In this document: positions 1 through 43,981 of the stretch, one piece after another | Layout of the letters: every line of letters starts with the position of its first letter | How positions within the stretch are numbered: position 1 is the stretch's first letter | Source: a virus | Taxonomy: Duplodnaviria > Heunggongvirae > Uroviricota > Caudoviricetes | Length of the DNA: 43,981 bases | Virus record (IMG/VR): IMGVR_UViG_3300045988_012512 | Coordinates: 1 to 43,981 of that record | Strand: one strand, 5' to 3' | Program-made: the position numbers and the translations under genes | The notes under the pieces: model-generated | The model's input: the letters and a program-made list of their open reading frames with translations, nothing else | The model's database searches: none | What the model was told of the DNA's origin: nothing

Positions 1-55
1 GAATAATGTTGTTGATGCGCGCACCATCTAGCGCTACCCGCGGCGGCTTGACTAC
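1..55. repeat. 55-bp terminal direct repeat, identical to 43927..43981 (genome junction / assembly overlap)
   Basis: Same 55-nt string at both ends of the window; minus-strand tailspike frame is continuous across the junction. Confidence 0.85.
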
Positions 56-1033
56 CATTGTGCCGACAAACGGCTTATATGACACAGTGGGTGTGGAGCT
101 ATAAGTGTAGTAGTTACGGTATCTCAGAGTGCCGTCGGGGTCGATTTCGTGAACCTCTGTTTTTGTTTTACTTTCGCCAGTGTCGCGTAGCATGACGACA
201 TCTGTAGAATCAAGAATAAGAGACCCCTGTAACCCAGTAACAGGGAAGCTCGTCTGCCCTTTCAGGTAACTTACTGCGGAAAACATCGAAGTTACGTCAG
301 TAGTAGATTGAGGTATATGAAAAAGAGTAGTGTCAAGGGACCACACATCGCCGGATTGATAAGTAGAACATGTGACAGTTGCCCCGCTCATATCCGCAGG
401 CACTTCTATAGATAACGGGTCGCTACTGCTTGCCGTCAAAACATAATCACCATTTGCCAAAAAAGATGAGCCGCGTGATTTAGCTTCCGCCAACGCAGCT
501 TTCCACGCAGCGGTGTGGTCTGTCTCCAGCCCTGTCATAAACATCTCTGGTGTCACGGGGGTAGCGGTCTTAATATGGTCAAGTTCTTCTGCAATTGTAA
601 GACCGGAAGAGTGTCCAACAAGAGCGCTGCCAGAGGTTGATGCTAATTCTTCACGTAAATCAGGGTCAGTCTGAGACTTCCAGTTAGCGTTACCAACGGG
701 GTTAAATGCCGCCGGAACCGTAACAGGCAGTGTGCCGGCATACGAGTACCATGTCTTACTTACAGGGTCGTAAACGACTTTGTCGCGGTCATTAACTGTT
801 AACGTACCGCCGGTGGAAAAGTCCCATGACACTGGAGAAAAACCAGCGTCACGCAACACGGCAGGAAGCGTCTTCTGAGTCTGCCCAGTAACTGCGTTGG
901 TCGCGTAATCAATATCCGCACCCGTAGCCACACCGCCCGCTTTACCCGTGATAACCTCGGCTTCGAAGATCTGGTGTTTCTTGGCGGTTTGTAAATCCGC
1001 CAGGCTTAAAACGTCACCGCATCCGCTTGACAT
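1..1033 (-). CDS. tailspike / depolymerase-like protein, N-terminal part (continues in frame at 43926..42506; about 817 aa in total)
   Basis: ATG at 1033..1031 with AAAGAGGA 8 nt upstream; translation MSSGCGDVLSLADLQTAKKHQIFEAEV...; no stop before position 1; absent from the ORF track only because it runs off the window edge. Confidence 0.6.
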   Translation of the reverse strand, partial: MSSGCGDVLSLADLQTAKKHQIFEAEVITGKAGGVATGADIDYATNAVTGQTQKTLPAVLRDAGFSPVSWDFSTGGTLTVNDRDKVVYDPVSKTWYSYAGTLPVTVPAAFNPVGNANWKSQTDPDLREELASTSGSALVGHSSGLTIAEELDHIKTATPVTPEMFMTGLETDHTAAWKAALAEAKSRGSSFLANGDYVLTASSSDPLSIEVPADMSGATVTCSTYQSGDVWSLDTTLFHIPQSTTDVTSMFSAVSYLKGQTSFPVTGLQGSLILDSTDVVMLRDTGESKTKTEVHEIDPDGTLRYRNYYTYSSTPTVSYKPFVGTMVVKPPRVALDGARINNII

Positions 1034-1045
1034 ATAGAGTCCTCT

Positions 1046-3601
1046 TTAATTAAAACCATTGCTGAATCCGTCGGAGAAACCGCTGCCGTATGGCGCGACG
1101 CCGTCGTATTTATAGAATCCGTCGTCATAGTTGTAGCCCGTAATCTTGACCGTGCGGTCGTCGCCGGGGTCGATTGAAGAAACAACTATCTTCTGAGCAT
1201 TATGCCTTGCTTCGTTGCCGAATGAAAACTCAGTTTTTAGTGCACTATTCCCCGTGTAGATTGCTTCCTCCGGCGCGGAGAGCATAATCACTTCGCGGTC
1301 ATGGCTTCCTTCGATAACGGATATACTCTGCACGGAGCCGTCTCGCTTCTTGAGGATGATGGAGTGGTCATCGCCGGGGGTAAACGTAACAGGTTGCGAT
1401 AGCGTCAGCGTAAGCCCATTAACGGCAACAATGTAGCCATCCTGCGGTGCAATACGGGAGCCTTTAACCACGCTGATTATGCCGCCGGGTGTGGCGAGAG
1501 CACCTTCTTCGGTAGCTTCGAACTCTACGACAACTTTACTTAACGCGTTGCGCTGGTAGCGACGCCACGCCAGCCAATATGCCTGCTGATAGTTACGTAC
1601 GCCCTTCGATTCATATTCCTCGGTGTTTGCTCCGAGTTCTTCCGGGATATAAATCGTTTCCTGTACGTTAGTATCCGGGTCGATGTATGAGAACGACAGG
1701 CTATCGTAGGTTGTAGAATCGTTGAACGTGCGGGTCCATTTCTCCGTACCGGTAGTTTTGCTGCGGTGGGTGAACACCATTTCAGGCCCCGCAACCGGAC
1801 GATCGAATCGCAGCATAATATCCGCACCTTTACGGTACGCAGTACAGAACACGGCTTCCGCTATGGTCTGAACAATGTCCTGCATGGTTGTGTCGTAATC
1901 GTCGAACGTGTAGCAGAACTGACCTGCTAATTCGCTACCGAAATATGACTCAATCTCTTCCTGCACGGCGAGTAACTTGTCCATGTTTGCGGTTGTCAGT
2001 TCCAGATTGCCAACCACCGGGTCGCGCGCCAGTCGGATTAGCGACTGCACAGCCTGGGTATTTGGCGTCATTACTGTATCGAATACGCCGTTGCCTAAGT
2101 ATTTGTAGCACATCTCGGTTGCAATCATGCGCAGTTCCGGGTTGTCGATACTGGCGGCCCGCGGCGTCTGTTTACGGGCGCAATGTACTGTTGTCCTGTT
2201 GCCGTAGTGCGGGGTTGTGTCCAGAGACTGCCCGTACAGGTTGATGAACGTTATCTCGTCGCTTACCGTTCCGTCGTAGTCCTTATCGAAATTCGTTATA
2301 CGGCGCATACGGGCGCGGAAACGCGATGCAGTAGGCAACTGCCCATAAATGGATGTACCGACGTAATCCGTGCTATTACCGGTAATTGTGGCCTGTACCG
2401 TGTAAATACCGCTCAACGGGTTACGCTGAGAGTCAATCATCTGGTACTGGAGTTCTACGGTTACGCTGGTGCGGTTATAGCCGCCATCGTATTTGTAGAG
2501 GCCGTTCTGCCCGGCAACGTTAGCAAGCACACGGTCAACTTCCCCGCGCACCATGTAATACCAGTCGGTCAGGGATACGTCATAGGTGTTGCTCGGGCCA
2601 ATAAACGTATCTGAACGCTCTGTTAGGGTGTACGTCTGCCCGCTGGTCAACGCCGCCCAGTTAGACGCTCCGTTTACCGCTAATCTAACTTCGAAGTCGT
2701 CGACATATAAAACTTCAAACGAGCCGTTCAGGTTAGTGACGTCCGCAACGTCAAAGTTGCTCAGCACCGCTACGTCGCCAACGCTAAGAAACTCAGAAAA
2801 AGCAGAGTCGCCTGACGGGTCATAAATGTAGCCGGTGTTTGAGATACGTTTGGCTGTGCCGTCGGCGCTTGGGTTAGCTCCGATGTCGTTTGGTGCTTTC
2901 AGTACGATACCGTCAACGTCGTCGTTGGAGTATGTCACATAGAGTTTCTGGTCAATGACGTCGCCGATTTGTAGCTGCGGCGATGCGGTGTTGTTCGGGG
3001 AAGTATACGGCGCATACACGGCTACAGAGGAGCCTGTGATGTCGCTTATCAGGGTGTCGCCTTCCGTTACGCCATCAGCCTCAATATGCAGATGCCCGCG
3101 CCCCGCGTCATAATACGAATACTCCAGCAAAGCACCCGTGGAGTTGAACGCTTTATACGTCTGCATCAGGTCGTTAGGGATTGTCTGCACAGTCCCGCAG
3201 ATGTCATAGGAGCGCTCGTAAGGACGAGGCTTGTTGGAGCGATCTGTTAGGCTGTTATTCGGTGACGTTGTCTGATTGTTAGTCGCCGTGTAGTTGGCGT
3301 TTGCGGACATGTTCAGACCAAACAACTTGGCAATTGGCTTAAGGATAAAACCAAACACCTTACTAACCGCACCGAGCGCCCCGCTACCCGCACCCTCAAT
3401 AATGTGGTACACGGCGTCTTCGTCTTTGAGCGCGTCGAAGTCGTCTGTCACATCAGTATCATCGCCAATCTCACCGAGGTAGACGCGCACAGGCACGCCG
3501 TCCGGGATACGGTTAACGACAAACTCCATCGGCATCCCGACGTGTTTTGTACGGTCGAAAGCGCCGTCGGCGTTTCGCGTGTAGTGCAGGATTATCGCCA
3601 A
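1046..3601 (-). CDS. tail tip / host specificity protein (lambda J-like)
   Basis: 851-aa ORF immediately downstream of the lambda-like tip genes; FRARMRRIT motif resembles lambda gpJ. Confidence 0.6.
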   Translation of the reverse strand: MAIILHYTRNADGAFDRTKHVGMPMEFVVNRIPDGVPVRVYLGEIGDDTDVTDDFDALKDEDAVYHIIEGAGSGALGAVSKVFGFILKPIAKLFGLNMSANANYTATNNQTTSPNNSLTDRSNKPRPYERSYDICGTVQTIPNDLMQTYKAFNSTGALLEYSYYDAGRGHLHIEADGVTEGDTLISDITGSSVAVYAPYTSPNNTASPQLQIGDVIDQKLYVTYSNDDVDGIVLKAPNDIGANPSADGTAKRISNTGYIYDPSGDSAFSEFLSVGDVAVLSNFDVADVTNLNGSFEVLYVDDFEVRLAVNGASNWAALTSGQTYTLTERSDTFIGPSNTYDVSLTDWYYMVRGEVDRVLANVAGQNGLYKYDGGYNRTSVTVELQYQMIDSQRNPLSGIYTVQATITGNSTDYVGTSIYGQLPTASRFRARMRRITNFDKDYDGTVSDEITFINLYGQSLDTTPHYGNRTTVHCARKQTPRAASIDNPELRMIATEMCYKYLGNGVFDTVMTPNTQAVQSLIRLARDPVVGNLELTTANMDKLLAVQEEIESYFGSELAGQFCYTFDDYDTTMQDIVQTIAEAVFCTAYRKGADIMLRFDRPVAGPEMVFTHRSKTTGTEKWTRTFNDSTTYDSLSFSYIDPDTNVQETIYIPEELGANTEEYESKGVRNYQQAYWLAWRRYQRNALSKVVVEFEATEEGALATPGGIISVVKGSRIAPQDGYIVAVNGLTLTLSQPVTFTPGDDHSIILKKRDGSVQSISVIEGSHDREVIMLSAPEEAIYTGNSALKTEFSFGNEARHNAQKIVVSSIDPGDDRTVKITGYNYDDGFYKYDGVAPYGSGFSDGFSNGFN

Positions 3602-3957
3602 AATTCAATCTCCGTGTACGTGTCTCTGAGGTCCGCCAGCCTGTCAAGCCGTACCTGACGTGACGCAAGCTCACAATGACTCACCATCCCGTCGAAGTAA
3701 ACTCCCGCATGCCACACGATACGACCACCACGGCGATACCCCATAAGAACCGCGCAGAAGTTTTCAGGCGTATCAATTTTCGTAAGCCCCTTCGTGTCGC
3801 GGTGGCCTTCGTCAAACGCTTCGTTAATTGCCGTAGGGCTTGTAACGTCAAACGCCGGGGTCTCTAACCCGGCATCGGCCCGTACAATGCGTACGTGATG
3901 CCAGCAATTGCGTTTGCGAAAGTCGTAAGGTATGCCCGTGTAGTCGTTAATATTCAT
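3592..3957 (-). CDS. tail tip assembly protein (lambda K-like, Cys/His fold)
   Basis: 121-aa ORF between L-like and J-like genes; CWHH and H-C residues suggest an NlpC/P60-type fold. Confidence 0.4.
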   Translation of the reverse strand: MNINDYTGIPYDFRKRNCWHHVRIVRADAGLETPAFDVTSPTAINEAFDEGHRDTKGLTKIDTPENFCAVLMGYRRGGRIVWHAGVYFDGMVSHCELASRQVRLDRLADLRDTYTEIEFWR

Positions 3958-4469
3958 GTGGTCAACAGGCCGCGTAATAACGGTATCTCTTTAGGTGTCA
4001 TCAGTATACCAGTGCTTCGTTGATTCAGCATAGGTGTACCGACATCTGCGGAGAACTCGCCCTTCTCCTGGTTGATGGCCTGCAACTCGTACACGACCGG
4101 GCCGTCAGCCGGGTAAGACAGGTCGGTGCTGACGTAACGGCGGAAGACGAATTTCGGCAACTCGGTATTGCTCATCGGAATTTTATCCATCTCATCATCC
4201 AGTTGATTGAGAATATCCGGTAAAGTAAACGTCGTCGTCTGGTCCATATCGCTATTATTAGCGGCCCCAGACGCTTCCATAGGGGTGGGTTCGAACGTGA
4301 TTATTTCGCCAGTCTCCAGTGTTGCCGTAAGTTCCTGTAACCCGCGCACAAGATAGTACGTCTTCGACAGCAACGGGTGGCTGATTTGCAACGTGATGTA
4401 ATCCATCTCGCCGTCTGGATTTGAGGCCAGCTTACGGCGATAGGCTGCTTCTACTGATTCCTGGCTCAT
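3954..4469 (-). CDS. minor tail protein (L-like)
   Basis: 171-aa ORF in conserved position between distal tail protein and K-like gene. Confidence 0.45.
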   Translation of the reverse strand: MSQESVEAAYRRKLASNPDGEMDYITLQISHPLLSKTYYLVRGLQELTATLETGEIITFEPTPMEASGAANNSDMDQTTTFTLPDILNQLDDEMDKIPMSNTELPKFVFRRYVSTDLSYPADGPVVYELQAINQEKGEFSADVGTPMLNQRSTGILMTPKEIPLLRGLLTT

Positions 4470-4472
4470 AAG

Positions 4473-5873
4473 TTAACCGTCCACATTAAAATCAATACGG
4501 GTGATATATTTACTACCCCACGCAGAATCGGCCTGAGGGATAGTCGCGTAATCATCTACAGCCTGAACGTTTACCACAGAGCCATCGGAATAGGTTATGT
4601 TGATGCTTGTCGCGCCATTCATGGTTACTTTCGCGGACGCTGTCGAGCGGGTGACAACAACGGCATCGGTTATTACCGGGGATGTTGTATTTTGGTTTAC
4701 CTCTACAGTAGCCGCGGATAATTTAACCCCTGAAACGCCATCCCCCGTAAATGACCCGGTAACTCCGTCTGAATATATCCATGCGTCCATCCGTATGCTC
4801 ATTGTTTTATCTTCTGTTGCGGTAATCGTCTCCGATATTCGGAACCACCCTCCGCCTACGTCGGTTACATCTGTACCGCCTGGGCCGGAATAAATGCTAC
4901 CATCCCGCAAATCAACAACTGCTGAGCCTAATACTGTAGGAAGTTCTCGCACGTACATCCGTATGAAATTGTATCCGTTTGCTTTTGCGAAGAAACTAAA
5001 AGTAACCATGTCGCCAACACCAACGCTAACATCTACAGTCTGGTTTATTAGGTGGTTACCGCTTGTGGCGGTAGCAGTTACGTCGTACGTGCCTGCGGCT
5101 GTTAAAACACCTGTTTCAGATACTGATACACTCACCAAACCTTTGTTCCAGTTTGACGAAGAGAAATTGCTTGAATATAGGAATCTGTTAGTTACTGATG
5201 CCTCCGGTGGCACACGCCCAACTGCCGAGCCATCGATAAACGTAAGTGGCCATTCACCGGCGGCGGACTGCACAAGATTGCCGTTTCGGTTGATGTAATA
5301 AACCTGCGGCCCGTCATACACAATGCGGCTATCAAGAGTCGACGCCAGAAGGTTAATCGGCGGGTATCCTGCAGGCCCTTCATTGCTCCAGATGCGCGGG
5401 AACGTCGTCTCGTAGTTCGCATATATTTTCAGGAAACTACCCAGACAGTCCCCGTAACAACCGTACAAATCCGGAAGATTGTTAATCAGGCACTGGTTCT
5501 CAAGGTCCTGGAACGGCGATTTCTCGGCGGTTGCCGTGAAAGTAATCGTCCAGTTAATGCCATCTTCGGTGGACTCAGCGATGGTGGACGTGATTGTTAC
5601 CTGGTAATCCTCAATACCCATGCCGAAGTCGTGCGCCATCCAGAAACTTGACGCACCGCCGTCTACTTTTTCTAGGAACGACAGAAATGCCTGCCGCCCC
5701 AGCGCCGATGTAATCAAGGTTACGCTCACCGGGAACACGTCGTAATATGTGTCGCGTCCCTGACGCACCCCGCCACCGGCTAAATCTACACTCCAGACGT
5801 TGTTGCGTCTGGTCATTGAGTAGCCTTTCGACACAATAGGCTTAAGGCTACGTGGGAAATATAAGTCGGTCAT
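4473..5873 (-). CDS. minor / distal tail protein with C-terminal Ig- or carbohydrate-binding-like extension
   Basis: 466-aa ORF directly downstream of tape measure; stop/start overlap at 5873. Confidence 0.45.
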   Translation of the reverse strand: MTDLYFPRSLKPIVSKGYSMTRRNNVWSVDLAGGGVRQGRDTYYDVFPVSVTLITSALGRQAFLSFLEKVDGGASSFWMAHDFGMGIEDYQVTITSTIAESTEDGINWTITFTATAEKSPFQDLENQCLINNLPDLYGCYGDCLGSFLKIYANYETTFPRIWSNEGPAGYPPINLLASTLDSRIVYDGPQVYYINRNGNLVQSAAGEWPLTFIDGSAVGRVPPEASVTNRFLYSSNFSSSNWNKGLVSVSVSETGVLTAAGTYDVTATATSGNHLINQTVDVSVGVGDMVTFSFFAKANGYNFIRMYVRELPTVLGSAVVDLRDGSIYSGPGGTDVTDVGGGWFRISETITATEDKTMSIRMDAWIYSDGVTGSFTGDGVSGVKLSAATVEVNQNTTSPVITDAVVVTRSTASAKVTMNGATSINITYSDGSVVNVQAVDDYATIPQADSAWGSKYITRIDFNVDG

Positions 5874-8161
5874 TATTTAAACCCCGGCGCGTTTCTTGTG
5901 GCCTTGCGGGCCTTGCTAATCTTACTGTTGCTGTTCTGCAAAGACGCGGCGACTTGCTCCTCTATGATGATACGCAGACGGCCTTCATCATCTTGTTCTG
6001 TGGATACGTTGCCGATTTGAGAACTTGTGTTGTTTACGATAGTAACATTAGACGGGCCGGAAGAAGACCCGTTTTGCCCCATAATTTCTTTCATCTGCTG
6101 CGCGGTGCGCACGCGTGATGCACCAGCTGGCATGATAACTTCTGGTTTACCACGTTCTGCGATGGTGGAAGCCTGCCCCGCAGATAACTGACCGCCCTGT
6201 TCACGCGCGGACCGGATAGCGGAAACCTGCGCCATACCTGCACCAACGGCAGCGGCAGCGGCTACAGGGGCCAGGAACGGGCCAACTACAGGTATAGCTG
6301 CCGTTGACTTGTACGCCTCAATAGCTGCGGTGTACGTGGCGATAGTGGCCTGTACGATAGCGAATGCCTTGTACGCGCCAGAAGCCTCACCCAACGCAGA
6401 CCCGATGTTTGAGGCCATGTTACCAAAGGCCGTTGCCGTTGCATCGGCACGTTTGGTTGCGTATTGCTCGTTGATGGCGTTAAGAGCGGCCTGATACTGC
6501 TTCTCGCTAATCAAACCCTGCTCGCGGTACTTATCCGCTACCGCCAGTTTCTGCTGTTCCTGGATGTCGAGAAGCTCAAGCTCAGTAGCGTTCTGACCCA
6601 TAATCTGAGCCATGAAGTCGTCACCTTTCTGCTGCTTTTCCTGGGCTTCTTTCTGGCGTTTATCCAGTTCATCTTGTCGTTTTTGCCCGGCTTCGAGGAC
6701 GATAGCTGTTTTAGCTTGTTCATATTCTTTCAGGGACAACGCGCCCTGGCTGTAGAACTCTTTTGCCTTAGCCAGTTTCTGCTGTTCCTGCGCGTCGATA
6801 GCCTTTAACTCGTCGTTGTTCTGACGGGCCAAAGTGTCGAGGTAATCTTGCGCCTGATTCCGCAATTGCTCTGCTTTCTTGGCGGCGGCTTTTGCTGCTT
6901 TATCGTCGGTTGTCCCCACCCCACCAGTTCCGCCCTTTTTATTAACAAGGCTGGCTAAGTCAATTTCTTGCTTCTTACGCTCGTCGTACTGCTTGCGCTG
7001 TTCCTCAATTTCTTTCTTACGCTGTTTCGAGCGGTCAGTTATTGCCTGTGATTCTGCCTCCGCGCGTTTTATGCTAGCGGCGTACGCGGCGTCGGCCTCT
7101 GCGGTCAGGTTTTTAAATGTTAGCGCCGCCGTTTTGCTCGGGTCAAACACGTCGGCAAGGGTCTGCCCTAACGCTACAGCGTAATCGTCGATGCGCTGGA
7201 ACCACGCAATAACCTCGTGAAATGTCTGCTGGATGTCCGGCAACCACTCACGGATAGCATCCGGTATAGTCCCCAGCGAGTCAGACATATCAACGGATTT
7301 GTCCTCGGTATCGAATGCCAGGTCATTCAAGGCGTCGGAAATAAACTTGAATGACTCATTGAACAGCGCCACCCAATCCTGGAGCGTGGCGGCTATCTCA
7401 TTAGACGCGATGGCGTCGGTAAGCGCCGTGATAGCGTCTTCCGCTGTGGCCGCTTGCTCACCTACGGCGTCGCCAAAACCAGACTGCGCCACCGCAAGAA
7501 CAAGACCGTCGAAGGAGTCGGCGAGGCTCGATAACTGGCCGTCTAGCGTCTTAGAGCGCGTCTCCATCGCCCCGGCAAAATCGGTGTTGCCGATATTCAG
7601 GAGGTATTTCTGAATCTCTTCGGAGTTCTTCTTAACCGTGGTCGTTACGCCGCGGAACGTGAACGAAACTGTATCTGCCTGTTGCGACGACTTGATGCCG
7701 AACTCTTTTAAGCGCTCAAATTCAAATGTACTGGCGTCGGCAACTGCCTCAATCATCTGATTAAGGTCTTTACCCATAGCCGCCGCGGTGTTGCCGTAGG
7801 AGATTAACGCCTCTTTGCTGGGGTTCAGACCGAGCGCAACGAGCTTGGTAAACCCCTCTACCGCCTGATTGAGACCATACGGGGTCTCTTTTGCGAACTG
7901 TTGCAGGACGCTGAAAGCCTTAGCCGCGTTCTCGGCGCTCCCGGTCATCGTGATGAGGCCGGAGTTCAGCTTATCGAAGTTTCGCTGGGAATCCACCAGC
8001 GCGCTGAACACCTGCTTAGCGGTTTCCAGACTGACAACGGCGGCGGCGGCGGCCCCCGCCGCCTTGGTAAGCCCGTTCAGTTGTGATGTGGTTTTATCGA
8101 CGCCGGTCGATGATACTCGTACTATCAAGCTAGCGGTATCAGCCATGATTTCTACCTTCAA
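5873..8161 (-). CDS. tail tape measure protein
   Basis: 762 aa, Ala/Gln-rich with long coiled-coil segments; located between chaperones and tip genes. Confidence 0.8.
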   Translation of the reverse strand: MKVEIMADTASLIVRVSSTGVDKTTSQLNGLTKAAGAAAAAVVSLETAKQVFSALVDSQRNFDKLNSGLITMTGSAENAAKAFSVLQQFAKETPYGLNQAVEGFTKLVALGLNPSKEALISYGNTAAAMGKDLNQMIEAVADASTFEFERLKEFGIKSSQQADTVSFTFRGVTTTVKKNSEEIQKYLLNIGNTDFAGAMETRSKTLDGQLSSLADSFDGLVLAVAQSGFGDAVGEQAATAEDAITALTDAIASNEIAATLQDWVALFNESFKFISDALNDLAFDTEDKSVDMSDSLGTIPDAIREWLPDIQQTFHEVIAWFQRIDDYAVALGQTLADVFDPSKTAALTFKNLTAEADAAYAASIKRAEAESQAITDRSKQRKKEIEEQRKQYDERKKQEIDLASLVNKKGGTGGVGTTDDKAAKAAAKKAEQLRNQAQDYLDTLARQNNDELKAIDAQEQQKLAKAKEFYSQGALSLKEYEQAKTAIVLEAGQKRQDELDKRQKEAQEKQQKGDDFMAQIMGQNATELELLDIQEQQKLAVADKYREQGLISEKQYQAALNAINEQYATKRADATATAFGNMASNIGSALGEASGAYKAFAIVQATIATYTAAIEAYKSTAAIPVVGPFLAPVAAAAAVGAGMAQVSAIRSAREQGGQLSAGQASTIAERGKPEVIMPAGASRVRTAQQMKEIMGQNGSSSGPSNVTIVNNTSSQIGNVSTEQDDEGRLRIIIEEQVAASLQNSNSKISKARKATRNAPGFK

Positions 8162-8471
8162 ATATTGCTTCTAAGCCCATGATAATGTCTATCTCGAACA
8201 GGCTAAGCTGTTTTTGCGTAACATCGAGATAGGCTTTCAGGTCTTGCCACGTAACAGATTCTCTTGCAAACAATACTACAGCGTCCTCGCGCACGTGTCG
8301 CGTAAACTTAATGTCGCAATACGTCTCAAAGGTGGATATAAAAAGGGGCGGGCATTCTGGCCCACCCCGTCGCGCTGCACGTTTTTTCTTATCGATTACA
8401 CCCATCGCGATAAGCGCCTGTTCGTGTCCGTCGGCGATAGAATCAAACTCTCTGATTTTATGCTTATCCAC
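8139..8471 (-). CDS. tail assembly chaperone extension (GT-like, possibly made by -1 frameshift from 8504..8920)
   Basis: ORF in the -1 frame relative to the upstream chaperone; frame is open back to about 8522 and overlaps the chaperone stop. Confidence 0.4.
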   Translation of the reverse strand: MDKHKIREFDSIADGHEQALIAMGVIDKKKRAARRGGPECPPLFISTFETYCDIKFTRHVREDAVVLFARESVTWQDLKAYLDVTQKQLSLFEIDIIMGLEAIFEGRNHG

Positions 8472-8503
8472 AAACTCGTAGGTGGCGAACCTGTACAGCG
8501 CGT

Positions 8504-8920
8504 CTACTTTTCCTGTAATGCTTTACGCTCGGCGTTATGGAACGCCGCCACCTGTGTACCTAATGCCTTGAATTGGTCGAGCAATTTGCTAAACGCTTCC
8601 TTAGAGAAAGGCTCGTCAAAGCTCCAGCCGTTTACTACTTCTGCCGCAAGTTGCCGGTTGAGGTCTTCTGCCAGTTCGTTAACCGCCATGTTATATTCAG
8701 TATAATCACCAGAGTCTTTGGCAGCTTTTTCCAGTTCTTCAAAACGTGCCAGCCCGCGGCGGTACGCAATAATGAAAGCACGCCCCGCTTTAACGGCGAC
8801 ATCCGCATCGGGACTTACAACGTTAAGCCATTCACCGGAGTCTTCGCCGTTTGGCAGCAGAATGGGCATCTTCTTGCCTACCAGTGCTTTCTCTTCGAAA
8901 TAAAAATCAGAAAGTTTCAT
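8504..8920 (-). CDS. tail assembly chaperone (G-like)
   Basis: 138-aa acidic ORF just upstream of tape measure; AAGGA RBS. Confidence 0.5.
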   Translation of the reverse strand: MKLSDFYFEEKALVGKKMPILLPNGEDSGEWLNVVSPDADVAVKAGRAFIIAYRRGLARFEELEKAAKDSGDYTEYNMAVNELAEDLNRQLAAEVVNGWSFDEPFSKEAFSKLLDQFKALGTQVAAFHNAERKALQEK

Positions 8921-9028
8921 TCTTTAATCCTTTGGTTAAGAGGTTACAGGTTAACGATAAATGCGCCAGACGGGAACCACCCGCTTTTCGTGTGCGACAC
9001 TAGGCGCAAACTTATTCTATCACATTAC

Positions 9029-9057
9029 TTGCACACCCCAATATAATAGGGTACTAT
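9029..9057 (+). promoter_or_regulatory. sigma70-type promoter (TTGCAC-17-TACTAT) for the plus-strand island
   Basis: Canonical spacing; same promoter architecture recurs at 18527, 29673 and 30772. Confidence 0.55.
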
Positions 9058-9087
9058 TCACTTACACCAACAATGAAGGGGTTTAAA

Positions 9088-9279
9088 ATGTCCAGTTTAC
9101 CAGTTTCCTTAATTCTGTTTGCACTGCTCGCTTATTTCGCGCCTTTCCTGGTTGCGTACTTCCGTAACCATAAAGCGAAGTTAGCGATATTCATGGCTAA
9201 TCTGTTTCTTGGTTGGGTTCTGCTGCCGTGGGTATTTATCTTAATCTGGGCGTGCAACTCGAATGTCAAAGAGAAGTGA
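9088..9279 (+). CDS. superinfection-immunity-like small membrane protein
   Basis: Two hydrophobic helices with AYFRNH...ANLFLGWVLLPWVFILIWA, resembling the Imm superinfection-immunity family; AAGGGG RBS before the ATG at 9088 (ORF track starts at 9073). Confidence 0.55.
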   Translation: MSSLPVSLILFALLAYFAPFLVAYFRNHKAKLAIFMANLFLGWVLLPWVFILIWACNSNVKEK

Positions 9280-9317
9280 GCTAGTATAGGACAAATCCTA
9301 AACACGAGGAAGTAAGC

Positions 9318-10448
9318 ATGGCCCAGAAGAAAATAACCGACGAACAGTTACAGGAAGAATTGAACGCCGGGATGAAGAATGTAGACATCGCCCGTAAATA
9401 CGGCATCTCAGACCGCGTTATTCGTATCCGTAAAGCGAAGCTGGCTAAGAAAGGCGTAGGTCACGGGCGAGACGTTAGTCACCTTGTGCCCGATGGCTAC
9501 AAGATTAAGGGTACATCGTCTCTGGTGGACGAGTTCGGCAACACTAAGTTGCAATGGGTTAAGACCGACACCGATGCCGAACGTCAGGTAGAGTTGATGA
9601 AAGCCGTAATCGAAGGAATGAAATCAGAGATTACGCCAGTCGCCCCTGTTAAAGCGGCACGCGCCAAACGTGACGATAAACTACTCAATCTTTACACTGT
9701 GTCTGATTTTCATCTCGGTATGCTGGCATGGGCCGATGAGAGCGGCGACGACTGGGATATGAAGATTGCAGAAGACCTGTTCTCTCGATGGTTCGACGCG
9801 GCGTTTCAGAAAGCACCGGACGCGGGAACAGGAGTTATTAACCTTCTGGGCGACCTCGCTCACTTCGATAGTCTGGATGCAGTTACACCTGCAAGCGGGC
9901 ATGTTCTTGATGCGGACACGCGCTATCAGAAACTTGTACGCTATATGATTCGGATGGTCCGCCGTGTCATTGATATGGCGCTGGTTAAGCATAAAAATGT
10001 TCGCTTGCTTATCGTGCAAGGGAACCACGACGAAAGCGGAATGATTTGGTTGGCTGAGATGTTCAGTACGCTGTATGACAACGAGCCGCGGGTGTTCGTC
10101 GATACGTCGCCGGATGTTTACAAGATGGTGCAACACGGCAAAACGACGCTGTTCTTTCATCACGGTCACAAAGCACGCTTCGACGCTATCGAACCAGTTA
10201 TGATTGCCAAGTTCCGCAAAGCGTTCGGCGAGAGTATTTACAGCTACGCCCACGTAGGCCATCTGCACCACCAGAAGATTGTAGAAAGCCGTAACATGAT
10301 TGTTGAGCAACACCGCACCTTAGCGGCTAAAGACGCCTACGCCTCTCGCGGCGGATGGATGTCGGGCCGCAGTGCAAATGTAATTACTTATAGCGCCGAA
10401 TATGGCGAGGTCGCACGTTTAACTATTTCACCGGAGATGCTGGGATGA
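9318..10448 (+). CDS. HTH domain fused to calcineurin-like (SbcD/Mre11-type) metallophosphoesterase
   Basis: N-terminal HTH (VDIARKYGISDRVIRIRKAKL); five phosphoesterase motifs SDFHLG, GDLAHFD, GNHDE, HHGH, GHLHH. Confidence 0.75.
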   Translation: MAQKKITDEQLQEELNAGMKNVDIARKYGISDRVIRIRKAKLAKKGVGHGRDVSHLVPDGYKIKGTSSLVDEFGNTKLQWVKTDTDAERQVELMKAVIEGMKSEITPVAPVKAARAKRDDKLLNLYTVSDFHLGMLAWADESGDDWDMKIAEDLFSRWFDAAFQKAPDAGTGVINLLGDLAHFDSLDAVTPASGHVLDADTRYQKLVRYMIRMVRRVIDMALVKHKNVRLLIVQGNHDESGMIWLAEMFSTLYDNEPRVFVDTSPDVYKMVQHGKTTLFFHHGHKARFDAIEPVMIAKFRKAFGESIYSYAHVGHLHHQKIVESRNMIVEQHRTLAAKDAYASRGGWMSGRSANVITYSAEYGEVARLTISPEMLG

Positions 10449-10933
10449 AAGATATTGTAATTTTCGATTTAGACGGGACATTGGCCGACGGTACCCATCG
10501 CTTACACCTGTTACCAAAAGATAACTACGGAGAAACGTGGGCGTGGAAGCCATTTAACATGGCCTGCAAAGATGACGCTCCGATATACGACAATATCCAT
10601 TTGTGTAGCGTACTGTGGCATTCCGGACTTACTATAATTATCCTTACCGGGCGAAGTGATGACGCTGAGGAGGAGACTCGCGAATGGTTACGAGAGAATA
10701 ACGTTAGGTTTGACACGCTAATCATGCGCAGCAAACACGACAACAGAAAAGACATCGTAATTAAAGAAGAGGTGTTGCGTGCTTTCGGACTGGAAAGAAT
10801 CTTGTGTGCGTTCGACGACTCTCCAGCGGTAATAAAGCATTTCCGTGACCTCGGCATAACCGCACACGCAGTTACCGAATACGACTGTAACGGGAACTCT
10901 ACACACTTAAAACCACACGGGAGCGATAAATAA
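10445..10933 (+). CDS. HAD-superfamily phosphatase (T4 polynucleotide kinase 3'-phosphatase-domain-like)
   Basis: FDLDGTLA, IIILTGRSDD, RKDIVIKEEVL and DDSPAV motifs; ATGA overlap with the upstream gene. Confidence 0.7.
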   Translation: MKDIVIFDLDGTLADGTHRLHLLPKDNYGETWAWKPFNMACKDDAPIYDNIHLCSVLWHSGLTIIILTGRSDDAEEETREWLRENNVRFDTLIMRSKHDNRKDIVIKEEVLRAFGLERILCAFDDSPAVIKHFRDLGITAHAVTEYDCNGNSTHLKPHGSDK

Positions 10934-11487
10934 TGGCTAAGGTAATTATTCTTAATGGCCCTGCGGGTTGCGGGAAAGACACGCTTGCTATGGCGCTGGT
11001 AGAAATGGGCTTTGCGAAAGGAACTACCAGTTTCAAGAATCCAATGTTCAATATTGCTTTGGCAGCGTTAGGCCAGGATGCTTACCACGAATTTCTCGAC
11101 GGCTACGACGACCGGGCGCGGAAAGAAAAACCCGAGGGTTTTCTTAATGGGTTGTCCCGCCGCCAGTTAATGATTGCCATTTCTGAGCAATTCATTAAAC
11201 CGGTATTCGGCGATGATTATTTCGGTAAGTATCTTGCTGAAAACTTGCCTGACGGCGACGAAGTTTTTGTAGTGTCCGACGGTGGATTCGCCAGTGAAGT
11301 TGCCCCTATCGTCGCCGCGGGGCATGACGTGCGAATCGTCCGCCTCCATCGTGACGGCTATACGTTCATCGGCGATAGCCGTGGCTATCTGTACGATGTT
11401 AGTGGTGTAAAAGATTACGACACCTACATCATACCGGGTGACGTTAAATCGAACGTTATAGACATTGCTTTAAAATTAGGTTTGTAA
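10933..11487 (+). CDS. deoxynucleoside monophosphate kinase (T4 gene 1-like P-loop kinase)
   Basis: Walker A GPAGCGKDT; further blocks resemble T4 dNMP kinase; TAATG overlap with the HAD gene. Confidence 0.65.
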   Translation: MAKVIILNGPAGCGKDTLAMALVEMGFAKGTTSFKNPMFNIALAALGQDAYHEFLDGYDDRARKEKPEGFLNGLSRRQLMIAISEQFIKPVFGDDYFGKYLAENLPDGDEVFVVSDGGFASEVAPIVAAGHDVRIVRLHRDGYTFIGDSRGYLYDVSGVKDYDTYIIPGDVKSNVIDIALKLGL

Positions 11488-11491
11488 GAAA

Positions 11492-11518
11492 AAGGCCCCG
11501 AAAGGGGCCTTAGTTTTA
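11492..11518. terminator. bidirectional intrinsic terminator (AAGGCCCC-GAAA-GGGGCCTT)
   Basis: 8-bp GC stem flanked by A-run and T-run; lies between convergent genes. Confidence 0.7.
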
Positions 11519-12688
11519 TGCGTAGGTGATACGCTGGATAACAATAGACGACTGGTACTGGTTGCCAGTAGCCTGGCCTTCAATGGACTGAGTGATTGAC
11601 TCGGGTCCGCCAATCTCTGGTGTTACTGCTGTAAGCTCTGCGCGTTTCAAACTGAAAGACATCGCCCCGTTTACCCCAGCCAGAATAGAGTTAATCTCTA
11701 CCTGCTGTTCGTTGATAAACTTCTGGATCATCGCCATGTCGTACAGCTTGCCAGAGATAGAGAATGTGTTAGCTGCGCGTCCACGTTCGACGAACGCCAC
11801 GCTACTGTTACCGAGTTCGAACTGCGCGGAAGCTCCGTTGTCGTTGGTGATGGTGAGAGTATCGCAACGCAACGGCGTGGAGCCATCGAACACCGACACA
11901 TCTACCGACGAGAACGGCTCATCGGTGAACGTAACCTGAGAGAAATCAGAGCCAGACGGCGGCGCGGTAAGAATCTCCTGACTCAGGCCGATGAACGGGA
12001 AGCTGCCGGTGACCATGGCGTTAACCGCCTGCTCTACGGTAAAGCCAGAGATTTCCACACCTTTGGTCAGCATGTACGCGTCCGGGTTACCACACTGGCC
12101 CTTGAACCACGTCAGGATGGAGAACGTCTTACACGCGTTACCGGTTTCCAGCTTGTCGCCAGTTTTTGCGTCAGTGGTTACTGTCTCTGCTGTCAGCGTG
12201 TGCTGAATACCTGCGCCCGTAACTACCAGAGCGGAAACCGCGGTCACGATAAACGGTTTTGCGTTGTCGCCGGTTAAGTCGGTGAACGCAATCAGGTCGC
12301 CAACTTCTACACCGTCAGTAATGAAGCTACCGGCAGCGCGGGTGAATGTTTTACCTGCTGGGGCGACCGTAATTTCGGCGCCAGTAATCTCTACCCCAGC
12401 TTGCCACGTAGAAGTCATCGCTCCCGCAAGGAAATCATCCTGGCTACGAGAGCTAAGTTCGATGGCGTACTCCCCGCTAACCTGTTTGTTACCGGTTCGG
12501 ATGGATGTAGTTTCACGGCTGCCGTCTAGTTCGTTGGAAGTCAGCGCATCGCGGGTTACGGCAGGAACACCGCCAGTGTTACGCAACGGCGACCAGACAG
12601 GGTTAGCCGGTGTTACGCCCGGGGTAGTTTCCGCCACATAGAATTGCGCGGTATTCGCGCCCTTAAAAGGAGTTGTAGCCATATTCAC
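11516..12688 (-). CDS. major tail (tube) protein
   Basis: 390-aa ORF between neck genes and chaperones, followed by a terminator. Confidence 0.6.
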   Translation of the reverse strand: MNMATTPFKGANTAQFYVAETTPGVTPANPVWSPLRNTGGVPAVTRDALTSNELDGSRETTSIRTGNKQVSGEYAIELSSRSQDDFLAGAMTSTWQAGVEITGAEITVAPAGKTFTRAAGSFITDGVEVGDLIAFTDLTGDNAKPFIVTAVSALVVTGAGIQHTLTAETVTTDAKTGDKLETGNACKTFSILTWFKGQCGNPDAYMLTKGVEISGFTVEQAVNAMVTGSFPFIGLSQEILTAPPSGSDFSQVTFTDEPFSSVDVSVFDGSTPLRCDTLTITNDNGASAQFELGNSSVAFVERGRAANTFSISGKLYDMAMIQKFINEQQVEINSILAGVNGAMSFSLKRAELTAVTPEIGGPESITQSIEGQATGNQYQSSIVIQRITYA

Positions 12689-13101
12689 AGCCTCTTGGTG
12701 AATGCAATAAAGTTAATTGACAATGGTCTTTTGGCCCATCCGTTTTCTACAATCAGCGGCCCCAGGCTAACCGATTGAACCTCGGCGCAGATGTCGTTAC
12801 GTGAAAATGACTTACCTGCTTTAAACGCCGTGTTAAGTAAGTCTGCCATTTTATTGATTGGCGCGCTACCTTTCACCGATGCGCAGTTAATGTCTACCTG
12901 ATAAACACCTGAGCGTTGTTCAGTGAAGAACAAGTCTGCCTGTTCCGTATCTGCCAGCAACATGTAACTTGCCAGATACGGCGTATCGGTTGACGTCGGC
13001 GCGTCGATGTTTTCAAGCGCGACCTTGATGCCGTTGGTTGTCCCGAAGGCTACCAGCGGCACGTCGAACGCTTTGGTTAAGTCCTCAAAGTAGCCCATCA
13101 T
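12685..13101 (-). CDS. tail terminator / neck protein
   Basis: 138-aa ORF immediately upstream of the major tail gene, overlapping its neighbours. Confidence 0.4.
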   Translation of the reverse strand: MMGYFEDLTKAFDVPLVAFGTTNGIKVALENIDAPTSTDTPYLASYMLLADTEQADLFFTEQRSGVYQVDINCASVKGSAPINKMADLLNTAFKAGKSFSRNDICAEVQSVSLGPLIVENGWAKRPLSINFIAFTKRL

Positions 13102-13493
13102 TTCACCTTATTGGCTTCTTCATTAATTAGTTGCTGGAAGCGTGACACGTTAGTCCTGACCATGCCTTGCGGGGCCTGTTGCGACCAACCGTACTCAAGA
13201 GGTTGGGCGTACGGCAGGTTATTAGTCAGCGTGAACTCGTGCCAGTCTGCGGCTTTCAGCACAAAACTAGTGGCGTTTCCTATTGCGATGTTACCAGACT
13301 TGTCGGTAGCGTCTGTAGTTCCTGAAGCGGGGGTTCCTCCCGACGCCATCCAGTTCATACGAAAACGCCCTTTGTCTACCGGACTCGCCTTTATAATAGC
13401 GGAAAACAGCTTGATAGACACCTGACGCATCACCGTTTCAGGATTCTTCTTCGCCTTCTCGACGAACTTAGAGACATCAAGCGCGAAACTCAT
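13098..13493 (-). CDS. tail completion / head-tail adaptor protein
   Basis: 131-aa ORF in the neck cluster. Confidence 0.4.
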   Translation of the reverse strand: MSFALDVSKFVEKAKKNPETVMRQVSIKLFSAIIKASPVDKGRFRMNWMASGGTPASGTTDATDKSGNIAIGNATSFVLKAADWHEFTLTNNLPYAQPLEYGWSQQAPQGMVRTNVSRFQQLINEEANKVK

Positions 13494-13849
13494 TTTCTCA
13501 CCTGAATGAAGTAGGCCACAACATCATCGTTAACCATCTTCTTCTCGATGGCTACTACTGACCATTGCTCGCCGCCGAATTGCACCTTGTCTTCCATTTT
13601 CGGAACGACGCTGTAATCGGCTTTAACAATCATGTCTCCGGCCTGAATGGTTGTACCGTTAACTAAACCTGCGTTAACCGGAACAGGCGCGGCTTTCAAC
13701 GGCAGCACTTCATCCGCAGACCAGACGTATTCACCGAGAACCTCATCCCACACTTTCGAGCCAGCGCGAACCAGAGATACCGCGCTGCCGAATTTGGTTA
13801 GCAGGCGTGTACCCACGCCCTGCATACGTTTACTAAAGGCGGTGCTCAT
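13490..13849 (-). CDS. head-tail joining protein
   Basis: Likely start at internal ATG 13849 (overlaps upstream stop); ORF track extends to 13903. Confidence 0.4.
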   Translation of the reverse strand: MSTAFSKRMQGVGTRLLTKFGSAVSLVRAGSKVWDEVLGEYVWSADEVLPLKAAPVPVNAGLVNGTTIQAGDMIVKADYSVVPKMEDKVQFGGEQWSVVAIEKKMVNDDVVAYFIQVRK

Positions 13850-14463
13850 TACGCAGCCTCCAGTCTCGAGATAACCAGTAACGCAGAAGGTGCTGTACCC
13901 CACGCGGTTACGGTCGCGGCCTGTGGGTATACACCGCCGAAGTTCGTCCCGGCACTGTCACGCATAATCTGAACGGCAAATGTTTGCCCGGCGGTTGGAT
14001 TAATCACCACACGGGATTCAATAGGGATGGTGGTTTCCGCGCTAACCAGTTTCGTAGCTGCCGGTGAGCCGTATTGCGTGCCGTTAACCAGAATGCGTGA
14101 CAACAAGATAGACGTACCACTGGCTCCGGTGCGCCCGGCCTGTAACTTGATGCGAACGGCATAGTTACCGGCTGTGTTGAAAGTTACCAGACCTGCGGCG
14201 TTAATCATAACCGGGTCGGAGGCGCTACCTTGCGCGGCACCGAAGGTTAGCTGCAACGCGGTATCGACCGCGGACGGAGCCTGGACGACAGTAGACGCAG
14301 CGCGAAGCACCTCAACCTCTTTCACGCCAGGAGTGGCATAAATAGGCGAGTCAGCCATTTGAGTGAGAACACCGCGTAACTTCTCCGGGGGGATTAACCC
14401 GGTTGTGTTATCTGGCAATTCAGACCCGATTAGCGCAAATATCTCTGTTTTAGTCTTCGCCAT
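13849..14463 (-). CDS. putative virion structural protein
   Basis: 204-aa Ala/Thr-rich ORF in the neck cluster. Confidence 0.35.
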   Translation of the reverse strand: MAKTKTEIFALIGSELPDNTTGLIPPEKLRGVLTQMADSPIYATPGVKEVEVLRAASTVVQAPSAVDTALQLTFGAAQGSASDPVMINAAGLVTFNTAGNYAVRIKLQAGRTGASGTSILLSRILVNGTQYGSPAATKLVSAETTIPIESRVVINPTAGQTFAVQIMRDSAGTNFGGVYPQAATVTAWGTAPSALLVISRLEAA

Positions 14464-14465
14464 TT

Positions 14466-14978
14466 TTAACCCCGGTACACGTTAAACGAGAAGCCATTGT
14501 TAAGGCCGCCGCAAAGAAGCGGGCGCAAGGCATCATCCGCTGCGGTGATTGATGTAGTAGCGCCAGAGCTGCCGTTGTTGAAGTAGGTGACTGTTACCGC
14601 GCCCTCTACGCGCTCGGTCTGTACTGAACGCCCGTCTGAGTTGGCACGTACCTCTGTGCCAGAACCGTATGTTACAGAGGCGATTACCTGAGCAAGAATT
14701 ACCTGCTTAGGAATTACATTATTAGCCACAGGGAAGCCGTTCAGCGTTACCCCGGTTCGCGGGTACGCCAGTGACTGCTCGGCGGACACACGGCGACCAC
14801 ACATCTGCGGTTCAGACAGGCCAACATAAGTAGCGCCGTTGCGCAGGGCCACCTCTGCGGCAGTATCGTCCGCAGGCAACTCCAGACCGTAATTAGCCGC
14901 TAACGCGCGGGCGTCAGCCAGACTAACGTAACTGTCAGCGTCAGGTACTATCGACCCGTCTTCCACGATTAGCGGCAT
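14466..14978 (-). CDS. head-tail connector / head completion protein
   Basis: 170-aa ORF downstream of capsid genes. Confidence 0.4.
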   Translation of the reverse strand: MPLIVEDGSIVPDADSYVSLADARALAANYGLELPADDTAAEVALRNGATYVGLSEPQMCGRRVSAEQSLAYPRTGVTLNGFPVANNVIPKQVILAQVIASVTYGSGTEVRANSDGRSVQTERVEGAVTVTYFNNGSSGATTSITAADDALRPLLCGGLNNGFSFNVYRG

Positions 14979-14981
14979 AAA

Positions 14982-15161
14982 TTATTCCTCTGACTTACGG
15001 CGACGACGCTTGGCACCACCGCCGTTGTTGTGCGCTTCTTCGTTGTCCGGTTGAGCTGCGACCAGTTCATCAGCTTCTACCACACCGCGAACAGGCATCA
15101 CCTGACCGTCAACAACATCAACGTGGGTGTACTTTTCGCGGATTACATAATTATCTGCCAT
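14982..15161 (-). CDS. small protein with basic C-terminal tail (59 aa)
   Basis: ATG at 15161..15159; MADNYVIREKYTHVDV...KRRRRKSEE; below the ORF-track size cutoff. Confidence 0.3.
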   Translation of the reverse strand: MADNYVIREKYTHVDVVDGQVMPVRGVVEADELVAAQPDNEEAHNNGGGAKRRRRKSEE

Positions 15162-15197
15162 GGCCTTTCCTTATTACGGCCCCGAAGGGCCGTTGCA

Positions 15198-15551
15198 TTA
15201 AGATACAGTTACTACGGAGCTACTGGAGATAATATTACCATATACATCCTGAACAACCACTTTATACGTACCGGAATCGGTAGACGCGACGGTGGTTGAT
15301 TTGGTGTACGTAGCTGCTGTAGCGCCTGCGATGGCGTTATTATCCTTGAACCACTGATAGGAATAAGGAGCCAGCCCACCGGTCGCCACAACGGTAAGGG
15401 TTAACGCGTTAGGTGCGGTAACCGCGGTAGTAGCCGCAAGCGGGGTAGAAAAAGATGCTGGTGAGATATTTGCCATGTCGATTTCAACCTGACCGTCGGC
15501 AGGAGAATCATCAGAAACACCGGTAATACGACGCTTGATTACATCAACCAT
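15198..15551 (-). CDS. Ig-like domain protein (capsid decoration candidate)
   Basis: C-terminal Ig-like signature PYSYQWFKDN...GTYKVVVQDVYGN. Confidence 0.5.
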   Translation of the reverse strand: MVDVIKRRITGVSDDSPADGQVEIDMANISPASFSTPLAATTAVTAPNALTLTVVATGGLAPYSYQWFKDNNAIAGATAATYTKSTTVASTDSGTYKVVVQDVYGNIISSSSVVTVS

Positions 15552-15562
15552 TTTTAATCTCC

Positions 15563-15817
15563 TTATGATTCGATTACACCGGCGGCGCGTAGTTGCGCCA
15601 GAAGTGCATTTAGTTTAGTGCCTACGGCGTTAACCGCGGTCTGTGCGGACGTAGCAACCGCGGCGACATCCCCACCAGTAACGGTTTGCGTACCGATGTT
15701 CGCTACCGCAGCACCCTTCTTAACCAGTCCGGCGGTTTCTGCCGTTGCTTCTGGCACAACATTACTGAAATCGGTGTTCTCAAGGCTGCGAGGCAAGCCT
15801 TTTCCGGTCTTAGCCAT
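15563..15817 (-). CDS. small Ala-rich structural protein
   Basis: 84-aa ORF with AAGAGGT RBS, directly downstream of the capsid gene terminator. Confidence 0.35.
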   Translation of the reverse strand: MAKTGKGLPRSLENTDFSNVVPEATAETAGLVKKGAAVANIGTQTVTGGDVAAVATSAQTAVNAVGTKLNALLAQLRAAGVIES

Positions 15818-15837
15818 AATTTACCTCTTAGTAAAAG

Positions 15838-15860
15838 AAAAGGGGACCGAAGTCCCCTTA
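15838..15860 (-). terminator. intrinsic terminator after the major capsid gene
   Basis: Minus strand reads AAGGGGACTTCGGTCCCCTT followed by a T-run. Confidence 0.6.
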
Positions 15861-15875
15861 GATTATACATACAAA

Positions 15876-16925
15876 TTAAGCACCAACACCAGTTACCAGG
15901 AAGGCAATAGGTACATGCTTACGGTCAACAACACGGTTCCAGTTGGAGGCGTTCGCCAGGTCCTGCCAGGAAGCAGAGCGGGCGATAGTCTCGGTCCCGT
16001 TGCCAGTGATTACCGCGCTGGTGAAGCTGTAACCAAACGGATGCAGCAACCAGGTCTTACGGGTCCACAGGGTTTCAACGCCACCACCGTTACCACGAGA
16101 CGCTTCGCGTTCGTATTCCAGCGGGTTAGACGGGTTGCCCTCGCCGTAACCGATAGCACCGTTACCGAAGATGATGGAGATGAACTTACGGCTCGGGCCG
16201 GTGCCGACTACGGTCATGCTGTCGTCAACAATCACGCGGTAGCCCTGGTAAGTAGCAAACATGGTGTTGTTATCGGCGTCGCGGATGAAGTCGATAAGCT
16301 GCTGTTTACGTGCCTGCGCATATACGAAGCTGTGCATCGCGATAGCGCCCAACACTTCACCGCCGTTGCCCATCAGCGCATCACCCATAGTCTGGGTAGC
16401 GTCGATGAACGCGCCCGAGTCGAAGCCCAGGGTGGCGGACACGTCCACTACCATGTCGTTCTGCTCGTGGTATGCGTCGGTAGCGGCTACGTTGTCGTTG
16501 TACAGACCGAGCGCGGTAGCAATCAGACGGCGTTGTGCCTGACGCTGCCAGAAGTTATCCAGACGGGACGCTACGGATTGCAGCGGGTTCTGGCTGGTCA
16601 GTTCAACAGTCAAATCCGCCTGGCCGAAACCTTCGTTCAGATAAGCCACGCGAACATCCATCTCACCGGTTTGCACGTTACGTGGGGTGGCGACATCCTG
16701 ATACACATCGTTCGAGTAGTTCGGTTCGATAGAGGTATCAATCGCTTTCCAGTACGGCAGAACAGCTTTGTTGGACGGGCCGTTTGCGATAGCGGCGGCG
16801 TACGGAGTCGAGGTAAGGATACCGGACTGGAAGAACGCGGTTTTCTCTACCGGGTCCTCTGTCATGTAGGACAGGATTACCGATTCTTTACCAGTTACGA
16901 TATCGCCGATAGTAGTAATTGCCAT
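15876..16925 (-). CDS. major capsid protein
   Basis: 349-aa ORF downstream of scaffold and followed by a terminator. Confidence 0.75.
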   Translation of the reverse strand: MAITTIGDIVTGKESVILSYMTEDPVEKTAFFQSGILTSTPYAAAIANGPSNKAVLPYWKAIDTSIEPNYSNDVYQDVATPRNVQTGEMDVRVAYLNEGFGQADLTVELTSQNPLQSVASRLDNFWQRQAQRRLIATALGLYNDNVAATDAYHEQNDMVVDVSATLGFDSGAFIDATQTMGDALMGNGGEVLGAIAMHSFVYAQARKQQLIDFIRDADNNTMFATYQGYRVIVDDSMTVVGTGPSRKFISIIFGNGAIGYGEGNPSNPLEYEREASRGNGGGVETLWTRKTWLLHPFGYSFTSAVITGNGTETIARSASWQDLANASNWNRVVDRKHVPIAFLVTGVGA

Positions 16926-17683
16926 TATTTTTTCCTCAGGGCTTTAAGTTGCCGTTCAAATTCGGCAGGGTTCGATTCGTACAGAGCGATACGCTCCGCT
17001 TCACTCATGTCTTTAAACGCTGGTGCGGCCCCGCCGCCTTTGCTACCGGAAGCCCCGCCGCCGGAAGCTGCATTTGCTTTAATCAAATGCGAAAACGCTT
17101 TGTGTTCGCGCAGGTATTTGCGGAACTGTTCCGGGTCAGTCGTGATTACGTTGCCATCTGCACCGACAAACTTAGTAACCACGTCATCACCCTCGAACTC
17201 AGTCTTAACGAACGGAGCAAGAATGTCTACTGCTTCCGGGGTAATAAAATCACCTGCGAAAGAGCCTAACACCGCTTTACGTTCGCTGCCGAGGATGCGC
17301 TCTGCCATTTTGGAGATGCGACCATCTTTCTCGGCTAACACCGGGTCATACTGGCTACGAATCGTCTTTTCGAACTCGTCCATCTTACCGGCGGCTTTTA
17401 GCGCCTCCTGGTGCGCGCGCTGACGTTCCTCTTCGGCCTCTTTTGCTTTACGGGCGGCTTCTTTCTTCTCCGCCAGCAATGCTTCCTGATTGGCCTTAAG
17501 TCCGGCAACTTCTTTCTCAATCATCGCCTGAACTTCTTCAGCGGTGAACATTTTTGGAGCGTCGCCACCGCCAGATTTATCTTCTGCCCCAGCTTCTTCC
17601 TGGAACGGATAGTGTAAAAAACGATTCATAGTCAGTATGTCCCCTGGACGTTGGAATCCGGGCCTCCCGGATTTACATGTCAA
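16925..17683 (-). CDS. scaffolding protein
   Basis: Charged, helical, coiled-coil-rich ORF directly upstream of the capsid gene; real start may be the ATG at 17629. Confidence 0.55.
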   Translation of the reverse strand: MTCKSGRPGFQRPGDILTMNRFLHYPFQEEAGAEDKSGGGDAPKMFTAEEVQAMIEKEVAGLKANQEALLAEKKEAARKAKEAEEERQRAHQEALKAAGKMDEFEKTIRSQYDPVLAEKDGRISKMAERILGSERKAVLGSFAGDFITPEAVDILAPFVKTEFEGDDVVTKFVGADGNVITTDPEQFRKYLREHKAFSHLIKANAASGGGASGSKGGGAAPAFKDMSEAERIALYESNPAEFERQLKALRKK

Positions 17684-17711
17684 GAATAAATTATTCCAAC
17701 ATACAAGGCAA

Positions 17712-17975
17712 CTATTCCAGAATATTCCTCACGTAATCCTGCAACATGAACACTTTCAGTCTCAGTTGCCGTGTGCATTCGGCGTTCTGAACGTCGATGG
17801 CTAAATCCTCGTCAGCGTCGCTACTTGGCGGTGCCAGTTTGCACGGTGGTTGCATCATCGTCGTATCCGGGGATGGAATTGGCGTTTGCAACGGCGCGGG
17901 ACTTGAGCAGGACGCGAGCATCATCGAAAGTGCACACGCTGCGACCAGGCGTTTTAATGTACTTAACGACTTCAC
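17712..17975 (-). CDS. o-spanin (Rz1-like outer-membrane lipoprotein)
   Basis: Signal peptide with lipobox LAS-C, Pro-rich mature part; start embedded in the i-spanin gene. Confidence 0.7.
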   Translation of the reverse strand: MKSLSTLKRLVAACALSMMLASCSSPAPLQTPIPSPDTTMMQPPCKLAPPSSDADEDLAIDVQNAECTRQLRLKVFMLQDYVRNILE

Positions 17976-18207
17976 GTGTAATTACCTCTGATTTCGTCTT
18001 ACCTTCGTTGTCAGCGGCTGCGGCCTTTGATTCATCCTGCTGCTGCCGTTGTGTTTTCTTCGCTAGCTCAGCCTGTGCTTTCTGCTGTTGCTGCGAAACG
18101 AGATTAGCACGGCCTTCACCCCAGCCGCTGCGGTATTGATAGATGCCGTGTGCGTAGGCCAGGACGACGAAACATGCTCCGGCTACGACAGTTGCTTTAA
18201 GATTCAT
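17821..18207 (-). CDS. i-spanin (Rz-like)
   Basis: N-terminal transmembrane helix then Gln/Ala-rich coiled coil; overlapped architecture with the o-spanin. Confidence 0.65.
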   Translation of the reverse strand: MNLKATVVAGACFVVLAYAHGIYQYRSGWGEGRANLVSQQQQKAQAELAKKTQRQQQDESKAAAADNEGKTKSEVITREVVKYIKTPGRSVCTFDDARVLLKSRAVANANSIPGYDDDATTVQTGTAK

Positions 18208-18231
18208 GTTTCCCCTTTCTCGATAAGTAAA

Positions 18232-18258
18232 GCCCCGCCTTAAAGCGGGGCGCTAGTC
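18232..18258 (-). repeat. 27-nt conserved hairpin element (AGCGCCCCGCTTTAAGGCGGGGCTTTA), copy 1
   Basis: Near-identical to the plus-strand element at 31042..31068 (one mismatch, in the loop). Confidence 0.6.
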
Positions 18259-18526
18259 CTTATCATTTAAACATAGAAACGGCGTAATCTCAGTAAACCA
18301 GTTACTTTTTACACAAGCAATAGAGTATGGCCCTTCCGAACGCGTCAGCGTAACTACACTCAGGACTTACGTCCCGCTCCGTTACCTGCCCGCGCCGCGG
18401 TCGCTTGTTCATACTTCACAAGCTCAGGTGGAGCTTATCATATTTTCAGTGAAAAGTCAACTATTCGAATAGTTTATTCCAACGTTTACAATTGAGTGGA
18501 ATAACTGGAATACGTAAATAAATAGT

Positions 18527-18555
18527 TTGCGCACACCAACATAATAGGGTACTAT
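18527..18555 (+). promoter_or_regulatory. sigma70-type promoter (TTGCGC-17-TACTAT) for the DnaN-like gene
   Basis: Spacer and -10 region nearly identical to the promoter at 9029. Confidence 0.55.
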
Positions 18556-18582
18556 TCAGTTAACTTAAACAGGAGATGAGAA

Positions 18583-19104
18583 ATGGTTACTACAGTAATT
18601 ACTTTCCCTGCGTATGTAGGGGCAAAAATCTGCAGGGCTAAAAATGATGTGCGCTACTATTTGAACGCTTTTTACATAGACCCTGAAGGATTGATAGTGT
18701 CTACGGACGGTCATAGATTGTTCTGCGACAATGTGAAGACCAATGTTGAGAAAGGGACTCTCATAGACATCAAAGGGAGAGAGCCTTCTAAATTTAACTA
18801 CGCAGAGGTAAACCACGACAACGGCAGTGTAACTTTCTATGACGATAATCGTGCGCTTATATGCACGCTTCCGGTAGATGTTGTAGAAGGAAACTTTCCT
18901 GACTGGAGACGCGTGGCGAACATCACACCGGGTGTTGTCGATAGTATAGGGTTCACTCTGCGCTATTTGGCAGACGCGTACAAGATTTCTAAGGCATACA
19001 AAAATGAAATTGCTCGTTTCGATTTCCAGGACCAAACCAGAGGATGTAAAATACTATTTTCAAACACGGCCTTTATGGTGTTAATGCCTGCGCGATTTAA
19101 ATAA
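18583..19104 (+). CDS. truncated DNA polymerase III beta sliding-clamp (DnaN) homologue
   Basis: DVRYYLN, STDGHRL, FPDWRRV and C-terminal VLMPARFK match E. coli DnaN motifs DVRYYLNG, TDGHRL, FPDYRRV, VMPMRL; AGGAG RBS, own promoter and terminator. Confidence 0.7.
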   Translation: MVTTVITFPAYVGAKICRAKNDVRYYLNAFYIDPEGLIVSTDGHRLFCDNVKTNVEKGTLIDIKGREPSKFNYAEVNHDNGSVTFYDDNRALICTLPVDVVEGNFPDWRRVANITPGVVDSIGFTLRYLADAYKISKAYKNEIARFDFQDQTRGCKILFSNTAFMVLMPARFK

Positions 19105-19108
19105 AACT

Positions 19109-19131
19109 AAGGCCCCATAATGGGGCCTTTT
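19109..19131. terminator. bidirectional intrinsic terminator (AAGGCCCC-ATAAT-GGGGCCTT)
   Basis: GC stem with T-run; lies between convergent genes. Confidence 0.7.
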
Positions 19132-19132
19132 A

Positions 19133-19591
19133 TCATTCTGTCTTAGAGACCTTCGCCGCTTTGCTTACGGCCTCTGCACCATCGGCATCAGTAACTTTAA
19201 CGAAGTATTCACCAGCCGCATTAACAGTCAGAGACAGAGCCTCTTCCGGGGCGTTCACCACTTCCTTCCCGTCTTTGTACCAGGTCAGTACATACGGCGC
19301 TTTACCCGCCTTAACTTCGACGGTGATGGTGGCGCTACCGTCGACCAGCTCGGTGTCTTTCGGTTGCACAGAGAAATACACATCACCAGCATCTGCCAGA
19401 TACGGAATCTCATAAAGCATACCAGCAGCAGAGAGTGCGATACCGGTCTTGTCCGCATACGGCATCTCGTCTACAGGTGTACCTAGTACACTTTCATCTT
19501 CAACGTAGGTTACGTTCTCACCAGAACCGGATACACGGGCGTACTGGACTACGCGACGCGACGGCACATCAGTTACTTTAAAAAAGCCCAT
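19133..19591 (-). CDS. Ig-like domain protein
   Basis: C-terminal Ig-like signature PYVLTWYKDGKEV...GEYFVKVTDADG. Confidence 0.5.
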   Translation of the reverse strand: MGFFKVTDVPSRRVVQYARVSGSGENVTYVEDESVLGTPVDEMPYADKTGIALSAAGMLYEIPYLADAGDVYFSVQPKDTELVDGSATITVEVKAGKAPYVLTWYKDGKEVVNAPEEALSLTVNAAGEYFVKVTDADGAEAVSKAAKVSKTE

Positions 19592-19594
19592 AAA

Positions 19595-20218
19595 CTAAAC
19601 CTCTTTCATTGAGTTAATCTTACGTAAGACGCCTTCGAAAAGGCGTGGGTCTATGCTATCGCAAAGACCTTTGTATTCATATGCTAATTCAATTTTTCTA
19701 TGAAACCATGCTACGTGTGCCTCTTGAGCGGTTTCGTAAGCGCCTATTTGTTCAGATACGCCATCCACGGATACTTGAGCGATGAATCTTTTCTTTTGTT
19801 TATGGAAATGTACGCCGAGTGGGTGTTCGCCTCGAAGAGCGTCGTGGGCTGTTAGGAAAGTATTGAGGGATTTAGGGATGAAAACACAGTTAGAAGCATC
19901 GTAAACCTTATTTCCCGGGTTAAGTAAATCCTTATCTATCTGCCACCCAGGTACATAAAAATCATCAAACCAGACCTTGAAATTACTGAACACCAACCAA
20001 TCGTCCGACACGCGGCAACCTATATAAGTTCTGTTTCTTTGCTGCCATTTCTTGTCGTAGCACCTCTTTAACATGTTCTTCCATACGGCGTAGGACGCTA
20101 TATGCACCCCTCCGCAACTTATTGGTGAAACATCGTTAATACCCACACCAAAAACAATTCCCATATTAAACCCTATAAGAAAACCCCATGAAGATTGGTC
20201 GATGCCAGAGATAGGCAT
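19595..20218 (-). CDS. free-standing homing-endonuclease-like protein (HNH-type N-terminal region plus AP2-like DNA-binding domain)
   Basis: WKNMLKRC...YIGCRVSDDW...IDKDLLNPGNKVYDASNC then AP2-like GAYETAQEAHVAW; AT-rich with rare codons. Confidence 0.5.
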   Translation of the reverse strand: MPISGIDQSSWGFLIGFNMGIVFGVGINDVSPISCGGVHIASYAVWKNMLKRCYDKKWQQRNRTYIGCRVSDDWLVFSNFKVWFDDFYVPGWQIDKDLLNPGNKVYDASNCVFIPKSLNTFLTAHDALRGEHPLGVHFHKQKKRFIAQVSVDGVSEQIGAYETAQEAHVAWFHRKIELAYEYKGLCDSIDPRLFEGVLRKINSMKEV

Positions 20219-20288
20219 ACCTTCATGGGGTTATATTCTTTCTCTATTTTTAGTAGTTCACCGACCAAAGCTAGCTACTAGATATACT

Positions 20289-21365
20289 TTATACCGACCT
20301 AAGATATTCAGCAACCCTGTTATCTAACGCCGCCATCTCCTTCAAGGTTAAAGGTCTACCAAAAGCGTCGACGGATATTACCCGGAATTCCTCTGGGGAT
20401 ATCCCACTATTCCTGAATATAGCACCGCGGGTAGGTCCGAGTGCTTCATCCACGAACCATGCCGGTTGCTGTTTCAGGAACTCGTAATAGGTGGTGTCTG
20501 CGCTTACCTGCATACCGCCGTCCGCACCCTTAGCCGCGCGTTTTGCACCTTTATCTAGGAAGTCGAACTCCGAACTGATTACCGGTGCAGTGGTACTTCG
20601 ACATCCAAAATGGGCGGGGGGCATCGGACCTTTACCGATTTCCCACGTCATCCCGTCTCTGGCCCTGCAAATCGTACTGGTACGACTGTCCAGCGTTGAC
20701 ACCCATTCGTATTTCTCGATGATGTCGTCGTTCTGGCGGTATGTCTCGTTGCGGGCTTCGTTGGATACGTGAGACAGCGCGGTGCGGATTACCGTAGCCG
20801 CGTTGCGTTCAGAGATGTCCGCCAGCCCACCAGCGCCTACGACATTTTTAACAATCTGCCGTGTGGTTTGGCCCTGAACAAACCCCATCTTAACGCCGGT
20901 TACGAGGCGCGCGGCCTCCGTTTCACCCCAGCCTGCCATCAGCTTAGTGAAATCGACGGGCTTGTCGCTTAATGATAAGGGTTGAAACTCGGCAGCGGAC
21001 CACACCTGTTCGGCGGTAGGCGTAACAAATTCCGCGTCAACGTTGGCGGTCAGTGTTTTTACGTTCCACTCAGCCTCATATGCGGCCAGTTCCTTAAGGT
21101 CTTCTGCCAGTTTTGTTTGCCAGTCACCTGTAAGCCCGGTTAATGCTTCTTCGAGGTCGCGTAACAGTTTATTCAGTCGCGCAGTGCTTCGCCCGTCATC
21201 GCCGAAAAGCAGCACCTGCCGTTTGATTTCGTCCCGCATCTCCTGAATAAACGGTGCGAGGTCTTTCACTTCGCCGGATGCGGCGCGTTGCAGCCATATC
21301 TGGTGGCTGATTAGAGATGTAAGTAAGCTCATAGATAAACCCTGTGGCGCTAAAGTTAATAGCAT
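20289..21365 (-). CDS. minor head morphogenesis protein (Mu F-like)
   Basis: WVSTLDSRTSTICRARDGM...HFGCRST motif; directly downstream of portal. Confidence 0.6.
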   Translation of the reverse strand: MLLTLAPQGLSMSLLTSLISHQIWLQRAASGEVKDLAPFIQEMRDEIKRQVLLFGDDGRSTARLNKLLRDLEEALTGLTGDWQTKLAEDLKELAAYEAEWNVKTLTANVDAEFVTPTAEQVWSAAEFQPLSLSDKPVDFTKLMAGWGETEAARLVTGVKMGFVQGQTTRQIVKNVVGAGGLADISERNAATVIRTALSHVSNEARNETYRQNDDIIEKYEWVSTLDSRTSTICRARDGMTWEIGKGPMPPAHFGCRSTTAPVISSEFDFLDKGAKRAAKGADGGMQVSADTTYYEFLKQQPAWFVDEALGPTRGAIFRNSGISPEEFRVISVDAFGRPLTLKEMAALDNRVAEYLRSV

Positions 21366-21401
21366 ACTATAAGAAAGCCCCTTTCGGGGCTATATGTGAA
21401 C

Positions 21402-22883
21402 TTACTGCTGAGTGACATCTTGTTGCTGCGCCGACTGCGGAATCTCTCCTGCCACCTGAGTAACAGCACCTAACGGCAGAGGTGCGTCCTCAATAGCGTT
21501 CTGAATATCCTCGTCGGTCCAGTCAGTCACCCCTGCTTTACGCAACGCGGCGTAGTATGCGGTCGCTGGCAGCAGACCGGCATTAATGTCCGCCATCCAC
21601 TGAGCGCGGTCCTGAGCGGTCATCGGTTGCAGGAAGAACTCCATATTCAGCTTGAACTCAATCTCAGTACCGTCACTAAGCCCGAGCATCGTGGCTACCC
21701 AGCGCAACGCATCGGTATACGCCATGCTTACGTTACGTGCGATTGTCGCCATAACGGACGTGTCAGCACCACGTTGCAGGCGGGCCGATTCAGCGGTGAT
21801 TTGCTGCGTCGGGGTAATAAGCTGTGCGCCAATCTGGATGGCCTGATTCTCTTTATCCAGCATATTCTGTTTAGCCAGGTTATTCTCTCCTGCCTGAACA
21901 AGAAACGCGTTGCCGCCGTAACCGATGTTATGGCCCGAACGTGAACCCATTCGCACGCCGTGGGGGTTGACCTCTTTCCACTGCTCCATGCTCATGTTCT
22001 CGCCCGGGGCGATGAACAAAGTTGGCTGGCCTACTACGAAGCTGGATTCCTCATTGTCCGCGCTGTTGCGGAAATGCCCGATATTAAGTTCAGCCAACGG
22101 CAGCAAAGGTGCGTCATCAACCGTCGCGTCGTTATTACTCGCACCAATAAACGTGAATGGGATTTTTCCGCGCAACTGTTCGCCCAGTTCCGGGAAGATT
22201 TCTTTTACATCACCCTGCGCACCACCTTCGGCATCGAAACGGTATATGCGCTGGCGATAGCGGCTGTCAATCAGGTCAAGGACACGGTATTGCTCACCGA
22301 ACTTGGTTTCAAACTCTGCGCCAGGTTCTGAGTATTCCCACACCTCACGCAGCACGACCATTGTCACACGGTTAACCGAACCGATGCGGGTCAGTCGCCA
22401 GTTGATGATGTTCTCTGCGGTATAGAAAGCGATGACCGGGTTTAATAATCCAGCGTTCTGCTCTGCTGCCGTTGCGGCGGCGGTCTCCGGGGCGTCCACC
22501 AGCAACCCGCCACGACCCACCGAGTCAATCTCCATTAGCGTATCCTGGGCGTGCTGCCACAGCCCTACACCTGAGCCATCCGCGTTGCGTAGCAGGTACT
22601 CTAGTTCAGGAGGGATAATCTGCTCCGGGTCTTTGCGCATGACACTGCCAACCATCCCCGCCAGAGTGCGCTTGGTGAAGTTGTAGCAGATAGCGCCGTT
22701 CTCATATTCTTCCTGGCGCTGTGCTGCGTAGGCCGGATCCGGTTCGTTCTTCCCTACGTTGCGCAGATAGCGAATAAGGTCACCTTCCAGAGCGTGGCGC
22801 ACCTTCTGCCATTTATCGAAGTGATGCAGCCATTCCCGGTGTTTTGTCTTAACACCCTGATTCTGACCGTTCATAGTTAACAT
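21402..22883 (-). CDS. portal protein
   Basis: 493-aa ORF immediately downstream of terminase large subunit. Confidence 0.6.
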   Translation of the reverse strand: MLTMNGQNQGVKTKHREWLHHFDKWQKVRHALEGDLIRYLRNVGKNEPDPAYAAQRQEEYENGAICYNFTKRTLAGMVGSVMRKDPEQIIPPELEYLLRNADGSGVGLWQHAQDTLMEIDSVGRGGLLVDAPETAAATAAEQNAGLLNPVIAFYTAENIINWRLTRIGSVNRVTMVVLREVWEYSEPGAEFETKFGEQYRVLDLIDSRYRQRIYRFDAEGGAQGDVKEIFPELGEQLRGKIPFTFIGASNNDATVDDAPLLPLAELNIGHFRNSADNEESSFVVGQPTLFIAPGENMSMEQWKEVNPHGVRMGSRSGHNIGYGGNAFLVQAGENNLAKQNMLDKENQAIQIGAQLITPTQQITAESARLQRGADTSVMATIARNVSMAYTDALRWVATMLGLSDGTEIEFKLNMEFFLQPMTAQDRAQWMADINAGLLPATAYYAALRKAGVTDWTDEDIQNAIEDAPLPLGAVTQVAGEIPQSAQQQDVTQQ

Positions 22884-22895
22884 TGAATAATCCTC

Positions 22896-24146
22896 TTAAA
22901 GTGCGAAAGTCACCGGGATGTTGATTACTGGTTTAACCACCGGCATCTCGTAAACTACAGGATAGCCGAGAGCATCCGCCATATGGTCAATGATGCCGTC
23001 TTTAGCTGGCTCTCCGTTATCGTCGTATGCCTGCTGCTCCAGCGTCTTTGCTATCTCAGGGCATAAGTGGTCGTTAACCCACAGCTTACCTTTTTCCAGC
23101 GCGGTATTCACGGCTAAAACACGGTCTTTAACCGGTGGGTTGGCGGATTTAGCGCGGACATCAAAACCGGCCTGCTGTAGTAAGGCAATATCGGAGATTG
23201 ATGCCGAGTTGGTTTTGCGGTTCTTGCCGCTGGCGTCGGGGTAAACGACGATGCGGTGGCCTTGTGACTTCCACTTCTCAGTAATTACGCGCACGGTGTC
23301 TGGTGTATCGAACAAGCCTTTCAGTTCTGCTACCGCGTGCCAGCCGTCTTTACGTTGCACATACACGGCGCTGGCGTTTTTCGTAACGTTGAAGTCCTGC
23401 CCGATGTACAGTGTGTCGCCTGGCTGAATCGTCTCTTTGCTGCGGTGCTTGCGACGGTCATACGCGTAATACACGCTGCCGGATGTCAGGTTGACGAACT
23501 CACCGTTCAGATACGCGTTAATCAACTGTGCTGGGTAAGTCTCTGTCAGCGAGCTGATGTAATCCGGTGGCAGGAAACGCGCGTTCTCGTGTGTTGAAGC
23601 CTGCACCATCGAGTAACTCGGTGTCGGATTCTCTTTGAACTTGGCGTAGACGAACTTGAACCCTTCCGGCGTCGTGGTTACGGAGATGTGGTTAATTACA
23701 CCCGGGATAACCAGACGCATACGGGCTACAATTTTGTTCCACGCCAGTTCCGCCTTCTCGCGGCTCAATACGTCCAGTTCATCCACGACCGCAGCAGCGA
23801 TTTTGAAACCTACGATAGAGCCAGGGTTATCCATCGAACGGCAGATAACCGTCCCGAGAACCGTCTTACCGCGAGTAACCACGACTTCTTTGTCACCGGA
23901 TTTAACCAGCACATCAAGGCCGAGCAGGTTAGCCGCTTCCTCGAATGTCGGGTAGAAGATGTCGCGGATAGCTGGATATGTGGGGCCGAAGTAACCCAGG
24001 CGCGTACCTGGATGCTTGAGCATAAACGTAAGCAGGTCAAGGCAGCCAACAAATGTCTTTCCGCTGCCGAAGCCTCCGACGTAGGCCTTGTACTTGTTAT
24101 CGCAATTCAGGAACAGCGCCTGAGGGGCGGATAGCTGAATACTCAT
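22896..24146 (-). CDS. terminase large subunit
   Basis: Walker A GGFGSGKTFVG near the N-terminus; ATGA overlap with the upstream small subunit. Confidence 0.8.
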   Translation of the reverse strand: MSIQLSAPQALFLNCDNKYKAYVGGFGSGKTFVGCLDLLTFMLKHPGTRLGYFGPTYPAIRDIFYPTFEEAANLLGLDVLVKSGDKEVVVTRGKTVLGTVICRSMDNPGSIVGFKIAAAVVDELDVLSREKAELAWNKIVARMRLVIPGVINHISVTTTPEGFKFVYAKFKENPTPSYSMVQASTHENARFLPPDYISSLTETYPAQLINAYLNGEFVNLTSGSVYYAYDRRKHRSKETIQPGDTLYIGQDFNVTKNASAVYVQRKDGWHAVAELKGLFDTPDTVRVITEKWKSQGHRIVVYPDASGKNRKTNSASISDIALLQQAGFDVRAKSANPPVKDRVLAVNTALEKGKLWVNDHLCPEIAKTLEQQAYDDNGEPAKDGIIDHMADALGYPVVYEMPVVKPVINIPVTFAL

Positions 24147-24688
24147 TCCTCTACCTCGCCCATGTTTGTGGTAACTATTTTGCCTACGGGCTCCGCAACA
24201 CTGAAAATAATCTCAGTCGGTGCCGTTTCTTCGGTGGATTCGACCGGTTTCTCTTTGCTAAGGCCTAGCTTCGCGGCAGCAAATGTAGCCGAGATGCCCG
24301 CGGCCCCGGTCTCGGTGAAGTATGCCTCTTCCAGTGCCTGTGCAGTTTCATAGGCTTCTGCAAATGCGGGAATCTCGCGCAGCCATAGCTTAATAATCGG
24401 GATAGTGACGCCGATGTGTAAGGCGAAGCGGGCCAGTGACGGTGGTTTATCCTGAATCAGCGGGCGTTCGTCACCCTTGGACGTAGGTACAAGTTCCCAC
24501 GACGTGCGGTCGAAGAACTCGATTAACGCGTCGCAATAGTCCGGGTCCCACAACGCGGCGGAATTACGGGACGATTGATAAAGGCTCTGTTTCCCACGCG
24601 GTCGCCTACGGCGGCGGTTTGCACTAACAGCTTCTTCATGTGCAGCTTGCACCACCTCTGGCGATGGCTGCTTGAGTTTCAGCTTCAT
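24143..24688 (-). CDS. terminase small subunit
   Basis: Arg-rich basic N-terminus; AAGGGG RBS before the ATG at 24688 (ORF track extends to 24727). Confidence 0.5.
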   Translation of the reverse strand: MKLKLKQPSPEVVQAAHEEAVSANRRRRRPRGKQSLYQSSRNSAALWDPDYCDALIEFFDRTSWELVPTSKGDERPLIQDKPPSLARFALHIGVTIPIIKLWLREIPAFAEAYETAQALEEAYFTETGAAGISATFAAAKLGLSKEKPVESTEETAPTEIIFSVAEPVGKIVTTNMGEVEE

Positions 24689-24780
24689 AGAATCCCCTTG
24701 CATATGCGTCTGACCATCAGAGCGCACCAGACGCGCCCTACGCGTCTAAAGGGATTATATAAGGGGATTGGGCGGGATGT

Positions 24781-24806
24781 ACAGAAAAGCCCTCCGTAGA
24801 GGGCTT
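24781..24806 (-). terminator. intrinsic terminator between early operon and terminase genes
   Basis: Minus strand reads AAGCCCTCTACGGAGGGCTT followed by a T-run. Confidence 0.55.
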
Positions 24807-24898
24807 GTATCAGTTATATAGGCCGTGTCGTGGTGCTCTCTTACCGTCGCCGTCGTAATGGTCATTAGCTACGGCGATAGCCCAGGCGTTAGGGATGA

Positions 24899-25141
24899 TT
24901 AGTAACCGCATTCGTTCTCCTCTTTAGCAATACGTTGTTCAGTTTTAGTGATGCCACGGCGCGTGAATAACACCGGGCTTGTCTTAACGTGCGTCATCAG
25001 ACGGTTGTTATAGATTACGTGGCGCTCACATTTCACGTCTTTGCTGTACTTCGCGATCGTCATTTCGTTGAGGCCAGTTTGTCGGCATGTCTCCGCCATC
25101 GTGCCGAATTCTTTAATCAGGTTAGGAATGCTGGTAATCAT
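24899..25141 (-). CDS. small putative DNA-binding protein
   Basis: HTH-like ETCRQTGLNEMTIAKYSKD; ATGA overlap with the upstream ORF. Confidence 0.35.
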   Translation of the reverse strand: MITSIPNLIKEFGTMAETCRQTGLNEMTIAKYSKDVKCERHVIYNNRLMTHVKTSPVLFTRRGITKTEQRIAKEENECGY

Positions 25142-25332
25142 CCTAAGAAATTCCTCGTTGTCCACATCGCATTCGGATATTTGTTATCGCGGTCCTGCAC
25201 TACGGCAATCACGTTACCACGTTGCACCAGGCAGAAGTGCCGTTGTTGCTCACCGTTGTAGCGACGCCAGATTGCTTCTTCGATTGCCGCATTAATGTCA
25301 CTGAACACTGTCTCTACCCCACATAAACCCAA
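25138..25332 (-). CDS. hypothetical early protein
   Basis: ORF-track ORF without an ATG start (TTG or GTG only). Confidence 0.25.
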   Translation of the reverse strand: MGLCGVETVFSDINAAIEEAIWRRYNGEQQRHFCLVQRGNVIAVVQDRDNKYPNAMWTTRNFLG

Positions 25333-25501
25333 TCAATACGCCGATAAAATAACCTGCTGCGACAAGGCCAATAACCACCTCAAGACTCATACTCAACCCT
25401 CCATACTTAATAGCACGTATCCAGGCAGTTCCGCCAGCTTGATTCCTGCCATAACAGGCTCAAAATGCTCAGGTAATATCTTTAGTTCGTGAAACATACT
25501 C

Positions 25502-25684
25502 TCACCCAACTATCTCATCACCAAGCCACGCCGTTTCTCGTATATCATCGACCACACAGGCGGCGTGCTCACGGCTAATTGCAAAAATGTAGAAACTAAA
25601 CTTCTTCCCGTCGGCGTCGATATGGTTAACCGAGTAGGGTTTCCACAGGACACCATCAATTACTACTGGTTTAGGCGACTTCAT
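25502..25684 (-). CDS. hypothetical early protein
   Basis: 60-aa ORF in the coupled early operon. Confidence 0.3.
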   Translation of the reverse strand: MKSPKPVVIDGVLWKPYSVNHIDADGKKFSFYIFAISREHAACVVDDIRETAWLGDEIVG

Positions 25685-25919
25685 ACGCTTTACCGCATTT
25701 TAAGCATGTGACTCGATGCACCCCATCAACTAAATGCAGGCGGTAATCATGCTCGCAGGCGTTCATCTTTTCCCCTTCTCCTCTCAACAACATGAGAAGA
25801 ACCTTAAATGCGGCTAACTGGTACTCACCGTTAATCGACAGTTGCCCGCCTAGCGTCTGTTTCTCCGACTCAAGCACCAGAATACGGCGCTCGAGCGATG
25901 CGATTGTGATTTTAGGCAT
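25671..25919 (-). CDS. coiled-coil plus zinc-ribbon small protein
   Basis: C-terminal CEHDYRLH...CLKCGKAY; same Cys motif occurs twice in the 28964..29512 protein. Confidence 0.4.
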   Translation of the reverse strand: MPKITIASLERRILVLESEKQTLGGQLSINGEYQLAAFKVLLMLLRGEGEKMNACEHDYRLHLVDGVHRVTCLKCGKAYEVA

Positions 25920-26143
25920 TATTCTGCTCCCTCATAAAAATAACCATCGAAACTGTCGTTAGTAGGGGAAGGTTTGTTCAGGTTAAAGCGGTTAATCAGT
26001 TCGCGGCGTTGCTCCATCAGACGGTCTACCTTATTTGCGTAGTACTGAATCATAGTATCCAGGCAAGCAATCTCTGATTCGCCGTTGTCGGCAGGGCGGA
26101 GCGCAGCTTCTACACACGCTTTCTCATATTCACGGTCAGTCAT
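25919..26143 (-). CDS. hypothetical early protein
   Basis: 74-aa ORF; start overlaps upstream stop. Confidence 0.35.
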   Translation of the reverse strand: MTDREYEKACVEAALRPADNGESEIACLDTMIQYYANKVDRLMEQRRELINRFNLNKPSPTNDSFDGYFYEGAE

Positions 26144-26297
26144 TTTTACGCTCTCCCCACATGCGATTGAGATACTTGTTCTTGTCCGGCCCAGGGAAAC
26201 TGTTACGTTTCATCAGTTCCTCACGTGTCGGGAACGGTGTGTGACTGACTTTACGGCCTACTCGTAATGGTTGGCTTACTTGACCTTGTTCGCTCAT
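26136..26297 (-). CDS. hypothetical small protein (53 aa)
   Basis: ATG at 26297; TGATG coupling to the upstream gene. Confidence 0.3.
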   Translation of the reverse strand: MSEQGQVSQPLRVGRKVSHTPFPTREELMKRNSFPGPDKNKYLNRMWGERKND

Positions 26298-26461
26298 CAC
26301 TTAACCTCAACATAATCGGTAGTAAGGAATACAATTTCGCCGTTAACAATCAAAAGCGGTGTATCTTCGATGACGCTTTTAACCTCTACAAAATACCCAC
26401 CGTAACTGTCGTCTATAAACAGAACGTCTCCAGGTACTAAATCTGCGGCTAACTTGCTCAT
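26297..26461 (-). CDS. hypothetical small protein (54 aa)
   Basis: ATG at 26461 in an ATGA overlap with the upstream ORF. Confidence 0.3.
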   Translation of the reverse strand: MSKLAADLVPGDVLFIDDSYGGYFVEVKSVIEDTPLLIVNGEIVFLTTDYVEVK

Positions 26462-26607
26462 TTCTTCTCTCCTGCATAAGCTGCTTTCAGTGTCTGCATC
26501 GCGGCGAACCAGAACGCGTCCGCGGGAATGCTGTTGCTCAGGTTACTAACGGCGATTCGTGCCATCAGTTGTGCGTCTTTGAATGCTTCGATGTCTGTGA
26601 TTTTCAT
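26458..26607 (-). CDS. hypothetical small protein (49 aa)
   Basis: First gene after the promoter at 26642..26670; ATG at 26607. Confidence 0.3.
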   Translation of the reverse strand: MKITDIEAFKDAQLMARIAVSNLSNSIPADAFWFAAMQTLKAAYAGEKK

Positions 26608-26641
26608 TTCTCTCTACTCCGTTCTCGTTGTCGATGGAGTA

Positions 26642-26670
26642 AATATAATAGGGTCGAGGGTAATAGTCAA
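26642..26670 (-). promoter_or_regulatory. sigma70-type promoter (TTGACT-17-TATATT)
   Basis: Read on the minus strand, immediately after a strong terminator. Confidence 0.5.
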
Positions 26671-26692
26671 CTAGTCATTGCAGAAAATAGAT

Positions 26693-26723
26693 AAAAAAAA
26701 TCCCGGCTAGGTCAGGGCCGGGA
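26693..26723 (-). terminator. strong intrinsic terminator (7-bp GC stem followed by eight T)
   Basis: Minus strand reads TCCCGGCCCTGACCTAGCCGGGA then TTTTTTTT. Confidence 0.75.
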
Positions 26724-26760
26724 GAAACAGAGAGCAGAGGGATGATACAGGAGGTTGGTG
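26693..26760 (-). ncRNA. candidate small RNA (about 65 nt, CU-rich) between tandem terminators
   Basis: Promoter-like TTGACA-17-CATACT at 26794..26766 on the minus strand, then a pyrimidine-rich segment, then the terminator at 26723..26693. Confidence 0.25.
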
Positions 26761-26906
26761 AAACCAGTATGAAGCTGCCGTTGTTGGGTGTCAACAGAGA
26801 TTTCCGGCTCGCGTTACCGCACATCGGCCTGACCTTGTCACAGGTCCGCGCGGGGGATGATACCCGGAATGCCCGCAATGTTGTTTATCTTCTGTTGACG
26901 AAATAA

Positions 26907-26929
26907 AACCCGGATTCGCGGTCCGGGTT
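26907..26929 (-). terminator. intrinsic terminator downstream of the endolysin gene
   Basis: 8-bp stem AACCCGGA / TCCGGGTT followed on the minus strand by TTTATTTC. Confidence 0.5.
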
Positions 26930-26968
26930 TCGGGGTGGGGCAAGCACAAACAGCGCAGGGTGATTATA

Positions 26969-27457
26969 TCAGCCTTTCACCGCACGTCCAATAGCAACCG
27001 CCTCTTGCCACGGTTTACCGTCGAACAGTGCCAGACGTCCAGCGGTACGGCGGCGCAAGCCAAGTAATGGTTTGCCGTTCTGGTTGATGAACAGCGCCAG
27101 CTTGGCCCGCAGTGTCGCAACGTCGCCTGAGCGCAGTGCCTTACCGGTACCGGTAGTAGCTGCGATAACGCCAGCACCCGCGTTAAATACCAGGTCGCAC
27201 ACTGCATCGAACTGCGCCTGTGTCAGCGAATGGTGTGCGGCGGCGTCAACCGCAGCTACGGCCTTAGCCATGTCGCGATTCAGTAACAGGAGGCCTTGGC
27301 CTGGTGTGATGGTCTGCCCGGCCTTAACATGTGGGCCATAGCTTCCGTACCCAATAGTAAGGTACTTCTCATTTGGCGTAGCACGATACGCAGTCCCGCG
27401 GAACCCCTCGAACGCGGCGGTGAAATGCAGTCCATTATCTGAAATATTTCGAGACAC
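26969..27457 (-). CDS. endolysin (GH24 lysozyme / T4 lysozyme-like)
   Basis: LHFTAAFEGFRGTAYRATPNEKYLTIGYG catalytic motif; GGAGG RBS before GTG at 27457 (ORF track extends to 27508). Confidence 0.75.
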   Translation of the reverse strand: MSRNISDNGLHFTAAFEGFRGTAYRATPNEKYLTIGYGSYGPHVKAGQTITPGQGLLLLNRDMAKAVAAVDAAAHHSLTQAQFDAVCDLVFNAGAGVIAATTGTGKALRSGDVATLRAKLALFINQNGKPLLGLRRRTAGRLALFDGKPWQEAVAIGRAVKG

Positions 27458-27707
27458 GCTTATGTCCTCCGTATGACAGCCACGCCTGACGAATCTGGCG
27501 CAGCGCAACTAATGTGATTAATGTCTCAGGCAGCGTTGGTGACACGCTGCCCTGTAACAGGTGGATACATCCGGCGGCGCAGACGATAGCAGTCAGGATA
27601 TAGAGCACCCGGCCGAACAGCCCGTCATCAACGCTGGGATGGTACACATTAAACAGCGATGTACCCCCGATTGCCAGCATACCGCCGAACCAGAATAACT
27701 CATTCAT
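27435..27707 (-). CDS. holin-like membrane protein
   Basis: About 90 aa from ATG 27707 (MNELFWFGGMLAIGG...) with 2-3 hydrophobic helices, immediately upstream of the endolysin. Confidence 0.55.
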   Translation of the reverse strand: MNELFWFGGMLAIGGTSLFNVYHPSVDDGLFGRVLYILTAIVCAAGCIHLLQGSVSPTLPETLITLVALRQIRQAWLSYGGHKRVSKYFR

Positions 27708-28008
27708 CCGGGCCTCCTCGACGTGAGATGTATTCCCCGGCGACGATACCGGAGAGGCGGGAATAGATAGGCATCCAGAGAATAGCGATGATGAAACCCA
27801 GACCAGCGATTTCACGCTCCCCGGTAATGCCGAACCATTGGGCAGCGAGAGGCGCACCGAATACGGCGCAAGCGAAGCCGGTTACAATAAAGAATAAGCC
27901 GTCGATGGGTCCAGAAATAACGGACTTATGTTGTCGTAGTCCGATGACCCCTCCGGCGAGTGCGGCAGCGAGAAGCCAGCCTGTCACTGTTTCAGTAAAT
28001 TTATCCAA
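27700..28008 (-). CDS. holin / antiholin-like membrane protein (three predicted transmembrane helices)
   Basis: 102 aa with three hydrophobic segments; adjacent to the second holin-like gene. Confidence 0.55.
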   Translation of the reverse strand: MDKFTETVTGWLLAAALAGGVIGLRQHKSVISGPIDGLFFIVTGFACAVFGAPLAAQWFGITGEREIAGLGFIIAILWMPIYSRLSGIVAGEYISRRGGPDE

Positions 28009-28083
28009 GATGAATCCTCCAGGTGCGTATTAAGTATGCAGTAACTGGAGGATAGCACGGTTAGGAATTATCTTAATAACGGT

Positions 28084-28377
28084 TTATTTATGACGCCAGA
28101 TGTATTGTCGTCTCTGCGGTTTCGTCGGAATATCATCGTATCCGAGCGATTTCCAGTAATTAAATAACCGATTAGCGATTGCAGCGCGTTCCTGCGTTTT
28201 AAACTCACCGAGATTCACGGCCTTCCAGTTCTGGAATCCACAGGCGCGGACAGCTTTGCGTCGGGCCTGAATCTCAGGGTACAGCGCGTTACCCCGACGC
28301 TTGCATATCTGTGTTTTAGCTCTCGGTGACAGCGGCGAGAGGCCGCTTCGTTTCAGGATGTCAGTTGCAAGGCTCAT
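28084..28377 (-). CDS. hypothetical basic protein
   Basis: Likely start at ATG 28377 (ATGA overlap); ORF track extends to 28422. Confidence 0.35.
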   Translation of the reverse strand: MSLATDILKRSGLSPLSPRAKTQICKRRGNALYPEIQARRKAVRACGFQNWKAVNLGEFKTQERAAIANRLFNYWKSLGYDDIPTKPQRRQYIWRHK

Positions 28378-28565
28378 ATACCGAGAATCCCGCTGGCCAT
28401 TTCTTCGGTAGCTTTCGAACACGGCTCATACATTACCTGTTCAGCGAAGTTACGCAGCTTATGCTCAAGCGCCGCGTAATCATCGTATGTCACATAGTCG
28501 CCGTAGTCCCATTTAGCCATCTCAGGCTCTTCCCATCTGGTAGATAATTCGTATCTCTGTACCAT
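28374..28565 (-). CDS. small protein, paralogue B (MVQRYEL...)
   Basis: Begins with the same ATGGT-CAGAGATA nucleotide string as the adjacent paralogue. Confidence 0.35.
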   Translation of the reverse strand: MVQRYELSTRWEEPEMAKWDYGDYVTYDDYAALEHKLRNFAEQVMYEPCSKATEEMASGILGI

Positions 28566-28763
28566 CACTCCACCCCTTCCACATGTGTAACTGACCCACA
28601 GTTCGCGCACTCGACGTAATCCGGGAACTGGTCTTTGTATTTCTGCAACTCGGCTTTTAGTTTCGCATAGTCCCTGTAGCCAACCCATTCACCGTCTGCG
28701 TCTTTCTCTAAATCGATATGCCCGGTAACCCAGTCTTCTTTTAAATCATATCTCTGCACCATG
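28565..28763 (-). CDS. small protein, paralogue A (MVQRYDL..., C-terminal CANCG)
   Basis: AGGAG RBS before ATG 28763; tandem paralogue of 28374..28565. Confidence 0.4.
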
Positions 28764-28967
28764 TTATCTCTCCTGTTTACCAAGTCGCTTAGGTGAGCAG
28801 ATAGCGCGTACCTCTGAATCGTTTGGCTTGTCACCCTGAAACAGGAAGTGCGCGTTCTCTGCGGCGCGTGCCGCTGACTGGCACGCCTCCATCGAATAAA
28901 ACGTTTCTGATGCAGCGAGTTGCATCTGGCCTGCGGACAATACCCAGATAAATAAGATGCTGGTCAT
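28764..28967 (-). CDS. small protein with N-terminal hydrophobic signal or anchor
   Basis: MTSILFIWVLSAGQMQLAAS hydrophobic N-terminus, two Cys; ATGA coupling. Confidence 0.4.
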   Translation of the reverse strand: MTSILFIWVLSAGQMQLAASETFYSMEACQSAARAAENAHFLFQGDKPNDSEVRAICSPKRLGKQER

Positions 28968-29512
28968 GTCGTCTCTCCACATCTGCGGCACACAAAATAA
29001 TCCTCGTCGGCATCAAGAACCCAATCATGATCACATTCCTGAGTATCGTTTTTCGGTTTATATTCCTTGTCGTCCCACTCACGTTCACCACATTTAGAGC
29101 AAAGCTCGCTACCAGGAACGTTGTTCGGATTGCCTTCGCTGAGAAACAACCCAGGCATAATAATCCAAGAGTGCTCGCATTCCTGGGTATCTTCTTTACG
29201 GCAACCAGATTGCTCCGGCGGTACAGGCGTCTGGGTGCACCGACAATTTACCGTTGGCCCGGGCGCATGTTCGCCAACCACGTAGCTCTGGCCCCTAGAA
29301 ATGTACCCACCCTTACGCACAAGTTTGTAAGCCTCTACATCCCCGGTGGCGGTAGCCAGCGCCATATGTAACTCCTTAATCTGCACCGAAGCATCACGTA
29401 ACTGATTCTTAAGTGACTGCACCTCATGAGCCAGGTCTTCGCTCCGGCTGTTATTTACCTGCTGCCGTAGCTGGTCGATCAGGTACTCGAATATTTCGTT
29501 TTTGTTACTCAT
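28964..29512 (-). CDS. coiled-coil protein with two zinc-ribbon-like repeats
   Basis: QECEHSWII...CSKCGERE and QECDHDWVL...CRRCGET; start at ATG 29512 (ORF track 29533). Confidence 0.45.
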   Translation of the reverse strand: MSNKNEIFEYLIDQLRQQVNNSRSEDLAHEVQSLKNQLRDASVQIKELHMALATATGDVEAYKLVRKGGYISRGQSYVVGEHAPGPTVNCRCTQTPVPPEQSGCRKEDTQECEHSWIIMPGLFLSEGNPNNVPGSELCSKCGEREWDDKEYKPKNDTQECDHDWVLDADEDYFVCRRCGETT

Positions 29513-29642
29513 CAGCTTCACCCCTTTTCTCATCCACCCCGACTAGCAGCGATTTAGTGTCGCCGTCACACACCGAAGTGCTACTAATTATTTCGTAAGC
29601 GTCTACCAGTTCGCCTAAAGTCCAGCTACCGTACCAGCCCAT
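29505..29642 (-). CDS. hypothetical small protein (45 aa)
   Basis: GAGAGGAG RBS before ATG 29642; first gene after the promoter at 29673. Confidence 0.3.
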   Translation of the reverse strand: MGWYGSWTLGELVDAYEIISSTSVCDGDTKSLLVGVDEKRGEADE

Positions 29643-29672
29643 CTCTGTCTCTCCTCTCGCTTGTGTAAATGA

Positions 29673-29701
29673 ATAGTAGCCTATTCTATCTTAGCGTGCA
29701 A
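29673..29701 (-). promoter_or_regulatory. sigma70-type promoter (TTGCAC-17-TACTAT)
   Basis: Same architecture as the promoters at 9029 and 30772. Confidence 0.5.
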
Positions 29702-29858
29702 GTAAATTTTATTGGTGTTTGTATTGTTGTATCTCCCGCAATAGTCGCTTCGATTGTGGCGTTTGGTGAAAGTGTCGCTTTTTGACGACACTAAGTTAAA
29801 GTTGTACGCTGCTGTGTAGCAGCGTAAGTCACTCAGTAAAATCCCAAACTATTGAACA

Positions 29859-30062
29859 TCACACTTCTGGCGGCTCAGGTAACGGCATCCAGTGAGAAAA
29901 CACTTCCTGCGCATGTTCCCCGTAGTCCGCCCGGAAATCACACCAAGTTACCCCATCCCACTCGTACACATTGTTCTGGACAACACCGCCCATACTACTG
30001 ACGACCAAAACTGGTTGACCTAGCCCCGGCATCCGCGCACTACACTTAACCCACTCGCCCAT
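29859..30062 (-). CDS. DUF551-family phage protein
   Basis: C-terminal HWMPLPEPP signature. Confidence 0.6.
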   Translation of the reverse strand: MGEWVKCSARMPGLGQPVLVVSSMGGVVQNNVYEWDGVTWCDFRADYGEHAQEVFSHWMPLPEPPEV

Positions 30063-30065
30063 AAA

Positions 30066-30209
30066 TCACCCCTTATTCATCGCAGTTTGCACACCAGCTT
30101 TCCACGCCCGCCACGCGAGACGCGTCTTAACGTTCAGGTACTCTTTCTTTGAACCCTTGTTAACCGGCAGACCCTCGACCACAGCCCACCGTTCAAATGC
30201 TTCTCTCAT
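30066..30209 (-). CDS. hypothetical small protein (47 aa)
   Basis: ATGA-coupled to the upstream ORF. Confidence 0.3.
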   Translation of the reverse strand: MREAFERWAVVEGLPVNKGSKKEYLNVKTRLAWRAWKAGVQTAMNKG

Positions 30210-30361
30210 ACCAGAACCTCACATTCATCCCGATACACGAACAATAACGACCCTTTGTACTCAATCATAAAACCATAATGGTTGCTGCTGAACGCCAGAA
30301 AAACATCACCTACCGAGATACCGAAATCTATAAGCCTGCGGTCAGTTATACGGATTCGCAT
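30206..30361 (-). CDS. hypothetical small protein (51 aa)
   Basis: TAATG coupling to the upstream ORF. Confidence 0.3.
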   Translation of the reverse strand: MRIRITDRRLIDFGISVGDVFLAFSSNHYGFMIEYKGSLLFVYRDECEVLV

Positions 30362-30549
30362 TAACGGCAACCTCCCTCAGAGTCTTCGGCACGAGCATCA
30401 TGATTCGATGCCGTTCTCTCCCGCACTTCTACCATCCTTCCTACCACTGCGGCGTAATGCACATACAGCTTTATTGCGTAATCTTTATTACTTGTCGTCT
30501 CTGTTATGACTCCGTCGACGTATACGTCGTAAATTAATTCTTCCATCAC
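30361..30549 (-). CDS. hypothetical early protein
   Basis: 62-aa ORF, ATGA-coupled. Confidence 0.35.
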   Translation of the reverse strand: MMEELIYDVYVDGVITETTSNKDYAIKLYVHYAAVVGRMVEVRERTASNHDARAEDSEGGCR

Positions 30550-30737
30550 TTCGCCCCTTTGAATTTAAAATTGTTGCCGATTAGCTTTAAATTCTCTTCC
30601 GCTACGTATACCACCGAATTTACTCCTCTCACCTTTTGCACAGTAACTCCGTACTCTCCCGGAAATAAAGCGGATTTTAATTCAATCACACCGTATTTAC
30701 CGTCGGCGCATTTAACCAACTGACCCTTCTTAAACAT
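30546..30737 (-). CDS. hypothetical early protein
   Basis: GAGGAG RBS before ATG 30737; first gene after the promoter at 30772. Confidence 0.4.
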   Translation of the reverse strand: MFKKGQLVKCADGKYGVIELKSALFPGEYGVTVQKVRGVNSVVYVAEENLKLIGNNFKFKGAK

Positions 30738-30771
30738 AACCACCACTCCTCTGTCTCGTTTCGATAAGTGA

Positions 30772-30800
30772 ATAGTATCCTATTATATTGGGGTGTGCAA
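30772..30800 (-). promoter_or_regulatory. sigma70-type early promoter (TTGCAC-17-TACTAT)
   Basis: -35, spacer and -10 nearly identical to the promoter at 9029..9057. Confidence 0.55.
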
Positions 30801-31152
30801 GAGAATAGTTACGTTGCCGTTGTGATTCTTTCGTTTCTTTAAAGAGTACGCAACGCAGTGGGTGGGCGATAGCCCACCCCAGCGGAGTGAAGTACTCTCT
30901 ACCTTGCTTACGGCAACTAAAGAAACTTTTAATTATCAAGTACTTATGAATGGAGGTAAAATTTAAATAGACGGGGTCTTTCTTGTCACTTGCTGTTACT
31001 TTTAGGAAACTTAGATACTAACGTTACCAAGAGTACTGTTTAGCGCCCCGCTTTAGGGCGGGGCTTTAAGTACCCGAGACTTAAGAATAATGTTTCTAAG
31101 TAATTCTGAACTAAGGCCCTTCGATACGTTGATTTTACAGCTACATTTTATT
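30801..31152. promoter_or_regulatory. divergent control region with nested palindromes, AGTAC repeats and a conserved hairpin
   Basis: About 350 bp without credible ORFs between divergent operons; inverted repeat AGAGTAC/GTACTCT around an 8-bp GC hairpin; hairpin element at 31042..31068. Confidence 0.5.
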
Positions 31153-31192
31153 TTGTCAATAGGTTGTGTTTAGTTATTATAGGTGTTATAGT
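31153..31192 (+). promoter_or_regulatory. tandem sigma70-type promoters (TTGTCA-16-TATTAT and TTGTGT-17-TATAGT) for the plus-strand operon
   Basis: Hexamers with canonical spacing upstream of the gene at 31222. Confidence 0.45.
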
Positions 31193-31221
31193 TGTTTAAC
31201 TTGATAAAGAGGGCGTGTAAA

Positions 31222-31401
31222 ATGACACAGAAAGAAGTAGCAGACTTAATCGGAGTTTCCACTATGACTCTTAATCGCTGGCTTCGGTCCGGTAAGTTCC
31301 CGGAGTGTTGCCGTGTTATTAACGGCTACCGGCAGCCAGGTACGTTTGACCGCGCTACCGTGGAGGCGTGGATTAAGGAGAACGTGAAAGATGCTAACTA
31401 A
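31222..31401 (+). CDS. small HTH DNA-binding protein (AlpA/excisionase-like)
   Basis: MTQKEVADLIGVSTMTLNRWLRSGKFP; AGAGGG RBS (ORF track starts at 31192 with a non-ATG codon). Confidence 0.5.
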   Translation: MTQKEVADLIGVSTMTLNRWLRSGKFPECCRVINGYRQPGTFDRATVEAWIKENVKDAN

Positions 31402-31666
31402 ATTCCAGAAACACATATTAATGTGTGCGCGCAGACTTACCGAGGCGAACGGTGCTTTTACGGTAGATGGGCTTCGTAGATACCGGTTAGATAATTACGG
31501 TGTAAATCCGATTAAACATGCTTTAAATGTTCTTGAGCAACACGGAGAGGTTCTTAATAAAGGAAAGTTTTATCGGGCAACAAGAGCAACGCCGATTACA
31601 GAGAAAGCGAGAAGTATTGGAAAAGTGTTGGTCCCCGAGGGTAATATCTCCCGCGACCTGGAATAA
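31391..31666 (+). CDS. hypothetical protein
   Basis: 91-aa ORF overlapping the upstream stop. Confidence 0.4.
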   Translation: MLTKFQKHILMCARRLTEANGAFTVDGLRRYRLDNYGVNPIKHALNVLEQHGEVLNKGKFYRATRATPITEKARSIGKVLVPEGNISRDLE

Positions 31667-31724
31667 AAGAAAGCCCCGACGCGGTGAACGCCGAGGCCAA
31701 ATTACTTACTGAAGGAAATACAAC

Positions 31725-33992
31725 ATGTCCGATGTAATTTTATCCTACTCGTGGTCTCGTCGCAACGCGCGGGCAGAGAAAAAGGATATAAACGTCAGAA
31801 CCACACACACGGCAACACTGGACGACCTGAAAGAGTTAATCCAGCCGCTTGATGCTGTCCGTGACGGAATTAACCCGAAGACAGCGCCCGGTTATATCAC
31901 CGCCGCGTGCGACTCAACGCACAGCACCGTAAAAGACCCGGAAACCGGTGACTTTAAGCGAGCGCGTAAAGGCTTCTTCTATCGCTGTGACGCGTCTGTA
32001 AGCAAATCATCGCTGGCGTATCTGGACTTTGACAGCGCAACGCCGGAAGAGTATCAGGAAGCGGTGCGCCTGGTTAAGCGTAGCCGCCAGGCTATGTGTC
32101 TCTACACCACGGCATCCCATACCGATGAGTCACCGCGCTTTCGCGTCGTCATGCCGCTGGGCCGCCCGGTCGAAGGGGGCGACATCATCCGCATACGTCA
32201 TGGATTGCTGGAGCACTTCTTCAAAGGCATGGGCGCTGACCGTAGCGGGTTCACTTTGTCTCAGCCCATGTACCTTCCTCCGGTAGGCTCTCAGGTTATC
32301 TGGTCGCGCCGTAACGACCTTATTGACCCGGAAGAGTTACTGGAAGGCATCCCCGCCGTTGACGTTAGCAGCGCATCTGACTACCAGATACCGGAAGAAC
32401 TGCGCACTGCATTTACTGATGCGTTCGAGGCACTGGCGTTCGAATACGGCGGCATCATGACGCCGCGTGGCCTTAAGATGCCCGCCACACCGGAACACGC
32501 AGAAAACTACAGCGACCCGACCCCGCGCCCGGACGACTTCCTGCTGTGCTTCCCGCGCGAGGGATATGAAGCGCCGAACGTAACGATGATTCACGACACC
32601 GACATCACGGCAACCGAAGGCATGTCGCCGAAAGAGGTGTGGAAGTATGCGTGTGATGCGACCGGACTGCCGTTCAGTGAAGTCGCAGAGGCCATCGGAT
32701 GGGGCGCGCGTGAAGCCGTCTCATGCAGCCTGGATGACCTTGAAGACGACGAGGACTCAGAGGAGGACGAGTTACCGGAACCGGTAAAGGCTGATTTCGT
32801 CGTTGAGGGGTACATGCCGTCGGATTGTATCTGGGATATTGTTGGGGAGTCTGGCACGTATAAATCATTCTATACGCTGGGGATGATGTACCTGAGCGCC
32901 GCCGGATACCGGTTTGCCGGGGCAGATACCCAGCGTTGCCACCATTTCTATATCGACGGTGAGGGCGGTGCCACTACACGCACCCGTATTGATGCACTCG
33001 CGGCTAAATATGGCGAGGAAGGTAAAGATTATGTACATGTTATCGATATGGGTGAAGTCGGAAAACTGAAAAGCCTGATTAAGTTAATGCGCGAAACTGC
33101 GGGTGATGAACCCATCGGCATGGTCGCGTTCGACACCCTTAACCAGACGCTGGCCCTGACGATTGATAAGTTCGACGAGAACAGTTCATCAACGGCAATC
33201 GGCATGGGTAAAGTTATCGCCATCCTGAAAGAAGTACGCGACGCAACTAAAGCCGCGGCAGGCGTTGTACACCATACGCCGAAGGGTGGAAAGAAAGCCC
33301 GTGGCAGTGGAGCATTGTATGCTGGTGTCGACGTGGAACTGACAATCGAACGTGCTACCGACCGTCAGATAAACGTATACCACTCTAAATTTAAGCACGG
33401 GCCTCAACAGAAGACGGTTGGCATGGTACTGGAGTCGGTACAGTTTCGTGAAGCACCGCCGCCGAAAGAGTACCGCGCGGTTGAGTTCCTCGGTAGCACA
33501 GAGGAATACGGCACAATAGTAAACCTCGACCTGCCTGAGCCGCACAAGGCGCTTGTGCTGATGCCGTGGGGCTTCGAGCCGTTCAAGACTGATGAGGAGA
33601 AAGAGCGGGAAGAAGGGTTAACTAACGAAGGTAAACAAAATGTACGTAAAACCGTAGAGAACGCCGTCAACAGTTCCGAGTCCACTATACTCGCGGCGTT
33701 TGAACTGGCGGAGGGGACCTACAACGGCAACGAAGGTATCACGGTATCCGCGGCGAATAAGCTCGCACAGTCTGACCCCAACGCAAAGGCGTTTAACTCC
33801 AAAGAAGCCATAGAACGCGGGAAGATTAAGAAAATGGTTGAGGCTGGGTATCTTGTTCCGGGTACTGACGAAAACAATCAGATAATCCCAGGCCGTTACA
33901 GACTTAACACCCGGATAACGGATAACAAGATTCCGAAGACAATATACGAACCCAATGAGATGCTGACAGTGACAGAGGAGGATTTGGAATGA
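31725..33992 (+). CDS. replication protein: primase-like N-terminal domain plus RecA-like ATPase/helicase domain
   Basis: N-terminal LAYLDFD and SHTDESPRFRV (primase-polymerase-like); central GESGTYKS P-loop and MVAFDTL Walker-B-like segment. Confidence 0.55.
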   Translation: MSDVILSYSWSRRNARAEKKDINVRTTHTATLDDLKELIQPLDAVRDGINPKTAPGYITAACDSTHSTVKDPETGDFKRARKGFFYRCDASVSKSSLAYLDFDSATPEEYQEAVRLVKRSRQAMCLYTTASHTDESPRFRVVMPLGRPVEGGDIIRIRHGLLEHFFKGMGADRSGFTLSQPMYLPPVGSQVIWSRRNDLIDPEELLEGIPAVDVSSASDYQIPEELRTAFTDAFEALAFEYGGIMTPRGLKMPATPEHAENYSDPTPRPDDFLLCFPREGYEAPNVTMIHDTDITATEGMSPKEVWKYACDATGLPFSEVAEAIGWGAREAVSCSLDDLEDDEDSEEDELPEPVKADFVVEGYMPSDCIWDIVGESGTYKSFYTLGMMYLSAAGYRFAGADTQRCHHFYIDGEGGATTRTRIDALAAKYGEEGKDYVHVIDMGEVGKLKSLIKLMRETAGDEPIGMVAFDTLNQTLALTIDKFDENSSSTAIGMGKVIAILKEVRDATKAAAGVVHHTPKGGKKARGSGALYAGVDVELTIERATDRQINVYHSKFKHGPQQKTVGMVLESVQFREAPPPKEYRAVEFLGSTEEYGTIVNLDLPEPHKALVLMPWGFEPFKTDEEKEREEGLTNEGKQNVRKTVENAVNSSESTILAAFELAEGTYNGNEGITVSAANKLAQSDPNAKAFNSKEAIERGKIKKMVEAGYLVPGTDENNQIIPGRYRLNTRITDNKIPKTIYEPNEMLTVTEEDLE

Positions 33993-34186
33993 GCGGTAAA
34001 TTTAAAGAAGTAAGCGACGAACTGAAAGGCAATAAATACACCAACCACAGAGGCGAAGTAGTTGAAGTTCTTAACGTAGTTCCTTATGGGCGCGGGTATC
34101 ATGTTGTGTACAGTTACACAGAGGCTTACAGCGTGTACTGCGGGTTAGGTAAGTTTCGCAAAAGATACCCGATAAAGGTGCAATAA
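33989..34186 (+). CDS. hypothetical protein
   Basis: 65-aa ORF, ATGA-coupled to the primase/helicase gene. Confidence 0.35.
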   Translation: MSGKFKEVSDELKGNKYTNHRGEVVEVLNVVPYGRGYHVVYSYTEAYSVYCGLGKFRKRYPIKVQ

Positions 34187-34191
34187 AAAGA

Positions 34192-34210
34192 AAGGGGCAT
34201 TAAGCCCCTT
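34192..34210. terminator. bidirectional intrinsic terminator (AAGGGGC-ATTAA-GCCCCTT)
   Basis: Hairpin between convergent genes, T-runs on both sides. Confidence 0.6.
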
Positions 34211-34415
34211 CACCTAACGCCAGCCACTTGGCGTCTACTTCCAGCACTTCCGCCAGTTTAAACAGCGTTGCCGGGCGGACGTCCTGAGTTACACCGAGAG
34301 CCAGCTGGTTAATCGCACCCTGGGAAACGCCAGTCAGGACAGCCAGCCGGCGCTGGGAGATGCCGAGTTCTTTACGGCGTTGCTCTACACGGATTCCTAG
34401 TTCAGATGGTTGCAT
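34200..34415 (-). CDS. XRE-family (Cro/CI-type) HTH transcriptional regulator
   Basis: LGISQRRLAVLTGVSQGAINQL HTH; AAGGAG RBS; divergent from the promoter at 34480. Confidence 0.65.
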   Translation of the reverse strand: MQPSELGIRVEQRRKELGISQRRLAVLTGVSQGAINQLALGVTQDVRPATLFKLAEVLEVDAKWLALGEGA

Positions 34416-34479
34416 GTCAATTACTCCTTAGTCAGTTGATATGTGAATAGTACCATATTAATTATTTTAGAAAAGCCCA

Positions 34480-34508
34480 TTGACATGTGAATAGTTCGCT
34501 ATTATAGT
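34480..34508 (+). promoter_or_regulatory. consensus sigma70 promoter (TTGACA-17-TATAGT)
   Basis: Perfect -35; overlaps the second copy of the ATGTGAATAGT direct repeat. Confidence 0.6.
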
Positions 34509-34538
34509 TAGCCCATACCAAACGAGAGGAGAGACAAA

Positions 34539-34700
34539 ATGAAGTTCAGAGTAGACATGCAACCAACAGAAGAAATGTTAAAAGCCGGCATAGACCAACT
34601 GATATACTACATCCCTGGCATCGAGGATGAAGTCGATGAAGAGCAACTATCAGACGCCGTTTATTTTATCTGGCAAGCAATGATTCAAGCGTCAAAATAA
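34539..34700 (+). CDS. hypothetical small protein (53 aa)
   Basis: GAGAGGAGAG RBS before ATG 34539. Confidence 0.35.
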   Translation: MKFRVDMQPTEEMLKAGIDQLIYYIPGIEDEVDEEQLSDAVYFIWQAMIQASK

Positions 34701-34715
34701 ACAGGAGAACAAATA

Positions 34716-35237
34716 ATGTTAGAGAAATTCTTAGTATTACTGGAACGTTTCGTAGTTGCACATGAACTGATTGCTGCGAACAGTGTGAAACAACCGACTA
34801 ATAAATCTGTAGGTGAATTGACTGTTGACGTCGCGGTAACTGGGGTGGAGACAGTTAAAAAAGAACTGGCTAAAGCACTTGAAGAAGTCGAGAAGGCGAA
34901 AGAACTCCCAGTCGAAGGTGAAGACCTCGTTGACACTAAACCGGCGGAAGAAGAGAAGCCGAAACGCAAGCCGCGTAAAGCTAAAGTAGAGGAGCAGACG
35001 CCAGAACCGGAAGAAGAGAAGGAAGAAGTCAATTATCAGTCTCTGCGCGACCAGATTCAGGCTATCGACGATGCGATTAACGAAGGTCCGAGTGACACCG
35101 CGTGTGATGATTCCGATGAACTGCTGGAAGAGTTCACTGGTAAGAAGATGAAGATTGCTGCTATTAAAGACGAAGACCTCGCCGAGTACCTGGAACGCCT
35201 GACAGCAATCAAGAACAAGTATTTCGAAGAAGAATAA
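34716..35237 (+). CDS. highly acidic Glu/Asp-rich protein
   Basis: AGGAG RBS; long Glu/Asp/Lys-rich segments. Confidence 0.45.
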   Translation: MLEKFLVLLERFVVAHELIAANSVKQPTNKSVGELTVDVAVTGVETVKKELAKALEEVEKAKELPVEGEDLVDTKPAEEEKPKRKPRKAKVEEQTPEPEEEKEEVNYQSLRDQIQAIDDAINEGPSDTACDDSDELLEEFTGKKMKIAAIKDEDLAEYLERLTAIKNKYFEEE

Positions 35238-35243
35238 TCATCT

Positions 35244-35264
35244 GGCGGCCTTCGGGCCGCTTTA
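35244..35264 (+). terminator. intrinsic terminator
   Basis: GCGGCC-TTCG-GGCCGC followed by TTTAACT. Confidence 0.45.
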
Positions 35265-35280
35265 ACTGAGGGTCGGAATT

Positions 35281-35559
35281 ATGATTTACCAACTCTACCG
35301 CGCCTTTGACAGGCGGGATAACACGGAGGCGTTGTGGTTATTGCGTGCGCCGTCCGGTGCACACCAGATGGAAGAGATGGCGTACTTAGGAAAAGTGCCA
35401 CGGCCTAAAGATATAGGCCGCCACGTGTCGCAGATTAAGCGCACGACTTTCGCCAAACCTGACTTTTACGTCTTCGAGTCGATGTATGGCTGGGCCATGC
35501 ATTGCGACCATAAGACAAGACATTTAATTGACCAGTGGGAGAACAGGGTATGTTTGTAA
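35281..35559 (+). CDS. hypothetical protein
   Basis: 92-aa ORF. Confidence 0.4.
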   Translation: MIYQLYRAFDRRDNTEALWLLRAPSGAHQMEEMAYLGKVPRPKDIGRHVSQIKRTTFAKPDFYVFESMYGWAMHCDHKTRHLIDQWENRVCL

Positions 35560-35690
35560 TTATGTATTCAATCGGTGAGGAAGAGTACGAACACAGTAGA
35601 TACCTTACATCCGCAGAGGCTGAGAATATAATACACGAACTTGACGCTGACAGTTTTGACTACGCATGGATTGAGGAGATTACGGAATGA
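35550..35690 (+). CDS. hypothetical small acidic protein (46 aa)
   Basis: ATG 35550 with GGAGAACAGGG upstream; ATGA-coupled to the exonuclease gene. Confidence 0.3.
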   Translation: MFVIMYSIGEEEYEHSRYLTSAEAENIIHELDADSFDYAWIEEITE

Positions 35691-36928
35691 TTCTTAAAGA
35701 ACGTGGTGGCAATAACGATGTGCACGCAATACTGTCGCCGTCTGGCGCTAAAAAGTGGTTAAGTTGCGCGGCATCACTGGCATGTGAAAAAGATATTCCT
35801 AACACGTCCGGTAAAGACGCCGTATTAGGCACGGCTATGCACACGATAGCGGAGATGCACCTTAACCAGTACATCAAAGGCACTGCGCTGCCGTTAGAGC
35901 GTGAAGTCGGCGCTTACGTGATGGATGAGGGTAAAGGTCAGATTAAGGCGCTAATCAGTCCGATGAAAGGCGCGGTGCTTATTACGGCGGACATGATTGA
36001 GCAGGTGCGCAAGTACACCGACTACTGCAAAGCGATTATCGATGTAGCTACTTACGCCAAACTCGAGATGCGCGTCAATCTTACTGAGGTATTGCACCCC
36101 GGTTACGAAGGCGTTGAGACATTCGGAACCGCTGACCTTGTTGCCGTCCAGGAACTGGCGAACATCGACGAGCACATGCTTATCATCGGCGACCTGAAAA
36201 CTGGACGGCATCGTGTCGAAGCGAAAGAAAACAAGCAGCTTATGCTATACGCTCTCGGTGTTTATCGCCGACTAAAGAGACGTTATAACATCACAGTTGT
36301 TCGTCTGGTCATCTTCCAGCCGTACGCGGGTGGCGCGTCGGAGTGGGACATCTCGGTCGAAGGTCTGGAACTGTTCGCCAAGTTCGCACAGAAACGCGCA
36401 CTGTTGGCTCTTGATGCATATTTCCGCGGTAAGAAGAACCTGAAAGCGTCTGACTTCAAGCCGTCGGTCGATGGTTGTCAGTGGTGTCGGTTCTCTGAAC
36501 AATGCGCCGCGCGTACAAAGACGGTCAATTCTGTACTGGCGGAAGAACTGGAAGACGACTTTGCACTGGAACTGACGCCAGAGCAACTCGTAGCTGAGTA
36601 TGAGAAGCTGCCGTTGTTGCGCCAGCACATCGACAAGGTTGAGAAAGCTATGGTCGCCGCGTTGCATTCTGGTAAGAAAGTGCCGGGGTACAAATTGGTT
36701 GAGGGTCGTCCAGGTAATCGTGCGTGGAAAGATGCCGATGCGGTATTCGAGAAGTACGGTACTATGCTGCAAAAGGTAGTTCTGATGACACCAACCGAAG
36801 CGGTTAAAGTAATACCAGAAGAAGAACTGAAAGACTTCATTACCCGTAAGCCAGGAGCGCCATGCGTCGCAACGGCGGATGACAAGCGTCCTGAGTGGAA
36901 TCAGGTAACAGAGGAGGATTTGGAATGA
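35687..36928 (+). CDS. Cas4/RecB-like PD-(D/E)xK exonuclease with Cys cluster
   Basis: N-terminal LSPSGAKKWLSC, IGDLKTGRH core, C-terminal CQWCRFSEQC. Confidence 0.65.
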   Translation: MILKERGGNNDVHAILSPSGAKKWLSCAASLACEKDIPNTSGKDAVLGTAMHTIAEMHLNQYIKGTALPLEREVGAYVMDEGKGQIKALISPMKGAVLITADMIEQVRKYTDYCKAIIDVATYAKLEMRVNLTEVLHPGYEGVETFGTADLVAVQELANIDEHMLIIGDLKTGRHRVEAKENKQLMLYALGVYRRLKRRYNITVVRLVIFQPYAGGASEWDISVEGLELFAKFAQKRALLALDAYFRGKKNLKASDFKPSVDGCQWCRFSEQCAARTKTVNSVLAEELEDDFALELTPEQLVAEYEKLPLLRQHIDKVEKAMVAALHSGKKVPGYKLVEGRPGNRAWKDADAVFEKYGTMLQKVVLMTPTEAVKVIPEEELKDFITRKPGAPCVATADDKRPEWNQVTEEDLE

Positions 36929-37098
36929 TGGTTTATATTCTCACGCGGTATCACCGCCGATACTCTATTCAAGAACTTGATATTGTTTCTGTCCACGCTA
37001 AACGCGCCGACGCCGACAAAATTGCAGAAGAGAAGAACTCGAAGCATGAGGCGGTGCAGCCATATATTTATAAGGTGGTTCCGAAGAAACTTAAATAA
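36925..37098 (+). CDS. hypothetical small protein
   Basis: GGAGGA RBS before ATG 36925 (ORF track starts at 36895). Confidence 0.35.
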   Translation: MMVYILTRYHRRYSIQELDIVSVHAKRADADKIAEEKNSKHEAVQPYIYKVVPKKLK

Positions 37099-37102
37099 AG
37101 TG

Positions 37103-37131
37103 TTGACACCTGAATAGCAAGCTATTATAGT
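37103..37131 (+). promoter_or_regulatory. consensus sigma70 promoter (TTGACA-17-TATAGT) for SSB and polymerase genes
   Basis: Perfect -35 with canonical spacing. Confidence 0.6.
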
Positions 37132-37190
37132 TCTAATCACTGGCCGGGCAGCTTCCCGGAGTAAACGAAACTGAAAAGCGAGAAATCACG

Positions 37191-37823
37191 ATGGGTATTA
37201 AACTGAATCTGCGTAAAGTAAACACTGCTTGGGTTAACGTATTCGAACGCGAAAAAGACCGTGAAAACGATGATGGCTCAATCACTAAAGGCCAGTACAG
37301 CGCGACTATCATCCTTCCGTCTGACCATGCTCAAATCGACGCGCTCTACGACACCGTTTACGCTGTAGTTGAAGAAGCGTTAGGTGCAGCCGCCGCCGAG
37401 AAGTGGATGAAGTCCAACTACGGCGAAGGTAAGCACATGGATAAATGTGCGATTAAAGATATCGCTGAGCGCGACAATCCGTTTGAAGACTTCCCGGAAG
37501 GCTTCTACTTCAAAGCGAAGGCACAAAAACAGCCGCTGATTGTAACCTCTAAAAAAGGTGAGACTCAGGTAGAGCAGGACTTCAACGTAGACGGCGAACA
37601 GATTGAAGGTGAACAGGTTTACAGCGGCTGCGTAGCTAACGTAAGCGTTGAAATCTGGTTCAGCCAGAAATACAAAGTTCTCGGTGTTAACCTGCTGGCG
37701 ATTAAATACGTCGGCGAAGGTAAGGCGTTCGGTGGTTCTAAAGTCGCCGCAAGCGTCGACGACCTGGAAGACGACCTTGAGGATGATGGGCCAGCACCAC
37801 GCCGCGAACGTCGTCGCCGCTAA
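37191..37823 (+). CDS. single-stranded DNA-binding protein (T7 gp2.5-like)
   Basis: Block similarity to T7 gp2.5; acidic C-terminal DDLEDDLEDD. Confidence 0.55.
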   Translation: MGIKLNLRKVNTAWVNVFEREKDRENDDGSITKGQYSATIILPSDHAQIDALYDTVYAVVEEALGAAAAEKWMKSNYGEGKHMDKCAIKDIAERDNPFEDFPEGFYFKAKAQKQPLIVTSKKGETQVEQDFNVDGEQIEGEQVYSGCVANVSVEIWFSQKYKVLGVNLLAIKYVGEGKAFGGSKVAASVDDLEDDLEDDGPAPRRERRRR

Positions 37824-37842
37824 TATCTGAATAAATTTAACT

Positions 37843-37866
37843 AAGGCCCTTCATTGGGCCTTTTTA
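37843..37866 (+). terminator. intrinsic terminator (AGGCCC-TTCATT-GGGCCT then five T)
   Basis: Between SSB and DNA polymerase genes. Confidence 0.55.
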
Positions 37867-37882
37867 CTAAGGGTCGAAAATA

Positions 37883-40132
37883 ATGAGTTACCTGTTCTTA
37901 GACTTTGAAACATTCTCCGAAGCCGATTTGAAGAAAGTCGGCTCCTATGCTTACGCTGAGCACCCAACTACCGAAGTGCTTATCTGCACATACGCTTTTG
38001 ACAACGAGCCAGTGCAGATATGGGATTGCACCGACGGCAGCGACATGCCTGGCGATTTGCACCGCGCACTACGCCGCCTGGTTAAACCAAACAGTCGCAT
38101 TAAGATGGTGTGGCATAACGGTGGACTTTTCGACAGGCTCATCATGAAAAACTGCTGGGACTTTGATATTCCGGTAAGCAACACCATTGATACTATGATT
38201 TGGGCGTTTCGCCACGCGCTGCCGGGTTCGCTAGATGCGCTGTGCGAAGTGCTTGGCGTGTCCGCCGACAACGCGAAAGACAAACGCGGCAAGGCGCTTA
38301 TTCAGCGTTTCTCTAAACCGACACCGAAGAACTACAAAATCCGCCGATACACCGCCGAAACGCACCCGGATGAGTGGGCGCTGTTCATCAAGTACGCCGT
38401 GAGCGACATCACTGCGATGCGTGAAGTCTTCCATAAGCTGCCGCGTTGGGGTAACTCAGAGTTCGAAGACCGTGTACTGGAACTGGACCAGTTAATCAAT
38501 GACCGCGGGTTTAAGGTCGACGTTGCACTGGCGGAAGCCGCGATTGAAGCCGTGGAGAAGCACAAGGCGCAGTTACAGGAAGAAGCCCAACGTAAATACG
38601 GCGGGTCGCTTACCGGTAAAGACTTTCTGCCTATTCTGCGTGAACTCGCTCCTGCGCACAGAATCCACAACGCGCAGAAGTCGACGCTGAATGACCTGCT
38701 GGCTGATGATGATTTACCGGACGACGCTCGCGCGATTATCGAAATGCGCCTCGGGGCGGCGTCCACTGCGTCAACGAAATATAACCCGCTGCTGCTAGGA
38801 CGCTCGTCGGACGACCGCCGTCGTGGTTGTATCCAGTACGGAGGCGCTAAGCGTACATTACGGTTTGCGGGTAAAGGCTTCCAGCCACAGAACCTCGCAC
38901 GCGGGTACTATCACGACGACCCGAAGAATAAAAAGAAGAAAGTACGTTATGACTGGATGTCAGAGAAGGACTGGTGGAGAGTAACGCACCCATTGTCCTA
39001 CGGAATTGACCTGCTGTTTAAAGGCCGTGCGCATCGCCGTTTTGATGTGGCAAAACTGACAGCATCTACGGTGCGTAGCTGCATCATACCGGAAGCCGGG
39101 CATAAGTTTGTCGTAGCTGATTACTCTAACGTTGAAGGTCGCGGGTTGGCATGGCTGGCAGGAGAAGAAACCGCTCTCGATACCTTCCGTGCGGGATTGG
39201 ATATTTACTGTGTAACCGCGGGTAAGATGTTCGGCATGGACCCTGATTACATTCTCGAAAGCCGTAGTGACCTACGCCAGATAGGTAAAGCATGTGAATT
39301 GGGCCTTGGCTATGCTGGTGGTGTCGGTGCTTTCGTTCAGTTTGCTAAGAACCTCGGCTTAAACCTGGTCGATATGGCTAAAACAATGGACGGGACTTTC
39401 CCCGACCATATATGGGCCGCTACTGCACGCGGATACGAGTGGGCGCGTATTCAGGAAGCCAAGCGACCGCCACGCCCCGGTGAAAAAGATGACCGGCCAT
39501 CATATATTCTCGATAAGAAAGTGTGGCGCACATGTGATGCAATCAAGCGTATGTGGCGCGAGTCTCACCCTGAAACAGTAGCATTCTGGCGTGATATTGA
39601 AGACGCAGCTATGGCGGCTATCCGCAACCCAGGTAAAGAGTTCACTGCAGGTCCGCGGGGAGTTAAGTTTTCGCGTAACGTAGAAACAGATAACAACGGC
39701 AACAAAGTCGCTGGTTGGTGGTTGCGGATGACGTTGCCGTCGGGTCGCGTTATGTCATACCCCGGCGTCGGGTTAAGTGTATCGAAAGAGACAGACGAAG
39801 ACGGAAAGGTGTCTACTAACGTGCGCATCAAGTACCAGGGGGAAAACCAGTTAACCCGTCAGTGGGGCTTCCAGTACACCTACTCCGGTAAACTGGTGGA
39901 AAACTGCACTCAGGCGCTGTGCCGTGATTTGCTGGCTAACGCCCTGCTGAATGTAGAAGCAAACGGATATCCAATTGTGCTTCATGTTCACGATGAGATT
40001 ATCTGCGAGACCCCAGATTTACCAGAATACAATGTCGCAGAGCTTGGGCGGTTGATGTGCGAATTACCGGAATGGGCCGAAGGGTTCCCTCTTGTAGCGG
40101 AAGGTGCGGAGATGATGCGTTATGCCAAGTAA
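37883..40132 (+). CDS. family A DNA polymerase with 3'-5' exonuclease domain
   Basis: 749 aa; N-terminal exonuclease motif FLDFETFS; C-terminal VLHVHDEI polymerase motif. Confidence 0.85.
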   Translation: MSYLFLDFETFSEADLKKVGSYAYAEHPTTEVLICTYAFDNEPVQIWDCTDGSDMPGDLHRALRRLVKPNSRIKMVWHNGGLFDRLIMKNCWDFDIPVSNTIDTMIWAFRHALPGSLDALCEVLGVSADNAKDKRGKALIQRFSKPTPKNYKIRRYTAETHPDEWALFIKYAVSDITAMREVFHKLPRWGNSEFEDRVLELDQLINDRGFKVDVALAEAAIEAVEKHKAQLQEEAQRKYGGSLTGKDFLPILRELAPAHRIHNAQKSTLNDLLADDDLPDDARAIIEMRLGAASTASTKYNPLLLGRSSDDRRRGCIQYGGAKRTLRFAGKGFQPQNLARGYYHDDPKNKKKKVRYDWMSEKDWWRVTHPLSYGIDLLFKGRAHRRFDVAKLTASTVRSCIIPEAGHKFVVADYSNVEGRGLAWLAGEETALDTFRAGLDIYCVTAGKMFGMDPDYILESRSDLRQIGKACELGLGYAGGVGAFVQFAKNLGLNLVDMAKTMDGTFPDHIWAATARGYEWARIQEAKRPPRPGEKDDRPSYILDKKVWRTCDAIKRMWRESHPETVAFWRDIEDAAMAAIRNPGKEFTAGPRGVKFSRNVETDNNGNKVAGWWLRMTLPSGRVMSYPGVGLSVSKETDEDGKVSTNVRIKYQGENQLTRQWGFQYTYSGKLVENCTQALCRDLLANALLNVEANGYPIVLHVHDEIICETPDLPEYNVAELGRLMCELPEWAEGFPLVAEGAEMMRYAK

Positions 40133-40253
40133 ACTTATTATCGCGGTACTGGCGGGATTCGCCGCCGGTGTCTACTGTCACGAGGGCCAATACGGCATGA
40201 TGGTTGCCGTGTTGGGCATGTTCATCGCAATTTATCTGTGGGTGCTGGAATGA
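40122..40253 (+). CDS. micro-ORF encoding a two-helix membrane peptide (43 aa)
   Basis: MPSKLIIAVLAGFAAGVY...VAVLGMFIAIYLWVLE; overlaps the polymerase stop. Confidence 0.3.
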   Translation: MPSKLIIAVLAGFAAGVYCHEGQYGMMVAVLGMFIAIYLWVLE

Positions 40254-40339
40254 AAATTTACTGGTTCTACGAAGAAGACTGTCGAATCTGTCCGCGCTGC
40301 GGGATTGAACATACGAAACGTGAGGGGTGTGTATTATGA
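40250..40339 (+). CDS. micro-ORF encoding a Cys-rich peptide (29 aa)
   Basis: MKIYWFYEEDCRICPRCGIEH...; ATGA-coupled. Confidence 0.25.
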   Translation: MKIYWFYEEDCRICPRCGIEHTKREGCVL

Positions 40340-40413
40340 CAATGCTTACCACTATTATGATAATCGTAGCCGTGTTTTTAGGTGTTGCCGTTTTGAGTAA
40401 GGTAACGGACTGA
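40336..40413 (+). CDS. micro-ORF encoding a single-helix membrane peptide (25 aa)
   Basis: MTMLTTIMIIVAVFLGVAVLSKVTD; coupled on both sides. Confidence 0.25.
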   Translation: MTMLTTIMIIVAVFLGVAVLSKVTD

Positions 40414-40697
40414 TGACCCCGGAAGGCAAAATACAGAAATACGCGAAAGAGCGATTCGAGGCCCTCGGCGGCCTCGTTCGTAAACTTTCCTATGAGGGGC
40501 GCTCCGGCGCTCCCGACCTGCTGGTGATTCTCCCCGGCGGCATCGTCTGGTTCGTCGAGGTTAAGAAAGACGAAAACACGGAACCAGACCCACACCAGTT
40601 ACGAGAGCATGAGCGGATGCGTAAACGTGGCGCGAATGTTTTTGTCGTCGGATCGTTTAAACAGGTTGACGACCTAATAGCGAACTATTATAGTTAG
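40413..40697 (+). CDS. VRR-NUC domain nuclease
   Basis: GAPDLLVILPGG...VWFVEVKK PD-(D/E)xK core. Confidence 0.65.
   Translation: MTPEGKIQKYAKERFEALGGLVRKLSYEGRSGAPDLLVILPGGIVWFVEVKKDENTEPDPHQLREHERMRKRGANVFVVGSFKQVDDLIANYYS
40666..40694 (+). promoter_or_regulatory. sigma70-type promoter (TTGACG-17-TATAGT) inside the 3' end of the VRR-NUC gene
   Basis: Canonical spacing; -10 identical to the promoters at 34480 and 37103. Confidence 0.45.
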
Positions 40698-40727
40698 CCC
40701 TACACCAACAATATAAGGAATTGAGAA

Positions 40728-40919
40728 ATGAAACACGAATATGACCGCAAACCAGCACGTGACATCGTACCTGGTGACATGATTTTCAACGTTAAGACCC
40801 GTCGCCCTGTTGCCGTTGATACGGTGTTCGTCGAGTCGAATGGTAAACTGGTTATTGAAGACGTAACCGGTAACGTTACGGCGTTCGGGCGTAAAGAGTT
40901 AGTTCTGGTGGCAAAATGA
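40728..40919 (+). CDS. hypothetical protein
   Basis: 63-aa ORF; stop overlaps the helicase start. Confidence 0.4.
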   Translation: MKHEYDRKPARDIVPGDMIFNVKTRRPVAVDTVFVESNGKLVIEDVTGNVTAFGRKELVLVAK

Positions 40920-42340
40920 GTAAGTTTCAAAGGCGCGAATACCAGAAGCTCATGACTTCGTTCATGCTGCAACACCCGCGCTGTAATATCTGGTGCGGCA
41001 TGGGAGGAGGTAAAACCTCCTCCACTATGTGGGTGCTAAACCGCCTGTTCCGCAACGGGCAGCTTACCGAAGAGGACCGCGTGTTAATCCTCGCCCCGTT
41101 GCGCGTTGCGTCCGGTACGTGGCCTGCAGAACAAGAGAAATGGAACTTTCCTTGTCTGCGTGTCGTAGATGCGACCGGTTCAGAGAAGCGCCGCATCGCG
41201 GCGCTGGAGTCTGATGCTAACGTGGTGTGCACGAACTACGAAGTTATCGAATGGCTGATTGACTACTACGGCAAAGACGACTGGCCTTTTACGGTTATCG
41301 TTGCCGATGAAAGCACGAAGCTTAAATCATTCCGCAGCCGTTCGGGTGGTAGCAAGCGGGCAAAGGCGCTTAGTAAAGTGGCGTTCGGTAAGGTTAGGCG
41401 TTTCATCAACCTGACTGGTACGCCGTCACCAAACGGCCTTAAAGACTTGTGGGGTCAGAACTGGTTTATCGACGCGGGCGAGCGCCTTGGCTCATCATAC
41501 ACGGCATTCACCGACCGCTGGTTTAACTCGGTACAGAAAGGAAAATCTGCGATGGCTCGTGAATATCACGCACGACCGGGTGCGGATAATGAGATTCACC
41601 AGAAGATGAAAGACATCAGCTTGACCATCGACCCCGCCGAGTGGTTTGGTTGCGAAGCTCCTGTTATCGTACCGGTCGAAATAGACCTGCCGAAGAAAGC
41701 GCGTCAGGCGTACATAGACATGGAGGAGAAGCTATTCGCGGAACTGGAGAGCGGGGAGGTTGAAGCGGCTAACGCCGCGGCGAAGACGTCGAAGTGTTTG
41801 CAGATTGCATCCGGTGCCGTATATGTGTCGGGGTCAGACGGCGAAGCAACCAAAGAATGGGAGAAAGTGCACGACACGAAACTGGATGCGCTGGAGTCAA
41901 TTGTTGAGGAGTTACAGGGTGCACCGTTACTGGTGGCCTATCAGTTTAAGCACGAACTGGAGCGCATCCTTAAGCGATTCCCGCAGGCGCAGGCGTTTGC
42001 CAAAGGTGCGAAGGGTAATAAGCAGATGGAAGCGTGGAACCGAGGTGAAATCGAAATCATGTGCGTGCATCCTGCGTCAGCCGGGCATGGTTTGAATTTA
42101 CAGGACGGCGGGCATCATCTTGCGTTCATCTCACAAGGATGGAACCTTGAGCACTATTTGCAGGTCGTTGAGCGCATAGGCCCGGTACGCCAGAAGCAGG
42201 CAGGCCACGAGCGCCCGGTGTTCCTTTATCACATAGTCGCTAAAGACACGCTGGATGAGGTTGTTGCCGCGCGTACAGACGATAAGAAATCGGTACAGGA
42301 AGAATTGCTCAATTACATGAAGAGACGAGGTACGAAATGA
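40916..42340 (+). CDS. SNF2-family (DEAD-like) helicase/ATPase
   Basis: GMGGGKTS (motif I), LILAPLRV, VADEST (motif II), NLTGTPSPNG (motif III). Confidence 0.7.
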   Translation: MSKFQRREYQKLMTSFMLQHPRCNIWCGMGGGKTSSTMWVLNRLFRNGQLTEEDRVLILAPLRVASGTWPAEQEKWNFPCLRVVDATGSEKRRIAALESDANVVCTNYEVIEWLIDYYGKDDWPFTVIVADESTKLKSFRSRSGGSKRAKALSKVAFGKVRRFINLTGTPSPNGLKDLWGQNWFIDAGERLGSSYTAFTDRWFNSVQKGKSAMAREYHARPGADNEIHQKMKDISLTIDPAEWFGCEAPVIVPVEIDLPKKARQAYIDMEEKLFAELESGEVEAANAAAKTSKCLQIASGAVYVSGSDGEATKEWEKVHDTKLDALESIVEELQGAPLLVAYQFKHELERILKRFPQAQAFAKGAKGNKQMEAWNRGEIEIMCVHPASAGHGLNLQDGGHHLAFISQGWNLEHYLQVVERIGPVRQKQAGHERPVFLYHIVAKDTLDEVVAARTDDKKSVQEELLNYMKRRGTK

Positions 42341-42474
42341 ACATCATAGCCCCGATTCCGGCGTTGCAAAAACGTATCAAGGAACTCGAAGAAGAGGTTC
42401 TACGACTACGGCAGCAAAGGGACGCCGCTAATGCGCAACTGGCGTTTGTACTGGAGAAGTTGTCAGAAGAGTAG
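42337..42474 (+). CDS. small coiled-coil protein (45 aa)
   Basis: ATGA-coupled to the helicase gene. Confidence 0.3.
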   Translation: MNIIAPIPALQKRIKELEEEVLRLRQQRDAANAQLAFVLEKLSEE

Positions 42475-42478
42475 AGAA

Positions 42479-42498
42479 AAGGCCCCGTTTGGGGCCTT
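42479..42498. terminator. intrinsic terminator ending the late minus-strand operon (AAGGCCCC-GTTT-GGGGCCTT)
   Basis: GC stem; T-run on the minus-strand side, right after the tailspike stop. Confidence 0.7.
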
Positions 42499-42505
42499 AA
42501 GGCTA

Positions 42506-43926
42506 TTACACCTGATATACACCACTGTTTACATAGTTAGCCTGAATTCGTGTACGGAACGTAGAATCAGCAAGCTGATATGAATTTAACTGGACCAGAA
42601 TCGCGCATCCGGAATATTTACCTGTGGCACTATTCGCGGACTCGTTAGCCCCAAAAAGCAGGCCTATTGTTGAGTTAGATGTTTCAGTTACTCCAGTTAT
42701 GGCTGAAATCCATCCAAACACGCAACTGGTAAAATCAAATATCCCGGTCCTGTACCCCCCGCTACTGGACCAACCTAACCCATAGATTCGACAGTTGTTA
42801 AAGAAAATTCTGTTGTATGAAGCGGAAGTGCGAGCGACCGCGCCGTCGATGTAACCCATTGCCATATCCTGGTCAGACACTCTTATTAACATATCATTCC
42901 AGGCCCCTACATAAGGCACACAGTTAAAGCTATCAGATATAGAAATATCTTGCGGCACACCGTATGTGGTGAATTTAAAAGTTTGCACGTTATATCGCGG
43001 GTTGCTTGATGATACGGTGTTACCTAATCTTGCCAAATCGACGTTCTTAACGGTTAGTTTGTATTTACCGCGACCAACAATCGTTGATAGTTGGGATGCT
43101 GTCAGGCTTGAGTAATTCCGCCGGTTAGAAACCACGTTAGCCGAAAGTGAAGCGCCGTATGACCGTGTCCCTACAACCTTCACATTTTCAATATAATGAC
43201 TGTTAGGGAGAATCATATATTGTTCGTAGTTGCTTCCTGGGGACACCCCGAGGTCAAGAATACGCAAGTCGACAAGGCCAGATGCGTTAGTAAGGTCAAG
43301 AGATACATCCTTTATGACTACATCCGGGCTTGTAGCTATAAAATTACCGTTATATTTAGGTTCCAGGCTGCTGACGACAAAGTATCCTGTACATGTGGAC
43401 GGCAGCACCACGCGCAAACCCTCTACGCGCACCTCACCGTCCCACGACGACATATAATCTCGTTTAACAGAAAAGAACTCCATTACATCTTTGCCGTACA
43501 GGCCGAGGTGCTTGCAGTTAGTGGCAACCCACTCCCCCCATCCTTGCGCCGTGCAATGGTAGCGTACAGTTGTCTCATTCACGTAAATGTCGGAGTTACT
43601 GAAATGCCCACCTACCCCCGCCAGGTCGCAACGGTTTATGTGCACATTACGCGTCATATTCCCGTCATACCCACCCCACCCATTGATGTTTGCGCAATCC
43701 TCTACCACTACATCAGAACATTTCTCAGCAAGAATAAAATACGCGGCCTCATCCCTTCCCGCTGGTAACGATGGCGCTGTTCCACTAAGGTAGCCAACCG
43801 GTGACATATAGATTTTTGACGCCTTAACGCGCGAACACCCCTGTAAATTAATAGCCTGTCGTGCGCTCCCATTGTTACTGATAATTACGGTCATACCTTC
43901 AATTACGGTATTATTTCTCTCGCATA
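42506..43926 (-). CDS. tailspike / depolymerase-like protein, C-terminal part (in frame with 1033..1)
   Basis: Frame open from 43926 to stop at 42506; Ser/Thr/Asn/Gly-rich repetitive sequence; AT-richer than the N-terminal part. Confidence 0.65.
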
Positions 43927-43981
43927 GAATAATGTTGTTGATGCGCGCACCATCTAGCGCTACCCGCGGCGGCTTGACTAC
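43927..43981. repeat. second copy of the 55-bp terminal direct repeat
   Basis: Identical to positions 1..55. Confidence 0.85.

What the first reader, a model, noticed from the sequence alone, without database searches (positions are those of the whole stretch)
18232..18258. Near-identical 27-nt GC hairpin element at two distant regulatory junctions
AGCGCCCCGCTTTAAGGCGGGGCTTTA occurs on the minus strand at 18232..18258, just upstream of the spanin-scaffold-capsid genes, and with one loop mismatch on the plus strand at 31042..31068, just upstream of the plus-strand early promoters. Both copies face into the gene block they precede. That is too conserved for independent terminators; it may be a shared protein-binding site, an antitermination or processing signal, or an insulating terminator controlling read-through.
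Basis: seen in the sequence. Interest (0 to 1): 0.55.

Follow-up and report, generated by a model that had tools for sequence, protein, structure and literature searches.

The report
Duplicated terminator-like RNA stem-loop in phage
The two near-identical 27-base hairpins are real copies of one element, the top of a ~43-base RNA stem-loop that closes a conserved non-coding leader in front of this E. coli phage's late (lysis and capsid) genes, while the second copy is a rare transplant into the early control region, so the finding is a genuine but fairly ordinary regulatory hairpin sitting inside a more interesting, undescribed leader RNA.

Summary
The repeat is real. The 27-mer lies at 18228-18254 (-), 4 nt from the stated coordinates, and at 31042-31068 (+) with one loop mismatch; no shuffle reproduced it. 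The window is a complete Kagunavirus (K1G-like) genome.

The 27-mer is the apical part of a 41-43-nt imperfect stem-loop. Its outer helix differs between contexts (GAUAAG:CUUAUC, GUACU:AGUAC, UAUACG:CGUAUA) but always pairs: 96.5% of cells are paired and 8 of 17 pairs are compensatory.

- **Site 1** is ancestral. It occurs in all 46 relatives examined, about 20 nt before the i-spanin start, at the end of a ~218-nt conserved, structured, non-coding leader downstream of a conserved extended -10 promoter.
- **Site 2** is lineage-specific. It occurs in 2 of 33 metagenomic relatives and 6 sequenced phages, inside a mosaic cassette between divergent early promoters. In 15 of 33 relatives that region instead carries a paralog of the site-1 promoter and leader.

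The identity therefore reflects descent and module shuffling, not a shared sequence-specific ligand.

In Kagunavirus both copies score as orientation-specific, moderate intrinsic terminators. Jerseyvirus and Cornellvirus keep the stem-loop but not the U-tract. Most likely role: a leaky leader terminator whose read-through form is a stem-loop in the 5' untranslated region. The function is untested.

The parts
18228..18254 (-). Focal 27-mer, site-1 copy (AGCGCCCCGCTTTAAGGCGGGGCTTTA)
   Evidence: Exact match; listed as terminator-like (8 pairs, tail TTTACTTATC)
18222..18264 (-). Full 43-nt stem-loop at site 1: outer helix GAUAAG:CUUAUC, 3-nt bulge GAC, middle helix UAG:UUA (with a G.U pair), C/U mismatch, 8-bp GC helix, tetraloop
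   Evidence: MFE -22.3 kcal/mol, z = -3.4; covariance-model hit of 79.7 bits against 21.5 bits on the opposite strand; pair counts
31042..31068 (+). Focal 27-mer, site-2 copy (one loop mismatch)
   Evidence: not listed by the simple terminator scan, with 4 T in the 8-nt tail
31033..31073 (+). Full 41-nt stem-loop at site 2: outer helix GUACU:AGUAC, bulge GUU, and the same middle and inner helices as site 1
   Evidence: MFE -21.4 kcal/mol, z = -2.2; covariance-model hit of 66.2 bits against 15.5 bits on the opposite strand
18208..18425 (-). About 218-nt non-coding leader of the late operon, from the predicted transcription start to the i-spanin ATG; more conserved than the neighbouring gene
   Evidence: Alignments; mean pairwise identity 0.96-0.97 against 0.886 for the i-spanin CDS; no Rfam family
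18336..18401 (-). Structured 5' domain of the leader: long helix CCGCGGCGC/GCGUUCGG enclosing further helices and a variable hairpin
   Evidence: Consensus folds: one pair occurs as UA x12, CG x10, AU x2; other pairs are compensatory; conserved G.U pairs fix the strand; the inner hairpin takes at least 6 different sequences
18432..18460 (-). Predicted late-leader promoter TTGACT-17-TAAGCT, with TG at 18440-18439 (extended -10)
   Evidence: Conserved across Kagunavirus, Jerseyvirus and FSL SP-031; unique in the window; annotated as 'Host promoter1' in fBC-Eco01
18461..18512 (-). Conserved upstream elements: TATTCC-AGT-TATTCC (18512-18498), GGAATA, and the palindrome CTATTCGAATAG (18472-18461)
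   Evidence: Invariant blocks, also present in Cornellvirus FSL SP-031; single copy in the window
18270..18297 (-). Weak predicted second promoter TTTACT-16-TATGTT, whose start site would fall on the first bases of the stem-loop (A18263/G18264)
   Evidence: Read directly from the sequence; corresponds to 'Host promoter2' annotated in fBC-Eco01; inference only
31132..31180 (.). Back-to-back divergent early promoters sharing one -35 region: leftward TTGACA-16-TAAAAT (31159->31132) and rightward TTGTCA-16-TATTAT (31153-31180)
   Evidence: 11 of 12 and 10 of 12 matches; conserved in all cassette types
30860..30879 (.). Second hairpin of the early control region (GGGTGGGC-GATA-GCCCACCC). In Type C relatives this position holds a leftward stem-loop with the same architecture as the focal element
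30765..30801 (.). 37-nt promoter-like palindromic element, also at 9028-9064 and 18527-18562; lies 240-270 nt from each hairpin copy
   Evidence: I1, D9; PHIRE motif reported in PMC9825357

Best explanation
The 27-mer is the upper part of a 41-43-nt imperfect RNA stem-loop. At site 1 this stem-loop closes a conserved, structured, non-coding leader of about 218 nt. The leader is transcribed leftward from a conserved extended -10 promoter, and the stem-loop ends 14 nt before the i-spanin start codon. Proposed mechanism (inferred, not shown): host RNA polymerase transcribing the leader meets an 8-bp GC helix followed by UUU. A fraction terminates there, releasing a leader RNA of about 200 nt. The rest reads through into the spanin, scaffold and capsid genes. 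In read-through mRNA, or in mRNA started at a weak promoter just upstream, the outer helix closes. The result is a stable stem-loop immediately 5' of the ribosome-binding site, which probably protects the late mRNA. The site-2 copy is a recent duplicate of this module, inserted in the opposite genomic orientation into a mosaic cassette between the divergent early promoters. There it can stop rightward transcription from running into the early promoter region, and it also forms a hairpin near the 5' end of the leftward early transcript. The near-identity of the two copies reflects common descent through the frequent exchange of regulatory modules between these two control regions. It does not reflect selection for a shared sequence-specific ligand.
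For: Structure: extended folds are predicted in every context. On a model-based alignment of 22 distinct sequences, 96.5% of cells are paired against 82.3% in shuffles (0 of 500). Eight of 17 pairs are compensatory, and 4 of 6 outer-helix pairs change on both sides. Slid controls give 38-53%. One-sided changes turn wobble pairs into Watson-Crick pairs: G.U to A-U in L041 and U.G to C-G in L065.

Strand: the covariance model scores 79.7 and 66.2 bits on the sense strands against 21.5 and 15.5 bits on the antisense strands.

Terminator character: the site-1 copy passes the consensus scan. A classical score gives +14.0 and +6.3 on the sense strands against -36 and -40 on the opposite strands, as good as the window's other terminators. 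The homologous hairpin is annotated as an ARNold-predicted terminator in fBC-Eco01.

Context: the element is at a fixed position before i-spanin in 46 of 46 relatives. The leader has a conserved promoter and is non-coding, with 1-nt indels and no ATG region in Jerseyvirus. The leader is more conserved than the i-spanin gene. Its 5' domain shows covariation and G.U pairs.

Descent and shuffling: the site-2 copy is present in only 2 of 33 loci and 6 phages. The repeat has sharp borders. Fifteen of 33 relatives carry a 145-nt paralog of the site-1 promoter and leader at site 2. Type C relatives have a stem-loop of the same architecture with a different inner helix in the early-left leader.
Against: No transcript ends have been mapped; the only transcriptome paper on a relative gives gene-level data only. 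The U-tract is short (UUUA) and is itself base-paired in the full structure. The Jerseyvirus homologues score as non-terminators (-3 and -17), and the Cornellvirus homologue has no U-tract (-60). Termination therefore cannot be the function conserved across the subfamily. A constitutive terminator between a promoter and its genes makes little sense unless read-through is regulated or the hairpin has a second role. No strong rightward promoter is predicted upstream of the site-2 copy; the best candidates match 9 of 12 positions. The strongest promoter there reads the copy in antisense, where it does not score as a terminator. The terminator score formula was recalled from memory.
Confidence: 0.45

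Rival explanations
1. It is purely a stem-loop of the 5' untranslated region, acting as an mRNA stabiliser or processing site with no role in termination. The late mRNA would begin at or be cut next to the stem-loop. It could start at the weak promoter TTTACT-16-TATGTT, whose predicted start is the first base of the outer helix, or it could be processed by RNase III or RNase E. A 5'-terminal hairpin then shields the abundant scaffold and capsid message from 5'-end-dependent decay.
For: What is conserved across three genera is a long stem-loop ending 14-20 nt before the i-spanin start, not a U-tract. The 3' strand of the outer helix lies downstream of any termination point, yet it co-varies. 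A predicted promoter places the start site at the base of the helix. A variant with a perfect 18-bp helix exists, L062 at -32.5 kcal/mol. That 5'-terminal stem-loops stabilise E. coli mRNAs is established knowledge.
Against: The site-2 copy is not followed by a conserved gene; the 27-codon ORF after it is truncated in K1G and K1ind3. With 17 bp in all, the stem is short for an RNase III substrate. The second promoter is weak (8 of 12 matches) and has no clear -35 in Jerseyvirus. In Kagunavirus the terminator-like tail is invariant.
Confidence: 0.25
2. It is a checkpoint terminator in a regulated antitermination system. The conserved ~70-nt multi-helix leader domain would act in cis on RNA polymerase, like the put RNAs of HK022, or an unidentified phage protein would act like lambda Q at PR'-tR'. 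Either would make polymerase resistant to the stem-loop terminator and to the later terminators of the long leftward late array. The focal hairpin would hold late expression off until then.
For: The layout is promoter, then a leader of about 200 nt, then a terminator-like hairpin, then lysis and morphogenesis genes. The leader domain is a structured RNA on the sense strand. The same core promoter plus domain is duplicated at the head of the early-left operon in 15 of 33 relatives, as expected for a portable cis-acting module. Several terminators lie downstream in the same transcription direction. The upstream TATTCC repeats suggest a dedicated regulator.
Against: No Q- or N-like protein was found among 10 small early proteins tested, and none is annotated in a well-annotated relative. 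The domain does not have the two-hairpin architecture of put. No alternative antiterminator pairing that co-varies with the hairpin was found. Jerseyvirus and Cornellvirus keep the leader but lack a convincing terminator. The window's own site 2 lacks the domain.
Confidence: 0.15
3. It acts at the DNA level, as a palindromic binding site or cruciform for a phage protein. The protein could be the HTH regulator encoded next to site 2 or a replication-origin factor, and it would be shared by the two control regions.
For: The GC arms form a perfect palindrome. The Type A cassette is co-inherited with a distinct allele of the adjacent HTH gene, 98% identical within the type against about 70% to other types. 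Site 2 lies at the GC-skew turning point beside the helicase-primase gene. Three genomes have 27 of 27 identical copies.
Against: The site-1 element is present whatever the HTH allele. G.U and U.G pairs, together with one-sided changes to Watson-Crick pairs, point to RNA on one strand. The inner helix is entirely different in the Jerseyvirus, Cornellvirus and Type C paralogs while the architecture is kept. A sequence-specific DNA site would not tolerate that. The outer helix differs completely between the two copies in the same genome.
Confidence: 0.07
4. The two are independent terminators that converged on the same sequence, or the match is due to chance.
For: This genome also reuses another terminator stem three times, AAGGCCCC/GGGGCCTT at 11492, 19109 and 42479. 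Similar terminators at distant sites are therefore not unusual here.
Against: None of 100 shuffles gave a match. Identity extends to the loop (5 of 6 bases) and to the unconstrained flanks TAGC and TTTA. The other repeated terminators differ in their loops.
Confidence: 0.01

Closest known systems
Intrinsic (Rho-independent) terminators used as leader attenuators
   Same: A GC-rich 8-bp hairpin is followed directly by U residues. The behaviour is orientation-specific. The element lies between a promoter and the genes it controls. It was predicted as a terminator by ARNold in a relative.
   Different: The U-tract has only 3 U and is base-paired with upstream UAG. A further co-varying outer helix spans the termination point. 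Homologues in sister genera lack the U-tract. No competing antiterminator structure was found.
Lambda PR'-6S RNA-tR' late leader with Q antitermination
   Same: A promoter is followed by a non-coding leader of about 200 nt. This ends in a terminator-like hairpin placed directly before the lysis and head genes of a long, single-direction late array.
   Different: No Q homologue or Q-binding element was found. The leader here is a conserved multi-helix RNA. The promoter has a non-canonical TAnGCT -10 with TG and conserved upstream repeats, which suggests activation rather than constitutive firing.
nutL/nutR boxB hairpins of lambdoid phages
   Same: Two near-identical short hairpins differ by one loop base. 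They lie in two distant control regions and are inverted relative to each other.
   Different: There is no boxA. The loop is not purine-rich and has a freely variable position. The site-2 copy is not downstream of the rightward early promoter. The second copy is missing from most relatives. No N-like protein was found.
HK022 put RNAs (cis-acting processive antitermination RNAs)
   Same: This comparison applies to the leader domain, not the 27-mer. It is a promoter-proximal structured RNA present as paralogs in two operons, upstream of terminators.
   Different: The architecture is one long helix enclosing further helices rather than two adjacent hairpins. There is no sequence similarity, and function is untested.
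Phage T7 RNase III processing sites and 5'-terminal stabilising stem-loops (for example ompA)
   Same: An imperfect stem-loop with a bulge or internal loop recurs at junctions before highly expressed genes and lies just upstream of a ribosome-binding site.
   Different: It has only about 17 bp, which is short for RNase III. No cleavage data exist. There are only two copies per genome.

Membership tests
Intrinsic (Rho-independent) terminator | Stable GC-rich stem-loop (stem of 5-14 bp, loop of 3-8 nt) | tested here: met
   An 8-bp stem at -15.8 kcal/mol at both sites
Intrinsic (Rho-independent) terminator | U-rich tract immediately 3' of the stem | tested here: inconclusive
   Site 1 has UUUACUUAUC and passes the scan (5 T in 8). 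Site 2 has UUUAAGUA and does not. Scores are +14 and +6.3 in Kagunavirus, -3 and -17 in Jerseyvirus, and -60 in Cornellvirus. The UUUA is paired in the full fold.
Intrinsic (Rho-independent) terminator | RNA 3' ends are produced at the U-tract | not testable with these tools
   No end-mapping data are available. The published RNA-seq of a relative is gene-level only.
Lambda-type Q-dependent late leader (PR'-tR') | Promoter, short non-coding leader and terminator placed directly before the lysis and morphogenesis genes | tested here: met
   The predicted promoter at 18460-18432, the 218-nt leader, the stem-loop, then spanins, scaffold and capsid genes
Lambda-type Q-dependent late leader (PR'-tR') | A Q-family antiterminator gene | tested here: not met
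   No hit among 10 small early proteins in Pfam or PHROGs, and none annotated in Bas73. Not every ORF was scanned.
nut site (boxA + boxB) / N antitermination | A boxB hairpin with a conserved purine-rich pentaloop, plus boxA, located downstream of both early promoters | tested here: not met
   The loop is UUUANG, with N taking any base. The site-2 copy lies upstream of the rightward promoter. The second copy is absent in 31 of 33 relatives.
Known RNA families (Rfam 15) | A match at or above a family's gathering score | tested here: not met
   No hits over the whole window. Only noise (E of 0.4 or higher, under 17 bits) was found around both sites.
Dispersed host-type palindromic repeats (REP/MITE-like) | Many dispersed copies, also present in the host genome | tested here: not met
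   Two copies in the window. No match in 5,426 E. coli genomes.
RNase III processing site (T7 type) | About two helical turns of imperfect duplex with an internal loop, and cleavage by RNase III | tested here: inconclusive
   The stem has 17 bp with a 3-nt bulge and one mismatch, which is shorter than typical sites. Cleavage cannot be tested here.

The most novel reading that the evidence does not exclude
The stem-loop is one part of a portable, undescribed cis-regulatory RNA module of Guernseyvirinae. The module comprises a conserved non-canonical promoter, a ~70-nt multi-helix RNA domain and a terminator-like stem-loop. These phages place it before the late operon and, in many genomes, before the early-left operon. 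It would time late expression by RNA-mediated (put-like) or activator-coupled read-through, without any known antiterminator protein. The 27-mer would be its checkpoint terminator.
Probability: 0.2. Interest if true: 0.75.

Novelty: new member of a known kind. Interest (0 to 1): 0.42.

Why it matters
Kagunavirus and Jerseyvirus phages are widely isolated for therapy and biocontrol, yet how they switch to late gene expression is unknown. This work shows several things about the region in front of their lysis and capsid genes.

- It is not a small protein gene, as several genome records annotate it.
- It is a conserved structured leader RNA ending in a terminator-like stem-loop.
- Pieces of this control region are swapped into the early control region in different lineages.

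This gives concrete targets for transcript-end mapping and mutagenesis: one promoter, one RNA domain and one stem-loop. It also corrects the annotation. If read-through proves to be regulated, it would be a new example of leader-based late control in a virulent siphovirus.

Tried and rejected
- **Known RNA families:** Rfam search of the whole window and, at permissive thresholds, around both sites found nothing.
- **Homology beyond the 27-28 nt:** local alignment of the flanks against shuffles was not significant, so the two sites are not copies of a larger module in this genome.
- **Host origin:** no match in complete E. coli genomes.
- **Small protein in the leader:** the 36-aa ORF annotated in three relatives is rejected because of 1-nt indels and loss of the start region in Jerseyvirus.
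- **Coding ORF after the site-2 copy:** 31090-31173 is rejected because the start codon is lost or a stop appears in relatives.
- **nut/boxB reading:** rejected (see the membership test).
- **Concerted evolution of the two copies:** loops match in 3 of 6 genomes, close to the roughly 2 of 6 expected, and the genomes are not independent. This is not supported.
- **Further copies of the late promoter or TATTCC repeats in the window:** none found.
- **Degenerate pattern scan of IMG/VR for the leader domain:** too loose, returned unrelated contigs, and was discarded.
- **Literature:** only prediction-level annotation of terminators and promoters, and one gene-level RNA-seq study. There is no transcript-end mapping.
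- **Competing antiterminator pairing for the hairpin's 5' arm:** inspection of the leader alignments showed none that co-varies.

Full report
**1. The observation**

The 27-mer AGCGCCCCGCTTTAAGGCGGGGCTTTA is present once on the minus strand at 18228-18254. It is present with one loop mismatch on the plus strand at 31042-31068. No shuffled genome gave any match. The stem GCCCCGC/GCGGGGC occurs nowhere else in the window. The inverted repeat is 28 nt long. Similarity stops sharply at its ends, with flank alignments at p = 0.24-0.67. A hairpin's second arm is fixed by the first, so about 21 positions are independent, and 20 of them agree. The two are therefore copies of one element, not convergent inventions.

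**2. What the window is**

The window is a complete Kagunavirus (K1G-like, Guernseyvirinae) genome. It is 97% identical to phage fPoEco01 around site 1. A 55-nt overlap at the ends comes from circular assembly.

The annotation of relatives gives the layout. From the divergent control region near 31.0-31.2 kb, a long leftward array runs through these blocks:

- small early genes;
- holins and endolysin;
- terminase, portal and head-decoration genes;
- a short reverse-strand cassette;
- spanins, scaffold, major capsid, connector and tail genes.

Site 1 sits where the array restarts after the reverse-strand cassette, 20 nt before the i-spanin ATG at 18207. Site 2 sits in the roughly 390-nt non-coding region between the leftward early genes and the rightward HTH and helicase-primase genes. 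It lies 85 nt upstream of a pair of back-to-back promoters that share one -35 region.

**3. The 27-mer is only the top of a longer stem-loop**

The sequences flanking the 27-mer are complementary to each other, and they differ between contexts:

| Context | Outer helix |
|---|---|
| Site 1 | GAUAAG:CUUAUC |
| Site 2 | GUACU:AGUAC |
| Jerseyvirus homologue | UAUACG:CGUAUA |

The 'TAGC' and 'TTTA' ends of the repeat pair with each other as UAG:UUA, with a G.U pair and a C/U mismatch. Minimum-energy folds give the same architecture everywhere: an outer 5-6-bp helix, a 3-nt 5' bulge, a 3-4-bp middle helix, a 7-8-bp GC helix and a tetraloop. The energies are -22.3, -21.4 and -20.9 kcal/mol.

I built a covariance model from the Kagunavirus copies. 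It finds exactly two hits in the window, and both are strongly strand-specific:

| Copy | Sense strand | Opposite strand |
|---|---|---|
| Site 1 | 79.7 bits | 21.5 bits |
| Site 2 | 66.2 bits | 15.5 bits |

On the model-based alignment of 35 hits (22 distinct sequences), 96.5% of cells are paired against 82.3% in shuffles (0 of 500). Eight of 17 pairs have compensatory changes, including 4 of the 6 outer-helix pairs. Slid controls give 38-53%. One caveat applies: the alignment was fitted to the structure.

One-sided changes convert wobble pairs into Watson-Crick pairs, G.U to A-U in L041 and U.G to C-G in L065. The single variable loop position takes all four bases at site 1 and G or U at site 2. 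That argues against sequence-specific recognition of the loop.

**4. Site 1 is ancestral and belongs to a conserved structured leader**

All 46 IMG/VR relatives that encode the i-spanin carry a hairpin at the same position. Stem changes are compensatory: GCCCCGC/GCGGGGC, GCCCTGC/GCAGGGC, GCCCGGC/GCCGGGC and GCCCGAC/GTCGGGC.

Upstream, the following are conserved across Kagunavirus and Jerseyvirus, and in Cornellvirus FSL SP-031:

- the repeats TATTCC-N3-TATTCC, with GGAATA;
- a palindrome, CTATTCGAATAG;
- a -35 element, TTGACT;
- an extended -10 element, TGnTA(A/C)GCT.

This promoter is unique in the window. It coincides with 'Host promoter1' annotated in fBC-Eco01.

The transcribed leader of about 218 nt is annotated in several records as a 36-37-aa hypothetical protein. 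Relatives carry 1-nt indels in it, and Jerseyvirus lacks the start region, so it is very probably not coding. Among 36 distinct Kagunavirus sequences the leader is 96-97% identical. The i-spanin gene is 88.6% identical overall and 81.6% at third codon positions.

The 5' half of the leader folds into a multi-helix domain. One pair occurs as UA x12, CG x10 and AU x2, and others are compensatory. Two conserved G.U pairs fix the strand as the late-gene sense strand. The inner hairpin has at least six unrelated sequences that all pair. Rfam has no matching family.

**5. Site 2 is a rare transplant in a mosaic region**

Only 2 of 33 relatives that encode the neighbouring HTH gene have the hairpin there. 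Only 9 database records, representing 6 phages (K1G, K1H, K1ind2, K1ind3, EC3-1 and LM02P1), carry this cassette, which I call Type A.

The region exists in at least three interchangeable forms:

- **Type A** carries the focal stem-loop in the rightward orientation.
- **Type B** (15 of 33 relatives) carries a 145-nt paralog of the site-1 core promoter plus the 5' leader domain, facing leftward, at 77-87% identity.
- **Type C** carries other structures, including a long stem-loop at the position of the focal copy.

In Type C relatives the leftward hairpin near position -360 has the same architecture as the focal element but a different inner helix. It reads AAAUGUAAC-GAUUAUU-GGGCAGGC-UUAAG-GCCUGCCC-UUUA-GUUAC.

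The late and early control regions of this phage family therefore repeatedly exchange regulatory pieces. The window's second copy is one such event. Within genomes that have both copies, the 27-mers are identical in K1G, K1ind3 and EC3-1. They differ by one loop base in the window, K1H and LM02P1. This gives no clear sign of concerted evolution.

**6. What it does**

*In favour of a terminator role in Kagunavirus:*

- The site-1 copy passes the consensus scan.
- A classical terminator score, with the formula recalled from memory, gives +14.0 and +6.3 on the sense strands. It gives -36 and -40 on the opposite strands. The sense-strand values are as high as those of this phage's other terminators.
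- The homologous hairpin is an ARNold-predicted terminator in the fBC-Eco01 record.

*Against termination as the conserved function:*

- The U-run is only UUU and is paired in the full fold.
- The 3' strand of the outer helix lies beyond any termination point, yet it co-varies.
- Jerseyvirus homologues score -3 and -17, and the Cornellvirus homologue has no U-tract at all.

There is no room for a promoter between the hairpin and the i-spanin start, and none is predicted within the spanin genes. The spanin genes, and probably the scaffold and capsid genes, must therefore be transcribed through the hairpin.

My best reading is a leaky leader terminator whose read-through form is a stable stem-loop just 5' of the ribosome-binding site. 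A weak promoter, TTTACT-16-TATGTT, would start transcription on the first base of the stem-loop. That fits a 5'-terminal stabiliser role ('Host promoter2'; sequence).

Regulated antitermination is attractive because of the lambda-like layout and the portable leader domain. However, no Q- or N-like protein was found among the 10 proteins tested.

At site 2 the strongest promoter (11 of 12 matches) reads the copy in antisense, where it is only a hairpin. A rightward transcript that it could terminate would have to come from weak candidate promoters (9 of 12 matches).

**7. Comparison with known systems, and novelty**

The element works like an intrinsic terminator or leader attenuator combined with a stem-loop in the 5' untranslated region. 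The overall layout resembles lambda PR'-tR'. The 'two hairpins differing by one loop base' pattern recalls nutL and nutR. The defining features of both systems, Q or N together with boxA and a conserved loop, were tested and not met.

Reuse of terminator hairpins is common in this genome. AAGGCCCC/GGGGCCTT occurs three times. A duplicated hairpin is therefore not exceptional here.

Three things appear to be new as far as the searched literature and Rfam show:

- the extended architecture of the stem-loop;
- the conserved structured leader;
- its paralogs at the early control region.

I rate the focal finding a new member of a known kind, of moderate interest. The more novel possibility is that the leader and stem-loop form a portable RNA-based read-through switch.

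Noticed in passing
window 18301-18411 (-): The 36-aa 'hypothetical protein' annotated at this position in relatives (Schulenberg_008, fBCEco01_09, Bas73_0007) lies inside the structured late leader. It is probably not a gene: relatives carry 1-nt indels, and Jerseyvirus lacks the start region.
   Followed up: yes
window 18336-18401 (-); paralogs in L083, L087, L089-L091, L093, L094, L097-L099, L108-L112 (about 120-260 nt upstream of the HTH gene start, reverse strand): A conserved multi-helix RNA domain of about 70 nt has strong covariation and no Rfam family. It is present before the late operon in Kagunavirus and Jerseyvirus. In 15 of 33 relatives it is duplicated, together with its core promoter, at the early-left control region.
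   Followed up: partly
window 9028-9064, 18527-18562, 30765-30801, 34436-34465, 34480-34509, 37103-37132, 40666-40695: A family of promoter-like elements is built around the palindrome AATAG-N4-CTATT. This is the 'phage promoter' motif tgAATAGTa-ccTATTat-T found with PHIRE in a published relative, although these phages encode no RNA polymerase. It is likely a set of host-polymerase promoters with an embedded operator, possibly bidirectional.
   Followed up: partly
window 30802-31131; loci L081-L113: The non-coding region between the divergent early promoters exists in at least three interchangeable cassette types, with recombination borders at conserved blocks such as TTATCA. Type B contains a (GTGA)n microsatellite whose length differs between relatives (L083 against L090).
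   Followed up: partly
window 31132-31180: The leftward promoter (TTGACA-16-TAAAAT) and the rightward promoter (TTGTCA-16-TATTAT) are back to back and share the same -35 base pairs (TTGTCAA/TTGACAA).
   Followed up: no
window 11492-11511, 19109-19129, 42479-42498 (and 37843-37862): Three terminator hairpins have the identical stem AAGGCCCC/GGGGCCTT but different loops, and there is a fourth variant. Terminator stems are reused across this genome.
   Followed up: partly
window 1-55 and 43927-43981: An exact 55-nt direct repeat lies at the two ends of the window. It is most likely the overlap of a circular or circularly permuted assembly, so the true genome length is 43,926 bp.
   Followed up: no
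window 34203-34415 (-): A Cro/C1-type HTH gene (Pfam HTH_3, E = 2e-12) lies on the reverse strand inside the rightward operon. Two copies of the palindromic promoter motif lie next to it at 34436 and 34480. It is a candidate regulator for that motif.
   Followed up: no
window 18583-19104 (+): The lone plus-strand gene just upstream of site 1 is annotated variously as a sliding clamp, a RusA-like resolvase or a beta-clamp domain protein. It is a variable cassette: relatives carry different genes or none at this position, while the promoter and leader next to it are constant.
   Followed up: no
window 30842-30900: The hairpin GGGTGGGC-GATA-GCCCACCC is enclosed by a further 7-bp helix, AGAGTAC/GTACTCT. 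A third AGAGTAC copy at 31030-31036 lies directly before the site-2 stem-loop, so alternative long-range pairings are possible.
   Followed up: no

What the first reader, a model, noticed from the sequence alone, without database searches (positions are those of the whole stretch)
18259..18582. Long non-coding spacer with a 16-bp perfect palindrome upstream of the DnaN-like gene
This is the largest ORF-free stretch inside the structural block. It holds the perfect palindrome AACTATTCGAATAGTT (18459..18474), whose half-site GAATAGT is the same motif found in the -10 flank of most of the phage promoters, plus GGAATA repeats nearby. It could be an operator for the DnaN-like promoter, a late-promoter control site, or a packaging-related site.
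Basis: seen in the sequence. Interest (0 to 1): 0.45.

Follow-up and report, generated by a model that had tools for sequence, protein, structure and literature searches.

The report
Late-operon promoter with structured leader RNA
The "empty" spacer is the control region for the phage's capsid and tail genes: a leftward promoter, with the palindrome next to it, that transcribes a conserved folded non-coding RNA not found in Rfam or in the papers searched.

Summary
The palindrome AACTATTCGAATAGTT is at 18459-18474 and is unique in the window. A 16-bp perfect palindrome is expected 0.69 times per genome by chance, so only context and conservation make it meaningful.

The window is a complete Kagunavirus genome (Guernseyvirinae). 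The spacer lies between two divergent genes: i-spanin on the minus strand and a swappable plus-strand cassette gene, the "DnaN-like" gene.

The block 18208-18512 is 94-99% identical in about 180 phages. It persists in relatives with no cassette, and it is better conserved than the flanking spanin, scaffold and capsid genes.

On the minus strand the block holds:
- a sigma70 extended -10 promoter, T(T/A)GACT-17-TGn-TA(A/C)GCT, with a predicted start near 18425;
- the palindrome abutting its -35, centred near -41.5;
- a ~110-nt two-hairpin RNA (18427..18317) supported by covariation;
- a terminator hairpin (18251..18232) just before the spanin ribosome-binding site.

The annotated 36-aa ORF is frameshifted or absent in relatives. 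No Rfam family, HK022 put, bacterial or E. coli match was found.

Best reading: this is the restart promoter, operator and structured leader of the capsid/tail operon. The "late-promoter control site" idea is supported. The DnaN-operator and packaging ideas are not. The binding protein and the RNA's role remain inferred.

The parts
18459..18474 (.). 16-bp perfect palindrome AACTATTC|GAATAGTT. Its centre at 18466.5 is about -41.5 from the predicted minus-strand start, and it overlaps the -35 hexamer by 2 bp. Candidate operator or activator site.
   Evidence: I10. Only 1.1% of cells differ among 40 late copies. It is absent from the early-region paralogs. In Ent2-type Jerseyviruses it is 10/16 homologous and replaced by the dyad TACTTT-N6-AAAGTA.
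18467..18479 (.). Dyad GAATA-N3-TATTC (GAATAGTTTATTC), centred near -48. It overlaps the right half of the palindrome. This is the dyad shared by the Kagunavirus-type and Ent2-type late regions.
   Evidence: Read from the sequences. The spacing to the -35 (6 nt) is the same in both types.
18475..18512 (.). Upstream region with three GGAATA hexamers: 18475-18480 inverted, 18498-18503 and 18507-18512 direct. The 38-bp layout is conserved between the two diverged types.
   Evidence: (I11). The cluster is significant. In cassette-less relatives the block ends at 18512.
18455..18460 (-). -35 hexamer TTGACT of the leftward promoter (TAGACT in Ent2-type).
   Evidence: Invariant in 40 late and 5 early copies. 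A 17-bp spacer is kept in all lineages.
18432..18440 (-). Extended -10 element TGn-TAAGCT (TGA TAAGCT here).
   Evidence: TG is invariant while n is A, C, G or T in different lineages. The -10 is TAAGCT or TACGCT. The start near 18425/18424 is inferred from spacing and has not been mapped.
18317..18427 (-). Conserved structured non-coding RNA core. P1 is a 5'-terminal hairpin (18423..18403). P2 is a long irregular stem-loop (18400..18336, GUAA apical loop at 18370..18367). These are followed by single-stranded AAGGGCC (18335..18329) and UAUUG.
   Evidence: Covariance model hit of 135 bits, the only copy in the window. 95.8% of cells are paired, and 16 of 28 pairs have compensatory changes against 8.2 in shuffles. 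G.U cells outnumber A.C cells 103 to 7. No Rfam match.
18252..18316 (-). 3' part of the leader RNA. It is highly conserved in the Kagunavirus type and partly shared with the early paralogs (motif GUUUCUAU).
18222..18251 (-). Intrinsic terminator or attenuator hairpin GCCCCGC-UUUAAG-GCGGGGC with tail UUUACUUAUC, about 14 nt before the spanin ribosome-binding site.
   Evidence: The stem covaries: GCCCTGC/GCAGGGC, GCCCGGC/GCCGGGC, GCCCGAC/GTCGGGC. A 28-bp copy lies at 31041-31068 on the plus strand.
18302..18412 (-). 36-aa ORF annotated as a hypothetical protein in some relatives. Judged not to be a gene.
   Evidence: Frameshifts truncate it to 9-17 aa in at least 5 late copies. The frame differs in early copies. 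There is no ATG in E1-type or Ent2-type copies.
18522..18569 (+). Phage-type promoter copy serving the cassette gene: -35 TTGCGC at 18528-18533, -10 TACTAT at 18551-18556, with the AATAG-N4-CTATT core. It is missing in cassette-less relatives.
   Evidence: The orientation is inferred because the same motif sits directly upstream of a ribosome-binding site and start codon at 9024-9071, 29659-29706 and 30758-30805.
18583..19104 (+). Cassette gene ('DnaN-like', 173 aa). This is context only and not part of the conserved element.
   Evidence: A bidirectional terminator at 19109-19129 follows it.
17821..18207 (-). i-spanin, the first gene downstream of the leader, followed by scaffold, major capsid and tail genes.
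   Evidence: PHROG 2536, 5e-55.

Best explanation
The spacer is the control region that restarts leftward (minus-strand) transcription of the capsid and tail genes. Restart is needed because the upstream head genes end at a terminator.

Host sigma70 RNA polymerase is predicted to use an extended -10 promoter: -35 TTGACT at 18460..18455, a 17-bp spacer, and TGA-TAAGCT at 18440..18432. The predicted start is near 18425.

The 16-bp palindrome abuts the -35 (centre about -41.5). It overlaps a second dyad, GAATA-N3-TATTC (centre about -48), and lies next to three GGAATA hexamers. Together these most likely form the binding region of a dimeric or multimeric regulator that times or tunes this promoter. 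No such sites accompany the paralogous promoter in the early region of relatives.

The transcript begins with a conserved, non-coding, two-hairpin RNA. P1 sits at the very 5' end and P2 is about two helical turns long. The RNA runs about 200 nt to a terminator-like hairpin just before the spanin ribosome-binding site.

The leader most likely sets how much transcription or stable mRNA reaches the late genes. Possible routes are 5'-hairpin stabilisation, attenuation at the hairpin, or modification of the polymerase.

Shown by comparison: the promoter elements, the RNA fold, the transcribed strand, the non-coding status, and independence from the cassette gene. Inferred: the transcription start, protein binding at the palindrome, and what the leader RNA actually does.
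For: 1. Gene layout. Spanin runs leftward and the cassette gene rightward. A bidirectional terminator at 19109-19129 stops leftward transcripts coming from the head genes.

2. Conservation. The block 18208-18512 is at least 94% identical in 179 of 181 phage records. In Jerseyvirus SETP13 it is 94-99% identical while the flanking genes are 55-88%. In 17 loci the block has a median identity of about 97%, against about 91% for spanin and 87% for the capsid gene. It persists where no cassette exists.

3. Promoter. The -35, the TG and the -10 are invariant within the Kagunavirus-type late and early copies, and each hexamer differs at one position in Ent2-type Jerseyviruses (TAGACT, TACGCT). The n of TGn takes all four bases across lineages. 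The spacer is always 17 bp although its sequence diverges.

4. RNA. A covariance model finds 67 copies in Guernseyvirinae loci. 95.8% of cells are paired. 16 of 28 pairs carry double changes, against 8.2 in shuffles (0 of 500 reach it) and 1-4 in slid controls. G.U cells outnumber A.C cells 103 to 7, and only 86% of cells would pair on the opposite strand. The terminator stem also covaries.

5. The ORF is broken or absent in relatives.

6. Palindrome. It is among the best conserved segments and is absent from the early paralogs, which keep the same promoter and RNA. Ent2-type phages have other dyads at the same position. The GAATA cluster is never matched in 200 shuffles.
Against: There are no transcript data. 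The start site, the 3' end and termination are all predictions. The -10 hexamer matches the consensus at only 3 of 6 positions, and the tool's simple promoter scan did not list it.

A 16-bp palindrome is expected by chance. It is not kept as a palindrome in Ent2-type phages.

The very high conservation could partly reflect recent mosaic exchange of the block between genera rather than site-by-site selection.

No candidate regulator could be tied to the site. Only an HTH_17 protein and a weak NinH-like protein were found among the ten proteins scanned.

The covariation counts come from an alignment fitted to the model.

In the early paralogs the RNA unit is followed by another promoter rather than directly by genes. 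That arrangement suits a stand-alone RNA as well as a leader.

Serratia phage Tsm2 has a leader at the same position that the models do not detect.
Confidence: 0.6

Rival explanations
1. The block is a stand-alone gene for a trans-acting small RNA of about 200 nt, with its own promoter and terminator. The RNA acts on host or phage targets, for example through the conserved single-stranded AAGGGCC and UAUUG segments. The palindrome regulates that RNA gene. Read-through into spanin is incidental.
For: The block has a self-contained promoter-RNA-hairpin layout. In the early region of relatives, a paralogous unit is followed by another promoter rather than directly by a gene. Conserved unpaired motifs follow P2.
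Against: The U-tract is short (UUUACUUAUC) and is only UU in Ent2-type phages. By established knowledge, that is poor for efficient termination or Hfq binding. In cassette-less phages this is the only conserved promoter between the upstream terminator and the spanin-capsid genes, so read-through must feed them. No target was identified.
Confidence: 0.2
2. The palindrome has no function of its own. It is a chance dyad carried inside a block that stays uniform because it is a recombination junction next to a cassette swap site. Only the promoter and RNA are functional.
For: A palindrome of this size is expected 0.69 times per genome. It is not preserved as a palindrome in Ent2-type phages (10/16 identical). 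The block shows mosaic distribution across genera with sharp boundaries at the spanin start and at 18512.
Against: It is as well conserved as the RNA and better conserved than the adjacent 18475-18512 region (1.1% against 6.9% differing cells). Dyad symmetry recurs at the same place in the diverged type. It sits exactly against the -35 and is the main difference from the early paralog promoter.
Confidence: 0.13
3. One reading: the palindrome is an operator, or part of a rightward promoter, for the DnaN-like cassette gene.
For: A weak plus-strand candidate promoter, TTCGAA-17-TACAAT, overlaps the palindrome (read from the sequence). Ent2-type phages have TTGAAT-16-TACATT at the equivalent place.
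Against: The cassette gene has its own strong phage-type promoter at 18528-18556, next to its ribosome-binding site. The palindrome is about 97 bp upstream of that start. The block is unchanged in phages with different cassettes or none, and where there is none a rightward transcript would run straight into a terminator.
Confidence: 0.05
4. The block is a DNA-level site: a packaging (pac) site or a replication origin.
For: It is an AT-rich repeat cluster next to a GC-rich segment. Some relatives carry a second copy in the early divergent region, where the cumulative GC skew turns.
Against: The core shows compensatory base-pair changes with a strong G.U over A.C bias, which is an RNA signature and not a DNA one. 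There is no skew change at 18.4 kb. By established knowledge, pac sites of headful phages usually lie in or near the small terminase gene, which here is about 6 kb away.
Confidence: 0.02

Closest known systems
Lambda late control region (pR' promoter, 6S leader RNA, tR' terminator, Q antiterminator)
   Same: A constitutive-looking sigma70 promoter is followed by a ~200-nt non-coding leader that ends at an intrinsic terminator. This unit lies immediately upstream of lysis (Rz-like spanin) genes and then head and tail genes. A regulatory DNA site is placed at the promoter.
   Different: No Q-like protein was found among the ten proteins scanned. The dyad lies upstream of the -35 rather than between -35 and -10. 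The leader is a strongly conserved folded RNA. The phage is virulent. No sequence relationship was found.
HK022 put RNAs (putL, putR): protein-independent processive antitermination (PMC9378689)
   Same: A two-stem-loop RNA starts at the very 5' end of the transcript. One or two paralogous copies per genome sit at the heads of long operons, upstream of terminators. The fold is kept by covariation. No dedicated antiterminator protein is evident.
   Different: The covariance model finds nothing in HK022 at E up to 10. The core is about 110 nt against about 70 nt. No test of read-through or of dependence on the polymerase zinc-binding domain is possible here. The window genome has only one copy.
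5'-terminal stem-loop mRNA stabilisers (ompA-type) and phage RNase III leader sites (T7, lambda N leader)
   Same: P1 begins 2-3 nt from the predicted 5' end. P2 is an irregular duplex of about 23 bp, which is the size of an RNase III substrate.
   Different: Those elements need little sequence conservation. Here unpaired and basal nucleotides (ACCGCGG, UUCGGAAGGGCC) are invariant across diverged lineages, which suggests a specific partner.
Class II activator or repressor sites centred near -41.5 (CRP/FNR-type architecture)
   Same: A 16-bp perfect dyad is centred about 41.5 bp upstream of the predicted start and overlaps the -35. The -10 hexamer is weak.
   Different: The sequence matches no consensus I could recall. 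The -35 is already 5 of 6. The position depends on an unmapped start site.
Repeated Kagunavirus 'phage promoter' motif tgAATAGTa-ccTATTat-T (fBC-Eco01 paper, PMC9825357)
   Same: It shares the pentamers AATAG and CTATT with the palindrome. One copy lies in the same spacer (18522-18569).
   Different: In the promoters the arms face each other across 4 bp (AATAG-N4-CTATT) and overlap the -10. In the palindrome they are everted (CTATT-CG-AATAG) and lie upstream of a different promoter type. Ent2 keeps the first but not the second.

Membership tests
Sigma70 extended -10 promoter | A -35-like hexamer, a 16-18 bp spacer, TG at -15/-14, and a -10 with A at position 2 and T at position 6 | tested here: met
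   TTGACT-17-TGA-TAAGCT is at 18460..18432. These elements and the 17-bp spacing are kept in all lineages while the spacer sequence and the n of TGn vary.
Sigma70 extended -10 promoter | A transcript 5' end 6-8 nt downstream of the -10 | not testable with these tools
   No transcriptome or 5'-end data for any Guernseyvirinae phage were found.
Structured non-coding RNA (new motif) | Base pairs maintained by compensatory changes beyond what controls give | tested here: met
   16 of 28 pairs have double changes against 8.2 in shuffles (0 of 500) and 1-4 in slid controls. 95.8% of cells are paired. Caveat: the alignment was fitted to the model.
Structured non-coding RNA (new motif) | Not protein-coding | tested here: met
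   The 36-aa ORF is frameshifted or truncated in several copies, and the start codon is missing in E1-type and Ent2-type copies.
Any Rfam family | Score at or above the gathering threshold | tested here: not met
   There were 0 hits at gathering thresholds over the whole window. Only chance-level hits (E of 1.3 or more) appeared on 18150-18650.
HK022 put RNA | Sequence and structure similarity to putL or putR | tested here: not met
   Model R1 found nothing in the HK022 genome at E up to 10. The reverse test, a put model against the window, was not possible.
HK022 put RNA | Cis-acting suppression of downstream terminators without a protein factor, dependent on the beta-prime zinc-binding domain | not testable with these tools
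   This needs read-through assays and rpoC mutants (PMC9378689).
Lambda-type Q-dependent late control | A Q-family antiterminator gene in the genome | tested here: inconclusive
   None was found among 10 early or regulatory candidates scanned against Pfam and PHROGs. Not every ORF was scanned.
Intrinsic terminator | A GC-rich hairpin directly followed by a U-rich tract | tested here: met
   An 8-bp stem (7 GC pairs) with tail TTTACTTATC is at 18251..18222. The tail is interrupted, and it is weaker (UUAGCG) in Ent2-type phages, so efficiency is doubtful.
Operator / transcription-factor site | Dyad symmetry conserved at a fixed position relative to a promoter | tested here: inconclusive
   The palindrome is perfect and conserved within the Kagunavirus-type block. 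In Ent2-type phages it is replaced by a different dyad. The shared dyad is GAATA-N3-TATTC. By chance 0.69 such palindromes are expected per genome.
Operator / transcription-factor site | Demonstrated protein binding | not testable with these tools
   This needs a gel shift, a footprint or ChIP.

The most novel reading that the evidence does not exclude
The two-hairpin RNA may be a new, put-like, protein-independent device. Transcribed at the very start of the leftward operons of virulent Guernseyvirinae, it would stay bound to host RNA polymerase and make it resistant to the terminator 175 nt downstream and to later terminators in the roughly 17-kb capsid/tail arm, such as those at 15859 and 11511. 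The palindrome-bound regulator would decide when such modified polymerases are launched. This would be only the second family of RNA-only processive antiterminators, and the first in lytic phages.
Probability: 0.12. Interest if true: 0.8.

Novelty: new variant of a known kind. Interest (0 to 1): 0.55.

Why it matters
Guernseyvirinae (Jersey- and K1-type phages) are widely isolated and used for Salmonella and E. coli biocontrol, yet no transcription map was found for them in the papers searched.

This work gives a testable late-gene control region. It comprises a promoter, candidate operator dyads, and a conserved folded leader RNA. That RNA is absent from Rfam, and no description of it turned up in the papers searched. 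Many GenBank records annotate it as a hypothetical protein.

It also shows that the neighbouring plus-strand slot is a cassette swap site, flanked by this nearly invariant block. That is useful for engineering these phages. If the leader modifies RNA polymerase or mRNA fate, it would add a new RNA regulatory element to the phage toolbox.

Tried and rejected
1. My first reading of the 18522-18569 promoter copy was as a leftward restart promoter. I rejected it. The four long copies each sit directly upstream of a ribosome-binding site and start codon in the other orientation (TTGCAC-17-TACTAT). This copy is also missing in cassette-less phages.

2. The 36-aa ORF as a real gene: rejected.

3. Rfam at gathering and at permissive thresholds: nothing. 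tRNA/tmRNA search: none.

4. blastn of the block against 5,426 E. coli genomes: no match.

5. The genome contigs pattern scan returned 80 loci, all chance matches in GC-rich bacteria. None scored with the covariance model.

6. HK022 put similarity: none.

7. Serratia phage Tsm2 has a leader with an AUUCGGAA motif at the same position. Neither model detects it, so homology is unresolved.

8. An antiterminator pairing was considered between the P2 apical hairpin and the terminator left arm, which are 14/17 complementary (I1). It does not co-vary in L011-type or early copies, so I do not rely on it.

9. A second GAATA cluster at 17684-17723, upstream of the scaffold gene, was considered as a sister promoter. 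It is partly o-spanin coding sequence, has no convincing -10, and is not conserved in Ent2.

10. The terminator stem CCCCGC/GCGGGG equals the stem of the E. coli type I-E CRISPR repeat as I recall it. The loop and flanks differ and Ent2-type stems differ, so I dismissed it as chance.

11. Literature searches for transcript maps or small RNAs in these phages found nothing relevant.

Full report
**What the window is.** The 43,981-bp window is essentially a whole genome of a Kagunavirus (Guernseyvirinae). It is 92-97.5% identical over the 1.4-kb query (17800-19200) to E. coli phages such as fPoEco01, Ivi and Snoke.

Structural and lysis genes run on the minus strand from about 30.7 kb down to 1 kb. 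Two short plus-strand inserts interrupt this arm. The finding lies between the i-spanin gene (minus strand, ATG at 18207) and a 173-aa plus-strand gene annotated as 'DNA polymerase III sliding clamp' (18583-19104). The true intergenic interval is therefore 18208-18582, and it is divergent.

**Checking the observation.**
- The palindrome AACTATTCGAATAGTT is at 18459-18474, perfect and unique.
- GAATAGT occurs 13 times against 4.4 expected.
- Most of those copies belong to a repeated ~35-bp promoter motif. That motif was already published for fBC-Eco01 as tgAATAGTa-ccTATTat-T (PMC9825357).
- The GGAATA copies are present.
- A 16-bp perfect palindrome is expected 0.69 times in a sequence of this size and composition, and 49% of shuffles have one. 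The palindrome alone is therefore not evidence of anything.

**The surprise is conservation.** The spacer is at least 94% identical in 179 of 181 phage records that carry it, including Salmonella Jerseyviruses.

Against Jerseyvirus SETP13, 18211-18510 is 94-99% identical. The adjacent spanin, scaffold and capsid genes are 55-88% identical. In 17 further loci the block is on average better conserved than spanin, scaffold and capsid.

The conserved block ends sharply at the spanin start codon and at 18512.

To the right of 18512 lies a swap site. Different relatives carry the DnaN-like gene, endonuclease VII, a Dam methylase, HNH genes, hypothetical genes, or nothing. Where there is nothing, the terminator of the upstream Hoc-like gene abuts 18512 directly. 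The block is thus independent of the DnaN-like gene.

The high identity across genera may partly reflect mosaic exchange of the block, not only site-by-site selection.

**A conserved leftward promoter.** On the minus strand the block contains TTGACT (18460..18455), a 17-bp spacer, then TGA-TAAGCT (18440..18432).

I compared Kagunavirus-type late copies, early-region paralogs in some relatives, and diverged Jerseyvirus (Ent2-type) copies:
- The -35 stays TTGACT or TAGACT.
- The -10 stays TAAGCT or TACGCT.
- The TG is invariant, while the following base is A, C, G or T in different lineages.
- The spacer is always 17 bp, although its sequence diverges.

This is the pattern expected of an extended -10 sigma70 promoter. 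The predicted start is near 18425; this is inferred, not mapped.

A bidirectional terminator at 19109-19129 stops leftward transcripts from the head genes. This promoter is the only conserved candidate to restart transcription of the spanin, scaffold, capsid and tail genes.

**A conserved structured RNA.** A 36-aa ORF (18412..18302) is annotated in some records. However:
- 1-nt indels truncate it to 9-17 aa in at least five late copies;
- the early copies use other frames;
- E1-type and Ent2-type copies lack the ATG altogether.

Instead, the sequence variants keep base pairs. P1 is a hairpin that begins 2-3 nt from the predicted 5' end. P2 is a long irregular stem-loop. Its base is formed by CCG-C-GGNGCG pairing with CGCN'UU-CGG, and the N-N' pair is C-G, U-A or A-U in different lineages. 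Its apical hairpin changes completely between lineages: GGAC/GUCC, GUGC/GCAC, GUGCC/GGCAC, ACGUC/GACGU and GGGCGC/GCGCCC.

I built a covariance model from 16 sequences with this structure. Results:
- One copy in the window, at 18427..18317 on the minus strand, scoring 135 bits.
- 67 copies in Guernseyvirinae loci, including Ent2-type copies at 39-65 bits.
- On the resulting alignment, 95.8% of cells form standard pairs.
- 16 of 28 pairs carry changes on both sides, against 8.2 in shuffles (0 of 500 reach it) and 1-4 when partners are slid.
- G.U cells outnumber A.C cells 103 to 7. Only 86% of cells would pair if the opposite strand were the RNA.

The last point identifies the minus strand as the transcribed, folded strand. 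That agrees with the promoter and terminator orientation. The caveat is that this alignment was fitted to the model.

After P2 come the invariant unpaired motifs AAGGGCC and UAUUG. These are followed by about 65 conserved nucleotides and then a GC-rich hairpin with a short U-rich tail (18251..18222), 14 nt before the spanin ribosome-binding site. The stem of that hairpin covaries as well.

**The RNA is unclassified.**
- There is no Rfam hit and no tRNA or tmRNA.
- blastn found no match in 5,426 E. coli genomes.
- None of the 80 bacterial pattern hits fetched was real.
- The model found nothing in HK022.
- Literature searches found no transcript map or RNA description for these phages.

**Where the palindrome fits.**
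- Its promoter-proximal two bases are the first two bases of the -35 hexamer.
- Its centre is about 41.5 bp upstream of the predicted start.
- Within the Kagunavirus-type block it is as conserved as the RNA (1.1% differing cells) and more conserved than the 18475-18512 region (6.9%).
- The early-region paralogs keep the same promoter and RNA but have unrelated sequence in place of the palindrome and the GGAATA region. These upstream sites therefore look like an add-on specific to the late copy.
- In Ent2-type Jerseyviruses the homologous 16 bp are only 10/16 identical and not palindromic. Another dyad, TACTTT-N6-AAAGTA, occupies the same place.
- A second dyad, GAATA-N3-TATTC (window 18467-18479, centre about -48), and the 38-bp layout of three GGAATA hexamers are shared by both types.
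- Five GAATA/TATTC sites in 54 bp is a density never seen in 200 shuffles.

Together this points to a protein-binding region next to the promoter.

Ent2 keeps the AATAG-N4-CTATT cores of the repeated promoters while its late dyad differs. The shared GAATAGT word therefore does not show that one regulator serves both kinds of site.

**The cassette promoter.** The copy of the repeated promoter motif at 18522-18569 is best read rightward: TTGCGC-17-TACTAT, with a start near 18563. Like the copies at 9024-9071, 29659-29706 and 30758-30805, it then sits directly upstream of a ribosome-binding site and start codon. It is absent when the cassette is absent. This leaves no need for the palindrome, about 97 bp away, as an operator for the DnaN-like gene.

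**Mechanism, and how sure.**
- The comparative evidence for a leftward sigma70 promoter driving a conserved structured non-coding RNA is strong. I put the promoter at about 0.8 and the RNA fold at about 0.85.
- That the palindrome and GAATA region binds a regulator is plausible but untested (about 0.5).
- What the leader does is inferred. P1 at the extreme 5' end fits an mRNA-stabilising hairpin. P2 has the size of an RNase III substrate. The promoter-leader-terminator-lysis/structural-gene layout resembles lambda pR'-6S-tR'.
- The two-hairpin RNA at the start of long operons, in one or two paralogous copies and with no antiterminator protein in sight, resembles HK022 put (PMC9378689). It shows no sequence relationship to put.
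- The short, interrupted U-tract, which is weaker still in Ent2-type phages, suggests substantial read-through. I therefore favour a cis-acting leader over a stand-alone small RNA. The early paralogs are followed by another promoter, which keeps the stand-alone reading open.

**Verdict.** The palindrome itself is an ordinary and only modestly supported operator candidate. It holds the restart promoter of the capsid/tail operon and an unclassified, covariation-supported leader RNA confined, as far as searched, to Guernseyvirinae.

Noticed in passing
window 30800-31220, and loci L004, L012, L039, L044, L047, L056-L060, L063: In some relatives the early divergent control region carries a paralog of the same promoter and structured RNA, without the palindrome. 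The window lacks it. Instead it has a strong leftward promoter, TTGACA-16-TAAAAT (31159->31132), and a plus-strand copy of the 28-bp terminator module (31041-31068). That module could end a short plus-strand RNA.
   Followed up: partly
window 9024-9071, 18522-18569, 29659-29706, 30758-30805 (also 34433, 34477, 37100): The published 'phage RNA polymerase promoter' motif has a near-palindromic core, AATAG-N4-CTATT, that offers a -10-like hexamer on each strand (TACTAT and TATTAT). Some copies sit where transcription is needed in both directions, so they may be bidirectional sigma70 promoters. No large ORF suggestive of a phage RNA polymerase stood out in the ORF list, but I did not test this.
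   Followed up: partly
window 18513-19130: The plus-strand slot next to the spacer is a cassette swap site. Relatives carry DnaN-like, endonuclease VII, Dam methylase, HNH or hypothetical genes there, or nothing. In fBC-Eco01 the DnaN-like gene sits elsewhere, between the portal and head-morphogenesis genes.
   Followed up: partly
window 18583-19104: The 'DnaN-like' protein matches PHROG 3007, annotated as a RusA-like resolvase, at 1e-35. It matches clamp families only weakly (PHROG 947 at 5e-9; Pfam DNA_pol3_beta_2 at 0.005, below cut-off). Public records name it inconsistently as clamp, RusA-like or hypothetical.
   Followed up: no
whole window: Perfect 12-bp palindromes are depleted, 5 observed against 12.5 +/- 3.5 expected. 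This could reflect avoidance of restriction sites.
   Followed up: no
window 17684-17723: This is the only other place with at least 5 GAATA/TATTC sites in 60 bp. It lies at the o-spanin 3' end, upstream of the scaffold gene, and includes GAATAATTTATTC next to TTGACA. It is partly coding and not conserved in Ent2, so it is probably not a sister control site.
   Followed up: partly
L003 (SETP13), L005 (S103) versus L045/L185 (Ent2): Jerseyviruses carry either the Kagunavirus-type block (94-99% identical to the window) or a diverged Ent2-type block. The module has therefore been exchanged between genera with sharp boundaries.
   Followed up: partly
L185 37471-38478 (Ent2): Ent2 has about 1 kb without annotated genes in its early divergent region. 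It contains several promoter-like sites and hairpins. The RNA model finds no second copy there.
   Followed up: no
window 18244-18260 and 18362-18378: The apical hairpin of the RNA is 14/17 complementary to the left arm and flank of the terminator, a possible alternative pairing. It does not co-vary in copies with other apical hairpins.
   Followed up: partly

What the first reader, a model, noticed from the sequence alone, without database searches (positions are those of the whole stretch)
18583..19104. Phage-encoded half-size homologue of the bacterial beta sliding clamp (DnaN)
The 173-aa product matches E. coli DnaN at DVRYYLN, TDGHRL, FPDWRRV (FPDYRRV in DnaN) and the extreme C-terminus VLMPARFK (VMPMRL in DnaN). 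It seems to cover domain II and the last half of domain III, lacking domain I and therefore the normal dimer interface. The gene is a solitary plus-strand unit inside the minus-strand structural block with its own promoter, AGGAG RBS and terminator, and uses rare codons (ATA, AGA, AGG). A clamp fragment that keeps the C-terminal tail could bind clamp partners or poison host beta-clamp rings, redirecting or shutting down host replication while the phage uses its own polymerase. I know of no characterised function for such a fragment.
Basis: partly seen in the sequence, partly recalled or inferred. Interest (0 to 1): 0.85.

Follow-up and report, generated by a model that had tools for sequence, protein, structure and literature searches.

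The report
Phage mini beta-clamp, pocket-only fragment
This E. coli phage carries a small, mobile early gene for a cut-down copy of the bacterial DNA sliding clamp that cannot form a ring in the normal way but keeps the clamp's partner-binding pocket almost residue for residue; such genes are already annotated in related phages, but nobody has shown what they do.

Summary

The gene is a self-contained cassette (promoter, AGGAG, ORF, terminator). It is AT-rich and under purifying selection (dN/dS about 0.1). It sits in two different slots in sister Kagunaviruses and is replaced by unrelated cargo in others that have a 93%-identical polymerase. Its promoter carries the same palindromic operator as the replication-gene promoters.

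Relatives also occur in phages with no polymerase gene. The gene is therefore not a core processivity factor. Most likely it is a non-ring CBM-binding module that competes with or redirects host clamp partners.

The family is already annotated in GenBank and was noted in 2011, but its function is untested.

The parts
18526..19133 (+). Whole mobile cassette: promoter, RBS, mini-clamp ORF and terminator.
   Evidence: Identity to phage fBC-Eco01, where the cassette sits in a different slot (portal / head-morphogenesis junction), starts about 60 nt upstream of the ATG and ends at the terminator hairpin. In Bas73 the same leader and terminator flank an unrelated 67-aa ORF. GC is 0.37-0.46 against 0.52-0.57 in the flanks.
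18527..18555 (+). Putative sigma-70-type promoter ('class B'): -35 TTGCGC (18527-18532), 17-nt spacer, -10 TACTAT (18550-18555).
   Evidence: A 36-nt element is repeated at 9029-9064 (+), and related copies lie at 30768-30793 (-) and 29672 (-). Each lies 20-35 nt upstream of an RBS and ATG. The pattern gave 3 matches against 0 expected. It falls below the threshold of the generic scan. Function is inferred, not shown.
18543..18556 (.). Palindromic operator AATAG-N4-CTATT overlapping the -10 element.
   Evidence: The window has 7 perfect sites and 11 sites with at most 1 mismatch, against 1.07 expected. The other sites overlap the TTGACA-17-TATAGT promoters of replication genes (34490, 37113, 40676). 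They also lie in the divergent control region next to an HTH_XRE Cro-like ORF at 34200-34415.
18571..18575 (+). Ribosome-binding site AGGAG, 7 nt before the ATG.
   Evidence: Read directly from the sequence. An RBS is annotated at the same place in Schulenburg and Shashou.
18583..19104 (+). Mini beta-clamp ORF, 173 aa. It equals DnaN domain II (without its second helix) plus the second beta-alpha-beta-beta-beta motif of domain III.
   Evidence: dN/dS is 0.08-0.15 against four other Kagunavirus copies. It matches PHROG 3007 at 1e-35.
19109..19129 (.). Bidirectional intrinsic terminator shared with the convergent Hoc-like decoration gene (19133-19591, - strand).
   Evidence: The stem has 9 bp, 6 of them GC, with T-runs on both strands. 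It is annotated as a terminator in Schulenburg. It is conserved at both cassette locations.

Best explanation
The gene encodes a soluble beta-clamp fragment that cannot form a ring through the canonical interface. It preserves the hydrophobic pocket between domains II and III, where every known clamp partner inserts its clamp-binding motif (QLxLF-type).

It is made early in infection from its own promoter, which appears to be regulated by the Cro-like operator. I propose it binds CBM-bearing host proteins (candidates: clamp-loader delta, Pol III alpha/epsilon, Hda, Pol II/IV/V, MutS/MutL, ligase, Pol I) and so competes with the host's DNA-loaded beta ring. That would divert or disable part of host replication and repair traffic to the phage's advantage.

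It is an accessory, horizontally mobile host-interaction gene, not part of the core replisome.

Shown here: homology, fold, the missing parts, pocket conservation, the cassette's mobility and dispensability, purifying selection, and the shared operator.

Inferred: actual peptide binding, the identity of the partner, early timing, and the effect on the host.

For: 2. Pocket. The review PMC11139829 lists subsite I and II residues. Their equivalents are R24=R152, L27=L155, T41=T172, G43=G174, H44=H175, R45=R176, P106=P242, R110=R246, Y128=Y323, M168=M362, P169=P363 and R171=R365. These are 91-100% conserved in 148 representatives from different 50%-identity clusters. 12 of 17 pocket positions fall in the top 20 columns, hypergeometric p=6e-10.

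3. Ring parts are absent. Nothing corresponds to DnaN 1-137 or 253-311. A 200-aa relative has the same 1.5-domain plan.

4. Not core replication. Bas73 has a 93%-identical PolA and no mini-clamp anywhere. The gene's DNA is present in only 23 of 181 records that share the flanking region. The same cassette sits in a second slot in fBC-Eco01. No CBM is found in the phage PolA, SSB, helicases or nuclease.

5. Neighbours in other phages are early or host-interaction genes: an anti-restriction protein and a ParB-HTH protein, Nmad5 (Tmn-escape locus, PMC11846954), and DUF932, DUF6378 and a DnaA_C-like protein.

6. It is a functional gene: dN/dS is 0.08-0.15.

7. Its promoter carries the operator also found at replication-gene promoters and beside the Cro-like gene.
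Against: No binding was tested, and complex or oligomer prediction was not possible with these tools.

The pocket residues are also the most conserved part of DnaN in general, so homology-based collection of relatives favours them to some degree.

Relatives occur in phages that must use host Pol III and its clamp loader (64795_sal3). An indiscriminate CBM sponge would hurt those phages, so the target must be selective or the action transient.

The family is more basic than DnaN (median pI 6.8 against 5.25; the query is 8.3). It also keeps lysines on the two 'channel' helices: position 134 is K/R in 89% of relatives. This fits a DNA-bound tether as well as it fits a soluble decoy.

No expression data exist.
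Confidence: 0.4

Rival explanations
1. A loader-independent, non-ring tether. The concave helix face binds DNA directly, as in herpesvirus UL42/UL44. The pocket holds a CBM-bearing polymerase (host Pol III core or Pol I) or a repair enzyme on phage DNA. This would boost phage replication or recombination rather than block the host.
For: No clamp-loader gene is present in the phage. The query pI is 8.3 and the family median is 6.8, against 5.25 for DnaN. Conserved K/R residues lie on both retained 'channel' helices: position 134 at 89%, position 12 at 69%, position 137 at 59%. Kazlauskas and Venclovas found that viral clamp homologues without loaders are more positively charged and proposed direct DNA binding (PMC3201878). 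The gene's presence in polymerase-less phages fits recruitment of host polymerase. The promoter shares its operator with replication genes.
Confidence: 0.25
2. An anti-defence decoy. The fragment mimics the host clamp's pocket to trap or mislead a host immune effector or mobile-element protein that uses a CBM or senses the clamp. The targeting of replicating DNA by Tn7 TnsE through the beta clamp (recalled from memory) is the kind of interaction it could block.
For: The cassette sits in a swap slot with alternative cargo. It moves between slots and is patchily distributed. This is the pattern typical of counter-defence genes. Neighbours include an anti-restriction protein (PHROG 14587), a ParB-like protein, and Nmad5, the locus where Dhillonvirus escapes Tmn defence. 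The same promoter class drives an Imm-like superinfection-immunity gene at 9073-9279.
Against: I found no defence system known to depend on a CBM or the beta pocket. There is no PADLOC match. The Tmn paper does not implicate the neighbouring clamp gene.
Confidence: 0.15
3. A genuine sliding clamp or a ring poison. Either several copies, or a copy together with host beta, assemble into a closed or defective ring.
For: GenBank and the fBC-Eco01 paper call it a sliding clamp or processivity factor. From memory, E. coli beta* (domains II-III only) was reported to oligomerise and to support processive synthesis.
Against: Domain I and the first half of domain III (I272/L273) form the only known ring-closing interface, and both are absent. 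Three or fewer beta-alpha-beta-beta-beta motifs do not tile the 12-motif ring head to tail. Only two channel helices remain. There is no loader. The gene is not needed by sister phages with the same polymerase. The protein falls below the curated DnaN thresholds.
Confidence: 0.07
4. A RusA-like Holliday junction resolvase, as labelled by PHROG 3007 and copied into many GenBank records, or a decaying non-functional remnant.
For: The PHROG 3007 label and GenBank product names.
Against: There is no RusA Pfam hit; the only hit is PF02767. All top structural matches are clamps. dN/dS of 0.08-0.15 and a large conserved family argue against decay.
Confidence: 0.02

Closest known systems
E. coli beta sliding clamp (DnaN, Pol III beta; e.g. 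PDB 1MMI, 4K3K)
   Same: Homologous (profile E 1.1e-27). Same fold and same relative placement of domain II and the C-terminal sheet. The clamp-binding-motif pocket residues are identical. The 148-HQDVR-152 loop is retained as KNDVR.
   Different: 173 aa against 366 aa. It lacks domain I, the first half of domain III and, in this subtype, the second helix of domain II. It therefore has no canonical dimer interface and cannot make a 12-helix ring. It is more basic. It is phage-encoded and accessory.
Short phage polIII-beta homologues noted by Kazlauskas and Venclovas 2011 (PMC3201878); PHROG 3007
   Same: Same class of object: phage-encoded beta homologues much shorter than DnaN, without a clamp loader, function unknown. 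The query matches PHROG 3007 at 1e-35. The 150 best-scoring of the profile's hits among 50%-identity representatives are all short, 141-254 aa.
   Different: That paper describes them as covering the second and third domains. Here both AF2 models show only half of domain III. I could not check which phages they listed, because the supplement is not held. The PHROG label 'RusA-like resolvase' is wrong.
E. coli beta* (internal dnaN product lacking domain I; Skaliter, Paz-Elizur and Livneh, 1996; recalled from memory, not found in the library)
   Same: A natural clamp lacking domain I that keeps the C-terminal pocket.
   Different: Beta* keeps all of domains II and III and was reported to oligomerise and act as a clamp. 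The phage protein lacks half of domain III and is a separate, diverged gene.
Phage proteins that act on the host clamp or clamp loader: Staphylococcus phage Gp168 (PDB 7EVP; PMC11139829) and Mu MuC (PMC12867686), found here; N4 gp8, reported to bind clamp-loader delta, recalled from memory only
   Same: Phage factors that interfere with or exploit the clamp system, showing this is a recurrent phage target.
   Different: Gp168 and MuC bind the host clamp, and N4 gp8 as I recall binds the loader. Here the phage protein is itself a clamp fragment that would bind the clamp's partners, which is the inverse strategy. No experimental data exist for it.
Herpesvirus non-ring processivity factors (UL42, UL44, PF-8, BMRF1)
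   Different: They have two full clamp domains and a strongly basic DNA face, and they bind their own polymerase's tail. The mini-clamp is smaller and only mildly basic, and the phage PolA has no CBM.

Membership tests
Bacterial beta sliding clamp (DnaN; TIGR00663; PF00712+PF02767+PF02768) | Detectable sequence homology to DnaN. | tested here: met
   phmmer against PDB gives 8.5e-5. The family profile against E. coli beta gives 1.1e-27, about 100 bits.
Bacterial beta sliding clamp (DnaN; TIGR00663; PF00712+PF02767+PF02768) | DNA-clamp fold. | tested here: met
Bacterial beta sliding clamp (DnaN; TIGR00663; PF00712+PF02767+PF02768) | Three clamp domains (about 366 aa). | tested here: not met
   The protein has 173 aa. 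Only the equivalents of DnaN 138-252 and 312-366 are present.
Bacterial beta sliding clamp (DnaN; TIGR00663; PF00712+PF02767+PF02768) | Head-to-tail dimer interface (domain I against the first half of domain III, I272/L273) that closes the ring. | tested here: not met
   Both segments are absent from the alignment and the model. The role of I272/L273 is taken from PMC11139829.
Bacterial beta sliding clamp (DnaN; TIGR00663; PF00712+PF02767+PF02768) | Scores above the curated model cut-offs. | tested here: not met
   PF02767 scores 17.5 bits against a cut-off of 27. TIGR00663 scores 18.5 bits against a cut-off of 137.65.
Bacterial beta sliding clamp (DnaN; TIGR00663; PF00712+PF02767+PF02768) | Conserved clamp-binding-motif pocket (subsites I and II). 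| tested here: met
   12 of 17 pocket positions are at least 91% conserved, all with the E. coli residue. Actual binding was not tested.
Bacterial beta sliding clamp (DnaN; TIGR00663; PF00712+PF02767+PF02768) | Loaded on DNA by a clamp loader and confers processivity. | not testable with these tools
   No loader gene is annotated in the phage or was found among the proteins scanned. A biochemical assay is needed.
Short phage polIII-beta homologues (PHROG 3007) | Full-length match to the family profile, length about 140-260 aa, phage-encoded. | tested here: met
   PHROG 3007 matches at 1e-35 over residues 13-172. The top 150 representatives are all short and match end to end. 224-284 phage records carry relatives.
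RusA-like Holliday junction resolvase (label of PHROG 3007) | RusA domain or fold. | tested here: not met
   The only Pfam hit is PF02767. The structural neighbours are all clamps.
Non-ring viral processivity factors (UL42/UL44 type) | Strongly basic DNA-binding face and binding of the cognate polymerase's tail. | tested here: inconclusive

The most novel reading that the evidence does not exclude
A large, previously uncharacterised family of phage 'pocket-only' mini-clamps acts as molecular decoys. By presenting the host clamp's partner-binding pocket off DNA, they would titrate selected clamp-binding proteins (for example clamp-loader delta, Hda, or mismatch-repair or translesion factors) or a clamp-dependent host defence. 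This would be a new phage strategy, mimicry of a hub protein's docking site, and the inverse of known clamp inhibitors.
Probability: 0.3. Interest if true: 0.75.

Novelty: new variant of a known kind. Interest (0 to 1): 0.5.

Why it matters
The beta clamp is the hub of bacterial replication and repair, and its pocket is an antibiotic target.

A natural, stable 19-kDa protein that retains only that pocket would be two things. First, it would be a new kind of phage tool for manipulating host DNA metabolism. Second, it would be a ready-made minimal scaffold for studying or screening pocket ligands without the ring.

The family is large. About 224-284 phage records carry relatives, and the 150 best-scoring 50%-identity cluster representatives are all short forms of this kind. 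It spans phages with and without their own polymerase, yet it has no tested function and is widely mislabelled as a 'RusA-like resolvase'.

The cassette-swap slot and the shared operator also give a handle on how Kagunaviruses exchange and regulate accessory early genes.

Tried and rejected
- The generic sigma-70 scan found no good promoter directly upstream. The promoter was identified only through cassette boundaries and repeats.
- My first operator pattern used the wrong spacing (N5) and found nothing. N4 was correct.
- I searched for CBM motifs in the phage replication proteins and at the termini of ORFs next to the gene in 10 loci. There was no consistent partner.
- Nmad5 and ParB-like neighbours seen in other phages are absent from this window.
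- Plasmid search returned only full-length plasmid dnaN genes, not mini-clamps.
- The cassette DNA has no match in 5,426 E. coli genomes.
- Rfam found nothing in the window or in the conserved upstream region.
- NCBIfam and PADLOC gave nothing above cut-off.
- Literature searches for a functional study of truncated phage clamps found none.
- The beta* papers and Iyer et al. 2013 are not held in the library, and the supplement of the 2011 paper is not held.
- The AFDB50 fold library was unavailable.

Full report
**What the window is**

The window is a Kagunavirus (Guernseyvirinae, K1G-like E. coli siphophage). It is about 97% identical over the tested 3 kb to vB_EcoS_fPoEco01, fFiEco02 and Schulenburg. 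The 55-nt identical ends suggest it may be a complete genome. The structural genes run on the - strand. The replication genes run on the + strand: an AAA_25 helicase-primase, a DUF2800 PD-(D/E)XK nuclease, an Enc34/gp2.5-type SSB, a family-A DNA polymerase and an SNF2 helicase.

ORF 18583-19104 (+) encodes 173 aa. AGGAG lies 7 nt upstream of the start. A strong bidirectional hairpin terminator lies at 19109-19129. The gene is a lone + strand gene between the spanins and the Hoc-like decoration gene.

The single sequence matches E. coli DnaN at E 8.5e-5 against all PDB sequences. Residues 16-116 align to DnaN 144-252 and residues 117-171 to DnaN 312-365. A profile of 46 relatives hits E. coli beta at about 100 bits, E 1.1e-27.

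The codon claim is also right: 6 ATA, 4 AGA and 1 AGG, and GC of 0.43 against 0.51 for the window. The neighbouring putative HNH endonuclease insert shows the same bias.

**Anatomy of the protein**

The secondary-structure order is beta-alpha-beta-beta-beta, then four strands without a helix, then the PDWRRV turn, then alpha-beta-beta-beta. Together with the alignments, this means three things:
- It has domain II, but has lost that domain's second helix.
- It has only the second beta-alpha-beta-beta-beta motif of domain III.
- It has nothing equivalent to DnaN 1-137 or 253-311.

A 200-aa distant relative (P0046) models as a complete domain II, the same single motif of domain III and an extra C-terminal helix. 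The 1.5-domain plan is therefore family-wide, and the Kagunavirus form is further reduced.

The ring of beta closes through domain I of one subunit and the first half of domain III of the other. The I272A/L273A variant is monomeric (PMC11139829). Both parts are missing here.

**What is conserved**

The invariant or near-invariant columns of the family are R24, Y25, Y26, T41, D42, G43, H44, R45, D102, G103, P106, D107, W108, R109, R110, Y128, M168, P169 and R171.

These map onto the residues the 2024 review lists for the clamp's protein-binding pocket:
- Subsite I: R152, L155, T172, G174, H175, R176, L177, P242, R246, V247, V360, M362.
- Subsite II: H175, N320, Y323, V344, M362, P363, M364, R365.

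I collected 148 representatives from an exhaustive profile search of 1.84 billion cluster representatives. The top 150 hits are all 141-254 aa and match end to end, and 97 have E below 1e-30. In these 148 sequences, 12 of the 17 mapped pocket positions are among the 20 most conserved columns (hypergeometric p=6e-10). Those 12 carry the E. coli residue in 91-100% of sequences.

The protein is therefore best described as the minimal structural unit that still holds the interdomain pocket. Two caveats apply. These are also DnaN's own most conserved motifs, and no binding was tested.

**The gene is a mobile, dispensable cassette**

- In phage Bas73, the roughly 380 nt upstream (including the leader, RBS and ATG) and the terminator are about 97% identical to the window. 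The ORF between them, however, is an unrelated 67-aa protein.
- Bas73 has a 93%-identical PolA and no mini-clamp anywhere by tblastn or HMM.
- In fBC-Eco01 the same cassette (97.5% identical) lies in another slot, between the portal and head-morphogenesis genes. Identity begins about 60 nt before the ATG and ends at the terminator.
- The gene's DNA is found in only 23 of the 181 phage records that share the flanking intergenic region.
- It is a GC trough, 0.37-0.46 against 0.52-0.57 in the flanks.
- It is maintained by selection. dN/dS is 0.08-0.15 against four other copies.

**Regulation**

The conserved leader contains TTGCGC-17-TACTAT. This overlaps a perfect palindrome, AATAGGGTACTATT (18543-18556).

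The palindrome AATAG-N4-CTATT occurs 7 times perfectly and 11 times with at most 1 mismatch, against 1.07 expected. The sites fall at three kinds of place:
- Strong TTGACA-17-TATAGT promoters in front of replication genes (34490, 37113, 40676).
- The divergent region next to a 71-aa HTH_XRE Cro-like ORF at 34200-34415.
- Three other 'class B' promoters like this one: 9045 (+), 29672 (-) and 30771 (-).

The site at 9045 drives a 68-aa membrane protein, annotated as an Imm-like superinfection-immunity protein in Schulenburg, and a phosphoesterase island. That island is also a + strand island inside the structural block.

I infer that the mini-clamp belongs to the early, Cro-like-controlled regulon. 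This is inference from sequence only.

**Distribution and neighbours**

Relatives occur in 224-284 phage records of Escherichia, Salmonella, Klebsiella, Vibrio, Proteus, Burkholderia, Pseudomonas and others. Many short viral proteins in BFVD have the same fold, with TM 0.8-0.87.
- In Dhillonvirus EP23 the gene is again an opposite-strand gene in the head block. It is followed by Nmad5 (PF18757, 2e-58), the locus where Dhillonviruses escape Tmn defence (PMC11846954).
- In Saltrevirus 64795_sal3 and Klebsiella phage ZCKp20p it ends a small operon with a ParB-HTH protein. In 64795_sal3 that operon also holds an anti-restriction protein.
- 64795_sal3 has a primase, helicase, SSB, Erf and ExoVIII but no annotated DNA polymerase in any of its 74 features. 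T1-like phages are stated to rely on host polymerase (PMC11447400).
- In metagenomic phages it sits in runs of small early genes next to DUF932, DUF6378, a DnaA_C-like protein and a DUF5906 protein.
- No canonical CBM occurs in this phage's PolA, SSB, helicases or nuclease. No terminal-CBM ORF recurs next to the gene in ten loci.

**Interpretation**

Four points argue against a core processivity factor for the phage polymerase and for an accessory protein that engages host CBM-bearing partners:
- the gene is dispensable in sister phages;
- it is mobile;
- it occurs with and without a phage polymerase;
- the phage polymerase has no CBM.

I commit to competition with the DNA-loaded host clamp (a soluble pocket decoy) as the most likely mechanism, at confidence 0.4. 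The main difficulty is that phages dependent on host Pol III also carry the gene, so the target must be selective or the action transient.

The closest rival is a non-ring tether that binds DNA directly and recruits a CBM-bearing enzyme to phage DNA (0.25). It is favoured by the raised pI (8.3; family median 6.8 against 5.25 for DnaN) and by conserved lysines on the two retained 'channel' helices. This echoes the 2011 proposal for loader-less viral clamp homologues. An anti-defence decoy (0.15) fits the genomic behaviour but has no known target. A ring-forming clamp or ring poison (0.07) and the 'RusA-like resolvase' label (0.02) are contradicted by the anatomy and fold.

**What is already known**

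GenBank relatives are annotated 'DNA polymerase III sliding clamp', 'beta clamp domain-containing protein' or 'DNA polymerase III beta subunit'. Shashou cites HHpred probability 100. The fBC-Eco01 paper simply calls Gp04c a beta clamp (PMC9825357). [quoted passage not shown]

No solved structure of a short form exists in the PDB copy. No curated family covers it. I found no functional study.

This work adds the following:
- the 1.5-domain anatomy;
- the demonstration that conservation is concentrated on the CBM pocket;
- the loss of both ring-interface elements;
- the cassette mobility and swap slot;
- the shared operator;
- the occurrence in polymerase-less phages.

**Verdict**

This is a real and correctly recognised homology, and an ordinary finding at the level of annotation. 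The protein remains a functionally uncharacterised and mechanistically intriguing variant of the sliding clamp. Interest is 0.5.

Noticed in passing
window 18208-18582: The 375-nt non-coding stretch upstream of the gene is 95-99% identical in about 160 of 181 phage records, including 65 Salmonella Jersey-like phages. It is much better conserved than the flanking coding genes. The - strand RNA folds with z=-2.9 and ends in a terminator-like hairpin (18232-18251) just before the i-spanin RBS. There is no Rfam match. It may be a late-operon leader or antitermination element, or another cis-acting site.
   Followed up: partly
window 9045, 18543, 29672, 30771, 34446, 34490, 37113, 40676 (14-nt sites): A palindromic operator AATAG-N4-CTATT (7 perfect sites; 11 with at most 1 mismatch against 1.07 expected) overlaps two promoter classes: TTGACA-17-TATAGT and TTGCRC-17-TACTAT. 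It lies beside a 71-aa HTH_XRE Cro-like ORF (34200-34415, - strand). This looks like the phage's early regulon.
   Followed up: partly
Bas73 locus L004 2582-2785; fBC-Eco01 locus L016 1057-1499; window 18526-19133: The slot between the Hoc-like gene and the spanins is a cargo-swap site. The same leader and terminator flank either the mini-clamp, a 67-aa acidic protein (Bas73), or two small ORFs (fBC-Eco01). All the alternative cargos are of unknown function.
   Followed up: partly
window 19595-20218 (-): A 207-aa ORF, annotated as a putative HNH endonuclease in the closest relatives, is inserted between the Hoc-like gene and the head-morphogenesis gene. It is absent in phages Ivi and Bas73. 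It has low GC (0.43) and the same ATA/AGA codon bias as the mini-clamp. It is probably a separate mobile insert.
   Followed up: no
window 33969-33992 and 36905-36928: The helicase-primase (31725-33992) and the DUF2800 nuclease (35687-36928) end in the same acidic tail, ...VTEEDLE. The last 24 nt are 96% identical between the two genes. This resembles the shared C-terminal tails with which, as I recall, T7 gp4 and gp2.5 dock on the T7 polymerase.
   Followed up: no
window 1-55 and 43927-43981: There are identical 55-nt direct repeats at the two ends of the window. This may be terminal redundancy or an assembly overlap of a circularly permuted complete genome.
   Followed up: no
PHROG 3007 / GenBank records such as PQ423993, NC_016566, NC_031918: The PHROG 3007 label 'RusA-like Holliday junction resolvase' has been copied into many phage records. 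It is contradicted by sequence and fold, because the family is a beta-clamp fragment.
   Followed up: yes
EP23 locus L006 5601-6365: In Dhillonvirus EP23 the mini-clamp is immediately followed by Nmad5 (PF18757, 2e-58). Point mutations in this gene let Dhillonviruses escape the Tmn defence, and it is toxic to clone (PMC11846954). Nmad5 is absent from this window. A functional link between the two genes is untested.
   Followed up: partly
window 9073-11487 (+): This is a second + strand island inside the - strand tail-gene block. It is driven by the same class-B promoter and encodes a 68-aa membrane protein (annotated as Imm-like superinfection immunity in Schulenburg) and a 376-aa phosphoesterase-like protein with a weak, below-cut-off Metallophos_2 match (annotated phosphoesterase in Schulenburg).
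   Followed up: no

What the first reader, a model, noticed from the sequence alone, without database searches (positions are those of the whole stretch)
19595..20232. Free-standing homing-endonuclease-like gene with its start region locked in a 12-bp perfect inverted repeat
A gene with an HNH-type N-terminal region and an AP2-like DNA-binding domain sits between the Mu-F-like head gene and an Ig-like protein gene. It is AT-rich with rare codons, typical of selfish insertions. AACCCCATGAAG (20183..20194) and its exact complement CTTCATGGGGTT (20221..20232) flank the annotated start codon, and no good RBS is present; a hairpin sequestering initiation is a known way of restraining homing endonucleases.
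Basis: partly seen in the sequence, partly recalled or inferred. Interest (0 to 1): 0.55.

Follow-up and report, generated by a model that had tools for sequence, protein, structure and literature searches.

The report
Pseudoknotted leader RNA of homing-endonuclease cassette
The inverted repeat is real, but it does not trap the start codon: it is the main stem of a conserved, pseudoknotted leader RNA of about 105 nt, with its own promoter-like site, that travels with a selfish AP2-type endonuclease gene inserted between two head genes of an E. coli phage and probably throttles that gene's expression.

Summary
The window is a Kagunavirus (96.5% identical to phage fPoEco01). On the minus strand, between the Mu-F-like gene and a Hoc-like Ig gene, sits a sporadically present gene of the described 'IPA-HNH' family. 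Its AP2 domain is confirmed. Its N-domain is only weakly HNH-like, with an invariant D-K-D where His is expected.

The ATG it encloses (20218) is not the start. Relatives show the start is ATG 20164 (189 aa), downstream of the hairpin and outside it.

The hairpin is the lower stem (P3) of a leader RNA carried by the cassette:
- a -10/-35-like promoter ending 5-7 nt before hairpin P1;
- a P1 loop that pairs with the 8-nt internal loop of the long hairpin (pseudoknot);
- then a U-rich tract, a Shine-Dalgarno site and the ATG.

In 16 distinct leaders, from five pseudoknot sequence types and at least four genomic contexts, 96/96 pseudoknot cells and 191/192 P3 cells pair, with many compensatory changes. 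Rfam 15 has no match.

The likeliest role is a cis-acting attenuator or insulator that limits endonuclease expression. This is untested. The protein is ordinary; the RNA motif appears to be undescribed.

The parts
20289..20425 (-). Diverged 3' end (about 135 nt) of the Mu-F-like gene that moves with the cassette. Probably the cleavage-immune or co-converted tract, and therefore where the target in insert-free phages should lie.
   Evidence: Window against the insert-free phage Ivi: 8-12 of 15 nt identical per block over the last ~135 nt of Mu-F. Identity is 15/15 further upstream and over the first 300 nt of the Hoc-like gene (alignment).
20309..20314 (-). -35-like hexamer TTGCTG, inside the last Mu-F codons.
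   Evidence: TTGNNN lies 16-18 nt upstream of the -10-like hexamer in nearly all of the 16 leaders. It is weak here (3/6) and the scan tool does not call it in the window.
20286..20291 (-). -10-like hexamer TAAAGT, overlapping the Mu-F stop codon TAA. It ends 5 nt before hairpin P1.
   Evidence: All 16 leaders have a hexamer with A2, T6 and at least 4/6 matches ending 5-7 nt before P1. The background chance is 0.044 per sequence. The scan tool calls TTGAGA-16-TATGAT in L191 and TTGCAA-16-TATGAT in L219 at the same relative position.
20251..20280 (-). Hairpin P1: stem 20275-20280 / 20251-20256, 18-nt loop CUAGCUUUGGUCGGUGAA.
   Evidence: 5 of 6 stem pairs show changes on both sides among 14 leaders. 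The loop is invariant within this subfamily.
20262..20269 (-). 5' strand of the pseudoknot (UUUGGUCG, in the P1 loop).
   Evidence: Complementary to the internal loop at 20194-20201. Five sequence types covary, with 96/96 cells paired in the 6-bp core.
20233..20250 (-). Purine-rich single-stranded linker (AAAAAUAGAGAAAGAAUAU). AGAGA may pair with the apical loop UCUCU as a tentative second pseudoknot.
   Evidence: The class-wise complementarity is AGAGA:UCUCU, GAGC:GCUU, GAAGC:GCUUU and GUAGCA:UGCUAC. It is statistically weak and absent in L011.
20182..20232 (-). Lower stem P3: 20221-20232 / 20182-20193. Junction GU: 20219-20220. Upper stem P4: 20214-20218 / 20202-20206 (AUGCC/GGCAU, which contains the annotated ATG). 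Apical loop: 20207-20213. 3' internal loop CGACCAAU: 20194-20201.
   Evidence: -26.7 kcal/mol, z = -6.9. P3 pairs in 191/192 cells, with 7 of 12 positions showing compensatory pair changes. All four P4 positions differ compensatorily between the two subfamilies.
20173..20181 (-). U-rich tract UUUUCUUAU directly after P3. It is terminator-like. UUCUU can also pair with AAGAA of the linker.
   Evidence: The composition is conserved while the sequence changes: UUCCUUUUG, UUUUUACGA, CUUAUUUAU, UUUAAUUUU. The extended pairing appears in the fold.
20162..20174 (-). Real translation start: weak SD AGGG (20171-20174) and ATG (20162-20164).
   Evidence: Homologues start here. The Schulenburg record annotates this start and its RBS. 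In relatives the upstream ATG is out of frame or stopped.
19595..20164 (-). Homing-endonuclease-like gene, 189 aa, IPA-HNH family.
   Evidence: phrog_953 at 3.3e-79. tblastn finds relatives in 1505 phage records, including ICP1 and Barba phages. The family is described in PMC10448857. The AlphaFold model has pLDDT 94.
19829..20164 (-). N-terminal domain (aa 1-112), atypical HNH-like. Invariant D77-K78-D79 (19928-19936), Y88, C93, N101.
19676..19822 (-). AP2-type DNA-binding domain (aa ~115-163).
19598..19609 (-). Last codons of the gene (M-K-E-V). They carry the SD (AAAGAGG) for the Hoc-like gene and resemble the original Mu-F end (L-K-G-D-stop) of empty sites.
   Evidence: ATGAAAGAGGTTTAGTTTATG here against CTGAAAGGGGATTAATGATG in insert-free phages.

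Best explanation
The inverted repeat is the closing stem (P3) of a long hairpin. That hairpin forms the 3' half of a structured leader RNA of about 105 nt, which belongs to the mobile endonuclease cassette.

On the minus strand the cassette reads, in order:
1. A weak sigma-70-like promoter (-35 at 20314-20309, -10 at 20291-20286).
2. Hairpin P1.
3. A purine-rich linker.
4. The long hairpin P3/P4.
5. A U-rich tract.
6. A Shine-Dalgarno site and the true ATG (20164).
7. The 189-aa IPA-HNH/AP2 gene.

The P1 loop base-pairs with the 8-nt internal loop of the long hairpin, forming a pseudoknot.

Shown here: the structure, its pseudoknot, its promoter-like site, its constant linkage to this gene family in several genomic contexts, and the position of the true start outside the hairpin.

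Inferred: the leader acts in cis as a transcription attenuator or insulator. The GC-rich base of P3 followed by Us would work as a leaky intrinsic terminator placed after the promoter and before the RBS. Only a fraction of transcripts, whether from the cassette's own promoter or from the upstream head-gene operon, would then reach the endonuclease ORF. The very stable fold just upstream of the RBS would also uncouple its translation from the Mu-F gene. The result would be a low, context-independent dose of a potentially toxic nuclease, which suits an element that lands in different operons of different phages.
For: Structure:
- 14 leaders at the Mu-F|Hoc site: 96.5% of cells paired, 10 pairs with changes on both sides. 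Covariation score is 0.28 against 0.11 in shuffles (0/500 reach it) and at most 0.10 for slid controls.
- A covariance model built from these finds the same element immediately upstream of endonuclease genes only 38-39% identical, in other genomic contexts: L230 at 42.5 bits, L219 at 27 bits, L191 at 21 bits.
- Pooled over 16 distinct leaders: pseudoknot 96/96 cells paired with 5 of 6 positions covarying across five sequence types; P3 191/192 paired; all four P4 positions change compensatorily.
- The pseudoknot partner sits at a fixed distance, -51 to -54 or -36/-37 nt. The chance of finding such a partner anywhere in the 130 nt upstream is 0.012-0.06 per type.
- G-U pairs outnumber C-A mismatches 7 to 1 on the sense strand, so the structure is in the mRNA-sense RNA.

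Promoter: a -10-like hexamer ends 5-7 nt before P1 in 16/16 leaders, against a background of 0.044. The scan tool calls it in L191 and L219.

Terminator-like features:
- A stem of 12-16 bp at -21 to -27 kcal/mol.
- At least 5 U in the next 8 nt in all types, although the sequence differs.
- The base and tail match a canonical terminator-like hairpin elsewhere in this phage.

Linkage to the gene: the element is absent from empty sites and was never found without the gene downstream.

True start.

Precedent: terminators at the 5' end of mobE and segF, and RNA structures limiting I-TevI, segB and Aeh1 mobE (PMC2988022).
Against: - No transcript data exist. Termination, the transcription start site and the promoter are all inferred from sequence.
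- The scan tool does not call a promoter or a terminator in the window's own leader. The promoter there is weak (3/6 and 4/6). The hairpin's interior is far larger than that of classical terminators.
- Part of the U tract can pair with the A-rich linker. It could equally be an AU-rich translation enhancer.
- A plain terminator needs no pseudoknot and no invariant loops, so something more specific may be going on.
- In L191 an SSB gene lies directly downstream with no intervening promoter-like site. That argues against efficient termination.
- Only about 5 of 80 sampled distant family members carry the motif. Several relatives abut the upstream gene with no leader at all. The family therefore does not require it.
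Confidence: 0.45

Rival explanations
1. Translational control. One version is the reader's: the hairpin sequesters the initiation region. A softer version is that the very stable pseudoknotted fold just 5' of the RBS hinders 30S standby binding, or re-initiation and 70S sliding from the Mu-F cistron. Translation rather than transcription would then be throttled.
For: RBS-sequestering hairpins are established for I-TevI/II/III, segB and Aeh1 mobE. A stable hairpin just upstream of a free RBS is described for seg43(25) (PMC2988022). In the window-type leaders a small extra hairpin (UUCUUAUA/UAUGGGAA) covers the true AUG, giving it an unpaired probability of 0.01-0.09. The window's SD is weak (AGGG).
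Against: The conserved hairpin contains neither the true SD nor the true AUG. The ATG inside it is out of frame or stopped in five relatives and absent in the second subfamily. The small AUG-covering hairpin is not conserved: the AUG is 0.4-0.9 unpaired in the other lineages.
Confidence: 0.18
2. The promoter, P1, linker and terminator-like hairpin form a small-RNA gene. Its terminated product of about 105 nt is the functional molecule and acts in trans, for example on host or rival-phage transcripts or on the endonuclease mRNA. The endonuclease is expressed only by read-through.
For: The layout is that of an enterobacterial sRNA: a 5' hairpin, an A/purine-rich single strand, and a terminator hairpin with a U tail. 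Loop sequences are invariant within a subfamily.
Against: The element was never found apart from the endonuclease gene. The 'seed-like' loops are complementary to other parts of the same RNA and covary with them, which points to intramolecular structure. No trans target was identified.
Confidence: 0.1
3. The leader is a sensor or operator: a riboswitch-like or protein-binding element, possibly bound by the endonuclease itself in autoregulation like I-TevI or T4 gp32. Its pseudoknot state would decide whether the terminator or the RBS is active.
For: The tertiary pairing between a hairpin loop and the internal loop of the expression-platform hairpin recalls riboswitch architectures (my own knowledge of the SAM-I and cobalamin classes). 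The fold is more elaborate than a terminator needs. A second pseudoknot is possible. T4 gene 32 uses a 5' pseudoknot as an autoregulatory nucleation site (cited in PMC10690425).
Against: Few nucleotides are invariant across the two subfamilies. The paired segments change freely, which favours structure over a specific ligand pocket. No alternative antiterminator pairing was found. AP2 domains are known as dsDNA binders.
Confidence: 0.12
4. RNA processing or stability element. It would be an RNase III or RNase P site, or a self-cleaving ribozyme, that separates the endonuclease message from the Mu-F message and leaves a protective hairpin on one or both products.
For: The long, nearly continuous helix (P3, pseudoknot and P4 together make about 25 bp if stacked) resembles phage RNase III sites, which are two stems with an internal loop (my own knowledge of T7 sites). 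RNase E processing is reported for segB, segG and Aeh1 mobE transcripts (PMC2988022). With a transcription start at the foot of P1, P1 would be a 5'-terminal stabilising hairpin.
Against: No match to any Rfam ribozyme or processing motif at E <= 10. There are no strongly conserved junction nucleotides of the kind ribozymes show. The conserved promoter makes separation from upstream transcripts less necessary.
Confidence: 0.1
5. A chance palindrome or a DNA-level site (a protein-binding palindrome or a recombination scar) with no RNA role.
For: A perfect 12-mer repeat within 60 nt is expected about 0.16 times per 44 kb, so the bare observation is not decisive.
Against: Compensatory changes keep the pairing while the sequence changes. 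G-U pairs are strand-specific. The long-range pseudoknot covaries.
Confidence: 0.02

Closest known systems
[quoted passage not shown]
   Same: Same architecture: an N-terminal HNH-like domain too divergent for Pfam HNH_3, plus a C-terminal AP2 domain. It is free-standing, sits next to essential or structural genes, and lies at a boundary of genetic exchange. tblastn links the protein to ICP1 and Barba-phage members.
   Different: That paper, as far as I read it, describes no conserved leader RNA. Nuclease activity of this clade, which has D-K-D in place of the His motif, has not been shown as far as I could find.
RBS-sequestering hairpins of T4-type endonuclease genes (I-TevI/II/III, segB, Aeh1 mobE; PMC2988022)
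   Same: An RNA structure at the 5' end of a phage homing-endonuclease gene, presumed to keep expression low.
   Different: In those cases the SD and/or AUG lie inside the stem, and a late promoter inside the structure releases them. Here the SD and AUG lie outside, the promoter-like site precedes the whole structure, and there is a pseudoknot.
seg43(25) hairpin of Aeromonas phage 25, and the intrinsic terminators in the 5' ends of T4 mobE and segF (PMC2988022)
   Same: A very stable hairpin just upstream of a free RBS (seg43(25)). A leaky terminator at the start of an endonuclease gene limits its transcripts (about 30% termination for mobE).
   Different: Those are simple hairpins with no reported tertiary pairing, no associated promoter and no conservation across unrelated phages.
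T4 gene 32 leader pseudoknot
   Same: A 5' pseudoknot followed by an unstructured A/U-rich RBS region in a phage mRNA.
   Different: That one is the nucleation site for cooperative binding of an ssDNA/RNA-binding protein. The protein here is a dsDNA-binding AP2 nuclease, and the fold is different.
HEARO / omega-RNA of IscB (HNH-endonuclease-associated RNA)
   Same: A conserved, pseudoknotted RNA encoded directly upstream of an HNH-type nuclease gene at the edge of a mobile element.
   Different: No Rfam match. The protein is 189 aa with no RuvC domain, far too small for known RNA-guided nucleases. The leader's variable segments do not match the empty-site sequence, by my reading of the sequences.

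Membership tests
IPA-HNH homing endonuclease genes | C-terminal AP2 DNA-binding domain | tested here: met
IPA-HNH homing endonuclease genes | N-terminal HNH-related domain not detectable with Pfam HNH_3 | tested here: met
   No Pfam or NCBIfam hit for the protein, and no HNH model matches any of 37 members. phrog_953 'HNH endonuclease' matches at 3.3e-79. Depositors report HHpred probability 97-98 to I-HmuI.
IPA-HNH homing endonuclease genes | Sequence relationship to the ICP1 founders (gp59, gp115-116, gp209) | tested here: inconclusive
   tblastn hits ICP1 genomes at 27% identity, E = 8e-11, and Barba phages at 31%. The ICP1 hit is an unnamed ORF near 112 kb. I could not confirm which gp number it is.
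Homing endonuclease gene (functional definition) | Presence/absence polymorphism at one site among close relatives, with altered flanking target sequence | tested here: met
   Relatives with and without the insert are shown. Against phage Ivi the flanks are 100% identical except for a ~135-nt tract at ~70% identity next to the insert.
Homing endonuclease gene (functional definition) | Site-specific cleavage of the insert-free allele | not testable with these tools
   Needs purified protein, or co-infection crosses, with the Mu-F 3' end of an insert-free phage as substrate.
Canonical HNH (beta-beta-alpha-Me) nuclease | Conserved His general base and Asn/His metal ligands; beta-beta-alpha fold | tested here: inconclusive
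RBS-sequestering regulatory hairpin (I-TevI / mobE type) | SD and/or start codon of the real ORF lie within the stem | tested here: not met
   The true start at 20164 and its SD lie 3' of the hairpin. Accessibility is not consistently reduced.
Intrinsic (rho-independent) terminator | GC-rich stem immediately followed by a U tract | tested here: inconclusive
   The stem is 12-16 bp with a CCCC/GGGG base, followed by at least 5 U in 8 nt in all types. The enclosed region is 26-30 nt, the scan tool does not call it, and part of the U tract can pair upstream.
Intrinsic (rho-independent) terminator | Transcripts end at the U tract | not testable with these tools
   Needs Term-seq, 3' RACE or in vitro transcription.
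Any Rfam 15 family | Covariance-model match | tested here: not met
   Window 19900-20500 gives only noise (mir-454 at E = 0.56, fstAT at E = 4.4). Five loci of the second subfamily give no match at E <= 1.

The most novel reading that the evidence does not exclude
The leader is not a passive terminator. It would be a new class of functional RNA dedicated to a selfish nuclease. It could be a riboswitch-like or protein-sensing attenuator whose pseudoknot decides when the endonuclease is made. More radically, it could be a catalytic or cofactor RNA (self-cleaving, or bound by the His-less HNH/AP2 protein) that the nuclease needs.
Probability: 0.15. Interest if true: 0.85.

Novelty: new variant of a known kind. 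Interest (0 to 1): 0.6.

Why it matters
Control of homing endonuclease genes is understood almost only from T4-type phages, where simple hairpins hide the ribosome binding site. This window shows a different, portable solution for the widespread IPA-HNH/AP2 family. The cassette carries its own promoter-like site and a pseudoknotted leader, and the covariation support for that fold is as strong as for many curated RNA families. It recurs with endonuclease genes only about 38% identical, in unrelated genomic contexts.

This gives experimenters a defined RNA of about 105 nt, with ready-made natural compensatory variants, for testing how a selfish nuclease is kept harmless to its phage.

It also corrects the start codon used in several GenBank records. 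The 207-aa annotation reads the RNA motif as protein.

Finally, it narrows the likely cleavage target to the last ~135 nt of the Mu-F-like gene.

Tried and rejected
1. The N-terminal 18 codons as coding sequence: rejected. They are poorly conserved as protein, the frame changes with loop length, and stops or frameshifts occur in relatives.
2. A conserved upstream ORF starting at the ATG inside the hairpin and coupled to the gene: rejected. The ATG in the 5' arm is lost in most relatives. The ATG in P4 is absent from the second subfamily. Its reading frame relative to the gene is inconsistent.
3. Sequestration of the true RBS: not conserved.
4. Rfam: nothing.
5. Metagenome scan with a 15-mer from the P1 loop: the pattern was too short.
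6. Genome scan and one viral hit (L018) with the P4 core pattern: coding-sequence chance matches, with covariance-model scores of only 11-16 bits over the core.
7. blastn of second-subfamily leaders against isolate phages: no match. That subfamily is known only from metagenomic viral contigs.
8. Family members in other contexts (Kuttervirus SeKF_64, Klebsiella JD001, Salmonella ZK22, Kagunavirus VIPECOTH07): no leader.
9. A second pseudoknot (linker with apical loop): suggestive by class, but statistically weak and missing in L011. Kept only as tentative.
10. A guide-RNA idea: the variable leader segments do not match the empty-site sequence (my reading), and the protein is too small.
12. A second copy of the gene or the leader in the window: none.
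Full report
**What the window is.** The region 18500-22000 is 96.5% identical to Escherichia phage vB_EcoS_fPoEco01 and about 94-96% identical to fFiEco02 and Schulenburg, all Kagunavirus, Guernseyvirinae. The genes here run on the minus strand:
- portal, 21402-22883;
- a Mu-F-like head morphogenesis gene, 20289-21365 (PF04233 at 1e-12; phrog_241);
- the ORF in question, 19595-20218;
- a Hoc-like Ig decoration gene, 19133-19591 (phrog_3945 at 3.8e-84).

**The observation.** The perfect 12-bp inverted repeat is real. It is the best short-range inverted repeat in the window. A perfect 12-mer within 60 nt is expected only about 0.16 times in 44 kb (my arithmetic). As RNA the 51-nt hairpin has -26.7 kcal/mol, z = -6.9. 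It encloses the ATG at 20218 that opens the longest ORF. The gene is AT-richer than its neighbours (GC 0.43 and GC3 0.43 against 0.52-0.55 and 0.50-0.63) and uses somewhat more rare codons.

**The protein.** Pfam and NCBIfam give no hit for it. PHROGs places it in phrog_953, 'HNH endonuclease', at 3.3e-79.
- Family: this is exactly the profile of the 'IPA-HNH' genes defined by Barth, Dunham and Seed (PMC10448857). They describe an atypical HNH domain, invisible to Pfam HNH_3, joined to AP2, abundant in ICP1, Barba and other phages. tblastn finds relatives in 1505 phage records, including ICP1 and Barba phages.

The protein part of the finding is therefore a member of a known family. Nuclease activity is inferred, not shown.

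**It behaves as a homing element.**
- Several Kagunaviruses (Ivi, fFiEco03 and others) lack the gene. In them the Mu-F stop overlaps the Hoc start.
- Against phage Ivi, the window is 100% identical over the first 300 nt of the Hoc-like gene and over Mu-F upstream of its last ~135 nt. Those last ~135 nt are only about 70% identical. That is the expected picture of a free-standing endonuclease gene carried with a diverged, presumably cleavage-immune, copy of its target.
- The last codons of the endonuclease ORF (ATGAAAGAGGTTTAG) resemble the original end of Mu-F in empty sites (CTGAAAGGGGATTAA). They preserve the Shine-Dalgarno site for the Hoc-like gene.
- Relatives of the gene at 51-81% identity, found in assemblies and metagenomes, all sit at this same Mu-F|Hoc junction in Kagunavirus- and Jerseyvirus-like genomes.

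**The start codon.**
- Homologues at 59-74% identity are 189-194 aa and begin at the Met equivalent to M19 (MVGIVFGVG...). The 18-20-residue extensions of the others are poorly conserved.
- In Salmonella phage pink and L150 the ATG inside the hairpin is followed by an in-frame stop. In L155, L011 and L152 it is out of frame.
- Good Shine-Dalgarno sites (GGAG, GAGG, GGUGAU) precede the M19-equivalent ATG in relatives.
- The Schulenburg record already annotates that start and its RBS.

The real ORF is 19595-20164. The '18 N-terminal codons' are an RNA element read as protein.

**The RNA element.** Aligning 14 distinct leaders from the Mu-F|Hoc site shows two hairpins.
- P1 has a stem that changes freely while keeping its pairing (UAGUAG/CUACUA, GGCAG/CUGCC, GUCAU/AUGAC, GCUGC/GCAGC) and an invariant 18-nt loop.
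- Counting pairs gives 96.5% of cells paired and 10 pairs with changes on both sides. The covariation score is 0.28 against 0.11 for shuffles (0/500 reach it) and at most 0.10 for slid controls.
- The P1 loop contains UUUGGUCG, the exact complement of the internal loop CGACCAAA.

**The same element elsewhere.** A covariance model built from this alignment finds nothing else in the window. It does find the same architecture immediately upstream of endonuclease genes only 38-39% identical, in viral contigs with different neighbours:
- L230, next to a RuvC-like gene;
- L219, next to structural genes;
- L191, between a YqaJ-like exonuclease gene and an SSB gene.

A pattern scan added L246, L259, L262 and L266. 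In these the internal loop and its upstream partner have both changed:
- CGUCUCA with UGAGACG;
- GCACUA with UAGUGC;
- GCAUCA with UGAUGC;
- UUCCUA with UAGGAA.

The partner always lies 51-54 nt upstream, in the loop of a P1-like hairpin.

**Pooled support.** Over 16 distinct leaders:
- the 6-bp pseudoknot core pairs in 96/96 cells, with five of six positions covarying;
- P3 pairs in 191/192 cells;
- all four P4 positions change compensatorily between the subfamilies.

The chance of finding the partner anywhere in the upstream 130 nt is 0.012-0.06 per type. G-U pairs outnumber C-A mismatches 7 to 1 on the sense strand, so this is an RNA of mRNA polarity. Rfam 15 has no match for either subfamily. 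A large catalogue of candidate phage RNAs (PMC10690425) does not mention such a motif in its main text. I could not check its supplementary models. A second pseudoknot, between the linker purines and the apical loop, is possible but weakly supported.

**A promoter in front.** Every one of the 16 leaders has a -10-like hexamer (A at position 2, T at position 6, at least 4/6 matches) ending 5-7 nt before P1. The background probability is 0.044 per sequence. Most have TTGNNN 16-18 nt upstream, and several have an extended TG. The scan tool independently calls TTGAGA-16-TATGAT in L191 and TTGCAA-16-TATGAT in L219. In the window the elements are weak: TTGCTG at 20314-20309 and TAAAGT at 20291-20286, the latter overlapping the Mu-F stop. 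The tool does not call them there. The cassette thus looks like an autonomous unit of promoter, structured 5' leader, RBS and endonuclease gene.

**How it most likely works.**
- What is shown is anatomy. The leader ends in a very stable hairpin with a C/G-rich base, followed by a tract with at least 5 U in 8 nt whose sequence varies but whose composition is kept.
- The base and tail (AUAACCCC...GGGGUUUUCUUAUAG) closely mirror a canonical terminator-like hairpin between the portal and Mu-F genes of this phage (AUAGCCCC-GAAA-GGGGCUUUCUUAUAG).
- The RBS follows 8-20 nt later and is not sequestered consistently.
- I infer a cis-acting attenuator or insulator: a leaky terminator and rigid fold that limits how many transcripts and ribosomes reach the nuclease ORF, giving a low dose independent of where the cassette lands.
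- Precedents are the terminators in the 5' ends of T4 mobE and segF, the RBS hairpins of I-TevI, segB and Aeh1 mobE, and the non-sequestering hairpin of seg43(25) (PMC2988022).
- Against a strong terminator: an SSB gene lies just downstream in L191 with no promoter-like site between, and the large interior of the hairpin is atypical.
- Against a plain terminator: a pseudoknot is not needed for termination. Translational hindrance, a sensor or operator role, processing, or a trans-acting small RNA therefore remain open.
- I put 0.45 on attenuation or insulation and spread the rest over those rivals.

**Scope.**
- The motif is not a general property of the family. Only about 5 of 80 sampled distant members have it. 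Members in Kuttervirus SeKF_64, Klebsiella JD001, Salmonella ZK22 and another Kagunavirus site lack it.
- It was never seen without the gene downstream.
- It is absent from empty sites.

**Verdict.** The endonuclease itself is ordinary. The leader, with its promoter, pseudoknot and terminator-like stem conserved across contexts and backed by abundant compensatory change, appears to be an undescribed RNA motif and is worth an experimental look.

Noticed in passing
window 21369-21391 (minus strand): The portal/Mu-F intergenic hairpin AGCCCC-GAAA-GGGGCU is followed by UUCUUAUAG and then directly by the Mu-F ATG. Its base and tail are nearly identical to those of the leader hairpin (AUAACCCC...GGGGUUUUCUUAUAG). 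The leader's covariance model hits it weakly (E = 0.42). The cassette may have copied, or converged on, a native inter-cistronic terminator design.
   Followed up: partly
window 19595-19700; hairpin at 19629-19646 (minus strand): The last ~100 nt of the endonuclease ORF are the most conserved part of the cassette. They are 85-95% identical at nucleotide level between cassettes whose middle parts are ~50-60% identical, and synonymous sites are conserved too. They contain a hairpin ACGCCUU-UUCG-AAGGCGU, which some relatives keep through G-U changes. This could be an RNA element, a recombination arm, or recent mosaicism.
   Followed up: partly
L149 (Salmonella phage pink, MT074430.1) 1913-2482: An intact 189-aa endonuclease ORF with its leader is present, but the record annotates only a 228-nt 'hypothetical protein' at its 3' end. 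Conversely, the fPoEco01 and K1ind3 records annotate the over-long 207-aa ORF.
   Followed up: yes
relatives of window 20289-21365 (phage Snoke, MK931441.1): In phage Snoke the same Mu-F-like capsid morphogenesis gene is annotated as containing an intein. This head gene therefore attracts more than one kind of selfish element (hit H9).
   Followed up: no
window 18583-19104 (+ strand) and 19109-19129: A beta-clamp-like ORF lies convergent to the Hoc-like gene. It is variably present or differently named (RusA-like, hypothetical) in relatives, and K1ind3 lacks the homologous stretch. A strong bidirectional terminator-like hairpin (AAGGCCCCAUAAUGGGGCCUU) separates the two.
   Followed up: no
L152 / L153 (Salmonella enterica assemblies GCA_022937885.1 and GCA_040431305.1): A close homologue of the cassette (P0007), with leader, Mu-F and portal genes, sits on ~43-kb contigs of bacterial genome assemblies. 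These contigs are probably whole Jerseyvirus-like phage genomes co-assembled with the host.
   Followed up: no
L219, L191, L230, L246, L259, L262, L266 (viral metagenome contigs): The second leader subfamily has an extra small hairpin with a CAAAA loop and a covarying stem (CCGC/GCGG, CCG/CGG, GGG/CCC) between P1 and the long hairpin. It also has a conserved linker ACAGGUAGCA complementary to the apical loop UGCUAC.
   Followed up: partly

What the first reader, a model, noticed from the sequence alone, without database searches (positions are those of the whole stretch)
24899..30737. Dense early operon of more than twenty tiny, translationally coupled genes
Nearly every junction in this minus-strand region is an ATGA, TGATG or TAATG overlap, and several credible genes encode fewer than 60 aa and are missing from the ORF track (for example 26136..26297, 29505..29642, 30066..30209, 30206..30361). 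Three internal promoters of the conserved type subdivide the operon. Apart from a DUF551 protein and the lysis genes, none has a recognisable function.
Basis: seen in the sequence. Interest (0 to 1): 0.4.

Follow-up and report, generated by a model that had tools for sequence, protein, structure and literature searches.

The report
Ordinary Kagunavirus small-gene accessory arm
This is the usual tightly packed arm of about 25 small genes, with the lysis genes embedded, that lies between the replication control region and the terminase of K1G/K1H-like E. coli phages; the tiny genes are real, but nearly all are already annotated in relatives and the arm is not a single early operon.

Summary
The window is a Kagunavirus (Guernseyvirinae) genome. 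The closest record, phage G AB-2017, is 91% identical over 81% of this region.

I confirm 25 minus-strand ORFs between 30737 and 24810, with a median length of 63 aa; ten are shorter than 60 aa. All four belong to PHROG families, are annotated in relatives and are under purifying selection.

Three claims are overstated:
- **Junctions.** Only 10 of 24 are ATGA, TGATG or TAATG. Seventeen overlap in some way and 21 lie within 4 nt.
- **Promoters.** Only one promoter of the conserved type is internal; a second sits at the head of the arm.
- **Operon.** Three intrinsic terminators and at least three promoters split the arm into at least three units. One unit carries the lysis cassette. "Early" is only inferred, and only for g1–g11.

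Extra results:
- g11 is a divergent AP2-type DNA-binding protein.
- g21 is a deletion remnant of a DUF3850 gene.
- g22 is a conserved 27–30-aa glycine-zipper membrane micro-gene, unannotated in most of 63 relatives.
- A hairpin buries the holin ribosome-binding site.
- A 20-bp operator links these promoters to an XRE repressor.

Verdict: real, ordinary and already known. Interest is low.

The parts
31132..31159 (-). Near-consensus sigma-70 promoter (TTGACA-16-TAAAAT). It lies in the divergent control region about 390 nt upstream of g1 and overlaps the plus-strand promoter of the HTH gene.
30769..30800 (-). Class I conserved promoter TTGCAC-N17-TACTATTCA, carrying the operator AATAG-N4-CTATT. 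It sits at the head of unit 1 (g1-g5).
   Evidence: Syntenic in 8 of 8 Kagunavirus relatives.
30546..30737 (-). g1, 63 aa, phrog_12538. Relatives annotate a neighbouring gene of this arm as SH3/FeoA-like.
30361..30546 (-). g2, 61 aa, phrog_30617. TGATG junction with g1.
TAATG junction.
   Evidence: Annotated as G_45 in KY295895.
ATGA junction.
   Evidence: Annotated as G_44, PE1_055 and TE3_053.
29859..30062 (-). g5, 67 aa, DUF551.
   Evidence: 50 bits against a cut-off of 22.
29643..29858 (-). 216-nt gap. It holds two hairpins (29826-29805 and 29792-29771), then the class I promoter 29701-29670. Relatives carry an extra gene of about 57 aa here; it is deleted in this window.
   Evidence: Annotated as G_41, PE1_059 and TE3_056.
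28964..29512 (-). g7, 182 aa, phrog_6094. N-terminal coiled-coil-like part and a Cys-rich internal repeat. 8-nt overlap with g6.
   Evidence: (D2)
28764..28967 (-). g8, 67 aa, phrog_3766. Found in 10 of 10 relatives (one copy carries a stop), pN/pS 0.07.
28565..28762 (-). g9, 65 aa, phrog_29624.
28374..28565 (-). g10, 63 aa, phrog_37174 (weak hit).
28084..28377 (-). g11, 97 aa, phrog_9632: a divergent AP2-type DNA-binding domain. Weak SD and an ATGA overlap with g10. In all ten relatives a g11 homologue lies upstream of the lysis cassette (directly adjacent in most).
28009..28083 (-). 75-nt holin leader. The 9-bp hairpin AUCCUCCAG/CUGGAGGAU buries the holin Shine-Dalgarno site.
27700..28008 (-). 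g12, holin (class II-like), 102 aa, TTG start.
27435..27707 (-). g13, holin (class I-like), 90 aa.
26969..27457 (-). g14, endolysin (Phage_lysozyme), 162 aa, GTG start.
26898..26927 (-). Intrinsic terminator T1: CCCGGA-N7-TCCGGG followed by UUUUAUUU.
   Evidence: -14.4 kcal/mol.
26700..26723 (-). Intrinsic terminator T2: CCCGGC-N9-GCCGGG followed by AU8.
   Evidence: -13.0 kcal/mol. Conserved in 10 of 10 relatives.
26642..26670 (-). Sigma-70 promoter TTGACT-17-TATATT, at the head of unit 3 (g15-g25).
   Evidence: Conserved in Kagunavirus and Jerseyvirus.
26458..26607 (-). g15, 49 aa, phrog_2180.
26297..26461 (-). g16, 54 aa, a rare accessory gene with no PHROG family. Found in only 3 of 50,697 phage records.
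25919..26143 (-). g18, 74 aa, phrog_1402.
25671..25919 (-). g19, 82 aa, phrog_9023.
25502..25684 (-). g20, 60 aa, phrog_10509. No own SD; 14-nt overlap with g19; pN/pS 0.06.
25393..25497 (-). g21, 34 aa. It is the remnant left by an in-frame 42-codon deletion in a 76-aa DUF3850/ASCH gene that is intact in phage K1H.
25298..25390 (-). g22, 30 aa, a single-pass membrane micro-protein with a conserved (G/S)xxxGxxxGxxxG motif. Unannotated in most relatives.
25138..25308 (-). g23, 56 aa, GTG start, phrog_5407.
24899..25141 (-). g24, 80 aa, NinH-like (phrog_268; the Pfam NinH hit is below threshold).
24810..24911 (-). g25, 33 aa, phrog_32259. Found in 10 of 10 relatives, pN/pS 0.11.
24754..24822 (-). 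Terminator T3 (AAGCCCUC-UACG-GAGGGCUU), then promoter TGTACA-18-TATAAT ahead of terS. 96-100% conserved in Kagunavirus.

Best explanation
The region is the leftward accessory-gene arm of a virulent Kagunavirus siphophage. It lies between the divergent control region (HTH gene and primase-helicase on the other strand) and the terminase genes.

I infer that host sigma-70 RNA polymerase transcribes it as at least three units:
1. g1-g5, from the class I promoter at 30800 plus an upstream consensus promoter at 31159.
2. g6-g11 plus the holin-holin-endolysin cassette, from the class I promoter at 29701, ending at terminator T1.
3. g15-g25, a nin-like block with NinH-like and DUF2737 genes, from the promoter at 26670, ending at T3.

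A further promoter then serves terS and terL.

Within each unit the genes abut or overlap. Ribosomes finishing one gene can therefore restart on the next. Most genes also have their own Shine-Dalgarno site. g11, g20 and g21 do not, and probably depend on coupling.

Gene content is mosaic and mostly dispensable accessory cargo, swapped as cassettes at gene boundaries.

The two class I promoters carry the same 20-bp operator as the replication-gene promoters. A phage XRE repressor probably controls them in a Cro-like way (inferred). That would make g1-g11 early or delayed-early.

Holin translation from these read-through transcripts is probably damped by a hairpin that buries its ribosome-binding site (inferred).
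For: **Identity and synteny.** The region gives 446-450 phage matches, all the best ones Kagunavirus, with the same gene order. There is no match in 5,426 E. coli genomes, so it is not a prophage.

**The genes are real.** This rests on Shine-Dalgarno enrichment, PHROG membership of 23 of 25, pN/pS of 0.06-0.73 and the antisense control.

**Transcription units.**
- Promoters.
- Terminators T1, T2 and T3 fold at -13 to -15 kcal/mol and carry U-tracts. They are conserved in relatives.

**Mosaicism.**
- Relatives cover only 50-82% of the region, in 10-16 pieces.
- Identity per gene is bimodal.
- g16 is found in 3 of 50,697 records.
- One gene is deleted in the 216-nt gap, and g21 carries an internal deletion.

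**Operator.**
- There are 11 sites against 1.07 expected.
- Two copies lie in the XRE gene's own upstream region.
- The sites are syntenic in fPoEco01 and in 8 of 8 Kagunavirus relatives.

**Holin leader.** MFE is -18.8 kcal/mol, z = -2.68, and the leader is 95-100% conserved. Jerseyviruses have a hairpin of unrelated sequence in the same place that also buries GGAG.

**Timing.** RNA-seq of Kagunavirus K1B4 puts the HTH gene early and lysozyme and NinH in the middle class (PMC12645636).
Against: - There are no transcript or ribosome data for this phage. Promoters and terminators are sequence predictions only.
- The promoter/terminator scanning tool listed none of T1-T3. They rest on my own folding.
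- The hairpins between g5 and g6 lack a good U-tract, so units 1 and 2 may be one transcript.
- The K1B4 study is coarse, with 57 genes called and most micro-ORFs not annotated. It does not name three of its four early genes in the text I could read.
- Binding of the operator by the XRE protein is untested. The other HTH protein (31192-31401) is an alternative binder.
- pN/pS for g1, g2 and g5 (0.51-0.73) overlaps the antisense controls. For these three the case rests on PHROG membership and SD sites.
Confidence: 0.8

Rival explanations
1. One reading: one early operon of more than 20 translationally coupled genes, transcribed as a block immediately after infection and only subdivided by internal promoters.
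For: - All genes lie on one strand, downstream of the divergent control region.
- 21 of 24 junctions are within coupling distance.
- Class I promoters share an operator with the replication promoters.
Against: - Three conserved intrinsic terminators lie inside or at the end of the arm.
- The lysis cassette is embedded in it.
- Lysozyme and NinH were 'middle' genes in Kagunavirus K1B4.
- Only one internal promoter is of the conserved type.
Confidence: 0.12
2. The arm is mainly an anti-defence or host-takeover island. Most small proteins would inhibit host immunity or host machinery, as known for early small genes of T4, T7 and SPO1.
For: - The genes are small, hypervariable and mosaic, and lie next to the early control region.
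- Class I promoters also drive the two plus-strand gene blocks at 9029 and 18527. In fPoEco01 the syntenic blocks include a superinfection-immunity gene.
Against: - There is no hit to any known anti-defence or host-takeover family in Pfam, PHROGs or NCBIfam.
- Kagunavirus isolates are reported as highly sensitive to restriction-modification systems and variably sensitive to Old (PMC11990801).
Confidence: 0.25
3. A lambdoid-style layout under antitermination. The g15-g25 block would be a true nin-region equivalent. Late expression of the lysis and terminase genes would need read-through of T1-T3 and of the holin-leader hairpin, driven by a phage regulator. g11, the AP2-like protein upstream of the lysis genes, is the obvious candidate.
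For: - NinH-like and DUF2737 genes are present.
- A g11 homologue lies upstream of the lysis cassette in all ten relatives, across both genera.
- In Jerseyvirus the holin leader looks like an intrinsic terminator.
- g11 has a DNA-binding domain.
Against: - There is no similarity to Q, N or other known antiterminators.
- Each unit has its own promoter after the terminator.
- The Kagunavirus leader hairpin has no U-tract.
- AP2 domains in phages commonly belong to homing-endonuclease or integrase DNA-binding modules (my own knowledge).
Confidence: 0.15
4. Many of the micro-ORFs are chance ORFs and the region is partly non-coding.
For: - g21 is a deletion remnant.
- g16 has no family and is found in three records.
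- pN/pS for g1, g2 and g5 is not far from the antisense controls.
Against: - The SD signal has p=7e-14.
- 23 of 25 are in PHROG families.
- ORFs are intact and full length in relatives, with an excess of synonymous change.
- Alternative frames and the opposite strand carry stops.
Confidence: 0.03

Closest known systems
Homologous accessory arm of Kagunavirus phages (K1G, K1H, K1ind, G AB-2017, fPoEco01, fTaEco03; Guernseyvirinae)
   Same: - It occupies the same position, between the HTH/primase-helicase divergent region and terS.
- It has the same holin-holin-endolysin cassette in the middle.
- The same two class I promoters, the T2/promoter pair and the T3/promoter pair are present.
- Most genes are 85-100% identical.
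   Different: - The cassette content is a new combination: the best relative covers 81-82% of the region.
- A gene of about 57 aa is missing from the 216-nt gap.
- The DUF3850 gene carries a 42-codon deletion.
- The rare gene g16 is present.
- A segment of about 145 nt between T1 and T2 is shared with only four records.
nin region of lambdoid phages (lambda ninA-ninI, P22 nin genes)
   Same: - It is a run of small, mostly dispensable ORFs with ATGA-type stop/start overlaps (my own knowledge of lambda).
- A NinH-like gene is present (NinH is a Fis-like DNA-binding protein, PMC7166090), as is a DUF2737 gene.
- It lies close to the lysis and packaging genes.
   Different: - This is a virulent siphophage with no N/Q antitermination proteins detected.
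- The nin-like block lies after the lysis cassette, not before a Q gene.
- It has its own promoter and is bracketed by terminators.
- The NinH match is below Pfam's threshold (20.7 bits against 29.8).
Early small-gene clusters of virulent phages (T7 class I genes, T4 early ORFs, SPO1 host-takeover module)
   Same: They are dense runs of genes under 100 aa and mostly of unknown function, read by host RNA polymerase from strong sigma-70 promoters next to the replication or early control region (my own knowledge).
   Different: - There is no sequence relationship.
- Late functions (holins, endolysin) are embedded here.
- Temporal class is not established.
lambda S-gene 5' stem-loop (sdi) and other RNA structures that gate holin translation
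   Same: An RNA hairpin lies immediately upstream of the holin start codon and involves the ribosome-binding region (comparison from my own knowledge).
   Different: - Here the hairpin buries the SD itself and the start codon is TTG.
- No dual-start motif has been shown.
- Function is untested.

Membership tests
Kagunavirus accessory arm (homology and synteny) | Nucleotide similarity and conserved gene order between the HTH/primase-helicase control region and terS/terL | tested here: met
   91-92% identity over 76-82% of the region to KY295895 and K1H. Gene order is the same in 8 Kagunavirus relatives.
Single operon | One promoter and no internal terminators, giving one polycistronic transcript | tested here: not met
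   By sequence prediction only: at least three internal promoters (29701, 26670, 24783) and three hairpin-plus-U-tract terminators, T1-T3. Transcript mapping was not possible.
Translationally coupled gene array | Stop and start codons overlap or lie within a few nucleotides | tested here: met
   17 of 24 junctions overlap and 21 of 24 lie within 4 nt.
Translationally coupled gene array | Downstream translation depends on upstream translation | not testable with these tools
   21 of 25 genes have their own SD site, so coupling need not be obligatory. Only g11, g20 and g21 lack one.
Early gene class | Transcripts peak at the earliest time after infection | not testable with these tools
   There is indirect evidence only. 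The operator is shared with the replication promoters. In K1B4, lysozyme and NinH were 'middle' genes.
Lambdoid nin region | Presence of nin-family genes (for example NinH, PF06322) | tested here: inconclusive
   g24 scores 20.7 bits against PF06322, E=4e-4, below the 29.8-bit cut-off. Its match to phrog_268 has E=3.5e-30. Relatives annotate the gene as NinH.
Lambdoid nin region | Location between replication genes and the late regulator Q, read by N-antiterminated early transcription | tested here: not met
   The block lies downstream of the lysis cassette, behind two terminators and its own promoter. No family hit among the proteins scanned in or beside this arm suggested N or Q; the rest of the window was not scanned.
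DUF551 (PF04448), g5 | Score above Pfam's gathering threshold | tested here: met
   50 bits against a cut-off of 22, full-length match.
DUF2737 (PF10930), g17 | Score above Pfam's gathering threshold | tested here: met
   38.9 bits against a cut-off of 25.
AP2 DNA-binding domain (PF00847), g11 | Sequence match to the AP2 profile or to solved AP2 domains | tested here: inconclusive
   - The window protein alone gives no Pfam hit.
- The 40-member family profile hits WRI1 (7wq5), E=1.9e-5 over both AP2 domains, and TEM1 (7et4), E=0.011.
- 10 of 40 family members give sub-threshold AP2 hits.
- The 13-member profile hits a true multi-AP2 protein in 5 stretches.
AP2 DNA-binding domain (PF00847), g11 | Three-stranded sheet packed on a helix | tested here: inconclusive
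   The AF2 core (residues 43-78) has pLDDT 83-92 and shows two strands plus a helix. Foldseek lists AP2 domains repeatedly, but every hit has E>1.
Anti-defence gene island | Homology to known anti-defence proteins, or a resistance phenotype | tested here: not met
   There are no such hits in Pfam, PHROGs or NCBIfam. The genus is reported to be sensitive to restriction-modification systems. No dedicated anti-defence library was available.
Holin / endolysin lysis cassette (g12-g14) | Match to holin PHROG families and to Phage_lysozyme | tested here: met
   - phrog_2359, E=7e-29.
- phrog_2508, E=6e-34.
- PF00959, 91 bits.

The most novel reading that the evidence does not exclude
The arm may hold a compact, undescribed timing circuit for Guernseyvirinae, with three parts.
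1. A Cro-like XRE repressor acts on a 20-bp operator (GTGAATAG-N4-CTATTATA) in seven or eight promoters, including the two that drive g1-g14.
2. A hairpin in the holin leader keeps holin untranslated on early read-through transcripts.
3. The AP2-type protein g11, upstream of the lysis genes in all ten relatives examined, acts as the late switch.

Separately, g22 would be a new family of glycine-zipper membrane micro-proteins missed by almost all annotations of the genus.
Probability: 0.25. Interest if true: 0.45.

Novelty: already known. Interest (0 to 1): 0.2.

Why it matters
As stated, the finding matters little. Dense runs of overlapping small genes are a textbook feature of phage accessory regions. 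This one is a close homologue of arms already deposited and annotated for dozens of Kagunavirus genomes.

The value of the check is in its practical results:
- The micro-ORFs are real genes that a 60-aa cut-off hides.
- At least one conserved gene, the 27-30-aa membrane peptide g22, is missing from most public annotations of the genus.
- g11 gains a predicted DNA-binding function.
- The predicted operator regulon and the holin-leader hairpin give concrete, testable hypotheses for how a small virulent siphophage times lysis. This is useful because Kagunaviruses are being developed for therapy and synthetic biology.

Tried and rejected
- **RNA genes.** Rfam at gathering thresholds and a tRNA/tmRNA scan of the whole window found nothing.
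- **Prophage origin.** There is no match in complete E. coli genomes.
- **Terminator scan.** The scanning tool found no minus-strand terminators. I found them by reading the sequence and folding it.
- **Candidate ORFs in the 361-nt gap** (26675-26878 and 26791-26949). They have no PHROG hit, only partial matches in relatives, and pN/pS of 1.58, so I rejected them as genes.
- **Plus-strand ORFs of 60 aa or more in the region.** They carry stops in relatives or have high pN/pS, so I rejected them.
- **26662-26675 as a third operator site.** It has one mismatch and a different context, and about one such site is expected by chance. I did not count it.
- **PDB sequence searches** for g7, g11 (single sequence) and g24 gave nothing meaningful.
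- **NCBIfam** for ten of the proteins gave nothing above threshold.
- **Literature.** Searches for Kagunavirus or Jerseyvirus promoter and terminator studies returned nothing relevant. The K1B4 supplement gives gene coordinates but not the list of early genes.

Full report
**What the window is.** The 5.8-kb region matches 446 phage records. The best matches are all Kagunavirus (Guernseyvirinae, the K1G/K1H-like E. coli siphophages). Phage G AB-2017 is 91.4% identical over 81% of the region, and K1H is 92% identical over 76-82%. Complete E. coli genomes give no match, so this is not a prophage. At 43,981 bp the window is about one whole genome of this genus. The terminase genes (terS 24143-24703, terL 22896-24146) lie just downstream on the same strand. 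An HTH gene (31192-31401) and the primase-helicase gene (31725-33992) diverge from the upstream end.

**Checking the observation.** Reading the minus strand and choosing starts by Shine-Dalgarno site and by homologues gives 25 ORFs, g1 to g25, from 30737 to 24810.
- Lengths are 30-182 aa, median 63 aa. Ten are under 60 aa.
- The stretch is 89% coding.
- They fall below 60 aa, the default cut-off of the ORF tool used here, which would explain why an ORF track omits them.

The ORFs are not chance ORFs.
- 21 of 25 starts have an SD duplex of -6 kcal/mol or stronger, against 6.8% of the other 279 start-like triplets on that strand (p=7e-14).
- 23 of 25 match PHROG families, many at E<1e-25.
- Against ten fetched relatives, the 24 ORFs that have a match give pooled pN/pS of 0.06-0.73.
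- Plus-strand ORFs in the region are broken by stops in relatives or give ratios of 0.57-1.07.
- All four named micro-ORFs are annotated CDS in GenBank relatives, for example G_33, G_41, G_44 and G_45 of KY295895 and PE1_055, PE1_059 and PE1_070 of MT711526.

**Junctions.** The 24 junctions break down as follows:

| Junction type | Count |
|---|---|
| 1-nt overlap (TGATG/TAATG) | 5 |
| 4-nt overlap (ATGA) | 5 |
| 8-nt overlap | 3 |
| Overlap of 11-23 nt | 4 |
| Spacer of 1-4 nt | 4 |
| Gap of 216, 75 or 361 nt | 3 |

'Nearly every junction' is therefore an overstatement for the canonical forms (10 of 24). It is fair for close packing (21 of 24). In the carefully annotated relative fPoEco01, canonical 1- or 4-nt overlaps are as common elsewhere in the genome (15/40) as in this arm (11/25, p=0.61). 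Overlaps of any length are more common in the arm (18/25 vs 17/40, p=0.024).

**Promoters and terminators.** A 32-nt promoter cassette, TTGCAC-N17-TACTATTCA, occurs four times in the window against 1.09 expected.
- Two copies serve plus-strand gene blocks at 9029 and 18527.
- One sits 32 nt upstream of g1 (30800-30769).
- One sits upstream of g6 (29701-29670).
- All eight Kagunavirus relatives have exactly these two copies in the arm. The two Jerseyviruses have none.

So one promoter of the conserved type is internal, not three. The other internal promoter-like sites are generic: TTGACT-17-TATATT at 26670-26642 and TGTACA-18-TATAAT at 24783-24754.

Each of these two generic sites is preceded by hairpin-plus-U-tract terminators:
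- T1 (26927-26898) lies right after the endolysin stop.
- T2 (26723-26700) follows it.
- T3 (24822-24790) lies after g25.

They fold at -13 to -15 kcal/mol. The T2/promoter and T3/promoter segments are conserved in all ten relatives. The 106 nt before terS are 96-100% identical within the genus.

By prediction, the arm is at least three transcription units: g1-g5, g6-g14 including the lysis genes, and g15-g25. It is not one operon. The hairpins between g5 and g6 lack a U-tract, so the first two units may be joined.

**Temporal class.** 'Early' is not shown. The arm contains two holins and the endolysin. In the only Kagunavirus time-course RNA-seq (vB_Eco_K1B4), four genes were early, one of them the HTH regulator. 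Lysozyme and the NinH-like gene peaked in the 'middle' class together with structural genes (PMC12645636). That study annotated only 57 genes and missed most micro-ORFs.

There is an indirect argument for an early character of g1-g11. The class I promoters contain the palindrome AATAG-N4-CTATT, whose wider core is GTGAATAG-N4-CTATTATA. It occurs 11 times at one mismatch or fewer, against 1.07 expected. It also lies in the spacer of the near-consensus plus-strand promoters of the replication genes at 34490, 37113 and 40676. Two copies sit in the divergent region in front of a 71-aa XRE-family HTH gene (34200-34415, PF01381 E=2.3e-12). This is the classic layout of an autoregulated, Cro-like repressor. 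Binding was not tested.

**Gene content.**
- g5 is DUF551, g17 is DUF2737, and g12-g14 are the lysis genes.
- g24 is NinH-like. Its Pfam score is below threshold, but phrog_268 matches at E=3.5e-30. NinH of lambda is a Fis-like DNA-binding protein (PMC7166090).
- g11 homologues lie upstream of the lysis cassette in all ten relatives, spanning both genera; they are directly adjacent in most. The single sequence has no Pfam hit.
  - A 13-sequence profile found 70 distant relatives. One is a 924-aa protein matched in five stretches that is a true AP2-domain protein.
  - A 40-sequence profile hits the solved AP2 domains of WRI1 (E=1.9e-5, both domains) and TEM1 (E=0.011).
  - 10 of 40 family members give sub-threshold AP2 hits.
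  - AF2 models show a confident hairpin-plus-helix core. Foldseek matches to AP2 domains are not significant.
  - I call g11 a divergent AP2-type DNA-binding protein with moderate confidence.
- g21 is a remnant. A 126-nt in-frame deletion removes 42 codons of a 76-aa DUF3850/ASCH gene that is intact in K1H.
- g16 is a rare cassette, found in 3 of 50,697 records.
- The other small genes have no recognisable function.

**Mosaicism.**
- Relatives cover 50-82% of the arm in 10-16 pieces.
- Per-gene identities are bimodal. For example, g7 is 99% identical in two relatives and 35-56% in six others.
- Relatives carry an extra gene of about 57 aa inside what is a 216-nt gap here.

This pattern fits dispensable accessory cargo exchanged at gene boundaries, as in lambdoid nin regions. 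An anti-defence role is possible but unsupported. No known anti-defence family is hit. Kagunavirus isolates are reported as highly sensitive to restriction-modification systems (PMC11990801).

**Things found beyond the finding.**
1. *g22* (25298-25390) is a 30-aa single-pass membrane peptide.
   - tblastn finds it in 63 phage records. In 23 of the 25 rows listed, nothing is annotated under the match.
   - In six fetched relatives it exactly fills an 87-nt 'intergenic' gap.
   - Across 11 copies, variable columns fall 8/7/20 by codon position and pN/pS is 0.18. The other two frames carry stops.
   - ATG and SD are conserved. The 27-aa forms end in a TAATG overlap with the next gene.
   - The motif (G/S)xxxGxxxGxxxG is invariant.
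2. *The holin leader.* The 75-nt leader folds into a 9-bp hairpin that buries the SD site of the TTG-initiated holin gene (-18.8 kcal/mol, z=-2.68). It is 95-100% conserved in the genus. Jerseyviruses have a hairpin of unrelated sequence at the same place that also buries GGAG and looks like a terminator. This suggests, but does not prove, that holin translation is gated at the RNA level.

**Verdict.** The interpretation as a single early operon is not supported. The kind of feature is textbook and this instance is a close homologue of annotated regions. Interest is low. The side observations (g22, g11, the operator regulon and the holin leader) are modest but testable.

Noticed in passing
window 25298-25390 (minus strand): g22 is a conserved 27-30-aa single-pass membrane micro-protein with an invariant (G/S)xxxGxxxGxxxG glycine zipper. 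It is present in 63 phage records, and nothing was annotated under the match in 23 of the 25 listed. pN/pS is 0.18 and it has a TAATG junction with the next gene.
   Followed up: yes
window 25393-25497 (minus strand): g21 is an in-frame 42-codon internal deletion of a 76-aa DUF3850/ASCH ('RNA-binding protein') gene that is intact in phage K1H. In most relatives this gene is absent and g22 directly follows g20.
   Followed up: yes
window 28009-28083 (minus strand); L008 and L009 upstream of the holin genes: The holin leader folds into a 9-bp hairpin (AUCCUCCAG/CUGGAGGAU) that buries the Shine-Dalgarno site of the TTG-start holin gene. Jerseyviruses have a hairpin of different sequence plus a U-run at the same place, also burying GGAG.
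   Followed up: partly
window 9045, 18543, 29672, 30771, 34446, 34490, 37113, 40676 (operator cores); XRE gene 34200-34415 (minus strand): A 20-bp operator-like element, GTGAATAG-N4-CTATTATA, is shared by two promoter classes genome-wide (11 hits against about 1 expected). Two copies sit in front of a 71-aa XRE HTH gene, which suggests a Cro-like regulon. The sites are syntenic in fPoEco01.
   Followed up: partly
window 28084-28377 (minus strand): g11, whose homologues lie upstream of the lysis cassette in all ten relatives of both genera, is a divergent AP2-type DNA-binding domain protein. The family profile hits WRI1 and TEM1 AP2 structures. The fold search was inconclusive.
   Followed up: yes
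window 26756-26900 (minus strand), between terminators T1 and T2: A segment of about 145 nt is shared with only four other phage records. It contains a TTGACA-17-CATACT promoter-like site (26794-26766) that could give a transcript of about 65 nt ending at T2, with a CCUCCU stretch. It has no coding signal and no Rfam hit.
   Followed up: partly
window 29643-29858: Relatives carry an extra gene of about 57 aa (annotated phrog_9384 in vB_VIPECOTH07) between nt 136 and 141 of this gap. It is cleanly absent here, so the upstream hairpins abut the class I promoter.
   Followed up: partly
window 24704-24809: The 106-nt region before terS (terminator T3, the TGTACA-18-TATAAT promoter and a 10-bp GC-rich hairpin) is 96-100% identical across Kagunaviruses and 93% identical in one Jerseyvirus. 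It is more conserved than the flanking genes. It may be a late promoter/regulatory site or a packaging site.
   Followed up: no
window 30845-31075 (minus strand): The roughly 390-nt leader between the consensus promoter at 31159 and g1 contains two very stable hairpins (-23.5 and -25.3 kcal/mol) without U-tracts. The upstream half is conserved only in K1H.
   Followed up: no
window 28964-29512 (minus strand); repeat at 29015-29053 and 29159-29197: g7 (182 aa) has an internal repeat encoding DTQEC(E/D)H(S/D)W followed by CxxC pairs, with a sub-threshold zinc-finger hit. It may be a tandem zinc-ribbon protein with a coiled-coil N-terminus. Its sequence is highly variable between relatives.
   Followed up: no
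PMC12645636, supplementary annotation of vB_Eco_K1B4: The only Kagunavirus transcriptome study annotated 57 genes, with just 15 in the equivalent 6-kb arm. Most micro-ORFs were therefore not quantified.
   Followed up: partly
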